A stretch of 64,000 nucleotides of DNA. Origin: Octopus vulgaris. Its lineage: Eukaryota. The stretch is taken from the NCBI GenBank assembly GCA_951406725.2, contig OX597823.1, positions 94,178,001 to 94,242,000 of the forward strand. Reading direction: 5' to 3'. The notes under the pieces were generated by a model. That model made no database searches. It saw nothing but the letters and a program-made list of their open reading frames with translations, and was not told the origin of the DNA. This document shows, piece by piece, positions 1 through 64,000 of the stretch (within the stretch, counting starts at the first letter, position 1; every line of letters starts with the position of its first letter). Both the position numbers and the translations under genes were made by a program.

Positions 1-61
1 ATACATACATACATACATACATACATACATACATACATACATACATACATACATACATACA
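1..61. repeat. (TACA)n microsatellite
   Basis: Perfect ATAC tetramer array at window start. Confidence 0.95.
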
Positions 62-737
62 ATGTGAAAGTCTCTAGTTGGTTTCATTACAAACGTTTGA
101 TGTTTTTTATTTCACAAACACGGCCATAGTCCCTGGGCAAATTCAATATGACGTCGCGTTACTAAGCTGGCCCTTTCACGGAAAGGCTTTTATATACTAG
201 TAGCGTAACTGTGTCTGTCCGCGAATTACAGCAACTGTCTCTGGCAATCTGGTTTCAAGTACAAGTAATAGGCCGAGCAAAGCCAATATTAAAAACGCAT
301 GCGCAAAATGCTGGACAGTCGGACATTTCCTGTCACTCTCTGATTACGAAGCGAACCTCTGAGTTAATGCCTAAATACATATATTCCGATACTCATTAGT
401 ATATATGTACATACATGCAATAGAAGTATAACTATACAAAGACAGATATATACATACATTCATATATACATAAATGTAGAGATGTATATTTTTTTTGTGT
501 ATAAGTGTACAAAAAAATACGATGTACAGATGTGGGCGTATGGGTACGTGTGTGAGCATATCTGAGTGTAGATAAGTATTATAAATAAATATATGTACAC
601 AGACTTTCTTTTGTATGAACTCATGCAAATATTTATGTTCATTTATGCACCATTATAAATATGTCTTTATGTAAAGAATGCGAACGCAGGTATACAATAT
701 GTGTATATATGTGTGTGTGTGTGTGTATGTATATATG

Positions 738-796
<59 letters not shown>

Positions 797-945
797 TATA
801 CTACATCGTATTATATGATATATGTATGTAGTTATACTGATATGAATATTTATATTAAGTTATATACACGCAAACACACACGGTTATATATAACATGCAT
901 ATACATACATATATACAGGTACATATATATATATATATACATATA

Positions 946-1003
<58 letters not shown>

Positions 1004-1209
1004 TGTATATGTATATATACTTATGTATAACTCACACAGGCCAATGTATAACAATATTACAATGCAGATAATCACCCATACATATGCTCATGTATGTTAT
1101 ATATGTGTATATACGAGTAAATATACATACATGTGTGGGTTCGTTCGTGTGTGTGTGCATTTATTTAGAGTGCGCCTACGAAAAGGAATATATACGTGTG
1201 CTTAAACAA

Positions 1210-1277
<68 letters not shown>

Positions 1278-1580
1278 CTAAAGCTGGTTTATAAATATTT
1301 GGTTTATTTCATTGAAATTATATTTCAAAGAGATTCGGTTTTTCAGTATATTATTGATTTCGTTATTCTTTATATTAGATTTGTTATTGTTGTTGTTTTA
1401 ATATATGTAGATGTCTTTTGACTGATATTTTTCAACAGAATATTACATGACAGAGAATAGATTGCGAGTATGCACTCTAGGGAAAGTGTTTGGTAGAGAA
1501 AATAATTCACAAGTCTTATTATATTTGAATGTATAGCTAAGCATCTACCACGCCTCTATCTCTCTTTGTTTCTCTCTCCT

Positions 1581-1615
<35 letters not shown>

Positions 1616-1768
1616 TTCCCTAGTCCTCTCCATATCTATGCATTTCTGTGTGTATCACAAACATACATACATGCACTTATATTGTTATATATATTGTAGG
1701 CTCTCTACAGTTGGAATATATATATATATAGAGAGAGAGAGAGGGAGAGGTGTGTGTGTGTGCTCACG

Positions 1769-1825
<57 letters not shown>

Positions 1826-1834
1826 TTATATATT

Positions 1835-1950
<116 letters not shown>

Positions 1951-2170
1951 TAGATAGATATAGATATAGATATATATAGATATATATTTATATATATATA
2001 TAGTTTGGATTAACTGTATATATATATTATATATATATGCAAGTAATCTTCAGAAAACAAGCACTTCTTCCATGTGTCAAATCCCGGAGATTTGTTGATT
2101 ATTTGAAATTACCTCCCCTACATTTTGGGAGTCGGTTGCTTTCTGTTACCTCATATAAATATATATTCGC

Positions 2171-2797
2171 TTTCACACGTATCAGTCATTTGACTTTGAC
2201 CATGCTGGAGCACACCCTTTAGTCGAAGAAATCGCCCCCAGGATTTATTCTTTGTTAGCCTTCTACTTACTCTATCGGTCTCTTTTACTGAATGGCTAAG
2301 CTTCGGGGACATAAACACACAAACATCGGTTGTTTAGCGATGGTGGGGGGACAAACGCAGATGCAAAGACACACAGGTTTAAATATATATATACATATGT
2401 ACCTCATGTGCATTTTAGCGCTCGAACTGAAGAAGCACAGATGGCAAATTAAATTTATTTGCACATTGATGCAGAAACTCGAGTCAAAGGATAACGATAA
2501 AAATATTTATTTTTCATTCCCTTTGAAATTACCTTACTCGTTGTTTGGGCTTTAACTGCCCTTTCTAGCATGTAAAGTGTCCTGTTAAAGCACACCTCTT
2601 TCGTGTATAAATACATACACTATTCTGTACATATATATATACAGGATGAGCTTCTTTCAGTTTCCGTCTTCCAAATCCACTCACAAGGCTTTGGGCAGAC
2701 CGAGGCTATAGTAGAAGACACCAAAGGTGCCACGCAATGGGACTGAACCAGGATGCGTGTGGTTGGGAAGCAAGCTTCTTACCACACGCCGGCACCT
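2171..2797 (-). mobile_element. tRNA-derived SINE, family A (degenerate, interrupted)
   Basis: Colinear with copies at 20308-20745 and 33078-33471 (cagtcatttgact..catgctggagca; aaatccactcacaaggct; gggactgaacc B-box on minus). Confidence 0.8.
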
Positions 2798-2798
2798 A

Positions 2799-2846
<48 letters not shown>

Positions 2847-2859
2847 TTCTAACACTCTA

Positions 2860-3520
2860 GAATTATATGGCTTCATTAACATCTAAATACATTGCTTTTG
2901 CTAACATCATAGAAATATACTCCTTTGCTTATCTAATTCGAATATATTTCTGTACAAGTATATTTGTTTGCTGGCATTATACAAATATATTTCTTTGGTA
3001 ACGTCATAAAAAACAATTTGTACGTTGGGGTGCTGAAAATGTCCTGGTTTTCAGTGTCTCGCCAAAGGCCTGCCTAGAGGCCCAACCTTCCCAGTTCTTT
3101 TACAGGGCTTAGAAAAACTGAAGAGCTGCCGCGTTAAGAGTGTGAATCTGAGGGGCGAATGTGTTGAATAAAACCATAATTAACTAATCCTCCTGTATTT
3201 TCTTTTATCCAAAACCAGGAACTTTTCAGCAGACCCACGTATTTGTTTCCTTGTATTTTTTCTGCTTACATAATACAAATAAATTTTCTGCTAACGTCGT
3301 ACAATGGTATTTTTTGCTAGCATCATGCAAGTATATTTCTTTTCCTTACATTCTACAAATATATATTTATTCGCTGACGTCAGATAAATTTTTGCTATTT
3401 ATGAATATATTTCTTTTCTAAGATCATACAAATCTAGTTCTTTTGGTTACATTCTGTAAATATATTACTTCGCTTACGTTACCAGAAATATATTTCCTCC
3501 TTAACATTATTTCACAATTA
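2860..3520. repeat. Degenerate ~28-30 bp minisatellite (atatatttcttttgctaacatcatacaa-like unit)
   Basis: Recurrent atatatttc...gctaacatcatacaa units on both sides of the MITE at 3021-3241. Confidence 0.6.
3021..3241 (+). mobile_element. Mariner-derived MITE
   Basis: TIRs tacgttggggtgctgaaaatgtcctggtttt / aaaaccaggaacttttcagcagacccacgta with TA ends; interior encodes a mariner-like C-terminus (GLEKLKSCRVKSVNLRGECVE*). Confidence 0.75.
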
Positions 3521-4676
3521 TTTCATATAAAGTTCTTCAACTAGATGACCGCTCAACCTGCAGAAAACTCTCTCAAATAACACCGTAAAAACGCAGTGTC
3601 TTTAACAGAAGATGGACACAGAAAACGCGCCAAGATATTCTCTTTATAAATAAAAGGTGATCTTGTGACAGCAATAAGACATTTTATCACGGCTCTACTA
3701 ACCAGAGGGCTAAACAGCAGATTAAACAGATGCCGTAATTGTTTTCTTTGATTTACTTGAAACCCTGTCAATAAACATTACCAACTAAGATTTAATCGCA
3801 GATCTTCTTGTTACTATGAACCGAATATCCAACATTACTATACTTTACACTATTATCGTTATCGTTCACACCATCACCGTCAACAAATTCGCCACGCCTA
3901 CCTCAGCAACCATTAACGTCACAAAACCACAGTCAACATCCTCATCGCAGTTACCATCAAGTACGCCGCCATCGTCGTCGGAGCCGTTGGTGAGAGCGAT
4001 ACGTGATGTATCTGATATCAGATATAGACACAGTTGATGTTATCCACCAACCATGATGTATAAAGTTGACACTAGTAGAGAACTTTAACCTGACATATCA
4101 GAATCGTATCACCGATCATGGAAGCATGGAACTTCGCTATCAGATTACATTACGACATGTTTTTGTGGATGTGAGGTATATGTATATATTCATGTATGTA
4201 TGTGGGTAAGATACATACATACGTACATATACATTATGCACATGTATGTGCATACATATATATGTATATATGTTTGTGTATGCATACAGATATATATTAT
4301 ATATGTGTATATATATATATGTATATGTATATATGTATATGTATATGTATATATGTATATATGTATATATATATGTATATGTATATATGTATATTTATAT
4401 ATATATAAACATATATAAACATATATATTTAGATGTCAGTACATACGCAGAGAAAATATGAAATACATATCTATAAAGACCAATATAAATACTTGTATGT
4501 ATATATAATTACGCGTAAACATGCATGATAGTATATATATATGCATTTACACATTTACACTAAAAATATATACTTTAATACACACACATACACACATATG
4601 TATATATATAACATACACACAATATACATTATACATACACGCGCTTACATAGCTAAATAATCATTTGTGCATTAAG

Positions 4677-4746
<70 letters not shown>

Positions 4747-5176
4747 CATATATATATATGTGTATACTCTCACGACTGCCATATATATCATATTTGTGTG
4801 TATACGTTTGCATATGTACTTACAGCAATCATTTTTTGTACGAAATAAATAATAAAAACGAGATTAAACATTTTTTTCCCTTTCAATTTGTCATGTATAA
4901 TTTGTCATATGTAAACTACCTTTTATTCCTAGCTGTTGGCTTGCATATATTCTTTTCTATGTTTCTACCCGGTTTATGTTTACATCATCATGTTCGTGTA
5001 TTTCTATCAATTTGTTTGTACGCACATATGTCGCTGTTTGTAGTTTTGTATGAGTGTATCCGTGTCTATGTGAGTAATGTTTTATAAGCAGTCATTGATA
5101 AAAAACAGATAGTTATATTTGTGTGCGTGCGCACGTTTGAGGAAGTAGAGAAGTTAGCGCTGCTTTTTGACACTGC

Positions 5177-5217
<41 letters not shown>

Positions 5218-5225
5218 ATTATTAC

Positions 5226-5271
<46 letters not shown>

Positions 5272-5274
5272 TTC

Positions 5275-5700
5275 TCTTCATCACACGTTTTGTTGAAACT
5301 CCTGGACTCTTCCATGCATAGCAGGCTTACATTCGTTCTTTCCAGCGATCTAATACTTTCCTGATTATTCTGGCCGTGCCAAGGAGGCAAACCTTTTGTA
5401 ACAGTTCTACTGGGCACTCTATTCCGATTTCCTTTATACTCCCCTTGATGTTTTTTGACACAGTTCCCAAAGACCCAGCAATAATTGGCACTATCTTCAC
5501 CTTCTTCATTTTCCATAGCCGGAATATTTCGTACTTAAAAGGGTTCTATCTATTTACCTTTTCGCCTTCCTTCTTGACTATTCGTGTGTCAAACGAGTAT
5601 GCAACGTCAACTGTATACGTGGTGCACCTTGTTCACCACAACTAGGCCCGGTCTCTTATGCTCTAGGACCTCATCTGTTTAGATTGGGAAATCCCATATT
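5275..5700 (-). mobile_element. R4/Dong-like non-LTR retrotransposon fragment (RLE C-terminus), lineage C
   Basis: ORF 5327..5509 VPIIAGSLGTV...LQKVCLLGTARIIRKVL is a typical RLE C-terminus; flanked by (TTA)n. Confidence 0.75.
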
Positions 5701-5891
5701 ATTATTATTGTTGTTGTTGTTGTTGCCATAGATGCAAGGAGCTGACAGAATCGTTCGCAAGTCGGGCAAGTTACCTAGTGATATTTCGTCCGTCCTTACA
5801 AACTGAGCTTTCAGGGTTGATAAAAATAAACATGTGTCACGTACTTGGGTACATTTGATTTAGTCCAGGCCTTCTGCCTATAGTCGAAACA

Positions 5892-5953
<62 letters not shown>

Positions 5954-5970
5954 CATCATTATTATTATTA

Positions 5971-6025
<55 letters not shown>

Positions 6026-6034
6026 CATTACTAA

Positions 6035-6070
<36 letters not shown>

Positions 6071-6074
<4 letters not shown>

Positions 6075-6901
6075 TAGTTTTATTTTTATTTTTATAGCGT
6101 GCTTTCACTTCACTACCGAGCGCAGCTCTGTGTGCCTTGGGTATGTGCTGTGATTTGTTGTGATGCTCTGATGGTTATTGTATGGAAAGTGTTCTGCGTA
6201 GGATGTGGGCAGTGCCTAGTAGTGCAATTTTCTGTATGTTATATGTGTTTGTAAGTCCTGGTGTTTTTGTTATGTATTTGTCTGAATATTTTTTTATCAT
6301 GCCTAATGCACCTACTATGATAGGAATTGTTTCTGTTTTCAGATTCCACATTCTAGTTACCTCTATTTCCAGGTCTTTGTATTTTGAGAGTTTCTCCATT
6401 TCTTTTAGAGACACGTTGTCATCTGCCGGTATTGATACATCAATTAAAAAGCATTTTTTTCTTCATGATCTCTGACAACTATATCTGGTCTGTTGGCCTT
6501 AATTTCTCTATCTGTGTGTATCGGCATATCCCAGAGTATGGTTGCTTTCTCGTTTTCTGTGACCTTTTCTGGTGTGTGCCTATACCATCTTTTTTCTGTT
6601 GTTATTCCATAATGTTGGCATAGCTTCCAATGTATGTAGGTTCCAACTCTGTCATGTCTGTGAATATATTCCTTCTTAGCCAGGACTGGGCAGCTAGAGA
6701 TAATATGATTTATTGTTTCTTGTCCATCTCCACATATTCTGCAGTTACTTGTAATATTTCTTTTCATTACATGTTTTTGGTAATTTCTGGTGGGGAGGCT
6801 TTGGTCTTGTGCTGCAATTAAAAATCCCTCTGTTTCTGCTTTGAGTCCTGAGCTTCTCAACCATTGCTGGGATTTTTCTTTGTCTATTTCTTTGCGTTTA
6901 G

Positions 6902-6905
<4 letters not shown>
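6071..6905 (-). mobile_element. R4/Dong-like retrotransposon, 5'-truncated young copy 1 (frameshifted), lineage A
   Basis: CRICGDGQETINHIISSC zinc finger, RHD, RPD..ID..K..KY RLE motifs split across ORFs 6444..6860 and 6175..6414; (TAA)n on both sides. Confidence 0.92.
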
Positions 6906-6970
<65 letters not shown>

Positions 6971-7039
6971 CTGTGGTATTGAGCAGAATATTTGCTGCAG
7001 CCCATCTTTTATACCAAGACAAAACAATGCACATGATAA

Positions 7040-7105
<66 letters not shown>

Positions 7106-7109
<4 letters not shown>

Positions 7110-8536
7110 TAGTTTTATTTTTATTTTTATAGCGTGCTTTCACTTCACTACCGAGCGCAGCTCTGTGTGCCTTGGGTATGTGCTGTGATTTGTTGTGATG
7201 CTCTGATGGTTATTGTATGGAAAGTGTTCTGCGTAGGATGTGAGCAGTGCCTAGTAGTGCAATTTTCTGTATGTTATATGTGTTTGTAAGTCCTGGTGTT
7301 TTTGTTATGTATTTGTCTGAATATTTTGTTATCATGCCTAATGCACCTACTATGATAGGAATTGTTTCTGTTTTCAGATTCCACATTCTAGTTACCTCTA
7401 TTTCCAGGTCTTTGTATTTTGAGAGTTTCTCCATTTCTTTTAGAGACACGTTGTCATTTGCCGGTATTGATACATCAATTAAAAAGCATTTTTTTTCTTC
7501 ATGATCTCTGACAACTATATCTGGTCTGTTGGCCTTAATTTCTCTATCTGTGTGTATCGGCATATCCCAGAGTATGGTTGCTTTCTCGTTTTCTGTGACC
7601 TTTTCTGGTGTGTGCCTATACCATCTTTTTTCTGTTGTTATTCCATAATGTTGGCATAGCTTCCAATGTATGTAGGTTCCAACTCTGTCATGTCTGTGAA
7701 TATATTCCTTCTTAGCCAGGACTGGGCAGCTAGAGATAATATGATTTATTGTTTCTTGTCCATCTCCACATATTCTGCAGTTACTTGTAATATTTCTTTT
7801 CATTACATGTTTTTGGTAATTTCTGGTGGGGAGGCTTTGGTCTTGTGCTGCAATTAAAAATCCCTCTGTTTCTGCTTTGAGTCCTGAGCTTCTCAACCAT
7901 TGCTGGGATTTTTCTTTATCTATTTCTTTTGCGTTTAGTTTAGTGCAGTATTTACCATGAAGGGGCTTTTCTTGCCATCGTTTTATCATGGTTCGTTGCT
8001 GTTCTGTTTTTAGTTTGGATTTCATTTGTTTTATAGCTTTTGTTGTTTCTTCATCTTCTTCTTCTTCTTCTTCATGTTTATTAGGTGGTATGATTTCTTG
8101 TTTGTATTTGTCAGCTTCCTTAAATACTGAGAACAGTTTTTTGTTTTGCTCGTGTTTTGCCGCTATCTGGATCAGTTTTCCTTCCTTCTGAAGTAGATAT
8201 TTTTGCAGTCCTATGGTGGTTATTTTATAGTAGTTTTCCAGCTGTATAAGGCCTCTACCACCTTCTATACGTTGTATATATAGTCTTTCTATGTCAGATT
8301 TTGGGTGATGCATCCTAGATCCTGTCATTATTTTTCTTGTTTTCCTATCTATTTTGGCCAGTTCATTTCGTGTCCAGTTAAGGATATTGTAGCTGTAACT
8401 TATAACTGGGACAGCTAAAGTGTTGATACCTATTATCTTGTTTTTAGCATTGAGCTCTGTTTTTAGTATTGATCTAACTCGTCTATAATATTCTTTTTTT
8501 TATTTTCTCTTTCATTTGTGTGTGTTGTGTCTTATC

Positions 8537-8539
<3 letters not shown>
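7106..8539 (-). mobile_element. R4/Dong-like retrotransposon, 5'-truncated young copy 2, lineage A
   Basis: Near-identical to copy 1; extends upstream into the RT thumb (RRVRSILKTELNAKNKIIGINTLAVPVISYS); (TAA)n flanks. Confidence 0.93.
7210..8328 (-). CDS. Partial non-LTR retrotransposon protein: RT C-terminus, CCHC finger, restriction-like endonuclease
   Basis: 372-aa open frame with RLY..R.EGGRGL, CRIC..HI..C, RHD, RPDIV...IDVS, KLSKY motifs; no true start (5' truncated). Confidence 0.85.
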   Translation of the reverse strand: MTGSRMHHPKSDIERLYIQRIEGGRGLIQLENYYKITTIGLQKYLLQKEGKLIQIAAKHEQNKKLFSVFKEADKYKQEIIPPNKHEEEEEEDEETTKAIKQMKSKLKTEQQRTMIKRWQEKPLHGKYCTKLNAKEIDKEKSQQWLRSSGLKAETEGFLIAAQDQSLPTRNYQKHVMKRNITSNCRICGDGQETINHIISSCPVLAKKEYIHRHDRVGTYIHWKLCQHYGITTEKRWYRHTPEKVTENEKATILWDMPIHTDREIKANRPDIVVRDHEEKKCFLIDVSIPANDNVSLKEMEKLSKYKDLEIEVTRMWNLKTETIPIIVGALGMITKYSDKYITKTPGLTNTYNIQKIALLGTAHILRRTLSIQ

Positions 8540-8594
<55 letters not shown>

Positions 8595-8619
8595 CATCAT
8601 CATCATTTATGGTTTCCTC

Positions 8620-8896
8620 CTCTCAGCATAACTTTATTTCATCTGCTTTAGTACCGGGTATCCTCCGGAGACCAAGAGTAACAAGAGTTCTTTTGAGTAC
8701 TCTTCTTTCTTCCTTATCACATACCTTGTTTTCAGCTGGGCATGCTATATCTATGATCCGGCATCGTTTGATTTCTTTCTCAATTAACACTTTGTCTGGT
8801 TTTCTATTCTCTATCTCACGGTCGCACTGAATCATAAAATCCCATAGGGTCTTCGCATTATCCTTTTCGATGATAACTTCGGGTTCCTGTTCGAAC
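8620..8896 (-). mobile_element. R4/Dong-like RLE fragment, lineage C
   Basis: LWDFMIQCDREIENRKPD..IIDIACP in ORF 8623..8898. Confidence 0.75.
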
Positions 8897-8924
8897 AATT
8901 ATTATTATTATTGTTGTTGTTGTA

Positions 8925-9146
8925 GTTATGTTGACATTTGCTTTGTATTTATACAAGTTGACAACAAGTCTCACCCAGAGATCTCAATCGATCCTGTTTC
9001 TAGCACTCAACACTGTCTTAAGTATTGCTTTTACCCTGAGGGATTAACGTTAAATATTTCCGTCATTTTTCCTTTTGATAAATGTAGCTTTTGATATTTA
9101 TCGAGGCCAAATTGCATCCTGATATCATCACTGAATTGTTTAATAT
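8925..9146 (-). mobile_element. R4/Dong-like internally deleted fragment (RT piece joined to 3' UTR), lineage B
   Basis: Minus strand reads IKQFSDDIRMQFGLDK (RT); 3' end matches caagtctcacccagaga UTR seen at 11260 and 41790. Confidence 0.65.
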
Positions 9147-11081
9147 ACCGGTTGTGGAGTAATTTCAACTCCTGTGTTTCAGAGAAATTTGAACCAGTAG
9201 CTGATTTTTCGCACCCACTCTGGTTCTTGACTGGGGTACACGACCTTTAGTGATACGGGTGACGGCCGATCCGGTGTGAATTTTGCTTTATTATCAATGA
9301 GGCATGACAAGCTTGGGAGCCTGGCCGTTGGCGATTGGAGACGGATCTGTCTGTTTAGGGATAATCTTTTGAGACAAGACCGCCTCCGAGTGCTCTGAAG
9401 GAAAACATTGCTCGTTACACGACATCCCAAGGCTAACAGATGTGTATTTGCCCGTAATTATTTTTTTTAATAGATTTATACCCGGACATAGTTTTTGTGG
9501 TGTTTTTAAACTTAAGAATTGTTCACTCTGCGAAAAATTAAAAAAGTTGTATTGGTTTTGTTTTTTTTTTGTTTCGTTTTTGACACGTGTTTTCATATGT
9601 GTGTATGTGTGTCCAGCAAATTTCATGTAGTTGTGTAAACAATGGGATGTATGTGTAGTGCTGTAGATATTAAAATGTATGTATGATTGTGAAGGCGTTC
9701 GATGTATGCGTAATTAATCAATTTACGTACTTACTGTTTTGTTCCACTTATCTAGTATTTTATAATTTGTAACATTCCGATGTTGATTTCGCGTGTGTCT
9801 TTCGTACATGTTTCCCTGAGACATCGCACATGAGATAAACTATACTTTGTATGGCAGTGAAATTTCGTTCTTGTGATTATTTTCGTTAAAAGGCCGCTTC
9901 CTTCAAGTATTCTACGGGTTCCTTTATCCCGTTCCACCCATGTCTTTCTCATTCGTAAAATGAACCCCCTTTCATTTCTCAGCTTGCTTTCAATTTTGGT
10001 ATATCGCTGCAACGTTGAATTTTGATTACGACCGACCAATTACTTTATCTCGTAAATTAAAGAATCTGATGTTACTTGGAATGAAAGTTGGGAAATTTGG
10101 GTAATAATTTTAGTCAATCAACAGACAGCGTGACATTAGCAGCTGGTTACCATGACAACCGCACGCTGCGTGGTGCCGCACGTTGTTCTATGTTGATTTT
10201 TCACGCTTGATTCTTCACACCAAGAGATTCTTTTCACCCGTATGTTTTGTTTTAATCTTTCTGTGTGTTAGTATATTACATATCTGTCTGTGCTTCTGTG
10301 TGTTTGTATTTTTCTGTGATTTTTCTGTTAGTATTTTTACCTATTGTTCATTTAATATGCTATTCATCGTAATTTACAAATCCAAACTTGAAAACGTTAC
10401 TCAACTTTGGAGTTTTGGAGTCAGACGCCCCCTTCACATACACACACATACACACGCACGTGAATGCATAAGTGTACATATAAACTTATATATAAATACA
10501 TACATCCACATGCACTTATATATTAATGATGTACACAAATGCATGACAGGTATACATAATATTGAAATACTCATAAAGTAAACACAAGCAGACAAATATA
10601 TTAATATAACAAATTTAAAAATAAGAAAAACAAATCTATGACGAGACAATAGAAACAGTAAGATGATACATGTTGATTTTATTAGGTATTTCTGTTTATT
10701 TAGAAACCTACAATGAACAGGTCATGTCACAGACGTTAAACTATTTTCACAGGGTACAACCTTAAAATTGACCCCACTCCGCTAAACGCAGAAAATTTCT
10801 GTCACGCTATTAGCTAAAAATAGAGAGTTTTACCGATTTGTAAACCTCTGTAACTTTTTCCTCCAATTGATTTTTCTCCACGACATCATACCTACATAGC
10901 AATGAGACTGGAAGACTACATTATTATAGCCGACTTTCAGATTTTTTAGTTCCTTTTCAAAATTGCATATTTTACGAATGAAAAAACTAGGTCACAACGT
11001 TGTTATTAGATTAGATTTGTTATTGAATGGAGAGCCCGGTGTAGTATATCCATGTTGTTATTTAACGCGGAGCTATTATCA

Positions 11082-11145
<64 letters not shown>

Positions 11146-11159
11146 CATTATTATTCTAT

Positions 11160-11731
11160 GATTAACTTTTGCTTTATGTCAATAATAATAATAAGCAGTG
11201 TCAAAAAGCAGCGCTAACTTCTCTACTTCCTCAAACGACAAATTGACAAGTTGGCGCCAAGTCTCACCCAGAGACCTCAAGAGACAACAGGTTGGAAGTT
11301 CACGTTGTTGTTATGTCTAGTGTGCCATATATTTGGGGGTTTTTTTGTGTTGTACTAGTGAATGTCTAATACATAATAAAAAAAATTTTTAAATTTAAAA
11401 AATTTGAAAAATTTGAAAAACTTTTGTTTTAAACCTTGGGATTACATAAAAGTATTTTGCGTAGGATATGAGCAGTTCCCATCAGCACTATCTTTTGAAT
11501 TTCTGCCATTTTGGGGTTTCCTGGTATCTGAGTTAGGTAGCAATCAGTCCCTTTCGCTATCATTCCCAGGGCACCTATGACAACAGGTATTGTTTTAGTC
11601 TTCAACTTCCACATTTTGCTGATTTCTATTTCAAGATCTTTATATTTGCTCAGTTTTTGGTAGGTCTTGACAGATACGTTTATATCGATTGTGACAATCA
11701 TATCAATGAGGAGGCATGTTCTTTGTCTGAA

Positions 11732-11732
<1 letters not shown>
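11160..11732 (-). mobile_element. R4/Dong-like RLE fragment with 3' UTR, lineage B
   Basis: CLLIDM...KLSKYKDLEIEISKMW...IQKIVLMGTAHILRK in ORF 11429..11842; (TAA)n flanks. Confidence 0.85.
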
Positions 11733-11805
<73 letters not shown>

Positions 11806-11995
11806 TAGCACGCCAGGGCCAAATGCTTAGCGACGAGTTCAAATTCCGCCAAGGTCGACATTACCTTTCATCCTTTCAGAGTCGCTGAAATAAGCACCAG
11901 GTGAGCACTGGGGTCGATGTAATAGACCTGGCCCTCCCACACAATTTCAGGGCCTGTAAATATAGTATAAGGATTATTGTTGTTATTACTATTAC

Positions 11996-12085
<90 letters not shown>

Positions 12086-12102
12086 CATCATTATCATTTT
12101 AT

Positions 12103-12509
12103 TCAGTGAGTGAGAGAGCAGGGCATGCCATCAAAGTGGGCCCGGTTAGATTTTTCTTCAGGTCTAGTAGCCCAGCCCACTCAAAATGTACCCTAATAAG
12201 GGCTGTTTAAGCATGTTGAACAAAACACCCATTTTTCCAGAGGTGAATTATCAAAACCCCAAAGAATTCGTCTCAACACATGGCTACGATGCTACCTCAC
12301 TACTTCTGCTCGTGATCAGCGATGCACATATCATCAGCCACTAAAGGACATGCTCAACTGGTTAAGGTCAAACAACTGACAAGCAAATCTGTGGTATTGA
12401 ACAGAATATTGGCTGTAGCGTATCTTTTATACCAAGACAAAACAATGTACATGATAACACTTCCAATCAGTTAAGAACAGAAGCCATGAGAGCCACTGCA
12501 TGCTATTGC

Positions 12510-12510
<1 letters not shown>
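12103..12510 (-). mobile_element. Non-coding interspersed repeat associated with (TAA)n
   Basis: Colinear with 40843-41380 and with the 72-bp fragment 6969-7040. Confidence 0.7.
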
Positions 12511-12551
<41 letters not shown>

Positions 12552-13287
12552 TTGTGTGTGTATGTATGTATGTATGAATTTATATATTAATAGGATGTGT
12601 CACAATACTATTCCACAACCATAGCAACAATCCAGTAATATCAATCCACATATACAAAAACAGCCACATCAACACTCCAACATGCCTCCATCATCAGCTG
12701 CCCCACGGTTATCATTATGGTTTCGGCCCCAGAGCAGTACCATTCAATCCGGCGGTGTCAACAGCCCTAATAAAAGTGTTGTTTGGAAACAAAGAATGCG
12801 GCAGAAGTAACGCCATTTACGCATTTTATAATTTTTATAGTGTATAAATGTTTATTAAGTTATGTTTTTTCATTGAACACAAATGTATTGCATTTATTGC
12901 AAACGAATAATGGACTAATGAAAAAAAATCGTAGAAATAAGAAAACTCGAATGCAAAAGGGCGTTAGTTGTGCCGCACCCTGTACATGCTAATATATGTA
13001 CATGGACTCGCGCATGCACACATATACACACATGACCTGAGTGCATCGGACAAAAATGTCTGAATAACTAAATAAATAAATAAACCAAAGTAATCAAGCT
13101 GTCGGCAGTGAATATTAAAATCAAGTACAAGGATACGTTAACTGTACAACACTGTATGACGCACACACATACACACACACACATATATATATATATGTAT
13201 GTATATATATGTATCTATATATGCATATATACATACATATATATATATATATATACATACATATATATATATGTATATATATATATG

Positions 13288-13332
<45 letters not shown>

Positions 13333-14262
13333 TTATACATGTAAATGAATTCATATGGGTGTAAGGTATACATGTATATATACGTGTGTATGTGTGTACA
13401 TATGTATATATGTATATATTCATAAAAATCTATATATCGCTATGCGTCTGTATATGTTCTATGTCTGTGTGTGTGTATACGTGTATACATATAATTTACT
13501 GAACAATAAAATAAATGAATGTCCGGTAAAATCTCAGGTGACCACCACCATCCCGCTATCACCCCACCACCAACAACAACAACACCATCACCACCATCCC
13601 CACCACCATTTTCTCCAACTAAGACAGCTACACAAGCGAAATCTATACATTCCTGAGTACTTCCAAAGAAATCGGACTGTTTTAAAACTAATAGACTGTT
13701 TTATACCAAATCTCCGCCATATTTTTACTTGTCTTAAAAGAAACATTAATATGCCTGGCAGATTTTTGCTTCATAATCGAAGAGCTGTAGCTATTTCTGG
13801 AAGAATGATTCTAGAATATAAATTGCTGGCCATGACATCGATAGAAATAATGGTCAAGGCAAATCTGAGTGCCATGTCTTTGTAAGTACAACTCTTATTT
13901 ATGGTTATTAGCAAGAATTCCGACTGTAAGAATGCGACGAATTTTAAGGCCTCCTTGTGTTTCGTGAATGATTCAAAGATATCTCTGCAATTAGAAAGAT
14001 GAATAAAACATGAAGACAATAGAATTTTGCTTTCTTTTTATTGTATTTTTTTTCGCTTGTTTTCTTTTGGTTTGCTTTTCTACATATTTCTTCTATTTTT
14101 TCTTTCTTTATTTATTTTTTGCTTTTGTCGGGGTCGATGGGGTATTCTTCGCTTTTGTTTTTGTTTTGTGTAAGTTGAAATATTCGATTTCAATGCTATA
14201 AAGAATAGGCTTAATACTGATAAGAAAATCGGAGATAGCAGCTCTAACTACAGAATCACAAA

Positions 14263-14473
<211 letters not shown>

Positions 14474-14813
14474 TTCTAACTAAAACACAAGATAATTGGT
14501 CAAGATTATGATGAATGAGGACGTTGGTGCCATTATACTTATTGTACTGATGGAAGCACTTAAGATAATAATAATAATAATAATAATAATGATGATAATA
14601 GTAAGGAACTTGTCTGTTAATAGATATGTCTGTCTCACAAGATCAAAATGTCTCTGGAAAGGAATACCATAAGTTTCTCACTAGAAAAGATCTGCAAATT
14701 GAAATCGCAAAAGAATAATAACAACAACAACAACAACAACAACAACAGCAGCAGCAGCAGCAAAAAGTACCTTAGGAATGAGAAGCCAGAGTTGGGTTCG
14801 AAATTCCACCAGG

Positions 14814-14857
14814 ACACCTGATGAAGGCTGGAGAGTAAATCAGCAGAAACATTGTGT
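14814..14857 (+). ncRNA. Minimal type-I hammerhead ribozyme candidate
   Basis: acac CTGATGA aggctg..cagca GAAA ca TT gtgt: stem I acac/gtgt, stem II gctg/cagc, very short stem III. Confidence 0.5.
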
Positions 14858-15189
14858 TAACAACAAACAGAATGAGGACACATATCCGTCCAATGTAAAT
14901 AATGTATATATATTCTATGTCTTGAATGTTATTGGTTTCAAATTTTGGCACAAGGCCAGCAAGCTTGGGATAAGAGATAAGTCGTTATAGCGATCCGCAG
15001 TGCTCAGCTGGTGCTGGTGCTTATTTTATCGACCCCAAAATGATGGATTGCCTAAACGATCTCCGCGGAATTTGAATTCAGAATGTAAGTACTCGCTAAG
15101 CATTTGGCCCGGTGTGCAAACGATTCTTGCAGGAGATGGTCATTGCTAGACCATATATATATATTTATATATATATATATATATATATG

Positions 15190-15560
15190 AATTTTTGCGT
15201 AATAAGATAAAAAACCAAGTCTGTATAGATATTAGGGCATTTATAGATAGGTCTTAGAGCAGTTTCTAGAATATTAATTAATAATAATAACCCTTCATCG
15301 GAGACGGTGTGAGAGGAAAAGTTAAGTCATAGTTAGTTTCGGTGTGATACAAATAGAGAGTGAGGTGGAGGAAAGAAAATAGAAAGAAATATGATTATTG
15401 AGTTCATAAATCCGTTTTATAGACATAATGCTATATATATATATTAGAGGCTACTGCAATAGAGAATCTTACATTCCTTATAAACGTTACATTTGGATGG
15501 ACTCATATTAAGCTCCGTTGGACTTTTGGATTTTACTCAAAGTATCTTGGAATATTACAC
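15190..15560 (-). mobile_element. Penelope-like pLTR remnant with decayed hammerhead (15251-15305)
   Basis: Reverse complement aligns with 29590-29715; core reads CCGATGA (mutated). Confidence 0.55.
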
Positions 15561-15999
15561 ATATATACCATTATGCCAATAAAACGGATTTATGAGCAGC
15601 CTTGTTTTTTATATCTCATTACCCAAAAATTCATATATACACACGCTGACATAAAACCAACGTTGAACACTTTATTCGCAATATTACCGAATCTGGAACT
15701 TAACTACGGTCTGTCTATAGCACTTAATCAGCATTACCTGACACTTTTGGGTCTCATTGACACCATTATCTCATATATATACATACATAGATGTAAGCAA
15801 GTACATATACGTATGCATATATGAATATATATATATTATTTATATTATTTATATGACTGAACGCCACGCATCCTCTTCCAAGTAAGTGTTATCTATATAT
15901 ATGTGGGGGGGGGTATGTGTGTGTGTGTATAAATGTAGAGATGTCAAATATATGTATATATACATGTGTGTATATATATATGTATATATATATGAGTTG

Positions 16000-18255
16000 A
16001 GTATAGAAATTCGGGGTGAGTACTTGATAATTATAAGCACCTGTGTATACCGTTTGGTGGTGTAGGTGGTGGAGTAAATTGATCAAAATAAAATAAAAAC
16101 ATGATGCGAAGGATTCAGCGGTACATATGTTTCGGGCCTTTATTAGACAGATTTATAACAATGCATAATGTATGTCTGTGGCCTTCTTCAGCCGCGCACA
16201 ACAGCTTCCACAAGGACATGTGCTACATCAAAAATTCTTGGTTGGGGATGCAAATCCTCTCATTCGCGTACGACATAATGCGGCAGCAGCATAGAATTGA
16301 AGCGTCCATCTTTTTCTTCTCTCAATGTAGAATGAGGAAAATTGGATGTTGAGGTAATGTAAATAAATAAATACATATATAGACGTGAAGATGGAGGGGC
16401 GAGAATTCGGGACGAGGGATAAAAAATGTATAAAAAGTGTAAGTATAGAAAAATATAAAAATGTAGAGCATAAAGATATAAAGAGTTATAAGGAGATGTA
16501 AAGGGGTATAAAGAATATAAAGAAATATAAAGAAATATAAATAAATGTAAAGGCATAAGGTTATAAAGTAAAAATAGAAATAGAAATAAAAGTAAAAAAA
16601 CATGATAAAAACATGATAAAAATGTAAAAGAATGTAAAGATAAGGGATGTGTAGAGGTTACGGACCAAGCATGGTGGTCAGGAGATTGATAAAATTTAGT
16701 TGTAGAATTGTCAGTAAATCAACAGTTTCGTCTGGGGACCTAATGTGTTGTAAATCAGAGCTGATGAGCGTTTAATCTGGTTCCTTGAATTAAATGGACT
16801 TCTAGTACATACATATCATCATGGACACATACACCCACATACACGCGTACATATACGCCTCCAAGCCTATAAGCATACACACGCACTCGCGTGTAAACAT
16901 GTACATAAACACACACGCACCCACACGCACGCGCGTACACACACATACATACAACAGAATATCCGCATGTATACACAGACACTATACGCGTACACACTCA
17001 CATGTACATACGCGCGCCCATCCCTACGTACACACACGTATATGCCCACGCCTCTAGGTCTAGATATAAGATATTAAAGGATGTATATAAGAACGTATGT
17101 AAAAAATCACGTACTCATGTCTATACGTGCACGCACACACGGCTGTGTGTCCGTATGTGCGTGCACATATACACTCATATACACACACAGAGACACACGC
17201 GTATATGGGTATAGCTATAAGATATCGAAATATGCATGCACATATACGCGCGTGCATATGCATGTATGCGTATACACACGTACGCGGACGCTCGTATAGT
17301 CAAAAGGTGGATCCATAGGTAAGTAAATAAACATATAAAGAGGTGTAAAGCGATAAGTTAGGGGTAAGAATGAGGGTAAGGGTAAAAATTAGAAATAAAA
17401 AATACAGTATAAAATAAGAAATACAATGTAATAGTTAGAAATGAAATATAAGAATTATAAAAATTATAAGAGTTAAGGTAAGGGATGAAAATGAAAATGA
17501 GAATAAATGGAAGTAGAATAAAAGTAAAAATAAAAATAAATGGAAGTAGGATAAAAGTAAAAATAAAAGTAAAGATAAAAGTAAAAATAAAAATAAAATA
17601 AAATAAGATAAAAATATAATTTGGTAAAGTTTAACATGAGATGAAGGTGGTTGAAAGTTAGAGGTGTGTGTTAAACGTAGGGGCGGGCGGGGGGAACTGA
17701 AAATTGGAAGGGTGGGAAGTGGAGTTTGGCGGTGTGCGTTCAACATCCGAGTTAGAAATGTGAAAGGGTATAGATATAGGGAATTAAAGAGATTATATAG
17801 GGAGGATATGGGTGTAGGAGAAGAAATATTTAGGGAAAAGAAGTCATATATGGGAGACAAAATTTGTATATATAGGAGGAAAATGCAGGGAACCTTATAT
17901 GCACATACACACACCCACACACACACACACACACGCACATGTATATATATATATATGTACACATACGTACACGTATGTGCACATACATATACACACACAC
18001 ACACATACGCATATACACGCACATATAGGAAAGCGGGATGTGCTGGAGCCGACAGGTTGCACCGGGTGGGAGGATATTGCATGGGGGAGTTGGTATAAGA
18101 CCTAAGCTTTGTAGTATTTGAAAGTATTAATAAGTTTGTGTATACAGGATGGTTTGAACTCTGACCTTTTGTTAATAAGATTGTGTTTGTCTTTGAATTT
18201 CAAGATGTTCAGGAGTTCTACACAACGATGTAGCACATGTCCTTGTGGAAGCTGT
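16000..18255 (-). mobile_element. Penelope-like element 3' portion (GIY-YIG C-terminus, long low-complexity tail, hammerhead)
   Basis: 18255->18102 encodes ...[28 protein letters not shown], matching the PLE LLNKRSE..C.H terminus; same-strand hammerhead at 16118-16195. Left boundary approximate. Confidence 0.65.
16118..16195 (-). ncRNA. Type-I hammerhead ribozyme with extended stem II
   Basis: Minus strand: gcgg CTGAAGA aggcc..(long arm)..ggccc GAAA catatg TA ccgc; perfect 4-bp stem I, palindromic stem III, GUA triplet. Confidence 0.8.
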
Positions 18256-18282
18256 ATATATATATATGTATATATATATGTG

Positions 18283-18350
<68 letters not shown>

Positions 18351-18475
18351 GATAAGAGTAAATAATTTCTATAAAGGCTTTTAAAAAAACCCCAATTATT
18401 TACTGGTAGAATTCGGTATGTAAATATAGCCGATTACCGGCAGGAACTTCTGTAAAGTTCAGTATATATATATTG

Positions 18476-18672
18476 TATATAAGAAAAGGGGACAGGCAAA
18501 AACCGCCAGACTTCGTATTCGTTATCTATTCCTTCTGTTTTGCATATGTGAATTGCAGGGTCTGTCATGCCCGGAGTCCAACTTTGATAGAAATAAGCAT
18601 TCTTGACTGCTATTTCTATTTTTTCGGTATGCGGTCAAGCAACCTGTTTTGCCTGTCCCCTTTTCTTATATA
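18476..18672. mobile_element. MITE-like element with perfect terminal inverted repeats in TA repeat
   Basis: tatataagaaaaggggacaggcaaaa (18476-18501) is the exact reverse complement of 18647-18672. Confidence 0.6.
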
Positions 18673-19346
18673 TATATATATGTGTGTATATATGTATATA
18701 TATATGTATATATATGTGTATATATATATATACATATGTATATGTGGAAGAGGGGGATGGATGAATGCATGGATCGCAATTTTCCTCAATTCCGACGTAC
18801 AGAGTGAGAGATTTTAAGCATACACAGAACAATGAGCGGGAATTATAGTTTATACAGATGCACAACAGACACCTCTACAGGGTTTTACAAGTATATGTAC
18901 ATGAATGTGTGTGTGTTATGATTAAGTGTGTGTATGTATATTTTATATACGTAAATATACATAAGTATATATAGGCAAAAACAAACACATACTCACACAC
19001 TCTCACCCTTGCATATATGCATAAATACATACATACATACATACATATATACGTACATACATACATACAAAGAAACGCGCACACATTCACACACACACGT
19101 ACAAACGCACATACACATATGTAGCATTTTGATTTGACATCATTTTAGATATCTGCACATTTCTTTTGCTCAAAAGAACTATTTTTTCTTATAAGGATAC
19201 CAAACTTATATTCTTTCCTGATTTATGTCATATGAGGGGGAGCGGTGTAAATTTGTTACGTGAATACATAGATATTGGCATGGGCATATGTGTATACGCA
19301 TGTATATGTAAATATATATATATATATGTGTGTGTATGCATATATG

Positions 19347-19381
<35 letters not shown>

Positions 19382-19436
19382 GTACATTTACATACATATA
19401 TGTATATATGTAAATCTATACATATATACATATGCA

Positions 19437-19492
<56 letters not shown>

Positions 19493-19600
19493 TGCATATA
19501 TCTATATATATAATAATTATACGCATATGGTTCATATATATAATTGTATTAATTTGTATACATAATTATAATATGCGTTTGCTTTGCTGTATATGTATGT

Positions 19601-19650
<50 letters not shown>

Positions 19651-19679
19651 TTATATGCATGTATGTGTGTGTTTGTTCC

Positions 19680-20300
19680 TCTTTGGCTCACGGTTGTTTC
19701 TTTGAAGATCAAAGGCCTACCTAATCAATTTCAAATATTTCATCTTAATAGAATACCATTTTGGTATGTGGAATTTTAGCGCCGTTATAATTAAAGACTT
19801 TGTCAATGTTTGCAGCAATCAGTAACATTTCTATTAAAGACTAGTTGTAAAGTGTTGAAAGCAACACATATTGCTGTCTGGCCAATTTCTTGAAGAATTA
19901 TGGCTTCGTTCCTATCTAAAGAATCTTTGTATTAAACTGTTTTGCTCTATTCACTTCAAATCTGTCATTTATTCCTCAGTTTTCACTATATTTCTTTAAA
20001 ACTTTGTTTTAATGTACTTCTTCCTATATTTCCTTGTTTTAGTTTCCACGGATAATATCTAATTTGTTTTTCCTCCTATAATTTCTATCTGCAAATCAAG
20101 GTTTTCTTCAATATGTAGCTTATCCGCGATTTCTCGTGTTTTATTTTTTGCTTTTATTTCTACGTTTTTTTTCAACATGGCTAACTCAAATTTAGAAGGT
20201 CAACGCCTCTTCCTATTCAAGAAACCCTCAAGGCCGATGGAAGCAAGAGAAATAATTTCTTCTGTTCGGAGATTTGGCTTCAAAACCGAAGAACACAAGA
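19680..20300 (-). mobile_element. Highly decayed Tc1/mariner-like transposase remnant
   Basis: Fragments resembling RPSKF...LK..VE...TREIADKL (second HTH) and MVF.DE.F.I..F..QRNNR; many stops and frameshifts. Confidence 0.3.
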
Positions 20301-20307
20301 GTAAAAT

Positions 20308-20473
20308 AGGTGCTGGAGTGGCTGTGTTATAAGAAGCTTGCTTCCCAACCACATGGTTCGGGGTTCAATCCCATTTCGTGGCACCTGGGAAAAGTGTTTT
20401 CTACTATAGCCTCGGGTCGACCAAAGCCTTGTGAGTGGATATGGTAGACAGAAACTGAAAGAACCCCGTCATA

Positions 20474-20519
<46 letters not shown>

Positions 20520-20745
20520 TTGTGTGTGTGTGTCGATGGGTGTGTCTTTGCGTCTGATTTTGTACACCACCATCGCTTGACAACTGGTGTTACCTCCCTG
20601 TAACCTAACGGCTCGGCAAAAGAGATCGTTACAATAACTACCGAGGTTTAAAATATAGTGTGTCCTCGGGTTGTTTCATTCGACTGAAAATTCTTCAAAG
20701 CTCCAGCATGGCCGCATTCTAATGTCTGAAACAAAGGAAAGGTAA
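20308..20745 (+). mobile_element. tRNA-derived SINE, family A (near full length)
   Basis: A-box-like tggctgtgtt, B-box ggttcaatccc, central (TG)n, tail shared with other copies. Confidence 0.85.
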
Positions 20746-20937
20746 TATATTTAATATACAACCAAAATATTTCCGTGGTTTAACTTTTCTTGAAGGATTG
20801 GGATCAGAAAGGATCCTGTGAATGGTCAGTTGGTCTGCAAGAAATGTCTCTGAAATTACACACATCATTCTATAAAAAAAGTAGCATTTTGAATGATGGG
20901 ACCCTAGATAGGTTCCGTGTTTGCGCGTGGCCTAGGT

Positions 20938-21220
20938 GAAGGCATTTGGCCTAGTGGTTAGGCACGTTGCACTCGCAATCGTGACATTATCGCGTTCGAT
21001 TCCCAGACCGTCTGCCTGTTGCGTTCTTGAGCAAAACTCTTTCACTTTGTTTCAGTCCCCTCAGCTGTAAATGGGTCACTCTGCAACGGGTTAGCTCTCC
21101 GATCAGGTGGAATGCTTGGCCTGCTCCACTAGACAGCGGGGTAGCAGCATTCAAAAGCTAAGCGCATTGTGAACAGCGATGTATAACAACATCCGATAGT
21201 CTACTCGATCACGTGATCAC
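20938..21220 (+). mobile_element. tRNA-derived SINE, family C
   Basis: tggcctagtggtta A-box, gttcgattccc B-box, ttcttgagcaaaac core; similar to 23030. Confidence 0.75.
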
Positions 21221-22572
21221 GTAAGTTACATTTTATCGCCCTGAAAGTATGTTGATGGGATGATGTCAGTCTGAGGTATTTTTCATCATTAATCTACACC
21301 ACTGGTTTTAGCCAATAGCTAATCAATAACAACAGAAATTTGAGGAAGTATTATACATGATTGACAGATTTAATTGCCAGGGATCGTAGCCCAAGACCCA
21401 GTAATTAACATGCTTCGATCACAGTTCCCAGACGTTCGCTGTCATCCCCTTGACTTCATGTAAATAGGCTTGTTGCACATCCTCTTCACATCTCTCTCTC
21501 CCTCTTTCTCTCTCTCTCCCTCTTTCTCTCTCTCTCTCCTTCTCCTTATTCTTCTTTTTCTACCACCCATTTTGCTATGCCTTTTGCAGTTCATTAGTCA
21601 TTGATCAGACGAAGGCTATCCCGCCAGCGCTAGAGTTCTTATGAACATAAATCACTTCGCAGTTGAACGCATGCTTTGTAGCAACTTTTCCACACACCCC
21701 CATCCAGAAGTCAATCAATTTCAAACTTGGAATTCCAAAAAAATTGAAAAATAACAAATATTCCACAAGCTTTCTATTTTTCTCTCTTTGTTTTCTCTTA
21801 ACTGAAAATTTTAATTTCCATTTAAAAAACAACGAAACTCTAGAAAATAATGGCAATTCTACTAAAAGATTGCTATGTTTATCAGTTTTAAATAACCATC
21901 TGTAAAACAGAGTTTAATCTTCAAGTAGAATAATAAATCATAGCAGATGGCATATTTGTTCCAAACTTTATCTAAATTCCATATTCTCTAATTTCGGTTT
22001 GAATACCTTCTGCTCTCCGTTGAAAAATGTGCTTTCGATGCAGTCTATTTTTACTGCTTTTTCCTTATATACTGACATGATTAACTCCATTATAATAACC
22101 AAATGTTCGGAATAACAAAAGCTAAACGACCTTTTGAATATCTTTGAAAAGGAAGCTGTCATTACTTAAGGAGAAGCTATCCGTGTGGTCTGCTCTCGTT
22201 TGCTTTCTATTCAAATCTAATGACGTTCATTTATATTAAGAATTCAACCAAATATTGTCCAGCTTCTCTAATGTCTTTCAACATCAGTCTGATTGTTTCC
22301 TAAACAAACTATTTTCGGTGCTGAATTTTAAATACAATGAAGTTCCATCAGTATTGCTGTATGTTGTAATGGCACTCGATTCATTAATTATTTGGTAAAT
22401 GAATGCAGTTGTGCAACAGAAACAGTAGAATGATAAGTTTATATTTTGCAATATCTATTGACCACATTATTCGTTCTGATTTCAAATCCTACAAGAGTAC
22501 ACATTAGTTTCATCTTTACAGTGTCAATAAAAAAATTCCAACCAAATACAGGGTTTATCGTGATGACTACAT

Positions 22573-22991
22573 ACCTATTTCTTTACTACCCACAAGGGTC
22601 TAAACACAGAGAGGACAAACAAAGACAGACAAACGGATTAAGTCGATTATATCGACCCCAGTGCGTAACTGGTACTTATTTAATCGACCCCGAAAGGATG
22701 AAAGGCAAAGTCGACCTCGGCGGAATTTGAACTCAGAACGTAACGGCAGACGAAATACCTATTTCTTTACTACCCACAAGGGGCTAAACTCAGAAAGGAC
22801 AAACAAGGACAGACAAACGGATTAAGTCAATTATATCGACCCCAGTGCGTGACTGGTACTTATTTAATCAACCCCGAAAGGATGAAAGGCAAAGTCGACC
22901 TCGGCGGAATTTGAACTCAGAACGTAACGGCAGACGAAATACTGCTTAGCATCTCGCCCGGCGTTCTAACGATTCTGCCAGCTCGCTGTCC
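22573..22991 (-). mobile_element. SINE family B (Nin-domain-like core), head-to-tail dimer with 12-bp target-site duplication
   Basis: Two near-identical units; TSD tgatgactacat at 22561-22572 and 22992-23003; core gcctttcatcctttcggggtcgat..aagtaccag. Confidence 0.9.
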
Positions 22992-23029
22992 TGATGACTA
23001 CATGCCTTTCATGAAAAATACCGAGAAGA

Positions 23030-23272
23030 TGAAGGCATGCGGCCTAGTGTAAGTGTGTTGCACTCAGGATCAGGTGATCATGTTTCGATTCTCGGGTCGG
23101 GCGGTGCATTTTGTTCTTGAGCAAAAACCTGCATTTCACGTTGCTGCATTCTACTCAACTGTAAATGAGTAACCCTGCAACAAAATGGCGTCTTGTCCTG
23201 AAGGAATGTCGGTCACTTAAGCACTGTGGAAACCGGGTAGCCGGACCTGTGAGCCCTAGGACTCGAGGGGGT
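23030..23272 (+). mobile_element. tRNA-derived SINE, family C
   Basis: gaaggcatgcggcctagtg...tttcgattctc...ttcttgagcaaaa, homologous to 20938. Confidence 0.7.
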
Positions 23273-23284
23273 AATGACCAGGAG

Positions 23285-23353
23285 TTGATGACGATGATGA
23301 TGATGATAAAGAAGAAGTTGATGGTGATGATGAAGATGATGATGATGATGATG

Positions 23354-23384
<31 letters not shown>

Positions 23385-23601
23385 TGATGATGATAAGAAA
23401 GAAGATGATGACAATGACGACGACGACGATGATGATGATGACGACGACGACGACGACGACGATGATGATGAAGAAGAAGAAGAAGAAGATGATGATGATG
23501 AGGAGGAGGAGGAGGAGGATGTTGTTGACGATATTGACGATGATGATGTTGGTGGTGGTGGTGGTGTTGATGATGATGAAGAAGAAGAAGAAGAAGAAGA
23601 A

Positions 23602-23651
<50 letters not shown>

Positions 23652-23658
23652 CGACGAA
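23285..23658. repeat. Compound (GAT/GAC/GAA/GAG/GGT)n trinucleotide array
   Basis: In-phase mosaic of triplets; source of poly-M/poly-H pseudo-ORFs. Confidence 0.9.
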
Positions 23659-23944
23659 GTCGCAAAACAGTCTTTAAAAAGCGATCAAACTGATTGATAG
23701 CATTTCGTTTTGTTTTGTTGTTTTTTTCCTTTTTTTTTCTTTTTATCAGAAATCCAGCCACGAATCGATCTGATTAATTAATTAATGCTTCTCACAAAAA
23801 CTAAAACAAAAAAAACTCTTATGACATTGGACTTCCTGCACAGTCAGATAGACAAACCGTTTCTGGTGACTTTGCATTATATGCAAATGAAGCCATTTTC
23901 ATGGAAGACCACAATGGCGGGTTCTTTTTTTTCCGTTGACTATG

Positions 23945-24160
23945 ATGGCAACTTGGCAGAATCGTTAGCACGCAGAGCGAATTGCGGAGCGGCATTTCGT
24001 CCGTCTTTGTGTTTGGAGTTCAAATCCTCCCGAAATTGACTGCGTTTCATTCTTTCAGGATCTATAAAATACGTATCAGTCAAGCACTGGAGAGGATATA
24101 ATCGACTTACCTCCTCCCCGCAACATTGCTGGCCTTGTGCTAAAATTTGAAACCAATATT
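23945..24160 (+). mobile_element. SINE family B, older subfamily (ggccttgtgc..aaaatttgaaacc tail)
   Basis: ggcagaatcgttagcacg...gagttcaaat...ttcattctttcaggatctataaaa; similar diverged copies at 5730-5890, 11805-11975, 14930-15130(-), 30493-30716, 31325-31530(-), 41518-41735, 46505-46700(-), 47625-47823(-), 52710-52915. Confidence 0.75.
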
Positions 24161-24819
24161 TGGGACATTATTCGCCATATTGACGAGTTGGCTGAATCCT
24201 TAGTGCATCTTTTTTGTGGCCTGTGTGCGGGTATTTCGGCCAGATTCTATTTGTCGTTTTGTTATAAACATCTTCACTTCCTCTGTTCTCGAGAATGTGA
24301 AGTACCACAAATATAATGTGAGGTATCTTGTCGAACGATTTAACAGCTCTGCAAATCTACCCCAGGAGAATATGTCCATAACGGAATTCGAACTCAGAAC
24401 ATAAAGAGCCAAAACAAATACCGAATGGTATTTTGTCCAACGTTCTGACAGTCTGGGAAATCCAATGCTCTCGATTACTGATTTATTTAATCGTCTCCGA
24501 AATAGTGACTGTAGCTGAATTCAAACTCAGAACTTAGAGATTGAAACAAGTACAAAAACACCTTTTATCCAATACTTCGACCAGTTCTGAATTTCTAATG
24601 CTCTCGGCTGCAATTATATTTAACCGACTCCGAGAGAAAGAAACGATGGCCATAGTGTCATTCGACATCAAATCATAAAGACCAATAAGTTTCCATTATA
24701 TTTATCTCATATATTACGTTCTTTCTGTTTGATATATTCTCCTTCTTATTATGCATTTGTCATATATTCGTGCGCGTATATATATATATATGTGTGTGTA
24801 TGTGTGTGTACTGGGTATA

Positions 24820-24863
<44 letters not shown>

Positions 24864-25169
24864 ATATGGTATAATTATAAACAGGGCAAAAAATGATGAA
24901 CAATCTTAATTGATTTTCAAACCTTATTGGGTTCTCAGCAGAGGCATCTACTTCATTCTAAGAGACTCCAGAGAAACAAAGCCAAACTGTTTATATACTC
25001 AACAAATACTGCGGTTACGCTATGAAGGAGTCCCTAATTTGCATACCGAAAGTGTTTAACATTCATTAAATACCAGCAGCCTGTCAACGGGGATCTTACT
25101 CCACACAATGTCAAGGCATGATATAATATATATGTAACATATGGAATAATTATAAACATAATTATGTAT

Positions 25170-25531
25170 GTATGTATCGTGACAATCCTTCGGTTACGAC
25201 AACACGGGGGTTTCATTTAATCCGATCAACGGAACAGCCTACTCGTGAAATTAACGTGCAAGTGGCTGAGCACTCCACATACACGTGTACCCTTAACGTA
25301 GTTCTCGGGGAGATTCAGCGTGACACAGAGTGTACCAAGGCCGGCACTTTGAAATAAAGGTACAAGAGAAACAGGAAGAGTGAGAGAAAGTTGAGGTGAA
25401 ACAGTACAGCAGAGCCTCGTGGTATTTCAGGAGTTTTCACTCAATAAACACCCAAAACACCCGATCTGGGAATTGAAACCACGAACCTACGATCGCGAGT
25501 CCGCTGCCCTAACCACTGAGCCATTGCGCCT
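25170..25531 (-). mobile_element. tRNA-derived SINE, family C-related
   Basis: Minus head aggcgcaatggctcagtggttaggg...ggtttcaattccc; tail aligns with 31975-32150. Confidence 0.8.
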
Positions 25532-26295
25532 ACACAAAATAAAATATCAAAATAGGCAACAAGGATATCCAGAGGTAATGCAGTATGATCGTTTCATGCA
25601 ACTCCATTTAATTGAACAATGCAATCATTATATCAATTTAAAATGCAGAGCAATCTTCAGCTGCACAAAGACATAGAATTTAATTAAGTTAGAACAGATG
25701 GACACATTAGTATAATTATACCGAAAATCTCCAAGAAGTTAAGGAGATAGACAAACAACATACTGTCTCACTCCAGCATAGAAGTTACTAATTTTTGAAG
25801 AAGATATACATTGTTACTGACTCTTTAATTTATAGACTAGTTTATCATATCCCTTTTGTACCCAAGACTGAGAGAACAGAGGGCAGAATCTGTTAGGAGT
25901 GGGGCTGAGGGAGCAGACAGACATCATAGTTGGTATATTCATAAAAATCAAGATTTATTAGAAGCAATATCATGAGGTTTGGTAAAGGAAAACTTAAAAC
26001 AAAATGTTAGTTGACAATTAAGGGGGTCCCCTACTAGCAGACCGCTTATAATGAAGCAGGAAAGTCTTAGCATGTAGTACTATATTTAGATATTTTAAAC
26101 AAAGTTGTTATATTGTATGCAGTTAAGGTTGAAGGTTATTCAGAGGATTATTAAGAAGAATTATATTATAACAAAACGATAGAAATATATGACTACTTTT
26201 GAGTATATACCAAGCTTTTACCTTAATAGAGAGAGGAAAAGAAATTATCCAGAAATAGTTTAATATCTGTACATATTGTCCACTTAAATACTACT

Positions 26296-29089
26296 TGCAA
26301 AAGACTACGCGAGGTCATGTATAGGTAGGGGGGAGTGACTAAAATTGATAGCATTGCTGGAGGTTAGAGGACTTGATAGTGGGGGATCGGACGGCGAAGC
26401 CTTTCGTCCCGGCAATTAAGTTAGAGTTACTTCCATTTATTTTTTAATACAATGCAACAAGAGTTTTGGGGTTAAATGTAAAATATAAGGCCATCCAGTT
26501 ATTTATATATTTACTTATTTAGCAGCCTTTTATCTGACCGCTTTATTGCCAGAGGGATAAGTGATAGAGACACAAAGTCTGGGATTCTATTATGGGGAGG
26601 GAGTGACGAATAATAGCCGTCATCCAATCAATAAATAGATAAATAAAGAAGTAAAGAGAATGCAATAGAAAATATATGAAAGCAAAAGGATAATAATAAT
26701 AATAAGAGAAAGATCATAATAAAAATTTATAATAAAAAAAGGGGATATAATAAAAGAATATGGATAGTAATAAAAATGGAATTGGTAAATAGTGACTTAG
26801 TAAATAATAGCATAGGAATTATAAAGATAATTAAAGAGTAGTCAGAAATAGCATAATCGAATGGAGAAAAGTAAAATAAAATAAGGTAATATGATAGGAT
26901 CATGTACATTAGCAAGTAAAGGGGTGAAAAGGCAAAATAATAATGATGATAACGAAACAATTGTAGGAAGACAACATATAAGACCCAAAATATTCTAATA
27001 TAAGAATATTAAAAAATGTATTTTAAAAAATATGACAATGAAGACACGTGTTAATCATAGTTTGTTGTAAATTCAAAGTAGTATTACTTACTACAATAAT
27101 ATCATAAGAATATAAAAAGTATTCATTAAATTTCCGAGTATGTAAGGCAATGTTAAAGATGCATGAGAAAGGAAATCGAGTCAGTATCAATGACTTAGTT
27201 GCGAGGGTTGGGCAAGCATTTATTTATATTTATAGCTTCAGTTAATAAAAGTACAAGATAAGGACTGATGGCTATGATAAGACACCTACATATAATTCAA
27301 TGTAGTGAAATATAATAGGAATAATATATAATAAGAGCACTCAGAGAGAGCAAACCTTCGCCCGGGCAACACCAATGTCCTCTCATCGATTAGCCAAAGA
27401 TGATTTTTAAAATGAGAATATCTGAAATAAACTCGACTTCTCTCACAAACAAGAATATTAAATATGAACCCGACCGCACTCAAAAATTAAGTAAAAAAAA
27501 AAACAAAAAGAAAAAAACAACAAAAAATAATCCAGAATCCTGGTCCTGTACCGGATCGATCCCAAAATCTAATCACTTCGTGCCAGTCCTGACGCCAAAT
27601 ATCCCTGAAAGTATTATCCACATCCATCCAGCGGTTCTTGAGATACCTTGTCCACGGAAAACCAACAAACACCACTGAAATAAAACCCCTCGTTCGCTAA
27701 GGCGGATGTAATAAAGGTATGGTATGATGTCAATAGGGTTAGGCAATAGTTATAAAAGGTATATTAAATTAATTAAAGGTATTGATGCAGCAGTAAAGGT
27801 ATTGATGCAGGTGGTCCTAAGCTCTGCAGTAATTTTGGGAGCTGTACTGCACTGATGCAGCAGTAATATTTACAATTATGGTAATAATATAAATAATTGT
27901 ATATCGTAAGTTGCAAAATTATATGGCAGCAATAATATATCTTCGATAAATTTAATATACCTTTTATAACTCTTGTATATCTATGGTAATTGGTCCTCAA
28001 ACGCATCTATCATGTAATAGATTGCCTAACCCTATTGACATCATACCATACGTTTATTATATATTATAAGTGTTATATTTCACTACATTGAATTATATGT
28101 TGGTGTCTTATCATAGCCATCAGTCCTTATCTTGTACTTTTATTAACTGAAGCTATAAATATAAATAAATGCTTGCCCTATCCTCGCAACTAAGTCATTG
28201 ATACGGACCCGATTTCCTTTCTCATACATCTTGAACATTGCCTTACATACTCGGAAATTTAATGAATACTTAAATTTTTATCATATTACTGTAGTAAGTA
28301 ATACTGCTTTGAATTTACAACAAACTATGATTAACACGTGTCTTCATTGTCATATTTTTTTAAATACATTTTTTAATATTCTTATATTAGAATATTTTGG
28401 GTCTTATATGTTCTGTCTTTCTACAATTGTTTCGTTATCATCATTATTATTTTGCCTTTTCACCCCTTTACTTGCTAATGTACATGATCCTATCATATTA
28501 CCTTATTTTATTTTACTTTACTCCATTCGATTATGCTATTTCTGACTACTCTTTAATTATCTTTATAATTCCTATGCTATTATTTACTAAGTCACTATTT
28601 ACCAATTCCATTTTTATTACTATCCATATTCTTTTATTATATCCCCTTTTTTTATTATAAATTTTTATTATGATCTTTCTCTTATTATTGTTATCCTTTT
28701 TGCTTTCATATATTTTTTATTGCATTCTCTTTACTTCTTTATTTATCTATTTATTGATTGGATGACGGCTATTATTCGTCACTCCCTCCCCATAATAGAA
28801 TCCCAGACTTTGTGTCTCTATCACTTATCCTTCTGGCAATAAAGTAGGCAGAGAAAAGCTGCTAAATAAGTAAATATATAAATAACTGGATGGCCTTATA
28901 TTTTACATTTAACCCCAAAACTCTTGTTGCATTGTATTAAAAAATAAATGGAAGTAACTCTAACTTAATTGCCGGGACGAAAGGCTTCGCTGTCCGATCC
29001 CCCACTATCAAGTCCTCTAACCTCCAGCAATGCTATAAATTTTATGCACTCCCTCCTACCCATACATAGCATCGCGTACTCTTCTGCAA
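26296..29089. repeat. Large inverted repeat (~1.1-kb arms, ~175-bp spacer)
   Basis: 26296-27772 (excluding insertion 27335-27708) is the reverse complement of 27949-29089; ORF 26727(-) and the last 72 aa of ORF 28397(+) are near-identical peptides. Confidence 0.95.
27333..27714 (-). mobile_element. Helentron-associated (HINE-like) non-autonomous insertion
   Basis: Present only in the left IR arm, between taataa copies; sub-terminal IR-like ccttcgcc/ggcggatg and terminal hairpin-like gcactcagagagagc. Confidence 0.55.
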
Positions 29090-29475
29090 TTATACTGCCT
29101 ATCGGAACAAAGAAATTCGTTCTACGACCAGCAACAATGAACTCTACCCTTAGACTGATACTGGCAACCCTTCAAATTCATGTTCTACTAGCAACTACTC
29201 TTGTCTGGCTAAACATTTAGCAAGTTGGTCCATTCCAGTTCTCTACATACCTTTATGATCATTTGATTAAAATTACCTGATGATGGCATATTTTACAAGA
29301 TGTAATCGAAGTATTTATCAATAAAAATGCTGTTGAAACAGCCGTTGTGACATTTTCTAATTCCATTTCTGTTCTTATTTTAAAATTGAATGTCTGTGTG
29401 TGTGCATTTATATGCATGTATATATACGTGCGTGTATGTGTATCATATATGAATATGTGTGTGTGTGTGTGTGTG

Positions 29476-29527
<52 letters not shown>

Positions 29528-29599
29528 GAGTGTATATATATTTCATATCTATGAGTATATATATATTTCATATCTATTGCTTAACCATTTTCTCGCACT

Positions 29600-29647
29600 G
29601 TCTCTGATGAAGGGATATATAATATATCCCAGAAACAGCTGTAAGAC
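29600..29647 (+). ncRNA. Minimal type-I hammerhead ribozyme (Penelope pLTR-type)
   Basis: gtct CTGATGA a gggatatat.atatatccc a GAAA cagctg TA agac: perfect stems I and II, palindromic stem III, GUA site after 29643. Confidence 0.8.
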
Positions 29648-29724
29648 CTCTTTATAAATGCTCTGAAATCTTTCACAGCCTTGGATTTTTTTTTATCTCA
29701 TTCTGTTAATTTTAATATACATGA

Positions 29725-29764
<40 letters not shown>

Positions 29765-30020
29765 GTTATGTTGTGACACGTCTATCGAATAACAATAAGA
29801 CTACAATATTTTGTCTCCACAAGAAACACCATAACAAATCGATCGTATTTATTAACAGATGGCTACACACATTCCACTCTTACAATAAACCATTTATTAG
29901 GTATAGAATAATGATTTGGTTACTGTATCTCTTATTGCACTCGTTAGTAGCTCAGTTAGAAACTTATCAAATTAATATTTCTAAATCTCACAAAGAGAGA
30001 TATTCAGCAACAGTACTTTG

Positions 30021-30344
30021 GAGTAAAGATTATTTGCCAACATAGCATGGCAGTCCTGGTTTAGGGCGAATGTTGCTGTAATTTAGCCCCATGAGACATC
30101 GTCTCCAGTTGGCTATACGACACGATCTGTGTCCTTATATTTTTGAACAAGGGAATATAGCACCCCCGCCCACCTCAAAAAGTATCTTTGTGTCGCGAGT
30201 GGGGGTGCTCAATCCTCTTGTTTGAAAATATGACACAGATCGTGTCGCATAGCCAGCTGGAGACAATGTCTCCTGGGGCTAAATTACAGCAACATTCGTC
30301 CTAAACCAGGACAGCCATGTTATGTTGGCAAATAATCTTTACTC
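30021..30344. mobile_element. Fold-back element (~150-bp arms), copy with deleted loop
   Basis: 30021-30169 is inverted with respect to 30197-30344; homologous to 48919-49279. Confidence 0.85.
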
Positions 30345-30435
30345 TAGTTAGAAACATTTGGCCATCGCAGAGCCTGAACGGACGCTTATAAGATAGTGGT
30401 TAACGACTTCATCCAATACCAATACATCATCATCA

Positions 30436-30487
<52 letters not shown>

Positions 30488-31867
30488 GATATAGGTGAGC
30501 GAGCTGGTGGAATCGTTACAACCCCAGGTAAAATGCTTAGCGGCATTTCGTCCATATTTACGTTCAGACTTCAAATTCGGTCTGAAGTCAACTTTGTCTT
30601 TCATCCTTTCGAGGTCGATAAATCAAGTACCAGTCGAGCACTAGGGTCGATATAATCGACTATTCCCCTTTCCCCAAAAATTTCAGGTCTCGTGCCAATT
30701 GAGGAAAAGACTATTATTACTGTTGTTGTTGTTGTTACTTTTGTTGTTGTTGTTGCTGCCATGCTGCTGCGGATTTAATCTCAGATGAGAAGCTGACGTT
30801 TTTATCGACTTACTATCGGTTCCAGCATTAATATATTGATGTATTGATTTCTTAATTGTATGTAATGACTTGAATTCCAGGAGACTTGCAGTGATCTGTG
30901 TCAGCGGAAGTCAAGGGAGGAACAACCAAATATATGTTATAGCAGATTACCATAGAGATAGGGAACGACAAGGGAGCCATGCCAGCCCTGTAGATCTATA
31001 GATTTCTCACTGAATCTGTGTAGGTGATTGGCTTGACCTTAGTTTATAACAGTGAGGGAACTTATACCAGTGTTTCTCTACTACGACTCCCAGTGCCTCA
31101 TGCGGCCCTCAAACATCCTTCCAGCGTCCCTCGATGGTCTTTCCGCTATTAATATAAAAAAAATCTTTCTTCAATCGTCTTGCGTTTTATTTTGGTGCCG
31201 TTCTCTAAAAGAAACCAGATTTTTTTATCTGACCCTTAAATTAAAAAGTTTTGGAACCACTGGTGTATGCACAACTTTTGATCGGCTAGAAATTTCCCCC
31301 ATTCACATATTCTCTGTACAGTTTTCTGAAATATCGTTTCAAATTTTGCTACACGGTCAGCAATCTTGGAGACAGTACTAAGGTCGATACAATCGGCGTC
31401 AATATTTAACTGGTCATTTTATTTTATCAACCTCGAAAGAATGAATGGTAAAGTTGACCTCGGTGGGATATGAACTCACAGAGGGTAAAACCGAAAGAAA
31501 TGCCGTAATGTATCTTATCCGGCTTGCTGCTTTTCCGTATTTGAAGCATACGAAGAGTGAAAACACACAGTTAAGTAGGGAATGTAAATCTAGATACTGA
31601 AATCGACCAAATGGTCAAGGATAGAACGCTTTCGATCTTCATATCACTCGGGCAGAGGCGTCCTGGTGCCAGATAACGACGGAGTTTATTTTTATTGCGT
31701 CTAGATAAATCAAAGTTGGAGCCAACTTTAACAGATTTTAGAATTTGATGGAGAAGGTACAAATGTACAAGAATCGAGCTATATTCTTCCAATATTCCCT
31801 CTTTTTGCCAAAGTAGCATCCATTTTGTGTTTTGTTAGTTTAAGTAAAATTAAGCATAATACTGTGA

Positions 31868-32152
31868 ATGTGCGTAGATTAACGATTATGTTATTCGGCT
31901 CACGACCTTATGGTCGTGGGTTATCTATCCAGCGGCGCGTCGTGTCCTTGAGTAGTGTCCAAAATGAGTAGTACCTGTATTTCAAGGGACCAGCCTTGTC
32001 ACATTCTGTGTAACGCTAAATCTCCCTAAGAATTATGTTAAGGGTACGCGTGTCTGTGAAGTGCTCAGCCAGTTGCACGTTAATCTCACGAGCAGGCTAT
32101 TCCGTTGATCGGATCAACTTGAACTTTCGTCGTGGTGACTGCTGGAGTGCCA
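31868..32152 (+). mobile_element. SINE family C-related, degenerate
   Basis: Tail aligns to reverse complement of 25170-25360; another head fragment at 32335-32434(-). Confidence 0.7.
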
Positions 32153-33077
32153 CTTAAGTAAAATGCTTGTTACGGGGCCAGATGGTAAGACTTTCGTGAA
32201 CCGACTCTATATATATATCAACGATTGAGACTAAAACTGAACAAGGAAGCTTCTATGTAGTTATGGTCCAAAAATAGTGAAAGCACAAAGATGAGGTGAA
32301 GGAACAATAAACGGGGGTTGCTATAGCAACGGGAAATAAAGTATCTTCCTCAAAGACACAACGCACACCCGTGAATTGAACTCATGACCTTTCGATCGTG
32401 ATCATAATACCCTAACCACCAAGCCACACGCTTTCAATGTTTGAAGCGCTGTAAAGACGCACGAAACGCCGCTAAGCAGTTGGTCCGGCACGCTAATCAT
32501 TCTGTCAGCTCACAGCCTTAGACGTGAAGGAATTATTTAAAAAGCGTAAGAAATTCTAGTCCAATGTTCTGACAGGTTTGCATTCTTGGCACACTCTTCT
32601 ACCACCTAATACGACAACCTTCCCAACAATGTTTTCCACGGTGATGGCCATCAATCGAATAACCTCAACCATTCGATTATCGCTTTCCATTTCTTTCTCT
32701 TCCCCCCCTCTCTCTCTCTCTCTCTCTTTCTCTATCACTCTCTCTCTCTCTCTCTCTCCCCATCTATTTATCAGTCTATCTATCTTTCTGTTTCATTCTT
32801 CTTCGCTTTAATAATTTGAATAATAAGAAAGCGTTGCTGATGCACTGATTAGACTTTCCTTGTCATTGAAGAATATCACTCGATAAGCATCCAACGGTAG
32901 CTGTTTCCATCACAAATATTATAGTTTTATGTGACCATTGTTATGATTTGTTACATGTTATAAACAGCAAGGCAGGCTCAACTGCGTTACAAGATGAAAT
33001 AATGGTTTTATTGGCCGTAAGTTGAATGCAACACCATAATATTGTTCAAAGGTTTCCTACCGTAACAGCTTCTATAC

Positions 33078-33471
33078 TCTTTTACTCATTTACTCTTTTA
33101 CTTGTTTCAGTCATTTGACTGCGGCCATGCTGGAGCACCGCCTTTAGTCGAGCAAATCGACCCCAGGACTTATTCTTTGTAAGCCCAGTACTTATTCTAT
33201 CGGTCTCTTTTGCCGAACCGCTAAGTGACGGGGACGTAAACACACCAGCATCGGTTGTCAAGCAATGCTACGGGGACAAACACAGACACACAAACACATA
33301 CACACGCATACATATATATATATATATATACGACAGGCTTCTTTCAGTTTCCGTCTACCAAATCCACTCACAAGGCATTGGTCGGCCCGGGGCTATAGCA
33401 GAAGACACTTGCCCAAGATGCCACGCAGTGGGACTGAACCCGGAACCATGTGGTTGGTTAGCAAGCTACTT
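33078..33471 (-). mobile_element. tRNA-derived SINE, family A (young, 5' end replaced by adjacent element)
   Basis: Consensus-like copy; minus strand ggttccgggttcagtcccactgcgtggcatcttgggcaagtgtc (B-box + CORE-like motif). Confidence 0.9.
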
Positions 33472-35040
33472 TATTTCAAAACATTTGCCATAAAGGCAGT
33501 ACACAGATTAAGTTAGCTTTCGGGCTGGACGAGGACATTAATGAAGTGAATGATAATGAAAGAAAGATGATAAGGATGGGAGAAGACAAAAAGCGCCCGC
33601 CGACTTTCGCTTCTCTAAAACATTGTTCTTTTTAAGGATAAACACAAAACGAGGTATTAAACCTCTTACAATTTTTCCAATTTTTGGATTTAGCAGTCCA
33701 TTATTAATAAAAATAAATACAAAACGAGGTATTAAACCTCTTACAATTTTTCAATTTTTGGACTTAGCAGTCCATTACTAATAATAACAGTTCAATAATT
33801 ACATATCGTCCTCGAAGTCGCTTGTGCCCGCGCCCTCCACCATCAACCACGCCTCCCTCAGAACGTAATCAAGTCCCGAGTCAGCGTCGCCCGGGACCAA
33901 TTTATAGTCTTCCTTGAGCTCCTTTAGCCCAAGCGTCACGTCGAACGTCACGACCTCCACAGCTACCTGCGGAGGCCATTCGGGGTCCTGTGTGAAGGCT
34001 AAAGGTGCTCCCTTGTGATGCTCTTCCATCACTTTTTCAATTTCTCCTCCTCTATAGAAGAGGACCAATACGTTCAGTTCTTTCGGTGGCGGCACAGTTC
34101 CCGCCAACGGTATTCCTTCTCTTGTCGGTGGCACAACCCCAACCGACGTAGTTCCGTGACATTCCGGTGCTACACTGACAGTCGGTAATGTCCCGTTTTT
34201 CTTCCTCTTTTTCTTTTTTTTTTCCCTTTTCAACTGAGGGAGGGTGCGTCTCCTCCGTGGCTGGAAGATTCGCCTTCCTCTCCTCATCCCTATTATCCTT
34301 TGGTGATCACCCATTTTTGCTCACCTTCCTCTTTCGGCCGCTGTTTGAGGAGTCCTCTGCTTTCTCGGCCGTTATCATTCCCTCTTCTAGAGGGGTTTTA
34401 CTTAACTGTTCCGGGATCCTATTTTGTTCCCTGGGGACAGTTCTTCTTTATGTGGCCGGACTCCAAGCACCGATGACACTTAGGGGGCGACCCTCAAGCA
34501 TCACCGGGTACCTGCACCCGGCCATTTTCAAAAAATCTGGAAGAACCAGATTGGCTGATTGGGTCCACAGGGTCAAAATTGCTTTTGACCCAACCCAAGC
34601 AGCCGCAGGAAGAACTTTTACATTAAGGAGCTTAGTTTCGCTGCCACCCAGACCCCGGCGGATAGTCTCCTCTATCCACTCGGGTTCTATGTCGGGTGGC
34701 AGACCGCAAATCCAAGCTTTCATCAATTTTTTTTTTGACGTGGGCAGGAATAAGATTTCCTTACCCTCCAGGGGTTTGCTAGCAAATTTGCAAGCCTCTT
34801 CAGGGGTGTCAAATAGCAACCACACCGTTGCATATTTGACACCCCTGGAAATGAATTTAATTGTTGGCAAATACTCTTCCAACTCCTTTTCAATTGCCGT
34901 CTTTTCGAATAGGGCGATGGTGTCGAGTGCCTTGGAGTAGGTTCTCAACACCACCGTCCTATCTTCACGGTCTTTTAACCACTTTTTAGGCGGTATGATC
35001 TCCCATTCCAAAAGTTTGTTATTTTTCATTGCCATGTTCT
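33470..35040 (-). mobile_element. L1/Tx1-type ORF1 (gag-like)-only retroelement, frameshifted
   Basis: From ATG at 35035: RRM-like ORF1 (..ICGLPPDI..LPDFL...YPVMLEGRP), then after a frameshift KCHRCLESGHIKKNCP (CCHC knuckle), C-terminus ending at 33799, ~330-bp UTR ending AATAAA at 33470; no ORF2. Confidence 0.75.
33639..33786. repeat. Tandem duplication of ~75-bp unit
   Basis: aaaacgaggtattaaacctcttacaattttt..ggatttagcagtccatta occurs twice. Confidence 0.9.
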
Positions 35041-35061
35041 TTTTTTGTTTTTTTTGGTGTG

Positions 35062-36052
35062 CTCCGTAACGAAGCAGTTCGGCAAAAGAGAATGATAGAA
35101 TGAGTACTAGGCTTATAAAAGAATATGTCCTGGAGTCGATTTGTTCGACTAAAGGTGGTGCTCCAGCATGACCACAGTCAAATGACTGAAACAAGTAAAA
35201 AGAGTAAAAAGAGAGTTGATTAATGAGAAATCTTTATTTTCTGCGTTTCAATCATTGGACTGCGTCCATTCTGGAGCACTGCCTGGAAGGGATTTAGTGG
35301 AACAAATCGACCCCATTACTTGCTTTCTTTTAAACCTGGTACTTATTTTATCAGTTTCTTTTAACGAGCCGCCTTGTTATGGAGACGTAAACAAACCGAC
35401 ATCATATGTGTGTGTGTGTGTGCGTGCGTGCGTGTGTGTGTGTGTACATATACACAATGGCTCCCACACAGTTTACCGTCACGAATTCTCTCAAAAGGCT
35501 TTGGTCGGTCCAGGGTTAGAGTAAAGGTAACTTGGCCAGGACTGAACTCGAAACCTCGTTGCAAAACGATTTTCTTAATCACACAGCGATGCCTGCGCTT
35601 ACGTTTACTTCAAATTACTTCAAATTACTTCTACATAACTATCTAAATATAACGTAATGTGCAAGTACGGAACAAAATTGCTGAGTATTAACGGAATAAC
35701 GCAGCTGTGGCCCGAGAAGAATTTAGTAAAAAAAATATAGGTTTTATTTTCCAAACTGAAATTCTTTGAAAATAATGGCATAGCAAGAAACAGCAGACAC
35801 GTGTTCATTAAATCACACCCCTACTGTATTAAAAAGGAAGGACACATTCAAAGTAGTCTTAGATACACTAACCTTTTACTTGCTTCACTCATTGGACAGC
35901 CGCCATCGTGGGGCAACGGATTTAAGGTTTAGTCGAACAATTCGATCCTTGTACTCATCCATTTTAAGCCTGGTACTTATTTTGTCGATACTTTTTCCGA
36001 ACTGTTAAGCTACGGGCACCTGAGGAAACGAATGCTGGATGTCAAAGACACG

Positions 36053-36080
<28 letters not shown>
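35062..36080. mobile_element. Cluster of SINE family A pieces (35062-35214 +, 35230-35600 -, 35874-36080 -)
   Basis: Alignments to the tail and head of 33078-33471. Confidence 0.7.
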
Positions 36081-36084
<4 letters not shown>

Positions 36085-36295
36085 CACATGCACACATATA
36101 TTCACACGTACATGTGTGTGTACGCATGTGTGTGTACGCATGTGTGCGAGTGTGTTGCTGTTTGTGTGCATGTGTGTGTGCGTGTTATTTTATTTACGGC
36201 AAGCTGCTGAGTAGCGCAGTCAGTCATTGAACGATGACGAGAATAAGAGCGACTTGTCTCCCATGCCTGTTCGTGGCAGCTGCCTTTCAGTCTCT

Positions 36296-36335
36296 GCTGC
36301 TGAAGAGGAAACAATGACTCCGAAATGCATCCAAC
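36296..36335 (+). ncRNA. Minimal type-I hammerhead ribozyme
   Basis: gctg CTGAAGA gga aacaatgac tcc GAAA tgca TC caac: canonical core, G-C closing stem II, palindromic stem III, one mismatch in stem I. Confidence 0.7.
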
Positions 36336-37029
36336 TGTCCACTCTGGTAAGGGAACGCTGTATTTACACCTATTTGTCTCCAGTGAGAAAACTTCACCAC
36401 GACAAAATACAGTGAATGGATTAATATGGGTTTAAATAAGCCTCAGGCATATTTGAAATGGTAACAAGTATTTATATACATTACTGCTTAGCGCTGTGTA
36501 TATATGTATGTATATATATATATATCTGTGTGTATATTTATATATTTATATACTTAAGGTGTATTCTGTTAGGAACGTAGTAAAGTACAAAATAGACCTC
36601 GTTCACCCTTAGAATGCCCAAATAGCCGGTAGTATTACGGTGTACTTCTAAGTGTAGGTTTAAATCCTCTATATATGAAGATCTATGTTGTATGGAAACA
36701 TGTGTAGTGATTATTAAATAACTATCTAACAGTACTCCTTCTTGTGGACTCTACCCTATTCAATTTTATATATATATATAGAATGTTCCTCAATAGAATC
36801 TTCCTCGTGTCATTCAGTAACAACTTTAGCTGTATGAATTGGTGCATTATCATCCTGAAAGATTGGGTTTCCCTCCGGAAACAGGTACGCAAGCACAAAA
36901 TGAATTTGATCAGGTAAAATGCTTAGTTTTTACTATTAATTCTGCCATGAAGGGAAACCATTGGACTGGCAGATTTCCAAGATATAGCCACCCCAGTTCA
37001 TCACAAATCATCTTCCATATTTAAAAGAT

Positions 37030-37736
37030 GGAAGAAGGCAGGCTGGGTCAAATGCTTCTTTTGGCTGTCTACACACGTATATTCGGCCGGTGGTCGGAAA
37101 TAAGGTAAAGGATGTCTCGTCCGAGAAAATAACATTCTTCCACTGCTCTAGGGACCAATTCTAAAAGCTTTGCAACGTTTGCATTTTAAAGTAGTGGTCT
37201 TCTAATTGCAGCCCTTCCATGAAATCAGGTTCTGTGCAGCTTCCGACGAACAGTTTTCTGTGGAAACTGGGTTCTCGAGGTGGTCATTCAGCTCTGCAGT
37301 AATTTCGGGAGCTGTACTTTTGTGATCCTTTCTAACAATTCGCGTATGAGTCCCTCGGTCCCTAAGTGAAAGATTTGGTTTTGTTCCGAAGTTTTGTTTC
37401 GACGAGGAGGGTTTTTATTACCTCTTTCTCAAAGTACTTTCGACACAGCACTTCTTGATATACCAAATATTTCGGCTGTTTTCGTTACGCTAGCGCTTGC
37501 CATACGGATACCAACAATTTGACTTCTTTGAAAGTCCGATAGATTTTAATGAATTCTAATTACCTTTTCCGATGATATCTGAAAAGAAACAGCAATTTTA
37601 GCAAGACATATTAAGCAACATTAAAAACAAATTTTAAAAAATATAAAAATATACCAGCTTTTGTCGATTTTATAGATATTTCAAAATTATGATCCTATGA
37701 TGCTAGGTGTTGCCATTATTTTGTCCAACCCTTGTA
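37030..37736 (-). mobile_element. Tc1-family transposon, 5' half (TIR + disrupted transposase)
   Basis: TIR tacaagggttggacaaaataatggcaacacct; LSDFKRSQIVG, TAPEITAELN, QWKNVIFSDETSFTLFPTTGRIYV motifs. Confidence 0.88.
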
Positions 37737-38487
37737 TACACAAATACATACACACACACACACATACACGCCCACGCACACACACATACACACACACACA
37801 CATATATGTATGTATATATATATATACATAAATACATATATATGTATATGTATATATATTTGTATATATTTATATATATATATATATGTATATGTGTGTG
37901 TCCGTGTGTGTATAGGTGGGGTATATATAGGAACATAAATAAATTAATATATATATATACGTATAAAAATATATGTACACATATATATTCATATGAATAT
38001 GAATAGTTTATATTTGTAAACGTGTATATATATATATATATATATACACTCACACAAATATATATATATATACATACATATATATATACGCACACAGACA
38101 CACATGCACATATACTTATAGATACACAAACACATATATGCGTGTGTATGTGTGTGTGTGTGTCTGTTTTTTGTGTTGTGTGCGTGTGTCTCTTTCCTCG
38201 TGTTTACCTTCAAATGTCTTTTCCGTATTCTTCTCACACCGTGAAAACAAATAACTAGAACTGAAACAATTACTTCAACAACAACAACAACAACAGCAAC
38301 AACAACGAAAAGGAAAACGATTCGTTCCTGCTTCAGCAGAAAAGAAAAAAGAAAAATCGATTTAAAACGCAGGCTAAACAACAAATGGTTTGTAGAACAT
38401 TTGATTAGAAGCGAGAAATAATTAGCCATTTTGAAAATAACTGAAATGTTCTCCTCCTTGAATATGTAGAGGGACAAAAGAAATAAT

Positions 38488-38489
<2 letters not shown>

Positions 38490-38549
<60 letters not shown>

Positions 38550-38828
38550 TGATGATGATGATGATGATGATGGAGGTGGTTGTGGTGGGGGTGGTCGTGG
38601 TGGTGGTGATGATGATGACGAGGAGGAGAGGAATTAGAAGAAGAGGAAGAACAACAACAAAAACAACAACGACAAAAAGTATTAGAAGAAGAAGAAGAAG
38701 AAGAAGAAGAAGAAGAAGAAGAAGAAGAAGAAGAAGAAGAAGAAGAAGAAGAAGAAGAAGAAGAAGAAGAAGAAGAAGAAGAAGAAGAAGAAGAAGAAGA
38801 AGAAGAAGAAGAAGAAGAAGAAGAAGAA
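38490..38828. repeat. (TAA)/(GAT)/(GAA)n compound microsatellite
   Basis: Includes ~48 perfect GAA units. Confidence 0.95.
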
Positions 38829-38988
38829 TCGGTAATATACAAACAATTAGACAGCCAGCAATGATTTATGGGCATTCGGTAATTTCCTGGAAGGTGGTGC
38901 AGATGATAAGGGTGTAGGGGTGGAGAAGAAAGAATCGGGGCTGGAAAGGAAAACGGATCCAATGATGAAGGCTCCTTCCTGTTTCTGT

Positions 38989-39007
38989 ATATTATCATTA
39001 TTATTAC

Positions 39008-39058
<51 letters not shown>

Positions 39059-39121
39059 CATTATTATTATTATCATTATTATTATTATTATTATTGTTGT
39101 TGTTGTTATTGTATAAGTGAA

Positions 39122-39168
<47 letters not shown>

Positions 39169-39228
39169 CATTATTATCATTATTATCATTATTATTGTTG
39201 TTGTTATTGTATAAGTGAAATTAATATT

Positions 39229-39259
<31 letters not shown>

Positions 39260-39380
39260 TTATTATTATTATTACTATTATTATTATTGTATAATTGAAA
39301 TTATTATTATTATTATTATCATTGTTATTATTATTATTTTATTATTATTATTGTTATTATTATTATTATTATTTTTAATA

Positions 39381-39441
<61 letters not shown>

Positions 39442-39455
39442 CATTATTATTATTA
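38989..39455. repeat. (TTA)n array with three interspersed ttgtataa(g/t)tgaaatta motifs
   Basis: Motif near 39110, 39208 and 39288 indicates higher-order duplication. Confidence 0.85.
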
Positions 39456-39845
39456 AGGCGCCAGAATCGTTAGCCTCGCCGGGCAAAATGCTTAGCGGTA
39501 TTTCGTCTGCCGCTACGTTCTGAGTTCAAATTCTGCCGAGGTCGACTTTGCTTTTCATCCTTTCGGGGTCGATAAATTAAGTACCAGTCACGCACTGGGG
39601 TCGATATAATCGACCTAATCCGTTTGTCTCTCCTAGTTTTCCCCCTCTATTTTTAGCCCCTTGTGGGTAGTAAAGAAATAGGTATTTCGTCTGTTGCTAT
39701 GTTCTAAGTTCAAATTCTGCCAAGGTCAATTTTGCCTTTCATTCTTTCGGGATCGATAAATAAAGTACCAGTGACACACTGCAGTTGATTTAATCGACTC
39801 GTCCCCACATCCCCCAAGCTGCTCTTGTGACAAAATTTTGAAATT
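39456..39845 (+). mobile_element. SINE family B dimer: young LINE-tailed unit followed by headless older-subfamily unit
   Basis: Junction aaagaaata|ggtatttcgtc at 39681; second unit more diverged and ends cttgtgacaaaattttgaaa. Confidence 0.85.
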
Positions 39846-39879
39846 ATTATTCTTATAGTAGTTGTTGTTCTTGTTTTAC

Positions 39880-40650
39880 TTCACAGAACGTTCAATCTTG
39901 TTTGTCCTGGTAGATTCCGTGAGAGCGAAGACTAGCCTGCCGTCAGCAGTCTCACACGGTCTCTTTCCGTACATTATAAGCTTTGATACTTGGTTGTTAT
40001 TTATCGTGGGAGACATTCAACATCCAAGTACCAATGTCAATATCCTAGTTATTTCCAGTAGAGCAGGGTTTTTTTTCGCCTTGCTCTCATATCAATTCCG
40101 TTTTCTTCCACACGTTTCTCCAATTTGGTTGTTAATGCTCCGAGTGCTCTTACAACTACTAAAATGATATATACTCTCTTCATAGTCCATATTCTTGCAA
40201 TATCGTCTTTTAGTAGTCTGTACTTTTCAATTTTTTCTTGTTCTTTCTCACATCTGCCTGCATCTCCAAATGTTGCAATATCTGTGATCTTGGTTTCCTT
40301 TTTTTCTTTATCTATCACAACATTACCTGGTCTCTGAACATCGATTAGGGAGTCACATTGGATTGTAAAATCCCACAGTATCTTATATTCCCTGTTCTCG
40401 GGGACTCCTTCTGGTTCATGTTAGTACCATTTCCGTGCTGTTCAGGCAGTACTTTTCATATAGCCTCCAATGGACGAACTTAGCCACGTTATCGTGCCTC
40501 CTTTTGTAGTGCTTTTGGGCCAGCTTGATACACTCACTCACAATATGTGAGATTGTTTCGTTTCTGCTTCCACACATGCGACAAAGGGGCGATTCGCAAC
40601 TCTTATCTGTTTGAAATAATCCACTCATCCCCATTTCCCGCAAGCTGCTC
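39880..40650 (-). mobile_element. R4/Dong-like fragment (CCHC + RLE), lineage C
   Basis: CRMCGSRNETISHIVSEC..YKRRHDNVA and ITDIA...KIEKY in ORFs 40416 and 40049. Confidence 0.85.
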
Positions 40651-40688
40651 TTATGGCATAAATTTAAAATAATGAATAATTTGCACAA

Positions 40689-40731
<43 letters not shown>

Positions 40732-40786
40732 CATTATTATTATTATTATATCATCCTCATCATCATCATCATCATCATCATCATTG

Positions 40787-40817
<31 letters not shown>

Positions 40818-40842
40818 TATTATAATAATTATTATTATTATT

Positions 40843-41376
40843 GAATGAGAGAGCAGCGCATGCAATCAAAGTGACACTAGGGTACAAATGTACGAAGCCT
40901 AATATACCTATTATAAGGGTACACCAAGCACATACATCACAACCATATGTGTACGAAATGGTGAACTCATATCAAGATAAAGAGAGCATGACCTTGAAGG
41001 TGAGGCCCAGTTAGAATTTTCTTCAGGCCGAGCAGGCCATCCCACTCAAAAGGTCCCTGAATGAGGTTTGTTTTAAGGATGCTGAAGAAAACACCTATGT
41101 TTCCAGAGGTGAATTATCCAAACCTCAAAGAATTCCTCCCAATACATGGCTATAATGCTCCTCCATTACTTCATCTCGTGATCAGAGATGCACACATCAT
41201 CAGCCACAAAGGGACATGCTCAACTGGTTAAGGTCAAACAACTGACAAGCAAATCTTCGCAGAATATTTGCTGTAGCCCATCTTTTACACCAAGACAAAA
41301 CAATGTACATAATAACACTTTTTAATTAGTTAAGACTAAAAGCCATGAGATCTGCTGCCTGGTACTGCATCAGGGC

Positions 41377-41380
<4 letters not shown>
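40843..41380 (-). mobile_element. Non-coding (TAA)n-embedded interspersed repeat, longest copy
   Basis: Homologous to 12103-12510; (TTA)n on both sides. Confidence 0.75.
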
Positions 41381-41431
<51 letters not shown>

Positions 41432-41435
41432 GTTG

Positions 41436-41514
<79 letters not shown>

Positions 41515-41747
41515 TGAAGGCAGTGAGTTAGCAGGCTCGTGAGAAAGCCGGACCAAATGCTTAGCGGTATTTCTTCTACCGCTTCGTTCTGAGTTCAAAT
41601 TCCGTCGAAGTCAACTTTACCTTTCATCCTTTCGGGGTCAATAAATTAAGTACTAGTGAAACTCTGAGGTCGTTGTAATCGACACATCCTCTCCCAGAAA
41701 ATGGCTGCCGTTGTGGCAAAATTTGAAACACTATTATTTTTATTATT

Positions 41748-42668
41748 AAATGTTTGGCTTTTGTTTTGTATTTCCACAAGTTGACTCCTAGTCTCACCCA
41801 GAGATTTCAAGAGATAACAAGTTAGAAGTTCAAATTGATGTTATGCCTAGGGTGCCATACATATTTGGTTTTTCACAAAGTGTTGTTCTAGAGAATGTGT
41901 GTAAAACATAAGAAAACTAGAAGTTTCTTTTTAAAGTAATTTGATAATAAGATGATAGTGTGATGTTAAGATGATAATAAGAGACGTTTGCTATTATATT
42001 TATTTAAAAGTATTTTTGAAAATATTTACAGATTTAAACAATATTTTTGTAAGATATGAGCAGTTCCCATGAACACTATATTTTGACTTTCTTCCATTTT
42101 CTGATTTCCTGGTATCTAAGATAGGCAGCAATCAGCCCGTTTTGCTACCATTCCTAAGGTACCTACAGCAACAGGTATTGTTTTAGTTTTGAGGTTCCAC
42201 ATTTTGCCAATTTCTTTCTCAAGATCTTTATTTTTACTCAAGTTTGGTAGGTCTTGACAGATACGTTTATGTCGAATGGGACAGTCATATCAATGAGGAG
42301 GCATGTTCTTTGTCTGAAGTCTTTCAATATAATATCCGGCCTATTTGCATCTATCTTTCTGTCAATTTGAAAAGTGAAGTTCCAAAGGAGTGAGATGTGG
42401 TCATTTTCAAGCACTGGGGGTGTTTTGTGTTCTCAATAGTTTTTATCATGGGGCAGGTCCATTCTTTTGAAAATTACCCAGTGAATATATTGTGCAGCTC
42501 TATCATGCCTGTTGAGATACTCTGTAGGAGCAAGATGGTTGCACATGGAGACAACAAGTTCGATGGTTTCATTTTATTGTTTATATACACGACATATTGG
42601 GCTACTGCCGTTCTTTAAGATGTTGGCTGGGTAGCTTCTTGTTGGTAGGCATTGATCCTAGGCTGCTA
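41748..42668 (-). mobile_element. R4/Dong-like fragment (RLE + 3' UTR), lineage B
   Basis: LWNFTFQIDRKIDANRPDIILKDFRQRTCLLIDM on minus; DNA aligns to 11240-11732. Confidence 0.85.
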
Positions 42669-43035
42669 TGACAACAACAACCAAAAGAAGAAAGAAGAAG
42701 AAGAAGAAGAAGAAGAAGAAGAAGAAGAAGAAGAAGAAGAAGAAGAAGAAGAAGAAGAAGAAGAAGAAGAAGAAGAAGAAGAGTGGAGAGGGGAGAGGAG
42801 GAGAATGAGAAAACAAGAAGTAAAACTGCAACAGCAACAACAAAAATTGATTATAACGAAGATGATGCAGATGGTGATGACGCTTGTGATAATGATAAAG
42901 ACGATCATCATCATCATCATCATCATGATCATGATGACGACGACGATGATGACTACGACGATGATGATTACGACGATGATGGTGATGATGATAATTATGA
43001 CGACGACGACGACGACGATGATGATGATGATGTTG

Positions 43036-43067
<32 letters not shown>

Positions 43068-43119
43068 GATGATGGTGGTGGTGATGATGATGATGATGAT
43101 GATGATGGTGGTGGTGATG

Positions 43120-43152
<33 letters not shown>

Positions 43153-43170
43153 ATAGTGATGACGATGAAG
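42669..43170. repeat. (GAA)n and (GAT/GAC/GGT)n compound array
   Basis: Triplet arrays giving poly-E/poly-D/poly-M pseudo-ORFs; similar array at 43575-44055. Confidence 0.9.
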
Positions 43171-43610
43171 CTAATACCGACCGATGGCGAAAATAGAAAT
43201 ATTCAACCAGGAACTAATTTTAAATTCGGAGAACAAACAAAAGAAAACAATGACAAACTGCAACAACAACAGCAACAACAACAGCAACAACAACAACAAA
43301 ATCCAAAAGACCGTTAATAAAGATTATGATGTGATTTATTTCAATTGTTTTTCCATATCTTTTTTTCTTTTTTAGATTTTCGTGAATTCTTGGTTTAAAA
43401 ACCAAAAATACTCTGTGTAATGATTATAAGAAAGAGCAGGGTTGGGGTGGAGGCTGATGATTATTGGGATAAAGATGATGAATTGATGATGATGGGGTGG
43501 GTTAGGGGAGGAGGAAAGGGAGAAGGAGACAGAAAAAGTGGGGGATAATTATTTCATTGCATTTTGCCAGAGGGGTAATGTGATGGTAATGATGATGATG
43601 ATGATGATGA

Positions 43611-43676
<66 letters not shown>

Positions 43677-44259
43677 CAGTGTTGACGAAAACGATGGTGA
43701 TGCGTACGACTACGACAAAGACGATGGTGATTATGATGGTGATGATGATGAAGGTGGTTGTTGAGGTGGTGATTGAGGTTGTGTTGGTTGTGGTTGTCGT
43801 GGTGATGGTCGTGGACGTAGAGGCGGCTACATTGATGATGATGATGATGATGATGATGACAATGATGACTACGACAACGACGATGAGGAGAAGGGGCAGG
43901 TGAGGGGGACCTCGATAACAGTGATGATAATCATGGTAGCGGTGGTGGTGGTGGTGGTGGTGGTAACAGTGATGATGATTGTGGTGATGGTGATTGATAT
44001 TGATCATGATCATGACGATAATGATGACCATGATGACGGCTATGTTGATGATGAATGAGGGGTGGGGACGCCTGTAAAAAGAATTTTAAAAATACATAAC
44101 ATTGAATACCTCACAACACCTCACAACACAATGCAACCAAATGCGCCGTACACAATACTCCCGAAAAACAGCAAACTTAAATATATCTTCGTTGGGTATA
44201 TACATAAGTTATGTATGTATATATGTATGCATGTTATACATATGTATATATATATATTT

Positions 44260-44342
<83 letters not shown>

Positions 44343-44357
44343 TAATAATAACAATAA

Positions 44358-44397
<40 letters not shown>

Positions 44398-44402
<5 letters not shown>

Positions 44403-44630
44403 CTTTACTACCTACAAGGGGCTAAACACAGAGAGGACAAACAAGGACGGACAAAGGGATTATGTCGATTACATTGACCCCAGTGCGTAACTGGTACTTA
44501 ATTTATCGACCCCGAAAGGATGAAAGGTAAAGTCGACCTCGGCGGAATTTGAACTCAGAACGTAACGGCAGACGAAATAGGGCTACGCATTTCGCCCGGC
44601 GTGCTAACGTTTCTGCCAGCTCGCCGCCTT
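44398..44630 (-). mobile_element. SINE family B, young monomer inserted in (TA)n
   Basis: Full head aaggcggcgagctggcagaaacgttagc through tail gccccttgtaggtagtaaagaaa. Confidence 0.9.
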
Positions 44631-44925
44631 CGATATATATATATATAGGTGAGAAAGTTATGCATATATGAGTACAGGACATCACCAACTGTGTAAAGAA
44701 CATGAAACACGAAGACAAACGAGTTAAATACGTAAACAACGAAAGAAAAAAAATGGAAAAAAGGAAAAGTAAACACAGAAAAAGGACCGTTCATCAGTTC
44801 TCGGCTGTCTGTCTACTCCTCATTTCGAGCATATACATCTATAAAATGTATATTTAAATGCATACACATACTTATATACATACATATAAGGCACAAAAAG
44901 AAAATGACTCTCCCCAGACACCACA

Positions 44926-44984
<59 letters not shown>

Positions 44985-45129
44985 CGTATTCACGTATACA
45001 AAGAAAATGGACCAATTTGTTATAATAAAAAATTAACTATCTCAATTTTTCTATTCTTTTCTCTGCATATATATATGCTTAATATATATAATTGTTTTCA
45101 TACATTCTCCAAAATTCTAGTATTATTAT

Positions 45130-45190
<61 letters not shown>

Positions 45191-46704
45191 CATGCATATA
45201 TATATATATACATATACATGCATATATATTATATATATTATATCATATATATACTATATTATATATATATATATATATATATACATATTATATATACATA
45301 CACACACATATCTATATGTATGTATATGTGCAGATTTGTGTATTTTATGTATGTATTCTCATACATATAGTTACATATCTCGACATGCATATGACTGGAT
45401 GAATGGACGGAGGGATGGGAGGATGGATGGATCTGTGGTGCTTATACGTTAATATTTGTTTCAACTTACAATATAAACAATTTAACATCATTCTGAAGAA
45501 TTATTCTATACTTTTTAGTAGAGTTCAAAATGAGATTTTGCTAGAAGATAGGTGACAGTGACTTCGACATTCCGGGCTGCTAACCTTCGTCAGAACCTGA
45601 GCCGCGCACACGCACATTCATACACACTCCACAAAGTCCACATACATACATACATACAGTCCCACAAGCATTTTATTCCAGAAAAACGGTTGGCTTATCC
45701 GTTTTTGTTTCGTTTTTGTTTTGTTTACTTTGTTTCGTATTTGCTTTTGTTTTAATTTTTACGCCTTGCTCTAGATTTCGAATGACACTAGAAATGTCAA
45801 ACTACACACTCAAATGATAACCATTCTTGTTGACCTTCACTGGAATTCATCTGAGAAAATCTCTTCAATCCCCTCTGTGTAATCGGTTGGATCAAAGTCA
45901 ATTCCTTGTTTATTTCAGAATCTCAAACAAACCAACGCAATGAACTTCAAGCACTTATAATGTCCTTAACGAAGAGCGACCTCTCTTCAAAGTTATTTTT
46001 ATTTTCTAAGCAATCTCCTGGTTAGTGTTTAAGACTTGACTAATCCAAATTTATCCTGGTTAATCCTGATTTAGAAAAGACTGTCATGAATGGCTTTCTC
46101 TTGAGGACCATCTTATCTTCTATTCAGGCATAGTGCTTTTTATCTAGGACTACATTATCTCCCTTTAATCTCACCCGACATCTTAAACAGGAAAATGTCT
46201 TCCTAGATACATTGAACAAAAGATGGGATTTTCTCGACTAGAATGCATTTGATGTTTCCTTTACCAACATCAGAACAACATCAGTAAAACGCGCAGCGTA
46301 TGATAATAAGAGCAATGGGCTCAAATTACAGTCCAAGATTAGCAATTTGAAAGGAAACCGGTTGATCGTTTTATTGATTACAGAAAGATGAAAAGTAAAG
46401 TCGGCGTCGGCGGATTTGGAAGTAAGACTGCAAAGAGTTGGAAGAAATGCCGCTAAGCATTTTATGCCCTGCGGCAATGCTTCTGGCAGCTCATCGCCTT
46501 AATAATGGTTCTTTCCGATTTTAGCACAAGGCCAGCAATTTTGGAAGCAAGTGGTGTCGGTTCCGTCGACTTCACTGGTACTTTATTTCATCGACTCCAA
46601 ACAGATGAAGGTTAAATTCGACCTCAAACTTACTTGAACTCAGGACGTAAGGCCGGAAGGAATGCTGATAATCACTTTGTCTGGCGCATTAGCAATTGAA
46701 TCAC

Positions 46705-46765
<61 letters not shown>

Positions 46766-47986
46766 GAGAAGAAGAAGAAGAAGAAGAAGAAGAAGAAGAT
46801 GAAGATGAAGATGAAGAAGAAGAAGAAGAAGAAGAAGAAGAAGAAGAAAAAGAAGAAGAAAAAGAAGAAGAAAAAGAAGAAGAAGAAGAAGAAGAAGAAG
46901 AAGAAGAAGAAGAAGAAGAAGAAGAAGAATTCTTTCTACTATAAGCACAAGGCCAAATATTTGTGGGAAGGGGGTTGATCGATTAAATCAACAGGAGAAA
47001 TAATGAAATATTAAATAGTAACATTAATGTGATTGGTTATTGATTTCTGTAAATTGAAATGGAAATCAATAGAAATTAATTCACAATAGGAAGAATTATG
47101 AGGAGAAGGCAGAGGAGAGAGTGTTGTTGTTGTTGTTTGAGGTGGTGGTGGTGGTGGTCGTCGTCGTCGTGGTTGTGGTCGTGGTCATGTTGGGAGTGGA
47201 GCTGGTCGTTGTGGTGTTGGTACTGGTCGTGGTTAAGGTGCTGATGGTTGTAGTAGTGGCATTGCGGGAAGTGGTTATGGTGGTGGTCGTGATTTAGCAT
47301 CGAATAACAAAATGCTTTCCAGCCATGACCCCCTCGTCATTCAGGGTATCTAGAACTACATTTAACAATGTGTCCTTCCATTTTTAAGGAAGTAAGGTAT
47401 GAGATGAGAGAGATTTAATTGTTATTTCTCGCTGTTAAAAACCAGTGCGTAGATTATTCCTCTTAGACACCTTGCTTCTTGTACTTATTGTTGTTATTGT
47501 TGTTGTTGTTGTTGTTCTTCTTCTTCTTCATTATCATCTTCTTCTTCTTCTTGGTGGTGTTGGTGGCAGTGATAATGATATTTTTGACGAACTGAAAGGT
47601 TGGGCAAGAAGGGGAATCGAATAATTGTCTCTACTGTAGGCCCAAGGCCTATACATTTAGAGGCGGGGTTAGTCGACCACAATATCTAACTGGTACTTAT
47701 TTCATCAATTCCGAAAGGATGAAATGCAATGTCGATCCCCAGCTGAATTTGAACTAAGAACATAAAGACAGACGAAATGTTGCTAAGCATTTCGCCCGGC
47801 GTGCTAACGATTCCGCCAGCTCAACATCTTGAAGGAGATTTGAATAACGATAATAAAGGTTTGGGGGAGGGGCGATGACTAGGAGCAGATGGAGAAGGGA
47901 AAAAATGTAAAGCTGAAATCGGGAAGGAAAACTGCAAAACACACAAGTCAATATACATGTATATCAATATACATGTATACATGTAT

Positions 47987-48046
<60 letters not shown>

Positions 48047-48148
48047 CATACATGTATATCATCATCATCATCATCGTTTAGCGTCCATAACTCCATGCTG
48101 GCAATGGTTTTATATACATACATTTATACATATGTGTGTTTATGTGTG

Positions 48149-48179
<31 letters not shown>

Positions 48180-48918
48180 TAATAGTCCGCAACGCGCACT
48201 TGATAAAACTGCGTTTTGTGAAGCGTGGCTTAAGATGTGCAACCGGTAGAGACCTTTCTAAAGTTATGCATATCCTGTTGCGAAAGTTAGATCTAATCAT
48301 AAAAACACATGGCAGGATTTTCCAGTATTTCGAGCTTCTCAGATAAACCAACTCCGCAATCATGCAATCAGCTGGAAAATATGAAGTACATCTGTCAATA
48401 ATCTTCTAAGTTGCTGCTCGATGTTCATCTTCCTGCACCTTTAGGTCCAGGTAACTCAATACAGGGAAGTGAAATTATATCTTTTCTTGGCGCCCAAATG
48501 ATTACAGACGTTGATGGTAAAGTTACTGAAATTACAGTACTACTCCCCAGGTTTACTTTTCAGAATATATTTCACCATGATGACCTACCTTAGCCCATAA
48601 TAACCGACCCTACAATCAACCAATATGAAGCGACTTCGCAGGAGACCTGCAGGTGTCAATAATGTCAAAGTTCCATTTGTAACTGAAATATCATATTATG
48701 TAAAAGCTTGTGAAACTTTAATGCATTATTGAACCGTTAACTTGATTTAATTGTAGTTATGAACTCAATAGAATTCACTGCCTGTTGTTTCATTTCGCTG
48801 CTTCACATAAACGCATTGTCGGCGGGGGCTTGGTCTATTGACAAATTGAGGACAAACTGTTAAAAATAGAGAAATACCATTTACTCTCTTATCTGAAAGA
48901 GCCAACTGTTTTGACAAT

Positions 48919-49279
48919 GGAATAAAGATTGTTTACCAACATAACATGGCGGTTCTGGTTAAGAACGAATGTTGCTGTAATTTAGCCCCAGGAGACATCA
49001 TCTCCAGCTGGCTATACGATATGGTCTGTGTCCTTATATTTTCGAACAGGGAAATCTAGCACTCCCACTCAGCTCAAAACAATATCTGTGTATCGCGATT
49101 TCCGGGTCATTTCCCTTCATCAACACAGAGCGGGGGTGCTAGATTCCCTTGTTTGAAAATATAAGGACACAGATCGTGTTGTATAGCCAGCTGGAGACGA
49201 TGTTTCCTGGGGCTAAATTACAGCAACATTCGTCCTAAACCAGGACTGTCATGTTATGTTGGCAAACAATCTTTACTCC
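48919..49279. mobile_element. Fold-back element (~150-bp arms) with hammerhead-containing loop
   Basis: 48919-49070 is inverted with respect to 49128-49279; homologous to 30021-30344. Confidence 0.88.
49085..49129 (-). ncRNA. Minimal type-I hammerhead ribozyme variant (U3)
   Basis: Minus: tctgtg TTGATGA a ggg aaatga ccc g GAAA tcgcga TA cacaga; 6-bp stem I, palindromic stem III. Confidence 0.7.
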
Positions 49280-50284
49280 AAAATACTGTTGCTGAGATTT
49301 ACAAATAGCAATTGTTTTGACAATGTTATGTAAATGTGATTGGTATTATAGTTCTTCTGAAATGTAATCTTTGTAACAAGCTCATTATAGTTCTTTCCTT
49401 CTTGTTTTTCGTTCAATCAAAGGAGTTATAACTATCACCAGTTTAGGTACATCTGTCGCGAGTAGGAGGAGGGGAAAACCTATCCTTTGGCCAGAAACTT
49501 TCTGGTCTAAGGATATTGTGCATGTACAGTTTGTGTATTACATGTTGCTATTTATTTATTTATTTATTTATTGTTGCTGATGTTGTTCTAACTCTTGCTC
49601 TTGTTACTGATGTATCGACCAAGGTGAGCCGGGATCGAACGAGACATGTTCAAAAGCAACTAGCGCCTTACTAACTCCTTTTAGTGTAACATGAACGGTT
49701 ATGCTGCATAATATGTTCCAATTTGCAATATGGCGTGTAAGGTTTTGTAGGATAGGCTCCGGCAATGGGCCGTACACGTATTAACGGTTGTCGACGAAGG
49801 TGACGACAACGACAACGACAATGACAGCGATGGGTGAGGAGATGATGATGATGATGACGACATTTCCGGTCTCAACATCGAACTTTATAATCTAGCACCC
49901 CTTTATGGACTTTGCCCTGTTCCTATTCAAGAGGGTAGGACGTGATTTGGGGAAACATTACGTGCCATATATTTCAGGTTAAGCCAAGACGTAGATGAAT
50001 CATCGTGGCTGAGTGACGGATGTACGTCAGGATAAACATCCTCATTATGAATCTGTTAAGGTGTGCCGTGCATACGCGATGACAAAATATCACATTAAAA
50101 TGCAACACAAAGACAATATACATCATGGGTGTGAGTGGGGAGGGTCGTGTGTGTATGTGCGCGCGCACGCGCGTGTGTGTAAATTGATGGCACGTTGTAA
50201 TGATGTTGCTTTGACTCATGAATCGAATAACCAAGGGGAAAATAATATAAAATTCAAAAGTCAAAAGCAGTTATATATACTTAT

Positions 50285-50423
<139 letters not shown>

Positions 50424-50495
50424 TACATACATATATATAGATAGATAGATAGTTAGATACATACATATATACATATATGTATATATATATACATG

Positions 50496-50541
<46 letters not shown>

Positions 50542-50554
50542 CATATAGGTATAC

Positions 50555-50648
<94 letters not shown>

Positions 50649-50963
50649 TTATATATATGTATATACATGAGGAGGTGTATATAAGCACTTTCTACATTTT
50701 CCCCACTTTTTAAAATTAAAAAATATAATGGAATATTTTTTTGTTCTAAAGTAGGTCTTACTAATAACATATTTTTTTCTTGTAGCGTTTTTACTGAATC
50801 ATTTTCAGTGTATGTGTGTATGGGTGTGCCTGTATGTATGGAAAGATATCTGTATACATATATATATAATTTTTGTGTGTGTGTGTGTAGAAAAATATAT
50901 ATGTATATCGTTATATATATGTATATGTGTGTGTATGTATATATTTAGATACATATCTATCTA

Positions 50964-51001
<38 letters not shown>

Positions 51002-51058
51002 CATACATACATATATATTTATACATATATGTATGTATATATGTATGTATGTATATAG

Positions 51059-51102
<44 letters not shown>

Positions 51103-51502
51103 GTGTGGCCTTTGATTACGTCCCCTGCAGATTTGACACCGAAATGTATCATGATATAAAGCTGACGTTTATAACAATATATTTATACCCTTTCTTTTTT
51201 AAAGTTTATTTGTTTTCCTTGTTTTATCCTTTTTTTCTGCTTTGGGGTTTTGTGTGTTTTTGTTTTTTATTGTTTTCGTTTTTGTTTTTTTCTTTTGCAG
51301 ACATTTTTTGTTTTTCGTCTTTTTTCTTTTTTAATTTATATCACCTATTTTTCCTACTAGAATTTTTATCTATTTATCTATTTATTATATTCTTTTACTC
51401 CTCATATTTTTCAGAAAGAACTTTTGGGATTTGGATGACAAAAATGAAATTCCTCTACTCAGTTAAAATGCAATAACAAAAGAATAAAATTAATTATTTT
51501 AT

Positions 51503-51533
<31 letters not shown>

Positions 51534-51754
51534 AAGAAGAAGAAGAAGAAGAAGAAAAAGAAGAAGAGGAGGAAAAAGAAGAAGAAGAAGGAGAAGAAGA
51601 AGGAGGAGGAGGAGGAGGAGGAGATGATGATGATGATGATGATGAATATTGATGATGGTGATGAGGATGATGAAAAAGGAATGCGAAAAGTTACATCAAT
51701 AAAATCATCATATACATATATACACATGTGTATATATGTATGTATACAGATAGA

Positions 51755-52060
51755 TAAGTTTCTTTATTGGCCACACAGGGCTGCACACAGATGGGACAAG
51801 TTACAAGGTCGAGCTTTTCTTTTGGGGGAGAAAAAAAAAAGGTGGCGTAGGTTTTCGTTCAAAAGGGATCGTAAAAGGGAAAAAAGAACAAAAAAAGAAA
51901 AAAAGAAAAAAAAGGAAAAGGAACAAAAGAAAAGAAAAATGAAAAAAGGAGAAAAAAGAGGAAAAAAGAGGAAGAGGAAAAAAACGATCAATAGGGATCG
52001 TGTATCACAGTGTCATGATGTATGGTGTAAAGGGGAAAGCAAGTAAGGTTTATCCGTAGG
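51755..52060 (-). mobile_element. Probable 3' UTR fragment of an L1/Tx1-like LINE, embedded in (GATA)n
   Basis: Minus 3' end ttgtcccatctgtgtgcagccctgtgtggccaataaagaaa resembles the LINE end at 62531-62572. Confidence 0.55.
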
Positions 52061-52061
52061 C

Positions 52062-52163
<102 letters not shown>

Positions 52164-52164
52164 T

Positions 52165-52240
<76 letters not shown>

Positions 52241-52290
52241 CTAGATAGAGTGACAAAGAGAGAGACAGACAGACTGACAGACAGACAAGC

Positions 52291-52330
<40 letters not shown>

Positions 52331-53195
52331 GGACAGACAGACAGATAGACAGAAATTTATATAATATTTCCTATTAAATACGAGAGTGTGCTCCTGGCTT
52401 TGGGTTAAAAGAAATCTAAAAGGATCAGTTGATTATGATTTTATTCGACATATTCTCCTCTCAGATTCACACAGTTATTGCAGCGGCCCCGTAGGTTTTC
52501 TAAGCCCTGTAAAAGAACTCGGAAGATTGGGTCTCCTTCAACCAGGCCTCTGTAGCAACGATAACATTAAATGCATCCTCAAATACACATTCACACATGT
52601 ACAAAAATGCACGCTTTATAATTACGTAGACACCCTTAACCACAAATATATAGGCTTGGCTGTTTCCCCCTCAAATACGTCATTATCAGCCTGAATCGTG
52701 TCAGCACCAATGGCGGCGAGATGGCAGAATCGTTAGCGAGACGGGCAAAACAGCAGCATTTCGTTCGTCTACGTTCTGAGTTCAAATTCCCTCCGAGGTC
52801 AATATTGTCTTTCATTCTTTCAGAGTCGATAAAACAAGAACCAGATTAGCATTGCGACTGATATAATCCGGCTCCCTCCGCGCCCCCGCCTCATATGTCA
52901 AAATTTGAAACCAAATTTCAAACAGCTTTATATCATGACACTACGTCAAGTTCATCATCGTCACTTTAAATTTCGTCTCATTATGAACAACTATTGATAT
53001 AAGTGATTATTTGTCACAGAATTTTAGAAGAATGTGAAAATTAAAAATTTGTCTTTCAGATTTGTAATATACGTATAATAAAAATTGTTGCACTTTACAT
53101 ATTCATGCATTAGATGTAAACTGAGTGCCGAATTTTCATAATCTCTTTACGCAGGAAATACTCGCAGACAATTTCACTACAAATAGTTGAAGTGT

Positions 53196-53612
53196 GGCGG
53201 AAGATGGCAGAAACGTTAGCATGCCGGGCGAAATGCTTAGCGGTATTTCGTCTGCCGCTACGTTCTGAGTTCAAATTCCACCGATGTCGACTTTGCCTTT
53301 CATCCTTTCGGGGTCTATTAAATAAGTACCTGTCACGCACTGGAGTCAATATAATCGACTTAATCCGTTTGTCTGTTCTTGTTTGTCCTCTCTGTGTTTA
53401 GCCCCTTGTGGGTAGTAAAAAAAAATAGGTATTTCGTCTGCCGTTAGGTTCTGAGTTCAAATTCCGCCGAGGTCAACTCTGACTTTCATCCTTTCGGAGT
53501 CGATGAATTGAGAACCAGTTGCGCACTGGGGCCGATGTAATCGACTTAATCCGTTTGTCTGTCCTTGTTTGCCCCCTCTATGTTTAGCCCCTTGTGGGTA
53601 GTAAAGAAATAG
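53196..53612 (+). mobile_element. SINE family B head-to-tail dimer
   Basis: Junction aaaaata|ggtatttcgtctgcc at 53428. Confidence 0.9.
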
Positions 53613-53823
53613 GAAGATGGAACAGATATAGCGAAAAGGAAACAATCTTTTCTGCACAAACTGAAATTGGTTGAACTCTAAAATGACGAGAAAAATATTT
53701 CCTTCTGAACTTCTTTATTTTCCTTGGTTTTCGTGCTTAGGTATCAGAAGCAGCTTGTCAGATAAATGTTATTTCAATTGCCACAAAACATATTTGTATC
53801 GTATTGTTTTGGCGGTGCTGAGT

Positions 53824-54130
53824 ATCTCTATATATATAAACGGCAAGATGTCTGCCTTTGTGTGTGTGTCCTTTCTACAAATCCACAATTTTTCATTTAG
53901 AGGGCTCGCACTTTCTATGGTCATTCAAAACCGTACAAGGATGGTCGTGCACATATTTACATTTCCCCAGTCACCCCCACAAAGCCATTAAAACATCAAT
54001 AGAAGTGACATTTTTGTGAATTTTTTATCCAAAACCCAATCAAAATGCCCAAAACTTGATACGCCAATTGAATGCCAGCTAGCTGTATGTGATTGGTCGG
54101 AGATTTGGACAGTACTTTTGTTTACTATTT
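53824..54130 (+). mobile_element. Possible non-autonomous Helitron 5' portion
   Basis: Begins a|tctctatatatataaa..gtctg..(tg)n, typical of Helitron 5' ends; no 3' CTAG hairpin found. Confidence 0.35.
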
Positions 54131-54149
54131 TTTTAGATTTGAATAAATT

Positions 54150-54865
54150 TACCTTTTCAGACATAATGCTTCTCTTCACTTTTAATTAAGGCTTTAAATG
54201 TCGAAGCTACTCGAAACATTTGTGCTGTGTACAGAGAAGTTGCTATTACTGAAAGAACTGCATAGAAATAATTTTCAGATTCCAAGCTGGGGAAATTCGC
54301 CCTCACAAATTCTCTGCATTCAAGCCGGCCTGTTTAGTTCAATGAGAATCGATTGGACGTGTTCATCTGCGGACATTCGCGGCAATCGTCTAGGGGCTTG
54401 CCCCAGCAATGAGATGCTCGCATGATATTCTCGCTCGTCACCGTCACTCTTTGGACAATCCGGCTGAAGCGAAGCGACCTGCGACACGGCGTTGTTCAAC
54501 GCTACTTCATTCATCCTTAGGTCGCTCATTTGACCAAAGATGTTATTCAAGATCTCTATTGGAAATTTGTAGTGCTTCCCTGTATAGCGGATTCAAATAA
54601 TCGCTTTTATCGTTGGGTCTCCAACAGACTGAGAGGCATTTCGTCCAACAACATGGAACTAAAAACGAGGTTCAATGAAAATTACGAGTCAACAACCGCT
54701 GATTTCCACCGTCATAGCATTGATAAGTTAGTAGAACACTGGCAAGAAGTTACGAACATAGAAGGAGAATAATTTATTGACCAGCTTGTTGAAATTTTTG
54801 ATGAAAAATAAGGATTAAACTAAATGGAAATAAAAAGCAAAAAGAATTTATCTGAGAACCCAATA
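54150..54865 (+). mobile_element. Decayed mariner transposon with inverted internal segment and right TIR
   Basis: EATRNICAVY..AITERT (HTH); HSIDKLVEHWQEVTNIEGE* C-terminus; TIR-like gaatttatctgagaacccaata. Confidence 0.75.
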
Positions 54866-55174
54866 CAATAAACCAAATGTTTTGTTTTTCTCTTTCACAC
54901 TTGATGCGTCTGATTATTATTACTCGATACGAATTTAACTACAACTAACGCCATTTGGCACTGAACGCTACTGATAAAAATATAATGCAATTTTCCTTTA
55001 AGATTTAAGACGATTTCTGCATTGAAGAGATATAAAGACTCCCAAAGCTAATGCAAATTCGAGAAATAGCTCATTACATACATTCAGCCTAAATCTTGTG
55101 ATTATTGGCTTTAAAACGTCTCAGCTTTTTTTAATTAACTGCTTCCTCTTTATTAGACAGGAATGCACTGTATG

Positions 55175-55233
<59 letters not shown>

Positions 55234-55246
55234 ATGGTATTTATGT

Positions 55247-55308
<62 letters not shown>

Positions 55309-55390
55309 GTATATGCACATATGTGTATGTATGCGTTCATTTGCGTATATATACATATATATATATATATTATGTATATGTGTATTTATG

Positions 55391-55422
<32 letters not shown>

Positions 55423-55573
55423 TGTATATATGTATATGCATATGTGTGTATGCATATATATTATATATATGCATGTATATGTGTGTGTGTGTATGTATGT
55501 ATGTATACACAAATGTGTGATTAGTTATAAACACGCATATATGTGCGTAGAGACAGGCAGAGAGATATATAGG

Positions 55574-55623
<50 letters not shown>

Positions 55624-56278
55624 TAAACAGACTTAAACACATACATCCGCACACTATTTGAAACCTTATGTACGTATAATGTCAAGCGACATGTCATATA
55701 CACATAAAGGCCTACGTATATACACGCATTTAAAATGCGTGTATATGAGTATCTATCGGTTTGTGTCGGAGGATTGGGAATATACAAAAATCTCTTCATA
55801 TGTATTTAGAACTTCGTATATATGTGCGCCTACATTATTAAACACACAGACGCACGTATGCACACACACACACACGCAGACGCACAAACACACACATATA
55901 CACACACACACACATACATATATATATATAAACATCCATAAATATATAGATTTTTTACAGCTATATATATATGTATATATATGTGTGTGTGTGAATATGT
56001 ATACGTACATATGGAAAGACACACATTAAATATATATGTTAAACCTATTCATTTCGGTATATGTATGTTCGTATATATGTAAGTGTGTGTATATATATAA
56101 TATATCAGTATGCATGTATGTAAATTTATATGTGTGTGTATACATATGTACACAAAATTTATAAAATTTAAATTATACACACGCATGCATACTCGCACCC
56201 GCATACTCACGCGCACACATATAATATGTATATATATATCTTAATATATATATATATATATACATATATATACACATA

Positions 56279-56334
<56 letters not shown>

Positions 56335-56349
56335 TATATACACATATAT

Positions 56350-56446
<97 letters not shown>

Positions 56447-56448
56447 TG

Positions 56449-56482
<34 letters not shown>

Positions 56483-57059
56483 TGTATGTATGTATAATAT
56501 GTCAGCTAGTTTTAATGGCTATAAAATGTCAGATTTCAATATAAATTTCCTTTTACGACAAATTAAGAGTAATTACATGGTTGCCAGCATCGCTATAATT
56601 GCGAAATCAGTGTGAAATATAGAACAATGTGGAGCTTGTGTTAATTACGAAACTATTTACATGACAGTGTTCTTAAATTACATTCATTCGATCCTTGAAT
56701 TATGAAGCAAATTTTTGTTCAGGTTGTTGTTGTTTTATTCTAATAAAATGTGAGTATAAGTCACATATCTGTCCCTGCATTTATAAACAAAAATAACGCG
56801 ATAAGCCCGTTTGTGCCAACAATAAGGAATATCGTCCTATTATTTTGTTCTGCTAAATTGCTTAACGGTCTTCCTGCGAGTTGCATATTTTCAATTATAA
56901 GTTTCTCGCTATGGGCTCTGGCGTGGCTGTGTGGTAAGAATTTTGCGTGGCACATGGGATTTATTCTGCTATAGAATCTGTCCAACTAAAGTCTTGTGAG
57001 TGGATTTGGTAAACAGAAACGGACTGAAGCCCGTCGTATATATATATATATGTATATAT

Positions 57060-58887
<1,828 letters not shown>

Positions 58888-59645
58888 CAACCGGTGTTGT
58901 GTTTACTTTCTCGTAACTTTGCGGTTCGGTAAAACGATCGACAGAATAAGTACAGGCTTAAAAACTAGAAATAAGTACTGGGATCGATACAAGCGACTAA
59001 AAATGTTTCAAGGTGGTGCCCCAGCATGGCCGTAGTCTAATTACTGAACCAAGTGTAAATATACACGATAAACGATTTTTCGCAGTCTGTTTTTATTTTT
59101 TGTTTCTTGTTTCTTTTCAGTTTTTTCTTTTACTTCCTTTTATTTTTGGTCTTTCTTTAGTATCAAGGAAGGTGCAGCGCTTTAGGTTTTTGCAAGACCC
59201 AGAAATTGGGTCGATCGCTACCATTAAGTTTTCGTTTAAACAGTTGTGATTTGGCCCGTACAGTAATGATGTCCAGAGAGAATATTCTAGATGGCTGAGG
59301 TTCGGGTGTAGAAAGGAATGGGTGTAATGTTTTGCATCGAGCGAGAGTAGTTTGGCACAACATGATGATGAAAGGAAAAGCTGTGTGAAGATATAAGACC
59401 ATGAAAGTCTGTGTCTTAAAGGCCATCATTGATGATATTTTGTCGTGGGCCGAGAAAGACAATTCTAGCTGAACAACCAGCAAAAATGATTGGTTTATAG
59501 TGATCAAATATTCGGGCCGCACATTAGCTCACTCCCTCCATCAAATCGACGAGAGAAATAAAAGCGAAAAGATCAGCCACGAGGATTGCAGAACTTTCTG
59601 ATAAATATAAGAACTACGAGTTCAACGAAATGGATAAAAAGACTC

Positions 59646-59808
59646 AAGGCTATTGAGGTTTACGAGACGGTGGCAGGAGCAAAGATCAACCGGGAAAAGT
59701 CGGTCGGCTTGTAGCTCGGCACATGGGTTGGCAAGTCGATGCCTTCCGACGGTGTTGTTGACGCTGGACGGAGAGGCCGGTTAAATTGCTGGGAATTTGG
59801 TTTGGAAA
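59646..59808 (+). repeat. Displaced duplicate of LINE RT segment 61045-61205
   Basis: aaggctattgaggtttacgagacggtggcaggagcaaagatcaaccgggaaaagtcggtcggcttg shared. Confidence 0.85.
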
Positions 59809-59950
59809 AAGACGCGTATACAAAGTCGGTGTCGATGATGAGATTGGATTTTAATCAATCCATTTTTCAAGACTTGCCACCTCCGACCCTATGAGAAGAA
59901 ATGGTGGAGAGACCCTCTCCACAGGACAACCCGGATTAAATATGTAAATA

Positions 59951-62574
59951 ATGTCTATTCACATTGGTTGTGTAAATGGTTGTGGCCTGATGTCTAGCTG
60001 GAAGTAAGGGCGCTTCCTAAATGACATCAAATCAAGAAAATGTGATTGTTGCAACGGAAACCCGGGTGAAGGGGCCAAGAGATCTGCTCCCCCTCCTGAA
60101 CAGCTATGAGAAATACGTTTCTCCGAATCGGGCGGGAGGTGGTAGTGGGGTGTTGTTTCTACTAAAAAGAAACCGGGTAGCCGAGAAAAAGTTTTTTTTT
60201 CTGATCCAGAAGGCAGATAAACCACTTGAGACAACAGGCTGAATCGCGCAAGCACAGTCGCCAAGTATCGATGGTCAACCCTATCAAAAGCTTTAGACTG
60301 GTCCAGATGTACCTTTTCACCACCTTAGCCAGATTTATTACCAACCCTCTCTATGGTATAGCGAATAAGGTGGAGATTATCCTGAATGATTCTGCCTGTG
60401 ATGGCACATGTCTTTGCCTCCCCGACAATACCATTCGCGACACGCAGGGAGTAGTGACGTTAGTCAGAAAGGACCCGGACAAAGGGACATTTTAGATAAC
60501 TTCAGGCCCATCACTCTGTGAAACGCAGAAGTGAAGATTTAGGCCAAGGTCTTAGCAAAAATGTTGGCGCGTGCCGCAAATGGTATTGTCGGGAGGCACA
60601 GACATGTGCCATCACAGGCAGAACCATTCAGGATAATCTCCTCGCTATACCATAGAGAAGGTTGGTAATAAATTTGGCTAAGGTGGCAAAAAGGTACATC
60701 TGGACCAGTCTAAAGCTTTTGATAGGATTGACCATCGATACTTGGCGACAGTGCTTGCACGATTCAGCCTAGGCCTTGGCTTCCTCAAGTGGTTTATCGC
60801 TTTGTACCACAACATTGAGTCGATAGTTCGGGTGAACGGTTTCCTTTCGAAGCCGTTCTGCATCAAGCGCTCGGTTCGTCAAGGATGTCCGCTCTCACCA
60901 CTTTTGCATGTGGTGGCTTTTGAGCCCCTACTCCGATGGTTGAGTGGCATTCCGAGAGAATCAGGTTTAACGGAGCTTGTTACCGCTTACGCGGACGATA
61001 TCACTATCAGCGTAACCACAATGCCACGCCTACGTGAAGAGGGTAAGGCTATTGAGGTTTACGAGACGGTGGCAGGAGCAAAGATCAACCGGGAAAAGTC
61101 GGTCGGCTTGCAGCTCGGCATGTGGGTTGGCAAGTCGATGCCTTCCGACAGTGTTGTTGGCGCTGGAAGGAGGGACCGGTTAAATTGCTGGGAGTTTGGT
61201 TTGGACAAGGCCTACAGATAGAGAAGAACTGGGCAGAGGTTTCGAGCAGGGTGGCTGCAGTAGTTAAAACCTGGTCTTGGTGGTGGCTATCCCTGAAAGG
61301 GATGGCAGAGGTGATCAGTGTGTTTATCGCATTGGTCATTACCTACCGCCTGACCGTCGTGCCCTGTCCGAATTCGTGGTCGATCAGGCTGGAGAGACAG
61401 CTCTTTCGCTTTTTGTGGAAGGGCAGGTCGCCACTTGTGAAACATTCTGTTGTCAAAAGCCGTTAAAGGGAGGTTTAGTGATACCTTGGCTAATGATGCG
61501 CAGGCATGCGTTGAGGTTGAGGCAACTCTGGATTTTCCTGGATGGTGAACGGGTGTGAGCTCCGATGGCCAGGCAAATGTTTCCCGAGTTCAAAGGTTTT
61601 TGCGAACAGGAAGTCTGGTGTTTTCGTAGACCGAGGTCGAATGAATGGCATAAAGAGTGCCGTAAGGTCTTCTTGCTATTCCGGCGCTCGGGCAACGCCA
61701 GCGGTGGAGGTTCTACACGAATTTTATGTAGTGGGTTGGTAGAGTCTGAATGTGACGATGGTCTGGAGGCGACTCTAGGCCTCGGGTTTGCTCAACTGCA
61801 TAGCCTGTTCCATAATACATTCGGGTTGAGAACGTTGGACAACTTCCTAAAGTCTTGACCTGGCAATGTTACAAAGGTGCCTTGTCCGTTTGGGATAAGC
61901 TCGCAAGACATGGTAAACGTCAGTCTCCGACCTGTCCAAGATGCGAGGGAGACAAGGAAACCGTCCCTCACGCTCTTGCCCAGTGTCCGGAGATATTAGA
62001 AATGTGTGTTTATGCTGAACACCTGTTGTCCGGCGAAGGAAGAGTATGGCTGTCGACTGAGTCAATTGTAAAAATTGACCCACCGGAAGTTTTAACAAAC
62101 GAAGGTAAGAATTGTTCTCTCACGGTTGTAGCAACAGCGAAAGAGGCAGTATGAAGACTAGGATAAAAGGGATTAAGACAGGCAACTTTATCTCCGGCCA
62201 CGATTTACGATCATTTTTTACCCTTCATTTGAAAAGGAAGTTGTGGCTGGAGAAGAGGTGTCTGTCGGAGAGTATGTTCAAAAAGAGATGGAAGCATGCT
62301 GCACGAGTGTTGTGCGTGCAAGAAACCGTGTGAATAAGTTATAAAAGAAAAACAAAAAATGGTACCAGCGATAGATTGGGATTTGTGGGGTCGGAGCGTG
62401 GCCTGATCATCGCTATATTTGTGTTGTCTTTGTATTGTTAATTTCATTCGATTTTTTAAATATTTTATATAATTTTTATATTCATATTTAATGAAAAATC
62501 GTAGCGCATTACTGATCCCAATCAGTTGTTTTGTCCATTTCTGTGTTTGGCCCCCTGTGGGCAATAAAGAAATT
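59951..62574 (+). pseudogene. L1/Tx1-like LINE ORF2 pseudogene (APE start, RT, CCHC) with 3' UTR
   Basis: MSIHIGCVNGCGL..VIVATETR..GSGVLFLL (APE N-terminus); NFRPITL, DQSKAFDR, SVRQGCPLSPLL, AYADDIT (RT); CPRCEGDKETVPHALAQC; multiple stops and frameshifts. Confidence 0.9.
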
Positions 62575-62782
62575 GGTATTTCGTCTACCGTTACGTTCTA
62601 AGTTCAAATTCCGCCGAGGTCGAGTTTGCCTTTAATCCTTTTGGGGTCGATTAAATAAGTACCAGTTATGCACTGTAGATATTGGATTTTAATCAATCCA
62701 TGGTCGATGTAATCGGCTTAATCCCTTTGTCTGTCCTTGTTTGTCCCCTCTATGTTTATCCCGCTGTGGACAATAAAGACAT
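62575..62782 (+). mobile_element. Headless SINE family B unit directly after the LINE 3' end
   Basis: Starts ggtatttcgtctaccgttacgttct, the same start as second units of the SINE dimers. Confidence 0.85.
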
Positions 62783-64000
62783 AAAAAGGTCATAATACTA
62801 GCAGCAGAAAAGACAGAGAGAAGAAATAGCACACCTGTGGTCGAGAAACTACAACGAACCTGTGAGCGATTTTATGCTAATCACACCATTTTTTTTTAAT
62901 GTTGTCCATCATTCTTTTCTACTCTAGACACAGGGCCCATGTCGTCCATTATTATAAGTGAAATGTTCTCGAAATAGCAAGTATATCCTCCGATTATGAA
63001 TTGCAAATTCACATGATACCGAATTTAAGAAATATATATAATACATTCACGAATTATTAGTGTTGCTCCAGGTGAGATTTGATCTCAGCTAACCAATCTG
63101 ACGTAACTACAGAATCTGTCCAAGAAAGTAGCTTCAAATTCTATCGTTTTGTGTCAAGTATTTAACTGATAGAGATACAAATTACAAATGTCTACGAAGG
63201 ACCAGAAATTTGGGGTTTATGAAGGTTGAATTATATTTGGCTTGACTGGCACTTAATTGTCGCTCCCAGAAGTAGGAAACGCAAAGTTGACGTCAAGTGT
63301 ATTTGAACTTCGAATGCTAACTGTTGAAACGAACACCGCAAAACAGTTTGGTTCTATGATTTATCGATTCTGCCAATCCATAACGTAAAAGAAGGAGTTG
63401 GTCTAACTGAAGTTCAGGGTCACATGTCTGTGAAGATATCTATAATCTGTGAAATGGAATGTCATCCAAATTTAATGGCCCCAGAAGTGTAAAATCACAA
63501 CCAGTCTCAACGCTAGAATTTGAAATCAAAACCTATGTGAAACTAACTACACACCACAAGGTGTTAATTTCACTACTGATTGTGATAAAGGTCTTTAATC
63601 TGCATAATGGTAACAAAGAACACTGTACGCTTACAATACGACATAACGCAAATATTCACACAGACATATGAATATAGTTTTACACAAACAATATTTTAAA
63701 ATAAAGATCTTTGAACAAATTTTATAAAACTATTTTATTTTATTTTAGTTTTGTTATTTAAAAATTTAATGGTCAAATTTATTGATAGTGGAATATAGCT
63801 CCTGTGAGGAGAGGAAATCAAGTTCTTGTGATGGTTAAATGCAAGAATACAGCATACACCATGTAGGATGTGTTATCTTTGATCTTTAAACGGCTTCGAT
63901 ATGTTTTTTCCCTTCTCTAGTCACCGTTTGTGAACCTCGTTGAAGAACACTTGTCTATGTTTAAAAATATCTACCAAAAAACAATGCCAAAAAAATCACT

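Follow-up and report, generated by a model that had tools for sequence, protein, structure and literature searches.

The fold-back insertion at 48920-49312 of the window (the whole 64,000-nucleotide stretch of Octopus vulgaris DNA analysed here) is very probably a decayed, ORF-less hammerhead repeat, that is a non-LTR retrozyme, likely to have been pasted in trans by an endonuclease-positive Penelope-like element (PLE), and its hairpin is likely a by-product of integration. The ribozyme stands in the loop only because one of the two head-to-head copies is ~60 nt longer at its 5' end. The value of the finding lies in the mechanistic footprint of the family to which this insertion belongs and not in the single locus.

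The insertion in the window

The features of the insertion and of its relatives in the window are given in Table 1. An earlier sequence-only reading had recognized two inverted arms of ~150 bp, and these are indeed 153 nt each with 135 complementary positions. The extent given there, 48919..49279, fell short of the real, TSD-bounded insertion, however, since the one-sided tail, found here on the right arm only, and the TSD had been missed; the search for TSDs that it had proposed did return an exact 13-bp repeat. Its spacer of ~57 nt, described as nearly all minimal hammerhead, has that length, but the motif covers 43 of the 57 nt and its geometry is canonical metazoan type I rather than the minimal form of PLEs. 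The second family member announced 19 kb away is likewise present, although it lacks the catalytic core. The absence of coding capacity also stood, the longest stop-free stretch in the unit being 47 aa / 73 aa.

Table 1. Coordinates of the insertion, of a second family member and of a PLE in the window
Feature	Position	Strand	Remark
Left target-site duplication (TSD), 13 bp, TGTTTTGACAATG	48907..48919	+	exact repeat at 49313-49325
Right TSD, 13 bp	49313..49325	+	exact repeat of 48907-48919
Complete insertion, head-to-head pair of 350-nt unit copies, each truncated at its 5' end	48920..49312	.	
Long copy, unit -39 to ~+172 (cut site = 0), short end S1, bears the hammerhead	48920..49129	-	
Left hairpin arm, 153 nt	48918..49070	.	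135 complementary to right arm
Spacer, 57 nt	49071..49127	.	part of the long copy without mirror in the short copy
Right arm = short inverted copy, begins at ~unit +21, 153 nt	49128..49280	+	
One-sided tail towards long end S2 (+224)	49281..49312	+	internal deletion
Type I hammerhead motif, predicted cut 49091/49090	49085..49129	-	structure only
Second family insertion, head-to-head arms [-6,+220] + [+21,+170]	29964..30345 (about)	.	without hammerhead core
TSD of second insertion, 10 bp	29954-29963 and 30346-30355		
5'-truncated copy of a very young PLE	57736-58902, 3' region to ~57416	-	

The 48920-49312 copy folds as a long rod with the hammerhead motif in the loop. Its arms differ in 17 of 148 aligned columns and none of these mismatches is compensated, so that the two arms decayed independently. 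The left junction (48250-48947) was found in DNA contigs of two further organisms, B and C, with 8 differences over 698 bases, and the insertion is thus common to those samples; an empty site was not seen in the B and C contigs. Taken by itself, this locus is probably a decayed head-to-head insertion that is inert.

A family built on one 350-nt unit

The 2.8 Gb host genome was searched with a 22-nt arm probe, which gave 1,691 exact matches and none for the reversed control. Family copies diverge by 4.1% at non-CpG and 24% at CpG positions, and at 4.1% divergence the 1,691 matches correspond to a computed ~4,300 arms, from which we estimate 2,000-2,500 insertions in the genome. Loci were collected with six probes and one single match, most being chosen by their likeness to the probe, and 171 distinct insertions were left after removal of 30 PLE loci, 11 minisatellite matches, 4 regions retrieved twice and duplicates.

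All 171 insertions map on a single 350-nt unit, reaching from -126 to +224 around the cut site, with a GC content of 41% and without an ORF for RT plus GIY-YIG. The predicted circular fold of the unit is compact and highly self-paired, with -119 kcal/mol as compared with -76 +/- 5 kcal/mol for 60 shuffles (z -8.1). Where a segment reaches -126, it is preceded by the unit's own tail end in 63 of 65 cases and by family sequence in the other 2, and an ORF was found upstream of -126 in none of the 65 segments. Tandem pairs at a period of ~350 nt numbered 38 (49 matches less the 11 from a minisatellite) and the longest run held ~3 units (about 2.6-3); no long array occurred among the exact-motif matches. 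Two consecutive motifs with intact core were present in four loci (L117, L215, L228 and L235).

Some irregularities of distribution were also seen. At 126.03 Mb of contig C2 (L217-L227) a 25-bp minisatellite of >1.5 kb consists of units that match part of the element arm. In L032 (1388-1500) and L056 (1383-1500) the family fragments begin at -59, right after the same ~100-nt stretch of another repeat, and the other half of the element is absent within ~9-10 kb upstream in both. The copies are spread unevenly on contig C1, with 36 of the first 100 listed probe matches in the first 7 Mb and further clusters of matches near 103-112 Mb and 201-203 Mb.

The hammerhead motif

A motif scan of both strands of the window returned a sole hammerhead match, on the minus strand at 49129-49085, and the parts named for it in the sequence-only reading (a 6-bp stem I, the UUGAUGA/GAAA core and a palindromic stem III) are all there. 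In the family motif the 6-bp helix I continues into an internal loop and an outer helix, three G-C pairs lie over an A.G apposition in the short helix II, whose loop has 6 nt, and the 2-bp helix III is palindromic and predicted to pair well as a dimer. Judged by structure, each unit thus carries a type I hammerhead that conforms to the canonical metazoan geometry (PMC4209133) apart from the atypical A.G at 10.1/11.1, which takes the place of the usual pair G10.1-C11.1. The exact core pattern is kept in 50 family copies. Rfam gave 225 matches for the window, and the 150 of them that were listed include no hammerhead; a near-majority family copy had no hammerhead match there.

Core position 3 is C in 90 of 101 family copies and U in the copy at 48920-49312, where G8 is unchanged and the outer part of helix I was lost through the junction. 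The changes C3G and G8C abolish cleavage of a PLE hammerhead, according to the available part of PMC11167929. On U3 opposite G8 no paper was found, and the available part of PMC7151607 is silent on it; we infer that U3 reduces the activity of this copy.

The family is similar to dimer-type hammerheads in that its palindromic helix III is predicted to let it act as a dimer, but differs from these in the 6-bp helix I with internal loop and outer helix, in the short helix II with its 6-nt loop and in the A.G apposition. For dimer-type hammerheads, motif pairs 100-700 bp apart on opposite strands have been published. For the covariation suggested earlier as a check on the stems, no evidence came to light. 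A candidate compensatory pair at +129/+135 (read variants at ~21-29%; sister subfamily) was rejected, its motif having one genomic match, no more than the control, and it is therefore no evidence of covariation. These read variants may reflect editing or the dominance of a few loci, or may come from another species.

Insertion footprint

The 171 insertions comprise 136 head-to-head pairs, 35 in a single orientation and not one tail-to-tail pair. Their outer ends cluster at two places 52 nt apart, S1 (~+172) and S2 (+224), and among the 106 fold-backs with both ends at these places 100 have one of each, as compared with five S1/S1 and one S2/S2 (p ~1e-23 against independence). The same holds for 15 of 17 in a position-ordered sample, while 30 of the 136 fold-backs have an end away from S1 and S2. 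An exact TSD of 10-16 nt flanks 34 of 95 fold-backs and none of 95 mismatched-flank controls. Microhomology of at least 3 nt was scored at 15 of 87 junctions against 5.5%, a moderate enrichment from a noisy scoring, and the same noisy method scored extra bases at 54 of 87.

In contrast to these fixed outer ends, the inner ends, that is the fold-back junctions, scatter between copies. Of 29 arm-probed loci, 4 had the whole hammerhead confined to one arm, 5 had it partly mirrored, 6 had it truncated and 12 lacked it, with 2 loci not folded back; in a position-ordered sample of 24 the same classes, in that order, held 5, 4, 2, 8 and 5. That the unit of the family is a hairpin with the ribozyme exposed in its loop, as the sequence-only reading proposed, is thus not supported. 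Some junctions do recur, for example -48/+42 and -21/+7, and carry the tail on either arm (L008 and L023 as against L028 and L084; L003 and L017 as against L006 and L012), which argues for independent origins at short complementary patches, whose complementarity values are maxima over +/-3 offsets. Identity between arms is 91.1% within an insertion and 90.5% between insertions.

PLE insertions in which the inverted copy is 5'-truncated, only one side bears a tail and the TSD is long have already been described in the available parts of PMC8557442 and PMC3846280, so that the architecture is not the undescribed one it was first taken for. The available part of PMC11167929 further documents a PLE protein that in vitro nicks and extends both strands, with two internal RT start sites bounding the tail. 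As excerpted from these three sources, the complex insertions of endonuclease-positive PLEs resemble the present family in the head-to-head arrangement with a TSD of ~8-16 bp, in a hammerhead upstream of both ends and in short complementarity at the junction. They differ in that the family is without an RT/GIY-YIG ORF, has a tail of 52 nt as opposed to 30-40, and bears a canonical and not a minimal hammerhead. What had been suspected at the outset, a non-autonomous hammerhead-bearing retroelement tied to PLEs or retrozymes, is well supported by the ORF-less unit, the type I motif and the PLE-type ends.

Variants shared between sister arms

At the polymorphic position +171 the two arms of an insertion agree in 37 of 46 cases. 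Rare variants are common to sister arms in 29 of 725 columns, compared with 1.2% between loci, and over all insertions 105 shared variants were counted where ~18 were expected, which speaks for one template per insertion. A>G outnumbers T>C among the shared variants (31 vs 15) and is balanced with it among the private ones (186 vs 183; p 0.04). On the hammerhead strand, every one of the six variants shared in L188 is A>G, as are four of six in L196. A source locus with old edits could produce the same sharing. Tandem neighbours share 23 of 262 variants. They carry different alleles in 4 of 15 cases for position +171 and in 2 of 10 for +208, which counts against a single circle as template since this is not what a single circle predicts.

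RNA reads

Three cDNA runs of a further organism, A, were mapped on one monomer using ~6% of each run; organism A is possibly another species, and neither its DNA nor its RNA runs extend over the flank of 48920-49312. Family reads numbered 1,322-1,728 per 11.5-12.9 million, in libraries of a kind that cannot show a circle. They were about equal in both mate directions, crossed the tandem junction and held many strand-switch joints. Of the read ends at the cut site that the sequence-only reading had proposed as a check, no pile-up was present in the three runs, and the reads fit read-through of scattered copies. Variant places in the reads amounted to 31-32 for A>G and 21-29 for T>C, against 9 and 8 in genomic copies. 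This excess hints at editing and only hints at it, since the DNA of organism A does not cover the locus flank and organism A may be another species. Of the reads on the monomer L114:1542-1891, 45% show C in place of A6 of the core, and the family reads of organism A may be dominated by editing or by a small number of expressed loci.

Proposed mechanism and alternatives

In the mechanism that we consider, an RT/endonuclease dimer of a PLE would act in trans and nick both strands of the target with a stagger. Both target 3' ends would then prime reverse transcription on a single RNA, the first starting from S1 and the other from S2, and the two cDNAs would meet and be joined by short complementarity, leaving inverted arms, a one-sided tail and a TSD. 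Dual priming of this kind on one RNA, with joining of the cDNAs, appears to us a reasonably probable account of the footprint. The template may have been an RNA that was circularised by ligation after hammerhead cleavage, a point on which we see the balance as even. The cDNAs cross the cut site freely, which calls for an uncut RNA or a ligated circle, and a circle is suggested because the cDNAs run through this site and reach ~2.6-3 units, although long arrays were lacking among the matches seen. More tentative is the full scheme, by which the dimer would prime both strands on one circular retrozyme RNA at sites 52 nt apart, join the cDNAs head to head and at times fix A-to-I edits in both arms.

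The strongest competitor, although unlikely, accepts the same family but attributes the inversion to self-priming on antisense RNA or to a template switch, and the tail to endonuclease resolution, with linear tandem transcripts as templates. Both routes are proposed in the available parts of PMC3846280 and PMC8557442, and they would be served by the quasi-palindromes and short complementarity at some junctions, by family reads in both directions and by the short genomic tandems at hand as sources. That 100 of 106 fold-backs pair an S1 end with an S2 end does not, however, follow from this account alone. In vitro, both strands are primed and the tail is bounded by RT start sites (PMC11167929, available part), and the runs of A>G shared on the hammerhead strand likewise speak against it. 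Quite improbable is a derivation from an unsampled autonomous PLE, of which the copies would be the stumps, reduced by 5' truncation to pLTR plus tail. Their anatomy is that of the PLE insertions described in the accessible text of PMC3846280 and PMC8557442, and just 171 of the estimated 2,000-2,500 insertions were examined, but upstream of -126 the tail of the unit itself recurs in 63 of 65 segments and the end of an ORF in none, the PLE protein matches near the family are two unrelated fragments hundreds of bases off, and the hammerhead geometry is canonical type I.

Dual priming on a retrozyme RNA is also to be weighed against the earlier reading, by which the fold-back RNA itself is mobile or functional and cleavage of the hammerhead in its loop gives dsRNA or primer ends. 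The rod predicted for the 48920-49312 copy, the recurrence of some junctions and reads with excess A>G and T>C, as editing of dsRNA would give, would suit it. We hold it to be very improbable, since the scatter of junctions already contradicts a fold-back unit: the hammerhead is absent or truncated in 18 of 29 loci and whole in one arm only in the few loci given above, the recurrent junctions arose independently, the arms are hardly more alike within than between insertions and show no compensated change at 48920-49312, and that copy has U3 and lost its outer helix I. A MITE- or Foldback-like DNA transposon, in which long terminal inverted repeats enclose an unconserved loop, would account for long inverted arms, high copy number and the lack of an ORF. 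It is contradicted, to the point of being practically dismissed, by ends that differ by a 52-nt tail and by TSDs that vary (exact at 10-16 nt in 34 of 95), as well as by scattered inner ends and by units that also lie head to tail.

Retrozymes and PLEs compared

With metazoan non-LTR retrozymes, as treated in the available parts of PMC7229834 and 10.64898/2026.07.22.740005, the family shares an ORF-less unit of 350 nt (350-390 in mussel, 330/350 in axolotl), one type I hammerhead per unit with a short palindromic helix III, a compact predicted circle, GC below 50%, a TSD of >4 bp, tandem repeats within 150-450 bp and an occurrence as monomers or in short tandem runs. In these sources the axolotl motif HHR_Amex2 is likewise mismatched at the base of helix II. 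The family departs from those retrozymes by being mostly head-to-head with less than one unit per arm, by its two fixed 3' ends and one-sided tail and by the lack of any long array among the matches seen. Abundant monomeric circular RNA is a retrozyme feature in the same excerpts; for the family, the cDNA reads seen here are modest in number.

The word 'inverted' does not occur in the available part of PMC7229834, and in that of 10.64898/2026.07.22.740005 it figures only within a reference title; the term 'head-to-head' is absent from the papers listed in the literature search. Retrozymes and the PLE footprint are each known, and what may be new is the two-end footprint of PLEs on a retrozyme, which was not found in the literature searched, a body of text with most subscription papers and supplements outside its scope. 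Mobilisation of animal retrozymes by PLEs has been proposed from co-occurrence and phylogeny (PMC7229834; 10.64898/2026.07.22.740005, both in their available parts), and the accessible text of PMC11167929 and PMC8557442 calls the steps behind the inversions and tails of PLEs still unvalidated. The family offers a small and concrete template for testing dual priming, namely an ORF-less 350-nt substrate with two mapped ends, the 100/106 rule and edit-like marks common to the two arms. If true, circular dual priming would account for why PLE insertions in general contain an inverted copy and bear a tail on one side, and the family would provide direct evidence, at the genomic level, that animal retrozymes are mobilised by PLEs. 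Its thousands of fold-backs may also supply double-stranded RNA for editing, of which there is only a hint.

The young PLE and other elements of the window

The search for PLE ORFs adjoining the arm sequence, another of the earlier suggestions, yielded nothing upstream of -126 in the 65 segments, and the PLE fragments near L009 and L047, considered as partner, proved to be unrelated separate elements. The window itself harbours a copy of a very young PLE family; of 27,735 candidates, the 106 that were scored are 96-100% identical at the protein level, and open frames of ~811 aa occur elsewhere. Its Cys-rich linker suggests that this PLE may be Neptune-like. Its ORF in the window matched 0 Pfam families. 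It has a minimal hammerhead-like motif of its own at 57605-57571, with U3 opposite G8 or A8 depending on the subfamily. In 30 loci its ends were long in 15 and short in 15, and two inverted pairs had one of each. No DNA shared by this PLE family and the retrozyme family was detected at E up to 1 in the 30 loci, and the PLE is flanked by TA repeats whereas the retrozyme family mostly is not; the young PLE therefore serves as an internal control and not as the partner. Elsewhere in the window LINE-like ORF fragments lie at 6444-8499, 11429-11860, 34448-35233, 40049-40420 and 59959-61466, which by eye are C-terminal parts of RT, an ORF1-like stretch and RT cores.

Follow-up and report, generated by a model that had tools for sequence, protein, structure and literature searches.

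A probable Tx1-type LINE family inserted at one site in the head of an abundant octopus SINE

Background

By one published rule, Tx1 LINEs are regarded as targeted when more than 20% of their flanks lie in one repeat, and the closest described system, that of the crocodilian Tx1-Mar LINEs with their SINEU passengers, has its target in another transposon (Kojima 2015, PMC4494074, available portion). The octopus system described here resembles it in that a LINE of likely Tx1 type and a SINE prefer one target within a transposon, and in that tandem SINE insertions enclose a target duplication. As far as the available text of that report goes, however, the crocodilian target is a third element, Mariner-N4_AMi, used with a regional preference, whereas in the octopus the passenger SINE itself provides the target, a single base, the SINE arrays have a single head, and one LINE subfamily is shifted by one base (PMC4494074). 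The APE-endonuclease LINEs Tx1L of Xenopus (in Tx1D), Keno (U2), and Kibi and Koshi (microsatellites) likewise have fixed targets, comparable to those of octopus sibling LINEs on (ATT)n and (TATC)n, but no SINE is named as their target in the same portion of text (PMC4494074).

The octopus SINE is also like the SINEs of stringent SINE-LINE pairs in having a LINE-type 3' end and no poly(A); unlike the pairs described in the available part of that review (Ohshima 2013, PMC3747384), its tail is common to many sibling LINEs, and thus the pair is not one-to-one. Arrays of tandem units derived from a SINE are reported from squamates (PMC10702118) and from the clam Scapharca (PMC11481361), in which only the first unit has a complete head; the accessible text of these two reports invokes no LINE target site, whereas the octopus unit boundary is the LINE insertion point. 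A 2026 annotation of octopus repeats lists 13 recently active L1-Tx1 families, and the word "target" is absent from its available portion (PMC13282606). No LINE targeting a SINE was found in the literature searched, which also took in accessible parts of PMC4758252, PMC4824008, PMC8869645 and PMC7265360, although Repbase, supplements and subscription papers might contain one.

Here we describe what is quite probably a LINE, likely of Tx1 type, that inserts at one base in the head of an abundant SINE of Octopus vulgaris and duplicates 10-16 bp of target, likely through nicking by its endonuclease, that likely also carries a tailed SINE to the same base, and that includes a later branch whose endonuclease has changed. 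That Tx1 elements target other transposons has already been published; what makes the octopus system testable is the one-base shift together with an intact enzyme. How APE endonucleases gain or alter sequence specificity is an open question, and one useful for targeted insertion, for which the octopus system offers an intact enzyme, a one-base shift relative to its immediate relatives, about 15 candidate residues and siblings on microsatellites. The system also suggests how a SINE that forms a large share of the cephalopod genome exchanged tails and made some 20,000 nested junctions, which bears on repeat annotation and dating.

The LINE copy in the window and its family

The stretch of DNA analysed, hereafter the window, comprises 64,000 nucleotides (94178001-94242000 of its contig) of a 2.8-Gb genome. 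It contains the 3' part of a LINE of the older subfamily A at 60447..62574 (+), with a broken reverse transcriptase, a zf-RVT domain, a 3' UTR and a tail (Pfam RVT_1, E 1e-17; zf-RVT, E 2e-7), which is 88% identical to full-length copies. The tail (62525..62574, +) has no poly(A), and about 45 nt of it are common to the SINE and to sibling LINEs. As the original prediction had placed it, the LINE runs to ...TTGTCCATTTCTGTGTTTGGCCCCCTGTGGGCAATAAAGAAATT at 62574 and is followed by GGTATTTCGTC from 62575, where the 3' copy of the target site GGTATTTCGTCTG begins (62575..62587, +; final base altered in this copy). The site opens a headless SINE body at 62575..62783 (+), the former target, with a Tx1-type tail of its own. 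Upstream, positions 59551..60445 (+) hold rearranged pieces of the same LINE, comprising the end of ORF1 with the start of the endonuclease (59819-60216), a displaced duplicate (59646-59809) and an inverted duplicate (60216-60445), and the 5' end has been lost together with the upstream SINE head. Because this copy is without a 5' junction, the window by itself cannot reveal a target duplication. A 24-bp piece of the LINE (59840-59863) also lies inside the target SINE body, at 62678-62701 (23/24 identical), and perhaps originated in the repair event that rearranged the copy.

The SINE-targeting LINE is a low-copy, L1/Tx1-type family with complete copies of about 5.1 kb, made up of ORF1 fragments and an APE-RT ORF2, and its tail pattern has 48 exact matches in the genome. 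Three subfamilies differ in internal identity (C 99%, A 91%, B 86%), and ORF2 is intact in C, with open frames of up to 1134 aa recovered by protein query. The endonuclease of C matches L1-EN (E 1e-9), and RVT_1 and zf-RVT are also matched in the LINE. Upstream of ORF2, the ORF1 fragments of several copies contain CFQCGQLGHIKKYC, which we take to be a CCHC knuckle. For more than 30 close copies, matches are confined to the end of ORF2 (query residues 45-175 only), and these may be deleted passenger elements.

Among named relatives, one from Argonauta hians is nearest to the LINE protein (53% identity), which scores 176 bits against a TX1-annotated alligator protein and 71 bits against L1 ORF2p. 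In a reverse transcriptase tree of 29 of the 120 listed homologues, drawn without an L1 outgroup or curated Tx1 sequences, the LINEs fall in a 14-row clade of their own, in which A and C are sisters (100/100) and which also includes the Argonauta protein and the (ATT)n family. The SINE-targeting LINE is likely of Tx1 type.

Insertion site and target duplication

The position of the 3' ends was read from several sets of copies. Among 30 copies obtained with a tail-free DNA query, 28 show the tail, then GGTATTTCGTCTG and then a SINE body, the remaining two being without a 3' end; the tail segment 62531-62574 is present in those 28 and therefore does not belong to a truncated SINE dimer. A query that included the tail finds the site behind it in 30/30 copies (one then masked), and a protein query places 27 of 30 ends at the site. 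The tail-pattern search, whose 30 copies include five of one duplicated LINE-in-LINE locus, gives 27/30 by a strict rule, and two of its misses keep the SINE body after a small deletion. When the sets are pooled, 90 of 94 distinct 3' UTRs, partly from loci picked by the junction itself, end at the site, with one masked and three elsewhere. In 40 arbitrary 10-kb stretches, with 800,000 strand positions in all, site-like words occur 50 times (6e-5 per position), and by this measure the 3' flanks of the LINE are not random.

A SINE head and a duplicated target, looked for at the 5' ends as the original prediction had proposed, are also present. All 22 older 5'-intact copies (11 + 6 + 3 + 2 from successive sets, two of them from the duplicated LINE-in-LINE locus) start behind the site, with either the head or the tail of a SINE upstream of it. 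The identical 13-mer GGTATTTCGTCTG stands at both ends of complete copies, so that the target duplication read from paired ends is 13 bp long, though only 10 bp in some B copies, and one copy has the same TTTTG variant of the site at both ends (L411/L382). Sequence-specific insertion with target-site duplication, the combination expected of Tx1 elements, is accordingly seen at 28/30 of the 3' ends and at 22/22 older and 12/13 subfamily C 5' ends. These junctions, the duplicated target and heads far more diverse than the LINE copies within them give strong support to the proposal that the SINE is the target of the LINE.

Among the older 5'-shortened copies, 25 of 26 (the window copy among them) lack a SINE head where they break off, the flank examined being at most 1.5 kb for 13 of those without a head. 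Because 8 of 11 5'-intact copies carry internal deletions, and because the sole young truncated copy keeps its head, the headless breaks are probably due to later deletion. The LINE-in-LINE locus (L193-L197) has a variant site and common deletions, and occurs at five places on three chromosomes. At L065:3225-3620, a LINE 5' end is preceded by four additional tandem repeats of the final 76 bases of the SINE tail.

The shared tail and its possible donors

The SINE and the LINE share both a 3' tail and an insertion site, from which the original prediction had concluded that capture of this LINE's tail created a SINE subfamily. The sequences do not single out this LINE as the source: the tail is not specific to the SINE-targeting lineage, as the same motif ends an (ATT)n-targeting family, a (TATC)n-flanked family and five more relatives, and the SINE-targeting LINE stands out from siblings with other targets only by a best or tied-best score. 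Aligned to the SINE tail, it scores 60/64, the TATC family 54/64 and the relative L428 58/62. A protein search aimed at the tail donor yielded no family but the (ATT)n one in the 30 loci examined.

It has close to an even chance of being true that the LINE targets the SINE but that the SINE acquired its tail from a sibling LINE that has a different target, and is a passenger of several LINEs. The breadth of the motif and the closeness of the scores argue for such a donor, as do SINE tails of X type, which match the last bases of the SINE-targeting LINE best and of which just 7 of 53 reach the site. Against it, only the SINE-targeting lineage shares its target with the Y-type SINE, and no sibling outscores it in the tail alignment. 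With a tail common to sibling LINEs on microsatellites, the donor is unproven; the SINE tail would have come from some member of this LINE group, and conceivably from this very LINE.

One of the siblings is very young, with an intact ORF2 of 1145 aa, (ATT)n flanks on both sides and head-to-tail arrays of about 5.87 kb (L301-L350; for example at G000:C4:93.80-93.84 Mb and in contigs C47 and C50). Another, at L084:350-2300 (-), has (TATC)n behind the same tail motif. Two relatives, L424 and L427, have open frames of 1132 and 1089 aa and identical sequence behind their tails, which suggests another fixed target or tandem arrays.

A one-base shift of the target in the youngest subfamily

Older subfamilies of the LINE sit at GGTATT, and the youngest, C, at the variant CGTATT. 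In copies of C the tail runs directly into CGTATTTCGTCTG, and C is the opening base of the site in 12 of 13 of them versus none of 66 A/B copies. At the 5' end, 12 of the 13 begin behind a head and CGTATTTCGTCTG, mostly with the linked head variant GCGTAGC, and the thirteenth is 5'-truncated with its head kept. The SINE heads of 11 C copies are 87% alike beside 5' UTRs that are 99% alike, which argues that the heads are separate, older, pre-existing targets and were not brought by the LINE. An old-type SINE body lies downstream of 1/13 C copies versus 31/56 A/B copies (p 0.002). At L414/L385, a single 16-bp outer duplication encloses three layers (C head, LINE C, young unit, old unit). At one young LINE 5' junction, contigs from four public runs break inside the SINE head, and no empty-site allele was seen; record 32 of run X8, which has a different organism code, contains a junction of a C-type head with the LINE 5' end that differs at one of 213 bases.

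Amino-acid changes specific to C are concentrated in the endonuclease (15/232, versus 24/894 in the rest of ORF2, the latter figure from one C copy; p 0.008), and changes specific to A/B show no significant excess there (15/232 versus 38/894; p 0.16). The C-specific endonuclease changes recur in six C copies. One of them, S200T, aligns with the specificity hairpin loop of L1, the exchange of which changes nicking profiles according to the available part of one report (PMC1950540). At residue 143, in the numbering of the intact C copy L431, all six C endonucleases read GDSN versus GDFN in A and B. The last 18 bases of the tail are identical in A, B and C while the site differs. Judged from these sequence comparisons, it is likely that the youngest LINE branch occupies a one-letter variant of the site because its endonuclease changed.

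Of 38 heads sampled from random DNA, 7 are C-type. Junctions of a SINE or LINE tail with the C site number 474, versus at least 20,554 with the G site, as counted with patterns of unequal stringency, of which the G pattern is the narrower; among the first 100 listed C-site tails, 15 are of LINE type. The low count at C sites may alternatively reflect C-type SINEs that are younger than most G-type insertions.

Specificity could also reside mainly in the RNA, with read-through transcripts pairing with nicked DNA, a loose endonuclease, and a shift from G to C that reflects no more than a master copy that chanced to sit in a C-type SINE. This is unlikely, but several observations are in its favour. 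The site lies directly behind the tail in every copy, and read-through RNA would thus include it; flanks vary with the type of SINE tail, and 10 of 53 X-type tails meet a second site in the head that starts like their own tail end; and target co-transcription is reported to strengthen R2 targeting (PMC4494074, available portion). The excess of change in the C endonuclease speaks against it, although pairing could still choose among nicks. A further test is provided by off-target SINE insertions, of which 17 of 30 have a traceable duplication (2-3 mismatches of 17 per position, with two rows that are microsatellite register artefacts): the 5' copy of the duplication mostly also starts GGTAT, so the RNA does not overwrite the site. 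An initial hint of such overwriting at the 3' junction is unsupported by these 17 duplications. The SINE head does contain a second fixed junction, some 30 bases ahead of the main site and before AGAAACGTTAGC (L063, L072, L103, L255 and others), mainly with X-type tails.

The tailed SINE and its arrays

The target SINE is a dispersed, non-coding element of about 230 bp with target duplications and a LINE-type tail. ARAGORN found 0 tRNAs and Rfam gave no tRNA match. Words on either side of the target site in its head are, we presume, A- and B-box-like.

Four junctions in the window, at 22759 (minus), 39681, 53428 and the end of the LINE at 62575, had been put forward as independent insertions at one motif. 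All four positions do join the same motif, but the independence of the SINE-SINE junctions was not borne out, as the pair at 22.7 kb is 96% identical and has one target duplication around both units. This single-head dimer (22575..22990, -) has AGTATT as its first site and a 15-bp duplication around the whole. The dimer joined at 53428 (53205..53611, +), also single-headed, has the 9-bp duplication GGAAGATGG on both flanks; the outer ends of both arrays lie at off-target sites that start with GG, each with its own duplication. The array joined at 39681 (39456..39850, +, in (ATT)n) consists of a SINE head with a young Tx1-tailed unit, followed by a unit that, as first noted, belongs to an older subfamily, with another, older tail and 82% identity to a young copy. 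Targeting is also as incomplete as had been supposed: a tailed monomer at 44399..44632 (-), with its junction at 44398, lies in (TA)n, with a TA duplication at both sides, and has a C-type head (GCGTAGC, then CCTATT), the class of head occupied elsewhere by the youngest LINE subfamily.

Genome-wide, the exact SINE tail followed by GG occurs 36,831 times; 20,554 of these run on into the site, mostly in single-head arrays, and 3,427 into GGTAT plus another base. In the 40 arbitrary 10-kb stretches, 28 tails were found and 2 removed as sibling-LINE tails; this left 26, of which 6 occupy the target site, 7 lie elsewhere at sequence beginning GGTA and 13 occupy other, mostly AT-rich sequence. A figure of 114/115 G-type sites behind tails carries little weight, the loci having mostly been chosen for that GG. 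Insertions that read head, duplication, head are few (18 exact; 2 of 71 arrays), with single-head arrays predominating, and these second heads show direct targeted insertion.

The tailed SINE had been proposed to carry and multiply its own site. The proposal stands in outline, given the 20,554 junctions, the second-head insertions and the dimers of young and old units, but long arrays look locally amplified and 20 of the 26 random tails are off target. In 25 young-old dimers, the upstream unit is the less diverged in 19 (7.0% vs 12.3%, a gap inflated by the mixed old class), and 24 young-young dimers have no age order (10/24). The last units of the young-old dimers are at most 92% identical to each other, an observation that speaks against a small number of dimeric masters. 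Where arrays reach five or more units, most contain runs of inner units that are 97-100% alike, a pattern that would point to local amplification. GCGTAGC heads are found in 0/19 old or other heads, yet stand first in 4 arrays that end in an old unit, which fits either replacement of the target's head by an incoming one or co-mobilization of a dimer. At L068 and L081, long target duplications joined at homology fit homology-primed 5' joining.

It is doubtful that the arrays arose without any targeted re-insertion, by tandem duplication at the DNA level or by retrotransposition of multimeric read-through RNAs, even though double heads are rare (18 exact vs 20,554; 2/71) and long arrays are homogeneous inside. 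Of 33 arrays with an old tail at the end, 14 are enclosed as a whole by one outer duplication (under a loose rule, some perhaps by chance), as is the 22.7-kb dimer of the window, and single-head arrays in the clam are ascribed to unequal recombination in the accessible text of that study (PMC11481361). Such processes cannot, however, place a Tx1-type tail before an old-tail unit, and 38 of 71 arrays, mostly chosen for the G junction, finish in an old or non-Tx1 unit, each a different one. The register of the arrays is exactly the site of the LINE, and the first unit of a dimer is no copy of its own second unit, being closer to it than cross pairs are in only 9/25 and 9/24 cases.

Proposed mechanism

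Under targeted insertion of both LINE and SINE, the endonuclease would nick the bottom strand just ahead of the site, and reverse transcription would begin at a structured tail. An unusually stable tail hairpin was not supported by folding (z-scores -1.6 to +0.9), the hairpin predicted for the LINE tail being weak (z -1.6). SINE RNA holds the site together with the head, so its cDNA could pair with the upstream target, and an array would retain one head, sometimes the incoming one. Every insertion would rebuild a site, and some arrays might then expand by local tandem exchange. The older machinery would seldom have struck C-type heads, which a later LINE branch would have colonized with a changed endonuclease.

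A broader scenario is offered tentatively, as possible but not probable. The SINE would furnish the landing site of its own carrier, first-base variants would have escaped and spread, perhaps under selection for SINE escape, and a LINE branch would have retuned its endonuclease in a chase between transposons, while seamless SINE-in-SINE joins would turn old-tail SINEs into Tx1-tailed ones with the site rebuilt.

That the SINE body is the LINE's own 3' end, or that the copies are segmental duplicates of a single insertion, would suit the SINE body behind nearly every copy, the one LINE-in-LINE locus duplicated at five places and the many shortened copies (most of them) without a 5' head, but is refuted, to the point of being hardly credible, by downstream units of different subfamilies, a site duplicated at the 5' end, heads 87% alike beside UTRs 99% alike, and flanks that differ on many chromosomes.

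Other repeats of the window

An open frame of 388 aa at 57736-58902 (-) has a weak GIY-YIG match (E 0.007) and is presumably a Penelope-like element; the neighbouring sequence, 58888-59054, has five occurrences across the window. Another short repeat family, which bears no relation to the target SINE, is found at 56943-57049, 2631-2737, 20374-20483 and 33317-33427, its copies being 77-79% alike.
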